Below, in pieces: positions 1 through 11,465 of a DNA stretch of 11,465 nucleotides. The stretch comes from Nitrospirota bacterium. GTDB taxonomy: Bacteria > Nitrospirota > UBA9217. Where the stretch lies: contig JAOUEV010000086.1 of the NCBI GenBank assembly GCA_029858565.1, positions 1 to 11,465 of the forward strand, read 5' to 3'. The notes under the pieces are model-generated. The model was not told where the DNA came from. It did not search any database and worked only from the letters and a program-made list of their open reading frames with translations. The stretch's first letter is position 1; each line of letters opens with the position of its first letter. The position numbers and the translations under genes were made by a program.

Positions 1-30
1 AGAATAGTCGTAATCCTTGTACTTCGCCAT
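1..30 (-). CDS. 5' start of probable IS1182-family transposase (runs off the left edge)
   Basis: Minus strand reads GGGAGG RBS then ATG GCG AAG TAC AAG GAT TAC GAC TAT TCT (MAKYKDYDYS), resembling IS1182-family N-termini as I recall them. Only 10 codons are visible. Confidence 0.55.
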   Translation of the reverse strand, partial: MAKYKDYDYS

Positions 31-118
31 ACGCCTCCCGTGGGTGAGGGGTTTTGGTGCTTCAGAAGTGCGTTTCGATGGCGTCAGTATAGCATAAAAT
101 GACTTTTTCTACACCTTC
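1..118 (-). mobile_element. Left end of probable IS1182-family element, abutting the GTT of an attC site
   Basis: Minus strand GTT|GAAGGTGTAGAAAAAGTC (118-101) resembles IS1182-type terminal IRs. It is followed by an extended -10-like TGCTATACT (94-86), an RBS and the transposase-like start. Confidence 0.5.
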
Positions 119-173
119 AACACGGCGGTCACGCGCCGCCTTTCGGCGCGTCGCTGGTACCGCCAGGTTGTTA
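115..173 (-). repeat. attC site, family A
   Basis: Minus: TAACAAC-CTGGCGGTACCAGCG-ACGCGCCG-AAAGG-CGGCGCGT-GACCGCCGT-GTTGAAG. R'' overlaps the stop codon of 171..419; imperfect palindrome. Confidence 0.85.
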
Positions 174-419
174 CTTTGTCGATTTTGGAATCAGTTCCAT
201 TACCAGATCGGAAGAGCGGATTGATACGAGCCATTCTGTTTCACCTGCTTGATTAGTGCTCTCTAATTCATAGCCCAGTGTCGGATTGGTATAGATTTCT
301 ATGATCGTAGCTTTATCACCAACTTTTGGTGTTCTTTTCCCAGGTAGACACTCCTTCAGAGCAAAGGGCCTATTCAGTCGAACTATTCTTACGATGTCGT
401 ATTGATTGAAATTGTCCAT
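171..419 (-). CDS. DUF4926-like small protein (cassette gene)
   Basis: 82 aa; pattern YDIVRIVR...KVGDKATIIEIY...GYELE...GETEWL...SDL fits DUF4926 as recalled. Stop lies within the attC R'' box. Confidence 0.7.
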   Translation of the reverse strand: MDNFNQYDIVRIVRLNRPFALKECLPGKRTPKVGDKATIIEIYTNPTLGYELESTNQAGETEWLVSIRSSDLVMELIPKSTK

Positions 420-426
420 GTTGTTC

Positions 427-885
427 TTATTGAGCTTCTCTCGATTTATAAAAGCCGTTCCAACTATCGGGCTCCGGATAACTGACTTGATACTCCAGCT
501 GCTGATCTTTGGAAATCTTCCTGTACCATCTATCCCAAGTCATGAGGAATGTTTCTCCATCGCCCATTCTCCAACCAATGGAGCCATGAGGGATTGTGGG
601 GAATGCAATCCATGGTGGGTCTATTTGCTTTCCTGCTTGAATCATGCGTTGCAGACGAAACCATTTCTTTACATTGTAAGGTAACGTTAATATCGCATGA
701 AGGAAACCTGCAATGATAAATAAAAGAGTGCTGACCAAGCCCGACTGTTTGTACGTTGTAATAACCGAGTTAAGATAAAGCCCCGCCTTGGAATTTGACC
801 TTATATATCTCTTATCATTACCGCAGTGGCCGCACATGAATTGCTTATCATCCATCTCCTGGCCGCATTTTGAGCAGAGAATCAT
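427..885 (-). CDS. Zinc-ribbon + TM + 'PPW...SIGWRMG' domain hypothetical protein (cassette gene)
   Basis: CSKC/CGHC pairs at the N-terminus, one hydrophobic helix, C-terminal PPWIAFP..GSIGWRMGDGE..YPEPDSW; GAGGA RBS just after the attC. Confidence 0.8.
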   Translation of the reverse strand: MILCSKCGQEMDDKQFMCGHCGNDKRYIRSNSKAGLYLNSVITTYKQSGLVSTLLFIIAGFLHAILTLPYNVKKWFRLQRMIQAGKQIDPPWIAFPTIPHGSIGWRMGDGETFLMTWDRWYRKISKDQQLEYQVSYPEPDSWNGFYKSREAQ

Positions 886-899
886 ATGAATGTTTCCTC

Positions 900-959
900 G
901 TATAACGCGACGCTGAGTGGCGCGTTCTTCAGCGACCCTCTCGAACGTTCTGGTTAGAT
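900..959 (-). repeat. attC site, family B
   Basis: Minus: ATCTAAC (perfect RYYYAAC, overlapping the end of the TGA stop) CAGAACGTTCGAGAGGGTCGCTGAAGAACGCGCCACTCAGCGTCGC GTTATAC. Confidence 0.85.
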
Positions 960-2056
960 CATTTGGTTGATTTCAACTTGATAAGCAGGTATCTATTGTA
1001 CTTTTCGGCGTAACTTATCGCTGATTCAATGAGTTGCCTATGCCGTTCACTTTCAATATAGTCGCTTGTACCATCCAGGCATCTAATGCCGTGTTTCTGT
1101 ATTAACGCTAAATCGTCCTTTTCAATGCCGGGCGCAGAACACGAATATCCGTAAACTCCCACAAATCTCATATCTTTGTTGGTAATGCGAACATCGACAT
1201 CCTGTGTTGGGTTTTCTAAATGGAGACTTTCCATCGTCCTCTTAAGTAGTTCAATATTCGGAATTGTCATTGTCGATTGCTCTGACCAATTTGAGGAAGC
1301 CATTCCGCTCAGTGCTTCTTTTGCTGTTCGCAGATCGAAATATTCACGTATTTGTCTCCATGGAAAGAGAAGCCTGTTTGCCATAATTACAGCACCTTTC
1401 CATGTCAGTTTGAATCTCTGCTCGTTCGCATCTAGATAATAATAACCGAGTGACGCTTGAACTATAGTCTCTTTATCTAATGCACTATTGATTTCAGCTA
1501 TTGTATTAGTCAAGGAGAGGCCAACGGGATCGTTTGTTCGCTCATCATGGCGGGCAATCCAACGATGATTATCATAAAGCAATTTCAGAGAATATACGTC
1601 AGGATAGCGATAGGTCCTATTTTCTGGATTCGTATATACCCCTAGCATTGGTGAATCGCTAACATTAATCGCATATCCATCCGCGTACCTTGAGGTAATC
1701 TCATGATATCCTACAGCCTGCCCCGCCGTGTTCGTAATGGCGACAGTCGTACCGATGATCATATCTTGCTCATTGTTGAATAAACCAAAATATGTATTTG
1801 TATCAGGGGTAAAATCTATCACCGTCATATATCCGAGAAATCGAAATCCTAATGATTCAAATTCTTTTTTCGAGTCATCAATGTAACCTCTGATGGCAGG
1901 GTCTAACGCATCCGAATCAATCATCCTCACGTTCGCATGTTGCGCGACCCAGTTCTTTGACTTCACTAAGAAAGGACCGACGACCATCGGCCCGAATATA
2001 ACTACAAGCCCACCTGCCAAGAAGAACCACAGAATATATTTCACGATCTTATTCAT
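959..2056 (-). CDS. Membrane-anchored hypothetical protein, probably two-domain (cassette gene)
   Basis: Long ORF; ATG at 2056 (MNKIVKY) has GAGG 9 nt upstream; N-terminal TM helix; C-terminal GVYGY..PG..DGTSD..YAEKYN region. Confidence 0.8.
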   Translation of the reverse strand: MNKIVKYILWFFLAGGLVVIFGPMVVGPFLVKSKNWVAQHANVRMIDSDALDPAIRGYIDDSKKEFESLGFRFLGYMTVIDFTPDTNTYFGLFNNEQDMIIGTTVAITNTAGQAVGYHEITSRYADGYAINVSDSPMLGVYTNPENRTYRYPDVYSLKLLYDNHRWIARHDERTNDPVGLSLTNTIAEINSALDKETIVQASLGYYYLDANEQRFKLTWKGAVIMANRLLFPWRQIREYFDLRTAKEALSGMASSNWSEQSTMTIPNIELLKRTMESLHLENPTQDVDVRITNKDMRFVGVYGYSCSAPGIEKDDLALIQKHGIRCLDGTSDYIESERHRQLIESAISYAEKYNRYLLIKLKSTK

Positions 2057-2077
2057 TAAGGACAACCTCGTTAGGAC

Positions 2078-2136
2078 GGGTTACGTGACGCTGAGGGGCG
2101 CGTTTTTCGCGACACTCTCGAGCGCTCTGGTTGACA
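2078..2136 (-). repeat. attC site, family B, degenerate R' (GTA instead of GTT)
   Basis: Minus: TGTCAAC CAGAGCGCTCGAGAGTGTCGCGAAAAACGCGCCCCTCAGCGTCAC GTAACCC; clearly homologous to 900-959. Confidence 0.8.
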
Positions 2137-2138
2137 CA

Positions 2139-2792
2139 TTACTTTATCTGCTCAATTTTTCGCGTGTCTAAGTTTATTGCATATATATCATTTCGCTCAT
2201 TTGTGACCACTAGTTTCCCGTGCGAGATTTCAAGGGATGTGATGAAGATGTCTTGTGCGTCCTGTTCAAGTTTAGGGTTATATTTGGTTTCGTACACTTG
2301 GAGTTCCCAAAGCATATTGTTGTTCTTGATATCCCAAGCTTCAACATATCCACCGCGTTGAACTTGTTTGTCCATATTCCTGAAATGAGGCGCGATGTAC
2401 TTTATGCCTCTGTAAATAACCGGCTCGACTTCCTTCGGTTCGGCTCTCTTTGCTTTTGCCAGATGTTGCTCTGAACTCGATACAGGTTCTGCAAATGGAA
2501 GCGTCCACCTTCTGTTTGTAAGGTTGTCTATCCATAGATTTGGTGCGTGCCATATCCGTTTGCTAGTGCGATACAGTTTTAAGTCAGGATTATTTGTTTG
2601 TCGTTTGTAATTTTCAAAGTTAATTTCGACAGACGTCAATGTTCTACCCTTCCACGGCACTTCAATATCATCAAAGCCTCCATCTAAACTCATGTAATGA
2701 TAAACAGGCAATGTAAATGAAAGGAGGAAATAGCCAATGAATGCTATAACCGCAATCAAGAAGATCAGTATGTATCGAATTGTTCGATTCAC
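2139..2792 (-). CDS. Membrane-anchored hypothetical protein, probably two-domain (cassette gene)
   Basis: 217 aa, GTG start with AGGAGG upstream; N-terminal TM; beta-rich C-terminal AKRAEPKEVEPV...LEQDAQDIFI region. Confidence 0.8.
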   Translation of the reverse strand: MNRTIRYILIFLIAVIAFIGYFLLSFTLPVYHYMSLDGGFDDIEVPWKGRTLTSVEINFENYKRQTNNPDLKLYRTSKRIWHAPNLWIDNLTNRRWTLPFAEPVSSSEQHLAKAKRAEPKEVEPVIYRGIKYIAPHFRNMDKQVQRGGYVEAWDIKNNNMLWELQVYETKYNPKLEQDAQDIFITSLEISHGKLVVTNERNDIYAINLDTRKIEQIK

Positions 2793-2813
2793 TCGGGATT
2801 AAGGCCTCCTAAA

Positions 2814-2831
2814 GGTACGGCGTTGTTAACT
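2814..2831 (-). repeat. Truncated attC remnant (R'' and left arm only)
   Basis: After the TAG: AGTTAAC AACGCCGTACC, then directly TTTAGGAGG. AGTTAAC is the exact complement of the GTTAACT at this cassette's 5' end (3402-3396). Confidence 0.6.
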
Positions 2832-3368
2832 CTATGATGTCGCATGGAGCCTCGCCTTGCTAACTTGCGTAGCCATTATCCAAAGAATAATGGCAGTTGC
2901 TCCAATTCCGATAATCGAAATTGGCACTTCAAGCAAACCCCATTGCTCATGAATTTCATCTTTAATCTTTGTCCATAAGGATACAGTTGAAATGATACTT
3001 GCTATGACAGTCATTATTGCGACAATTGGTAATGTGAACTGCACATGGCGGTACTTGGAAATTAGTCTTGCCAGGGGAACATAGCCCCACCATTGAAGGA
3101 CTGACAAAATAGGCCAGAATAGATACTGCATCATGAAAAGATGGTCGGTTATATATCCAGGACTCACATAAAGGATTATCGATCTCACTAATACATATGA
3201 GGGCAGATTAAGAACAATCAATAACCAATTAAGCACATCAAAAGTCGTTGGTGTATGGCCGACATCGCGAAAATATGCTTCGTCAATAATGCAGCCATAT
3301 ATGCCAAATGCTGCTATGCAAATCGAACAGCAGATGGAGAGATTTCTTATATATTTCAGCATAGTCAT
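2832..3368 (-). CDS. Multi-pass membrane hypothetical protein (cassette gene)
   Basis: About 5 hydrophobic segments. The track start at 3422 lies inside an attC, so ATG 3368 (or 3362) is more likely. Confidence 0.75.
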   Translation of the reverse strand: MTMLKYIRNLSICCSICIAAFGIYGCIIDEAYFRDVGHTPTTFDVLNWLLIVLNLPSYVLVRSIILYVSPGYITDHLFMMQYLFWPILSVLQWWGYVPLARLISKYRHVQFTLPIVAIMTVIASIISTVSLWTKIKDEIHEQWGLLEVPISIIGIGATAIILWIMATQVSKARLHATS

Positions 3369-3395
3369 CTTTATGGAACAATTATCAACTGCCGG

Positions 3396-3452
3396 AGTTA
3401 ACGCTGCGATCATTCGCCGCAAGGCGGTTCGATGTTGACCGCTTCTTTATTA
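3396..3452 (-). repeat. attC site, family A-like, degenerate R'' (AAA instead of AAC)
   Basis: Minus: TAATAAA GAAGCGGTCAACATCGAACCGCCTTGCGGCGAATGATCGCAGC GTTAACT. Confidence 0.7.
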
Positions 3453-3983
3453 CCTTTTCGCTACCGCAATAAGATCCGCGATATCCTTATGCTGCTGTAC
3501 ATGTGCGAAGCGTGGTTCAATATTCATGACATTCTCAATAAAATTATTAGCAGCATCTAGGATGTTATTAATCATTTGAGTCTTATCAATCGATCCGAGC
3601 TCGATTACAGTCTTCTTTTCCTTGAATGGTTTGGTCACGATTAAGTCAGAAGAACCAACTGCATCTATGACTGATACTTTCGCAAAGCGGCCATCATCAA
3701 CAAATTCAATCCAGCGAGCAGGGTGCTCAATATCACGAATTACGAAGTATTTCACTTCCGAAAGGTGCACGGCCGTCTTGAGAAGAGCTTTAATCCAGTA
3801 ATATAGATCATCCTGAGGATGCATCTGCGTAGCAATTTCTTTGTCAAAATATCCGTAACTTTTATTGCCTACTCGAATTCTGAACTGACCGTAAAATCCC
3901 TCCGCCTCAAGACGATCGGTACTTACGCCGGCATATTCCTTCGATTGAGAAGTTATGGCCAAATCGATTTCAAATGTTTCCAT
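3450..3983 (-). CDS. Soluble hypothetical protein (cassette gene)
   Basis: 177 aa ORF bounded by two attC sites; no confident family. Confidence 0.75.
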   Translation of the reverse strand: METFEIDLAITSQSKEYAGVSTDRLEAEGFYGQFRIRVGNKSYGYFDKEIATQMHPQDDLYYWIKALLKTAVHLSEVKYFVIRDIEHPARWIEFVDDGRFAKVSVIDAVGSSDLIVTKPFKEKKTVIELGSIDKTQMINNILDAANNFIENVMNIEPRFAHVQQHKDIADLIAVAKR

Positions 3984-4027
3984 TGTAAATATTCCGTGCC
4001 TTATTCAAAGTCGTAGTTTTCGTTCTG

Positions 4028-4090
4028 AGATAACAACGCAGGTCACACGTCGCCTTCTGTCGCGACGCTGTGGTACCCGCCTCGTTAGAA
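4028..4090 (-). repeat. attC site, family A
   Basis: Minus: TTCTAAC GAGGCGGGTACCACAGCGTCGCGACAGAAGGCGACGTGTGACCTGCGTT GTTATCT, directly after a TGA. Confidence 0.85.
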
Positions 4091-4222
4091 TCAGTTATGC
4101 TCTGGGTCCAGCAGAACTGAAAGGAAATTCACTTCATCTCTGAAAACGACGCTTTGGTACCTACTACTGCGCAAATGCGGCATGCCGAAACAATTATCAA
4201 TTACGGCTTGAAACGTACACAT
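4091..4222 (-). pseudogene. Mini or remnant cassette (~130 bp; possible 43-aa ORF MCTFQ...PEHN)
   Basis: Short segment between two attC sites; no RBS seen; ends next to R''. Confidence 0.45.
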
Positions 4223-4278
4223 GAGCGCGACGCCGAGGGTCGCGCTTTTTAGCGAACTTTTCGAGCGTTTCATTAGGA
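4220..4278 (-). repeat. attC site, family B, both R boxes mutated
   Basis: Minus: TCCTAAT GAAACGCTCGAAAAGTTCGCTAAAAAGCGCGACCCTCGGCGTCGC GCTCATG; homologous to 900-959 but with AAT and GCT cores. Confidence 0.75.
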
Positions 4279-4767
4279 TCGCTGCTGTTTTAATACTTGG
4301 TATTTGTGCCAAACATTGTCTTCAGGTCCATTCGTTATTCGTTTGTAACACCAACCACATGGAAAAGATTCGCCACCCTTCCAATGCATGGGATATGATT
4401 TTTCGCCAGCAACAGGGTGATCTCTTTCCCATTTTGCATCTGGGGTAGATCTTTTTATAACTTCGCCAATATAAGCGCCATAAGCCGTGGCCAAACCGTT
4501 AACCGCGACAGATGCCTTATCTTTTAGGTATTGTTCATGAAATTTACTCAGCACGGCCTCTACTTGTTCTATAGATTGAACGCTGTAATCCAGTTTAATG
4601 TGATATTCTTTTTCGGCGTCCCTGACCGCTTCTGCTGCAAGATACACCATCATTTCATCTGTATTCTTGAAGTCTGTTATTTGCAGGGATTTCTTTTGTG
4701 ATTTATATATAGACAGACCGGCAATAAATACTAGTGCAACAATAACGCCTATTCCGAGAGCTTTCAT
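4273..4767 (-). CDS. Membrane-anchored DUF3806/DUF6278-like protein (cassette gene)
   Basis: GGAGG RBS; N-terminal TM; LDYSVQSIEQVE...GAYIGEVI...W...FPCGWCYKRI motif. Family assignment is tentative. Confidence 0.75.
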   Translation of the reverse strand: MKALGIGVIVALVFIAGLSIYKSQKKSLQITDFKNTDEMMVYLAAEAVRDAEKEYHIKLDYSVQSIEQVEAVLSKFHEQYLKDKASVAVNGLATAYGAYIGEVIKRSTPDAKWERDHPVAGEKSYPMHWKGGESFPCGWCYKRITNGPEDNVWHKYQVLKQQRS

Positions 4768-4799
4768 TTTACCTCCTGACTGTCAGTCAACTTACGGTC

Positions 4800-5303
4800 T
4801 TATCTTTGTTCACCGCTTGAGGTCCGCCCGTACTCTTTGCCGTTATATTGCAGCACGATGAAGGTAAAGCCATATACTGACTTAAGATCAAAGAGCCCAT
4901 TCGTTTGACTCTTCAAAATCTCAAACCCATCACTCCTCCCGCGGTAGAGAACCGTGAAATTGGAAGCGGAATCCTCTTGCAAGATCCAGTATGCGATAGC
5001 GTGAGCTCCAAAGAAGGCCTTGCAGTAAGCAGACGGCAAGACAAGATAATGATGAATCCCCCTGTTGTTTAATACAATGGGTAGCGAGCTAAAATAGGTT
5101 GCCTGATCGGTGGGGTTTAGATTTAATTCTCTTATACAGTCCTTGAAGTCAATTTCTTCGATCGTACGCATCGCAGACTGAATGCTTGGCGGAGCAATGT
5201 GCAGTTTATGGTCATCGACCAGTGGTTCGAGAGAAAAGGTTTGCGCAGACACCGGCATTGCAACGAGGAACAATAAGAAAAGCACTTTATATGTCATGTT
5301 CAA
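4800..5303 (-). CDS. Secreted hypothetical protein (cassette gene)
   Basis: Signal peptide KVLFLLFLVAMPVSA-Q; GAGGA RBS; start is TTG 5303 or ATG 5297. Confidence 0.8.
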   Translation of the reverse strand: MNMTYKVLFLLFLVAMPVSAQTFSLEPLVDDHKLHIAPPSIQSAMRTIEEIDFKDCIRELNLNPTDQATYFSSLPIVLNNRGIHHYLVLPSAYCKAFFGAHAIAYWILQEDSASNFTVLYRGRSDGFEILKSQTNGLFDLKSVYGFTFIVLQYNGKEYGRTSSGEQR

Positions 5304-5324
5304 TATTTCCTCTTCGGATCTGCG

Positions 5325-5385
5325 GACTAACCGCGCGCCTGACGCGCCGCTTTTGGCGCGTCGCAGTGGACCCGCCTCGTTAGAA
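5325..5385 (-). repeat. attC site, family A
   Basis: Minus: TTCTAAC GAGGCGGGTCCACTGCG ACGCGCC AAAAGC GGCGCGT CAGGCGCGCG GTTAGTC; shares 19 identical bp (5370-5388) with 4075-4093. Confidence 0.85.
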
Positions 5386-5425
5386 TCACATACTTTTCTT
5401 TTCTTCTGCTTCTGTGTGGAGTTCG

Positions 5426-5920
5426 CTACTGATTGATGCTGCCACGAACAATTGCTAACTCGTCGTCTGTGACGACTTCTTGAGCGAACAATGTAGGCCG
5501 ACTTGTAGCTAGGCCTGTCTTTGCTATAGGAAGATGGGCGGCACCGACATCTATCTTGTCCTTTTCTAAGTCCTTTTCATCCATCTTGATCGTAAGGTAT
5601 TTTGTCATGGCTGTTGTAGGTGGAATATTAAATCGATTCGTATAGAGCTTAATATGAACACTGAAATCATCCTGAGCGAGAACTTTGATTACCTTGTATT
5701 TGTCGCCTTCCTTTATCCAATAGAGTCCTCCATCGGTGAAGGCGGCATTGTTACGCCTGTTAATGAAATATTGAATTGCCTTGAGGATCGCCAATCCCAC
5801 GAGTAAAATCACGAGGGTGCTGATCACTATTATAAATAATGTTTTCCCTGTGACAATCTTGAACTGGACAAGCATAAAGGCAATGGCAGGTGCAACGATA
5901 TAAAAAATCCGCTCGATCAT
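5426..5920 (-). CDS. Hypothetical protein with two N-terminal TM helices (cassette gene)
   Basis: ATG 5920 with GGGAG RBS (track start 5947 is inside the attC); soluble part YKVIKVLA..VHIKLY..HLPI..VTDDEL. Confidence 0.8.
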   Translation of the reverse strand: MIERIFYIVAPAIAFMLVQFKIVTGKTLFIIVISTLVILLVGLAILKAIQYFINRRNNAAFTDGGLYWIKEGDKYKVIKVLAQDDFSVHIKLYTNRFNIPPTTAMTKYLTIKMDEKDLEKDKIDVGAAHLPIAKTGLATSRPTLFAQEVVTDDELAIVRGSINQ

Positions 5921-5938
5921 ATTCTCCCTTCCTCTTAA

Positions 5939-5997
5939 AACCAACACGGCGCTGACGCGCCGACCTTGGCGCGTCGCTGTCGAGCGCCAAGTTAACT
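5939..5997 (-). repeat. attC site, family A (best preserved)
   Basis: Minus: AGTTAAC TTGGCGCTCGACAGCG ACGCGCC AAGGTC GGCGCGT CAGCGCCGT GTTGGTT. Confidence 0.9.
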
Positions 5998-6004
5998 GTC
6001 GTGA

Positions 6005-6127
6005 TTAGAAATTGATTGCTGCCTCAGTTCTTTTTGAGTAATCCTCTTCGTCTGTTTTCAAAATCAGATTAATGACCGTTTTGCAATCATTTATATCAAT
6101 CGTATACACCTTTTTAAATAAGAACAA
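6005..6127 (-). pseudogene. 5'-truncated remnant of the first cassette gene
   Basis: AT-rich open frame LFLFKKVYTIDINDCK...TEAAINF* stops 7 bp before the attC R''; upstream the sequence switches to GC-rich. Confidence 0.5.
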
Positions 6128-6151
6128 CGACCGTTTTTCAGGGAACCGCGA

Positions 6152-6175
6152 GGGTCAGGTCCTGCGGTATGACAT
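6152..6175 (+). repeat. GGGTCAG-N11-TGACAT motif (possible REP-like or mobile-element end)
   Basis: GGGTCAGGTCCTGCGGTATGACAT; related copy at 7554-7576; both lie just downstream of a module's last stop codon. Confidence 0.5.
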
Positions 6176-6185
6176 CCCCCGCAAA

Positions 6186-6207
6186 CCTACTTCAACCCTA
6201 CTTCAAC
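6186..6207. repeat. 11-bp perfect tandem duplication CCTACTTCAAC x2
   Basis: 6186-6196 and 6197-6207; includes the stop codon of 6198..6884. Confidence 0.9.
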
Positions 6208-6884
6208 CCCAGCCTCTGCGGCGGAAAGCCGATCGCCTCGCAGGCTTCGCGCAGTGCTTTGCTGTTCTTGACGCTCAATTTGAGCGATCGGAAAACCTGC
6301 GTCAACCGGTCCTCATCGAGCCGCCCCGCAATGACGGCGCACTGGTCAAGGTCCTTGTCCTTCTTACTCTCAACCTGCCGCCGCCTGGCGGTGAGCAGCT
6401 TCTGGACAAGATAAGCTTCCGGGACCGGCGCCCGCACCTGGAAATCGCCGAAGTCGGCGAGGAACGGGAAATCGAGCAGGATATCGACGAACGGCAGGGG
6501 GACGGCGGTGACGTTCCATTTCCTGACGTTTACCACCCCGTCGTCGCTCCCGCCCTTTCGATGAGCGATGAACTCGATGCTGAAATTTTCCCGGGTGAAC
6601 TTCCGGATGCCGGACTGCATCATGACCGGCAGATATCCCAGGCCGGTGATGACGCTCTCGAGATCGGCCGCCTCCCCCCGCTCCCGCGCGGCGAACCTGA
6701 CAGCAAAGTCGATATCGAGAGTGCGAAGAATATAAGGGATGCCGAAGGCCTGCTGGTACAGGGGCATGACCCAGCTGCCGACCAGCATGGCTTCATCGAA
6801 GAAACCTGCCCGATGAAACGCCTGCAGAAGCTCCAGAACCTCAGGGGGAAAGGCGCCCCGGTTCGAGATCGGAATCCACATCAC
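6198..6884 (-). CDS. GSU2403-like (NTP_transf_8) nucleotidyltransferase-fold protein
   Basis: Pol-beta superfamily signature LVGSW...RTLDIDF, plus VPEAYLVQKL and KKDKDLDQ motifs typical of AbiEii/GSU2403-like NTases. Confidence 0.85.
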   Translation of the reverse strand: MMWIPISNRGAFPPEVLELLQAFHRAGFFDEAMLVGSWVMPLYQQAFGIPYILRTLDIDFAVRFAARERGEAADLESVITGLGYLPVMMQSGIRKFTRENFSIEFIAHRKGGSDDGVVNVRKWNVTAVPLPFVDILLDFPFLADFGDFQVRAPVPEAYLVQKLLTARRRQVESKKDKDLDQCAVIAGRLDEDRLTQVFRSLKLSVKNSKALREACEAIGFPPQRLGLK

Positions 6885-6885
6885 T

Positions 6886-7221
6886 TCAACCCCTGCCGCT
6901 CTTCAGGATCTTCGACAGATAGGCGATCCGTTTCTGATAGGATTTCATTTCTTTTTCGATCTTCTTCCGTTGATCGAGCTGTTTCCTGAGCGCCGGGACC
7001 TGTTCAGCCGACACGTGTTGATTGACGACCTTCTCCCCGTCGCGGTACTTCAGGGAGAAATAGGAGTACGCCTTTTCCTTATACCGTTTCTTTCGCTCGC
7101 TCAGCGCGCCTCTGGGCAGATCTGCCAGGGACTTCCGTAGCCCCACAAGCATCTCCTCGCTCCGGCTAAGCTCGTCCCGGAGCATGCCGCTCACGATCTT
7201 GTCCTTTTCCACCACCTTCAT
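6886..7221 (-). CDS. Small basic coiled-coil/beta protein, partner of the NTase
   Basis: 111 aa, K/R-rich; LPRGALSERK...YFSLKYRDGEKVVNQHV; stop is 1 bp from the NTase start. Confidence 0.8.
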   Translation of the reverse strand: MKVVEKDKIVSGMLRDELSRSEEMLVGLRKSLADLPRGALSERKKRYKEKAYSYFSLKYRDGEKVVNQHVSAEQVPALRKQLDQRKKIEKEMKSYQKRIAYLSKILKSGRG

Positions 7222-7256
7222 GCCATAATTATGCCTATTGTGGTGGAAAATTACAA
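7205..7256 (-). promoter_or_regulatory. Sigma70-like leaderless promoter with inverted-repeat operator
   Basis: TTGTAA(7256-7251)-17 bp-CATAAT(7233-7228), 6 nt before the ATG; perfect 11-bp IR TTTTCCACCAC (7205-7215)/GTGGTGGAAAA (7240-7250). Confidence 0.7.
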
Positions 7257-7313
7257 GGCCTTTTTCTGTCTATTCATATTATTGAGCGGAGTCAGCAGTC
7301 ACATATCAGCGAA

Positions 7314-7349
7314 GAGATTGCCGCTCTCCCGCCGGTCGCTCGCAATGAC
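7314..7349 (+). repeat. Half unit of a GAGATTGC...CTCGCAATGAC REP-like palindromic repeat
   Basis: GAGATTGCCGCTCTCCCGCCGGTCGCTCGCAATGAC; ATTGC/GCAAT arms; resembles a widespread intergenic repeat type from memory. Confidence 0.6.
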
Positions 7350-7408
7350 GGAGCAGCAGCATTTGGTATCCGTTTTTCATCCGCATCTTCCGTGTCTAAG
7401 ACGTTCTG

Positions 7409-7542
7409 CTAACCTTCCTGTCTCTCTTCCTCATCCTTCCCCGTCATGAACCGCTAATACAGGAATGACGCGAGAATAAGCACCGCGGCAAGACCTATGA
7501 AGGACGCCACGCGGTAGAGCTGGCCGAGACGCCAGAGGTCCA
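7409..7542 (-). pseudogene. Diverged duplicate of the 3' end of the DUF2339-like gene, with an internal stop
   Basis: 7417-7542 aligns without gaps to 8519-8644 (16 mismatches in 126 bp by manual count); DLWRLGQLYRVASFIGLAAVLILASFLY*RFMTGKDEEERQEG*. Confidence 0.92.
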
Positions 7543-7553
7543 GGAGCCTTTTT

Positions 7554-7576
7554 GGGTCAGACTTAATCATTGAGAT
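7554..7576 (+). repeat. GGGTCAG-N10-TGAGAT motif (second copy)
   Basis: GGGTCAGACTTAATCATTGAGAT, lying between the stop of 7581..7796 and the start of the duplicated fragment. Confidence 0.5.
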
Positions 7577-7580
7577 TCTA

Positions 7581-7796
7581 CTATCCGCAAGCGACACCTG
7601 AGAAATTATCCGACCTGCCGCTTGGTTTCTCCAACCATGATTCCTCGCTGCATGCAAATGAGCCGCATAAACTGCAGTGATACGTTTCGATAGTTGTCTT
7701 TTTAACCTTTCTCGCGTCGTCGAGAATCGGCACAAGAGTGAGGGTTCTTGTCATGATTGTGATCCTGTGGCATTGAATGCAGTATGCGGTCTTCAC
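7581..7796 (-). CDS. Small zinc-ribbon protein (CxxC...CxxC)
   Basis: CIQC and CSLC; GTG start overlaps the brnA TGA (GTGA). Confidence 0.65.
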   Translation of the reverse strand: MKTAYCIQCHRITIMTRTLTLVPILDDARKVKKTTIETYHCSLCGSFACSEESWLEKPSGRSDNFSGVACG

Positions 7797-8143
7797 GGCT
7801 TCCTCTTTCTTCCGGTTTTCGCCCTTTCGCTCCCAGTTCGCCCGGCGCGGTAGACCCCCGGCGCTTCCGCCACGTGCATCGTCTTTTTCTCCGGTTCGAA
7901 TCCATGAGCTTCTACGTATTTGCGCAGGACCGCATTGATCATGGATTGATATCCGCGCCCCTTTTTTTTGAAAAAATCGACGACATCGGGATCAAGCCGG
8001 AGCGTGATCTGTTTCTTCGTGCCGGGCCAGAGGACCGCTTTCTTGAAAAAGTCCTTTTCCAGGGGCGGGATGTCGGTGTAATCGATCTCCGAATCTTTCA
8101 TCGCCTTAACCCGCGCCCAGTCGGTTTTTGATTTCCTTTTCAT
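7793..8143 (-). CDS. brnA: BrnA-family antitoxin (DUF4415) with C-terminal extension
   Basis: TDWARVKAMKDSEIDYTDIP...KKQITLRLDPDVVDFFK..GRGYQSMINAVLRKY; start ATG 8143 overlaps the end of brnT. Confidence 0.93.
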   Translation of the reverse strand: MKRKSKTDWARVKAMKDSEIDYTDIPPLEKDFFKKAVLWPGTKKQITLRLDPDVVDFFKKKGRGYQSMINAVLRKYVEAHGFEPEKKTMHVAEAPGVYRAGRTGSERAKTGRKRKP

Positions 8144-8408
8144 ATGCCTTCCTTTCCCTCGCGTCCGCGCGCCGCAACGAGATGACGCGAATCGTATCGC
8201 TTTCTCGTTCGGTAAAAACGACAACGACGACGGCAATTCCGCGCAGCAACCCCACGCCTCTCCATCGCTTTTCACCGTAATCCTTCCGGGAATCGTGCGT
8301 CACGAACAGCGGTGCGTCGCCGGAAAAGAGTTCCAGCGCATCGGCAAGATCAAAGCCGTGCTTCCTGATGTTTGTCTTGTTCTTTTCCTCGTCCCACTCA
8401 AACCGCAT
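8106..8408 (-). CDS. brnT: BrnT-family toxin (DUF497 ribonuclease)
   Basis: MRFEWDEEKNKTNIRKHGFDLADA...YGEKRW...VVVFTER...IRVISLRRA..ERKAY. Confidence 0.95.
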   Translation of the reverse strand: MRFEWDEEKNKTNIRKHGFDLADALELFSGDAPLFVTHDSRKDYGEKRWRGVGLLRGIAVVVVVFTERESDTIRVISLRRADARERKAYEKEIKNRLGAG

Positions 8409-8412
8409 TCTC

Positions 8413-8441
8413 ATTGTAGCCCCAATTGTAGTTACAATCAA
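8413..8441 (-). promoter_or_regulatory. brnTA promoter with palindromic operator
   Basis: TTGATT(8441-8436)-17 bp-TACAAT(8418-8413); palindrome ATTGTA-NN-TACAAT at 8425-8438. Confidence 0.7.
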
Positions 8442-8504
8442 GCGTTTTCATACGAAGAGTATCCGACTTTATCCAGCCCTTCTCCGCTTCTTCCTTGGCC
8501 AAGC

Positions 8505-11465
8505 CTAATGTGCACTCCCCTGTCCTTCTTCCTCATCCCTCCCCGTCATGAACCGCTGGTACAGGAACGACACCAGGATCAGCACCGCGGCAAGGCCGAT
8601 GAACGAGGCCACGCGGTAGAGCTGGCCCAGCCGCCAGAGGTCCATGAAGAAGATCTTGAACGTGGTCCCGACCATGAGTATCAGCGCTGCCCAGCGGACC
8701 TTGCTGGTCTTCCACTTGATGCCGACCACGAGCAACCCGATGCTGTACAGCAACCAGGAGAGACTATAGGCAAGCTGGTGTGCAAGGTTGCCGTAGGTCT
8801 CGAGGCTGAAACTTCTTCCTGTTTCTGTGAAAATGCTCGATATCTCGATGTTCAGCACGCAGAAGACCGCGACAGCGAGTGCCGTGCCCCAGAAGGCGCG
8901 CAGCGTGGGAGAGATGAACGGCCAATGCTGCTGCGGCTTGTTCAGCGTGAGGCAGAGGAGCGCGACGATGGCGAAGAGGAATACGAGCGTGGGCGTGTTC
9001 AGGAACGGCGTCATGGCGCCGAATGCCGCGCTGTGAACGAACGGATAGGTGAGCGCCTTGGCAAGCCCTGCGAGCACCAGCACCACGCCTGCGATCCGGA
9101 AAGGCCGGTCCAGTCCCCGCGGCCAGTACAAGAGCCCCAGGCCGTAGGCCAGCCAGCCTGCTGCCGAGCCCACTGCCATGGATGACGACTGGTGAAAGAA
9201 GAATTGGAAAGGCTGGCCCGGCTGCACGACCGCGCTCATCTGGACCTTCACTGCCACGAAGCCTGTCAGGAGCAAGAGCAATACAAGCAGATTGTAGAGG
9301 TCCCGCGAGGTCTGCTGTTTCAGTTCCCTAAGCACCAACAAGGCAAGCACGACCAGCGCATAGAGGTATGCGGGAAGGCCGAGGTTCAGGAATGGCGACA
9401 TTCCCGGTACGAACCGCGGGAAGAGCACCGGCAGTACGAGCAGGAAGCCCGTGCCTATGCAGAGGACGATAAGCCCCACATGGCGCATTTCCACCGAGAG
9501 CTTCAAGCGCGACCAGATGAGCGCTCCGTAGGTCAGCCAGACCAGGCTGTAGCAGATGGCCTGCACAGCATCAGGTCCCGGCACGATGCGGAAGAGCTGA
9601 CCTGTTTCTGCAAAGATGTCGGCTATTGCCAGATTCAGCAGAAAGAACCCGCTGCCGACCGCGAGCCAGCGGAAATATTCCGTGAGATCCGCGCCCTTGA
9701 GCTTCCGGTCAGGGAAGCCGGAGAGCGGCACAGCGAATGCGAGCGCGGCGACCGCTCCGGCAACGGCGAGCACAGCAGCGTTCAGGATGACCATGTCACC
9801 CGAATGCTTCATCTGCGGCAGGCTGAAGAACAGGAGCATAAGCCCGATGGGCGCCATGAACGATGCGACCCAGCGAAGTCCCTCGTGCACCACGCGGCGA
9901 TTGAGCCAGAGCAGCAGCATGGACTCAATCACGAGTGTGAGCCCGATCCAGCCCTGGTCGAGCAGCATCACCGGCACCGACGAGATATAAAAGAGCAGCA
10001 CCCCGCCGTGGAAGGCAAGCACCGCGTTCCGTTCAGGCCGGTCCTTAAGCCGCGACTGGAGCATGGCCACTGCAGGCAGCTTCACCACGGCCAAAGCGAG
10101 CGGCAGCCACCCGCTTGTCTCTCGCGGCCAGATGTGGTCAGCAGCCCAGACGGCAAAGAGCCCCTGCCCTACCTCGAAGAGCGCCCAGGCCATCCAGAGA
10201 CGCGACCATTTCTCCATGGACTTAAAGAAGAGAAAGGGTGCGATAACAGCAATGACGAAGAATGCCGCTGACCAAAGGAAACCTACGACATGCAGGTCCA
10301 GCGACAGTTCGGGCCGGAACATCCAGGCAGCCTGACTGATAAGCGACGACAGGAGGACCACCATCCCCATGACCGCTGCCTCAAGCCGCCGGACAAGGAA
10401 GATGCTCAAGGCCAGGAAGCAGGTGAGCGTGACCATGCCTGGTTCGGGATGGAGCGGACGCTGCAGCCAGAAGGACGCGGCAAGCAGGATGAATACAGCG
10501 GACGCGGGGAAAGCGGAGAGCCATTCCGTCACGACCGGGTTCACGGTCCAGCCTGCTGGGGCGGAAGGATCCTTCGTGAGCGCCGCCCTCCAGTGGTTCA
10601 TTTTCTTGAGAGCGTAGACCATGGCGAGCGCCAGGACCGCTCCAGCCAGGAGCAGGAACCCGAGGAAGACCGGGCTGCCGAGCTCAGGGGGCATGCGAAA
10701 TAGCCATGTAAGGCCGCAGACAAGGAAGAACAGCACAAGCAGACCTGCCTGCACGATCGCGCCGAAAACGAGGCTCACCATAATACCCATTACTTGTAAG
10801 AGCAGGATCACGGGCCAGAGCCAGAAGGCGATGTCCTGCTCCTTCAGCACCACGGCAAGCAGCATCACGCCAAGAGCCACGGGAAAAACGCGGAACCATC
10901 CCAGGTTGATCTTGTCGAGCCCATAGCGCCGGATGAGCAGCACCGGCCCCAGGCCGCCGGCAACGCCGTACACCAGAAGACCGAGAAATCCCCAGGAGAG
11001 CGTACGGGGATCGAAGCGCAGCCATGTCCAGAGAAAAGCGACCACGAACATGATGGCGCCGTAGGGCACGACGCTGCCAAACCATCTGCGGTCGCGGAAA
11101 GCGAGCGCCATGCTTCCTGCCATACCGAAGATCGTGATCAGCAGCGGCCCGATGCCGTCCCGGTCCAGGAGCAGGAGGCTGGCAATGGTTGCCGAGAGAT
11201 AGAGCGTGTAGCCGGACCAGGACAGGAGACGATTCCCTTTGGACGACTCCCTGGCCCGGTCGAGAAAATAGCTGAAGAGAGCCAAATTGGCGATGAAGAC
11301 CCCGGCGATCACGATGCTCTCGGGATGGATGCGGCCGGAGAAGGCTGCGAGGAAGAGCGTGGCGAGCGTTCCCACGGTGGCGATGAACAAGAGGAGCGCC
11401 GAACTGAGACGCCGCACTACCTGGAACAGGCCGACATTCACCACAGCGAGGTAGACGAAGAGACC
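8505..11465 (-). CDS. DUF2339-like large polytopic membrane protein (5' end beyond the window)
   Basis: More than 980 aa of repeated TM helices; frame stays open to the window edge; C-terminal KIFFMDLWRLGQLYRVASFIGLAAVLILVSFLYQR is the typical DUF2339 tail. Confidence 0.88.
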   Translation of the reverse strand, partial: GLFVYLAVVNVGLFQVVRRLSSALLLFIATVGTLATLFLAAFSGRIHPESIVIAGVFIANLALFSYFLDRARESSKGNRLLSWSGYTLYLSATIASLLLLDRDGIGPLLITIFGMAGSMALAFRDRRWFGSVVPYGAIMFVVAFLWTWLRFDPRTLSWGFLGLLVYGVAGGLGPVLLIRRYGLDKINLGWFRVFPVALGVMLLAVVLKEQDIAFWLWPVILLLQVMGIMVSLVFGAIVQAGLLVLFFLVCGLTWLFRMPPELGSPVFLGFLLLAGAVLALAMVYALKKMNHWRAALTKDPSAPAGWTVNPVVTEWLSAFPASAVFILLAASFWLQRPLHPEPGMVTLTCFLALSIFLVRRLEAAVMGMVVLLSSLISQAAWMFRPELSLDLHVVGFLWSAAFFVIAVIAPFLFFKSMEKWSRLWMAWALFEVGQGLFAVWAADHIWPRETSGWLPLALAVVKLPAVAMLQSRLKDRPERNAVLAFHGGVLLFYISSVPVMLLDQGWIGLTLVIESMLLLWLNRRVVHEGLRWVASFMAPIGLMLLFFSLPQMKHSGDMVILNAAVLAVAGAVAALAFAVPLSGFPDRKLKGADLTEYFRWLAVGSGFFLLNLAIADIFAETGQLFRIVPGPDAVQAICYSLVWLTYGALIWSRLKLSVEMRHVGLIVLCIGTGFLLVLPVLFPRFVPGMSPFLNLGLPAYLYALVVLALLVLRELKQQTSRDLYNLLVLLLLLTGFVAVKVQMSAVVQPGQPFQFFFHQSSSMAVGSAAGWLAYGLGLLYWPRGLDRPFRIAGVVLVLAGLAKALTYPFVHSAAFGAMTPFLNTPTLVFLFAIVALLCLTLNKPQQHWPFISPTLRAFWGTALAVAVFCVLNIEISSIFTETGRSFSLETYGNLAHQLAYSLSWLLYSIGLLVVGIKWKTSKVRWAALILMVGTTFKIFFMDLWRLGQLYRVASFIGLAAVLILVSFLYQRFMTGRDEEEGQGSAH

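Follow-up and report, generated by a model that had tools for sequence, protein, structure and literature searches.

A probable solo end-repeat of the TIRYT/TIRtron family at a rearrangement joint beside an integron cassette array, and its likely chance look-alike, in a Nitrospirota genome

Introduction

Does a motif found at the ends of two toxin-antitoxin (TA)-like modules mark a non-integron system of module insertion, or do its two occurrences have separate origins? The question is raised by an 11,465-nt contig of a Nitrospirota bacterium (the window, by which we mean the whole stretch analysed; its genome is G000), in which two strings that fit one bipartite pattern with a GGGTCAG half are found exactly at 6152-6175 (copy 1) and 7554-7576 (copy 2), both on the + strand. 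A first-pass annotation had read them as a one-ended cleavage/joining signal at which a RAYT-like enzyme acting in trans delivers TA-like modules successively, the far end being resolved by homology. Here we weigh that model against a reading in which copy 1 is a stray transposon end and copy 2 a coincidence.

Results

Positions and frequency of the motif

The features on which the argument turns are as follows.

5940-5995 (-): attC-like site closing the truncated cassette (self-BLAST repeats; TAAC...GTT ends, internal palindrome)
6008-6148 (-): 5'-truncated cassette gene remnant, last 44 codons, 84% to residues 100-143 of the 143-aa P0004
6141-6182 (+): solo TIR unit belonging to subfamily A of the TIRYT/TIRtron repeats, with copy 1 (6152-6175) as core
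6176-7267 (-): NTase two-gene module (111-aa gene, 6886-7221; NTP_transf_8 gene, 6198-6884)
6187-6208 (no strand): tandem duplication of 11 nt, 2 x CTACTTCAACC, found by tandem scan
7314-7399 (no strand): pair of short dispersed repeats, at about 7314-7349 and about 7367-7399, separating the NTase promoter from the DUF2339 fragment
7417-7542 (-): T2, orphan DUF2339 3' fragment (Pfam DUF2339 positions 627-656), broken at 7542/7543
7543-7622 (no strand): X, which contains copy 2 (7554-7576); 7558-7622 is 80% similar to G003 (BLAST)
7581-7796 (-): 71-aa CxxC...CxxC ORF (translation), last 14 codons inside X
7793-8441 (-): BrnT + BrnA type II TA pair (BrnT, 8106-8441; BrnA, within 7793-8275)
8505-11465 (-): intact DUF2339 membrane protein gene (Pfam, E 1.2e-31, to profile end 659/659)

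Each motif site lies, as annotated, just past the last stop codon of a module and near a 5'-truncated gene. Copy 1 is 22 nt past the stop (6198-6200) of the NTP_transf_8 gene and copy 2 is 4 nt past the stop (7581-7583) of the 71-aa ORF, which comes after BrnA and BrnT; a truncated gene is found no more than 12 nt from either site. The truncations themselves are genuine, with 6008-6148(-) corresponding to the end of 143-aa proteins (84%) and 7417-7542 to the 3' end of DUF2339 (87%). The pattern had no match in 200 shuffles, a test that is post hoc because the pattern was derived from the two window sites. The genome-wide scan that the annotation had proposed as a check returned 5 matches against about 0.65 expected: the two window sites, two TIRYT left ends (contigs C44 and C120) and one site on C24.

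A TIRYT transposase family and its repeats

The link drawn in the annotation between the motif and REP-associated, RAYT-like HUH Y1 transposases was borne out by about nine such genes or fragments, which form one TIRYT subfamily in a genome with 14 Y1_Tnp matches (12 above the cut-off). The protein encoded at C51:46218-47066 scored 89.1 bits on NCBIfam REP_Tyr_transpos (cut-off 80), hence its designation as a RAYT-like Y1 HUH protein, and matched Pfam Y1_Tnp at E 3.6e-12; its candidate C-terminal helix-turn-helix (HTH) gave E 6.6e-5 to HTH_23 at 23.0 bits, slightly below the gathering score of 24.6, and a weak match to HTH_28 (E 0.016). The strings HYH and RYVVLNPV, which we take to be the catalytic motifs, are present in the TIRYT protein sequence.

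Upstream of nine N-termini of the subfamily there is a common similarity that starts exactly at (A)GGGTCAGGT, also given as (A)GGGT..CAGGT. The TIRYT genes are bracketed by terminal inverted repeats (TIRs), not by hairpin REPs, as seen from the inverted pairs around the C51 gene (46166(+)/47093(-)), on C66 (2711(+)/3632(-)) and on C120 (6946(-)/6758(+)), the last of which is a 189-bp deletion derivative, or truncated TIRtron. Seven copies of the repeat folded as DNA on both strands had no common stem and hence no conserved hairpin, and GTAG was found at neither repeat end. The outer tip, (A/G)GGGTCAGG, fits the GGGGWSAS tip given with the TIRYT/TIRtron concept in the available portion of Di Nocera et al. 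2013 (PMC3733652); it reads GGGGTCAG at C118:7242 and C135:69918, and AGGGTCAG (7/8 to GGGGWSAS) in the remaining 8 seed copies and in copy 1 of the window.

Across the family, the TIR repeat had 102 matches in 30 of 64 genomes, compared with 1 for the reversed control, and its ~23-nt core was conserved in 11 of the 19 genera sampled. About 30 copies, mostly singles, are found in G000, which holds several diverged TIRYT paralogues, each with its own TIR variant. A TIRYT gene adjoined the repeat in only 3 of 31 loci examined; the survey of 131 neighbouring ORFs took the longest ORF on either strand, and two TIRYT genes were seen only by tblastn. A good number of the adjacent genes are of ordinary kinds (S21, HD-GYP, flavin reductase). 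As we read the surveys, the gene at the inner end of the TIR faces the repeat in roughly 14 copies and faces away in roughly 9. Of 52 copies, 13 had a short tandem duplication directly at the outer TIR tip, compared with 139 of 2080 control positions, an excess that points to DNA processing at the tips.

Copy 1 and the left joint

Copy 1 is a member of this dispersed family. In an nhmmer search with a profile made from 35 copies at other loci, other genomes included, from which the window copy had been left out, it was the second-best match genome-wide (31.2 bits, E 3.7e-7), and it matches the right-hand TIR of the TIRYT gene on C51 at 23 of 24 positions. On these comparisons we class copy 1 as a stray solo TIR of TIRYT/RAYT-like Y1 transposase genes ("TIRtrons"), a known kind of repeat.

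The repeat stands at the edge of a cassette array. About seven attC-like sites were found in 1-6000, the one at 5940-5995 being the last, and R''(RYYYAAC)...R'(GTTRRRY) cores are present in seven intergenic repeats of that segment; integron integrase genes were found on two other contigs, C137 and C128. The left 6 kb of the window are, as in a CALIN, a cassette array that has no integrase next to it; the truncated last cassette of this array adjoins the TIR. TA modules are common in or beside integron cassette arrays. The motif differs from attC, however, in having neither R''/R' cores nor an imperfect palindrome (both absent from 6141-6182 and 7543-7622), and no attC follows either TA-like module. 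An Rfam search of 5800-8700 gave no match at E<=1.

The alignment of the cassette remnant covers only P0004 residues 100-143, so that some 99 codons are lacking, and the homology ends at the left boundary of the TIR. On the other side, homology to the NTase module in six other genomes starts right after the TIR core. The solo TIR thus lies exactly at the transition from a 5'-truncated integron cassette gene to the NTase module, whose 3' end is conserved, and therefore marks a rearrangement joint. Copy 1 coincides exactly with this breakpoint.

The NTase module (NTP_transf_8, Pfam E 1e-24) is a discrete, horizontally shared unit. It has its own promoter-like site (TTGTAA-17-CATAAT, 7228-7256) and homologues at 67-74% nucleotide identity in at least six other genomes of the family, in which both ends are retained while the flanks are unrelated. 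A TIR was present at the 3' end of the homologous module in 0 of 6 genomes, so the module moves without the TIR; in two of the six a TIR lies 0.45-1.1 kb beyond the opposite end. The proposal that the motif terminates modules is not supported by this count, nor by the presence of X in G003 without BrnTA. The 11-nt duplication spans the NTase stop codon, 12 nt inside from the TIR core, and the segment that holds it measures 23 nt in the window compared with 11-12 nt in six homologous modules.

That the NTase module abuts the TIR on its inner side would also be expected if copy 1 were what is left of one end of a decayed TIRtron in which this TA-like module had taken the place of the transposase gene. 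Comparable layouts are seen in G049 and G051, where a PIN gene (with Phd in G049) has its 3' end directly against the TIR, as the NTase gene does in the window; C120 carries a truncated TIRtron derivative; and the accessible part of PMC6006769 reports, as a precedent, an E. coli REPtron locus replaced by a TA operon. We nevertheless consider replacement unlikely, since the profile search found no further TIR match above 1.2 bits in the window, and hence no second, inverted TIR beside either module, no TIRYT coding remnant was seen between TIR and module, and the truncated cassette gene on the outer side is not explained by replacement alone.

Copy 2, stretch X and the BrnTA region

In contrast to copy 1, copy 2 had no match to the TIR profile at E<=100 or E<=1000, and the annotated view of the two sites as copies of one element could not be upheld. 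Among 532 GGGTCAG-anchored sites in the genome, copy 2 tied at ranks 20-37 with 17 sites not recognisable as family members, and it lacks the GGGTCAGGT 9-mer that is invariant in gene-flanking seed copies. Furthermore, in the congeneric genome G003 X (~80 nt) directly follows the intact DUF2339 gene with no BrnTA between, and the GGGTCAG half reads GGACCAG; leftward to about 7543, X is about 70% similar to G003 in a by-eye alignment. Copy 2 most likely represents a chance resemblance, comprising a 7-mer plus 5 of 6 bases.

Alternatively, copy 2 could be an old, heavily decayed TIR that the common ancestor of G000 and G003 already carried downstream of DUF2339. In G000 it retains an undamaged tip 7-mer; by eye, the 11 nt on the left are similar to the left extension of the unit and its ATTGA.ATTC to the 3' box of subfamily B; and the genuine right TIR at C66:3632 likewise has GA after GGGTCA. 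An origin by decay is nonetheless quite improbable given the failure to match the profile even at very permissive thresholds, the rank among non-family sites, the GGACCAG tip in G003 and the missing GGGTCAGGT 9-mer.

Inspected by eye, copy 2 shows a loose likeness to the 5' half of the TIR in its left flank and tip, and it too is close to a breakpoint, at 12 nt, as a decayed TIR might be. A core of X (14-20 nt) was tried as a module-end repeat; the family scan gave 17 matches against 6 in the control, with related sequence only in G003 and G061, and a wider contig scan gave 21 loci, again related only in those two genomes, so the core was dropped as a repeat family. The core has 20 nt exactly in common with G061, where they lie upstream of a Phd/PIN promoter.

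The intact DUF2339 gene, whose 5' end is off the contig, is 82% identical in nucleotides to its G003 orthologue; its 3' end, T1 (8519-8644), is 87% similar to T2, which is 86% similar to the G003 tail, and 7388-7458 is 93% similar to G063. The two short repeats in 7314-7399 have dozens of matches of 30-45 nt (82-95%) in many genomes of the family. BrnT and BrnA match Pfam families (BrnT_toxin, E 9e-23; BrnA_antitoxin, E 3.5e-18) and have a homologue in G010 (75% nt) in a different context. Because the DNA similarity of G010 to the window is confined to 7906-8448, neither the 71-aa ORF nor X goes with BrnTA there; the ORF is absent after BrnA in G010, and it had no Pfam or NCBIfam match and no homologue among ORFs of 39-125 aa. 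Compared with G003, the BrnT-BrnA(-ORF) segment is an 895-bp indel edged by a short direct repeat (CCTGCC / CCTGTCC), which with G003 as the single comparison genome may be an insertion in G000 or a deletion in G003.

TA genes near TIR copies

In G000, 2 of 13 PIN genes lie less than 1 kb from a TIR copy (permutation P = 0.014), and a six-frame family search placed PIN genes beside the TIR copies on C25 and C117. At REP-A loci, 4 of 31 had a PIN gene within 1 kb, two of the four being orthologous, compared with about 0.2 expected by our own arithmetic from 639 PIN matches in about 215 Mb. TA counts from the longest-ORF surveys (12 solo-TIR regions with 55 ORFs; 131 ORFs) are lower bounds. In addition, G016 has a RelE-type TA pair between two 91-nt direct repeats, 99% identical, each with a TIR. 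The orientation of the TIR and its distance to TA genes are variable, and the above-average proximity of TIRs and TA genes therefore looks like joint residence in flexible DNA.

These data bear on delivery in trans. RAYT-like genes with the motif exist in the genome, copy 1 is on a true breakpoint, TA genes are enriched near TIR copies, tandem duplications are in excess at the outer TIR tip, and the duplicated DUF2339 tail fits a homology-anchored far end. What the annotation had named as grounds for rejecting its model was in fact not found: the pattern is enriched, a copy coincides with a breakpoint and RAYT-like genes with the motif are present. The model fails because of other tests. Copy 2 is outside the family and has a changed half-site in G003, none of the six homologous NTase modules ends in a TIR, BrnTA in G010 comes without ORF or X, TIR-adjacent genes have mixed orientation and many are ordinary genes. 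No direct evidence of delivery of TA-like modules was found, a transposase gene adjoins the repeat in only 3 of 31 loci, and we regard this model as very improbable.

Discussion

The reading that we favour, at a probability of roughly 0.75, is that copy 1 is a solo TIR at a rearrangement joint, copy 2 is a chance match and the interval around them is an accessory patchwork. A TIRtron consists of a Y1 HUH transposase gene (Y1_Tnp plus C-terminal helix-turn-helix) between inverted TIRs, and copy 1 would be the core of a ~42-nt solo TIR. Such solo TIRs may be products of the transposase working in trans, or what remains of TIRtrons that have decayed. The joint at the edge of the attC cassette array would need at least one event beyond simple TIR insertion, for which the candidates are a deletion, a recombination at the repeat and an insertion that placed the module next to it. 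X would be native to the region downstream of DUF2339, and the 6.0-8.6 kb segment would represent accessory pieces in a flexible region, not a single motif-guided insertion system.

Among known systems, the closest are the TIRtrons of PMC3733652, equivalent to TnpA-Y1 subclass 2.1, with HTH_23/HTH_28/Bac_DnaA_C C-termini (Quentin et al. 2018, PMC6006769). As far as the available portions of these two papers extend, the likeness comprises a Y1 HUH protein of RAYT-like type, possibly with an HTH at its C-terminus, terminal inverted repeats around the gene with a GGGGWSAS-type tip and no REP hairpin, and moderately abundant dispersed TIR families, mainly of singles. Relative to the TIRtrons described in those portions, the present system has an uncultured host lineage, several TIRYT paralogues per genome with their own TIR variants, a ~23-nt core that extends across 11 of 19 genera, and frequent tandem duplications at the outer tip. 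Classical REP/REPIN-RAYT systems (Bertels and Rainey 2011) are alike in having a Y1 homologue above the NCBIfam REP_Tyr_transpos cut-off and flanking repeats dispersed intergenically, often just 3' of genes. They differ from the repeats studied here, which have no conserved hairpin and no GTAG tag, occur in tens of copies and not hundreds, are singles and not REPIN doublets, and accompany a multi-copy transposase gene. Such classical systems are reportedly also the subject of work by Nunvar in 2010 and Ton-Hoang in 2012. IS91, ISCR and Helitrons carry out one-ended rolling-circle capture with a single end signal and adjacent cargo, much like the mechanism proposed in the annotation, but they use Rep-type enzymes and ori/ter ends, and neither an IS91/ISCR/Helitron-type gene nor co-inheritance of cargo and end was found here.

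To our knowledge, no function has been established for TIRYT enzymes and their solo TIRs. A further, improbable reading is that TIR tips are live sites of in-trans processing and that solo TIRs serve as joints at which small self-promoted modules, TA pairs chiefly, are swapped. If so, the RelE pair of G016, the PIN genes of G049 and G051 and the NTase pair of the window with its 11-nt duplication would be products of one nick-and-rejoin activity; copy 2 would be irrelevant all the same.

On the favoured reading of a solo TIR plus a coincidence, the apparent new insertion signal would resolve into one end-repeat of a little-studied TIRYT/TIRtron system and one chance match, which keeps the locus from being taken for a non-integron capture system. 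The analysis also documents conservation of the TIR core across many genera of an uncultured lineage and adds one clean example of a TIR that coincides precisely with a rearrangement joint bordering an array of integron cassettes. The modest co-localisation with TA genes and the tip-adjacent duplications, if upheld in a controlled survey, would offer a handle on the role of the TIRYT enzyme.

Organization of the window and the two motif sites

All genes of the window, a whole contig of 11,465 b (G000:C67, G000 being the source genome), lie on the minus strand. Positions 1-6000 hold short ORFs with about seven intervening repeats that bear attC features (TAAC...GTT ends flanking a GC-rich imperfect palindrome), and two integron integrases are encoded on other contigs of the source genome (TIGR02249, 381 and 355 bits; cut-off 265); 1-6000 is therefore a cassette array of the integron type that lacks an integrase within the window. 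The pieces to its right follow in this order.

Features to the right of the cassette array
6008-6148, minus strand: truncated cassette, 84% identical to residues 100-143 of 143-aa proteins
6198-7221, minus strand: NTase pair
7417-7542, minus strand: T2, orphan DUF2339 3' fragment
between T2 and BrnA, minus strand: 71-aa CxxC ORF
between the CxxC ORF and the intact DUF2339 gene, minus strand: BrnA, then BrnT
8505-11465, minus strand: intact DUF2339 gene, with its 3' end (T1) at 8519-8644

The first-pass annotation had described a motif, GGGTCAG-N10/11-TGA(C/G)AT, at 6152-6175 (copy 1) and 7554-7576 (copy 2), and had proposed that it acts in trans to deliver toxin-antitoxin (TA)-like modules to this hotspot. 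Both strings were exact matches on the same strand and lay just past module stops, copy 1 22 nt beyond that of the NTase pair and copy 2 4 nt beyond that of the CxxC ORF; the neighboring gene remnants, the truncated cassette and T2 (87% identical to T1), also proved genuine. The pattern was found in 0 of 200 shuffled sequences, a post hoc result because it had been written from the two sites themselves, and it occurred five times in the source genome against ~0.65 expected. Two of the three matches outside the window were informative, each preceding by ~28 nt the start of a gene whose product or reading begins MARPLRIEYPGAVYHVTSRG.

Two short dispersed repeats at 7314-7349 and 7367-7399, unrelated to the terminal inverted repeat (TIR) described below, have many copies in many genomes of the bacterial family, and the former holds a string of the ...GTCGCTCGCAATGACGG type, a common one in genomes of this sort. 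The same C-terminal peptide (..QRFMTGKDE..) closes the DUF2339 gene (8505-8560) and unrelated genes (loci L018, G017:C13, and L023, G000:C117), in the G017 case with a TIR of another subfamily directly after it; this common end could represent either a C-terminal signal shared by these genes or a gene end that is mobile.

Transposase genes and their terminal inverted repeats

The link between such motifs and RAYT-like Y1 transposase genes drawn in the first-pass annotation was correct. Of 14 Y1_Tnp matches, 12 were above cut-off, and one full-length gene (C51:46218-47066, 283 aa; Y1_Tnp plus a weak C-terminal HTH_23) scored 89.1 bits on the REP-associated tyrosine transposase equivalog of NCBIfam (cut-off 80) and is flanked by an inverted pair of motifs at 46166(+) and 47093(-). 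Nine N-termini of its subfamily were found by tblastn; their upstream regions are similar from (A)GGGT..CAGGT onward and unrelated before it. RAYT-like genes with TIRs at their flanks in place of REP hairpins were described by Di Nocera et al. (2013; PMC3733652), who named them TIRtrons (the gene, TIRYT); a GGGGWSAS motif is common to the TIRs of many of them, and some TIRs form repeat families of moderate abundance. Quentin et al. (2018; PMC6006769) placed most TIRYTs in subclass 2.1, with HTH_23, HTH_28 or Bac_DnaA_C C-termini; Bertels et al. (2017; PMC5581495) are cited only for the general contrast with single-copy RAYTs. Apart from the weak C-terminal HTH_23 match, the present element agreed with the TIRtron on every point examined and therefore belongs to that described class.

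The conserved repeat unit is ~45 nt long, and its 23-nt core (≤3 mismatches) had 102 occurrences, spread over 30 of the 64 family genomes and 11 of 19 genera, against one for the reversed control. Since a transposase gene adjoined the repeat at only three of 31 loci examined, most copies are solos. No common hairpin was found among seven repeat copies folded on both strands. A 189-bp element elsewhere in the source genome (C120, 6758-6946), in which a left and a right TIR enclose the first 28 TIRYT codons, is a MITE-like, internally deleted derivative of a TIRtron. Among 52 TIR copies from the source genome and loci L083-L113, tandem duplications of 7-17 nt (≤1 mismatch allowed) abutted or included the outer tip in 13, compared with 139 of 2080 random control positions; on the inner side the counts were 6/52 and 121/2080, and enrichment was not clear.

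Copy 1 is a solo TIR at a rearrangement joint

Copy 1 was identical to the right repeat of the C51 gene at 23 of 24 positions and was found at 12.2 bits by a profile of ten gene-flanking copies only, the window excluded. A second profile, drawn from 35 members of the subfamily to which copy 1 belongs, at other loci and in other genomes and again leaving out the window, scored its unit (6141-6182) at 31.2 bits (E = 3.7e-7), the second-best match in the genome. Copy 1 also ranked 12th among 532 GGGTCAG-anchored sites, and all sites scoring ≥11 resemble family members. On its left, homology to the 143-aa proteins ends at the TIR unit's left edge (~6139-6148); on its right, the TIR core adjoins the conserved 3' end of the NTase module. 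Copy 1 is a solo TIR from an already described class of element, and it lies at a rearrangement joint. The rest of the cassette gene is absent beyond the TIR, where plain insertion of a solo TIR would leave it, so the joint would have needed one or more additional events, whether deletion, recombination or insertion.

The motif had also been taken as the end signal of the modules. Homologues of the NTase pair in six other genomes of the bacterial family (67-74% nucleotide identity over ~6176-7267) have the same two ends and mutually unrelated flanks; a TIR was present at the 3' end in none of the six, and in two of them one lay 0.45-1.1 kb past the promoter end. The module thus moves without the TIR, which is not its end signal.

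The pair (a 111-aa gene and an NTP_transf_8 gene, served by a promoter of their own) makes up a discrete unit of ~1.09 kb, 6176-7267, present in at least seven genomes, including loci L074-L079. A compensatory change (CCCCCGCA/TGCGGCGG in the window, CCCCCACA/TGTGGTGG elsewhere) preserves a hairpin that spans the NTase stop codon. This stop codon is also crossed by an 11-nt tandem duplication at 6187-6208 (2 x CTACTTCAACC), which lies 12 nt inside the TIR core and is found in none of the six homologous modules.

Copy 2 and the BrnTA segment

The two sites are not copies of one element: copy 1 is a TIR family member, while copy 2 was matched by neither profile, even at E ≤ 1000, and tied at ranks 20-37 of the 532 anchored sites alongside sites not recognizable as family. 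Positions 7558-7622 have an 80% identical counterpart in the congener G003, which directly adjoins the intact DUF2339 3' end with no BrnTA between. Weaker similarity extends leftward to ~7543 in a by-eye alignment, and the GGGTCAG half of copy 2 reads GGACCAG in G003. Copy 2 is probably a chance match.

Relative to G003, ~7623-8517 (most of the CxxC ORF, BrnA and BrnT) forms an 895-bp indel, a comparison of two genomes with which insertion and deletion agree alike. It is bounded by a short direct repeat, CCTGCC / CCTGTCC (7615-7620 and 8519-8525), compatible with microhomology-mediated deletion as well as with a small target duplication. A search for relatives of the CxxC ORF at lengths of 39-125 aa detected none, and the ORF is absent after the BrnTA of G010 (75% identical). 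T2 is about equidistant from T1 and the G003 tail (86-87%) and closest to a sequence of G063 (93% over 7388-7458), which suggests a patchwork whose pieces come from different lineages. The 20 nt at 7563-7582 recur exactly at ~1495-1514 of locus L031 (G061:C23, another genus), where they immediately precede the promoter and operator of a Phd/PIN pair; when 185,579 species genomes were scanned, no further related copy came up.

Association of TIRs with toxin-antitoxin genes

Proximity to PIN genes did exceed expectation. Two of 13 PIN genes in the source genome lay ≤1 kb from any of 31 TIR copies (P = 0.014 by permutation), and a PIN gene lay ≤1 kb from four of 31 subfamily-A repeat loci (G049, G051, G009 and G008, the first two orthologous to each other), against ~0.2 expected by our arithmetic from 639 PIN matches in ~215 Mb. 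First surveys, which took the longest ORF on either strand, overlooked PIN and TIRYT genes that later searches found. At locus L088 (G016:C324), two 91-nt direct repeats (322-412 and 1442-1532; 99% identical, starts 1120 nt apart), each ending in a TIR, enclose a RelE/HI1419-type toxin gene (103.9 bits; cut-off 62.85) together with its 108-aa partner. There is a precedent for the association: PMC6006769 mentions that a TA operon has taken the place of a REPtron locus in E. coli.

The proposed mechanistic link fared less well. The gene beside the inner TIR end pointed towards the TIR in ~14 copies and away in ~9 by our reading, distances to neighbors ranged from 5 to several hundred nt, and many neighbors were ordinary genes; this mixed orientation, variable distance and ordinary company, with an NTase module found without a TIR, argue against it. 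The observation was confirmed in part and the connection to RAYT-like genes stood, while a motif-driven TA delivery system was not supported, copy 2 being no family member and the NTase module occurring without a TIR. The simplest reading is that TA modules and solo TIRs both build up in flexible DNA.
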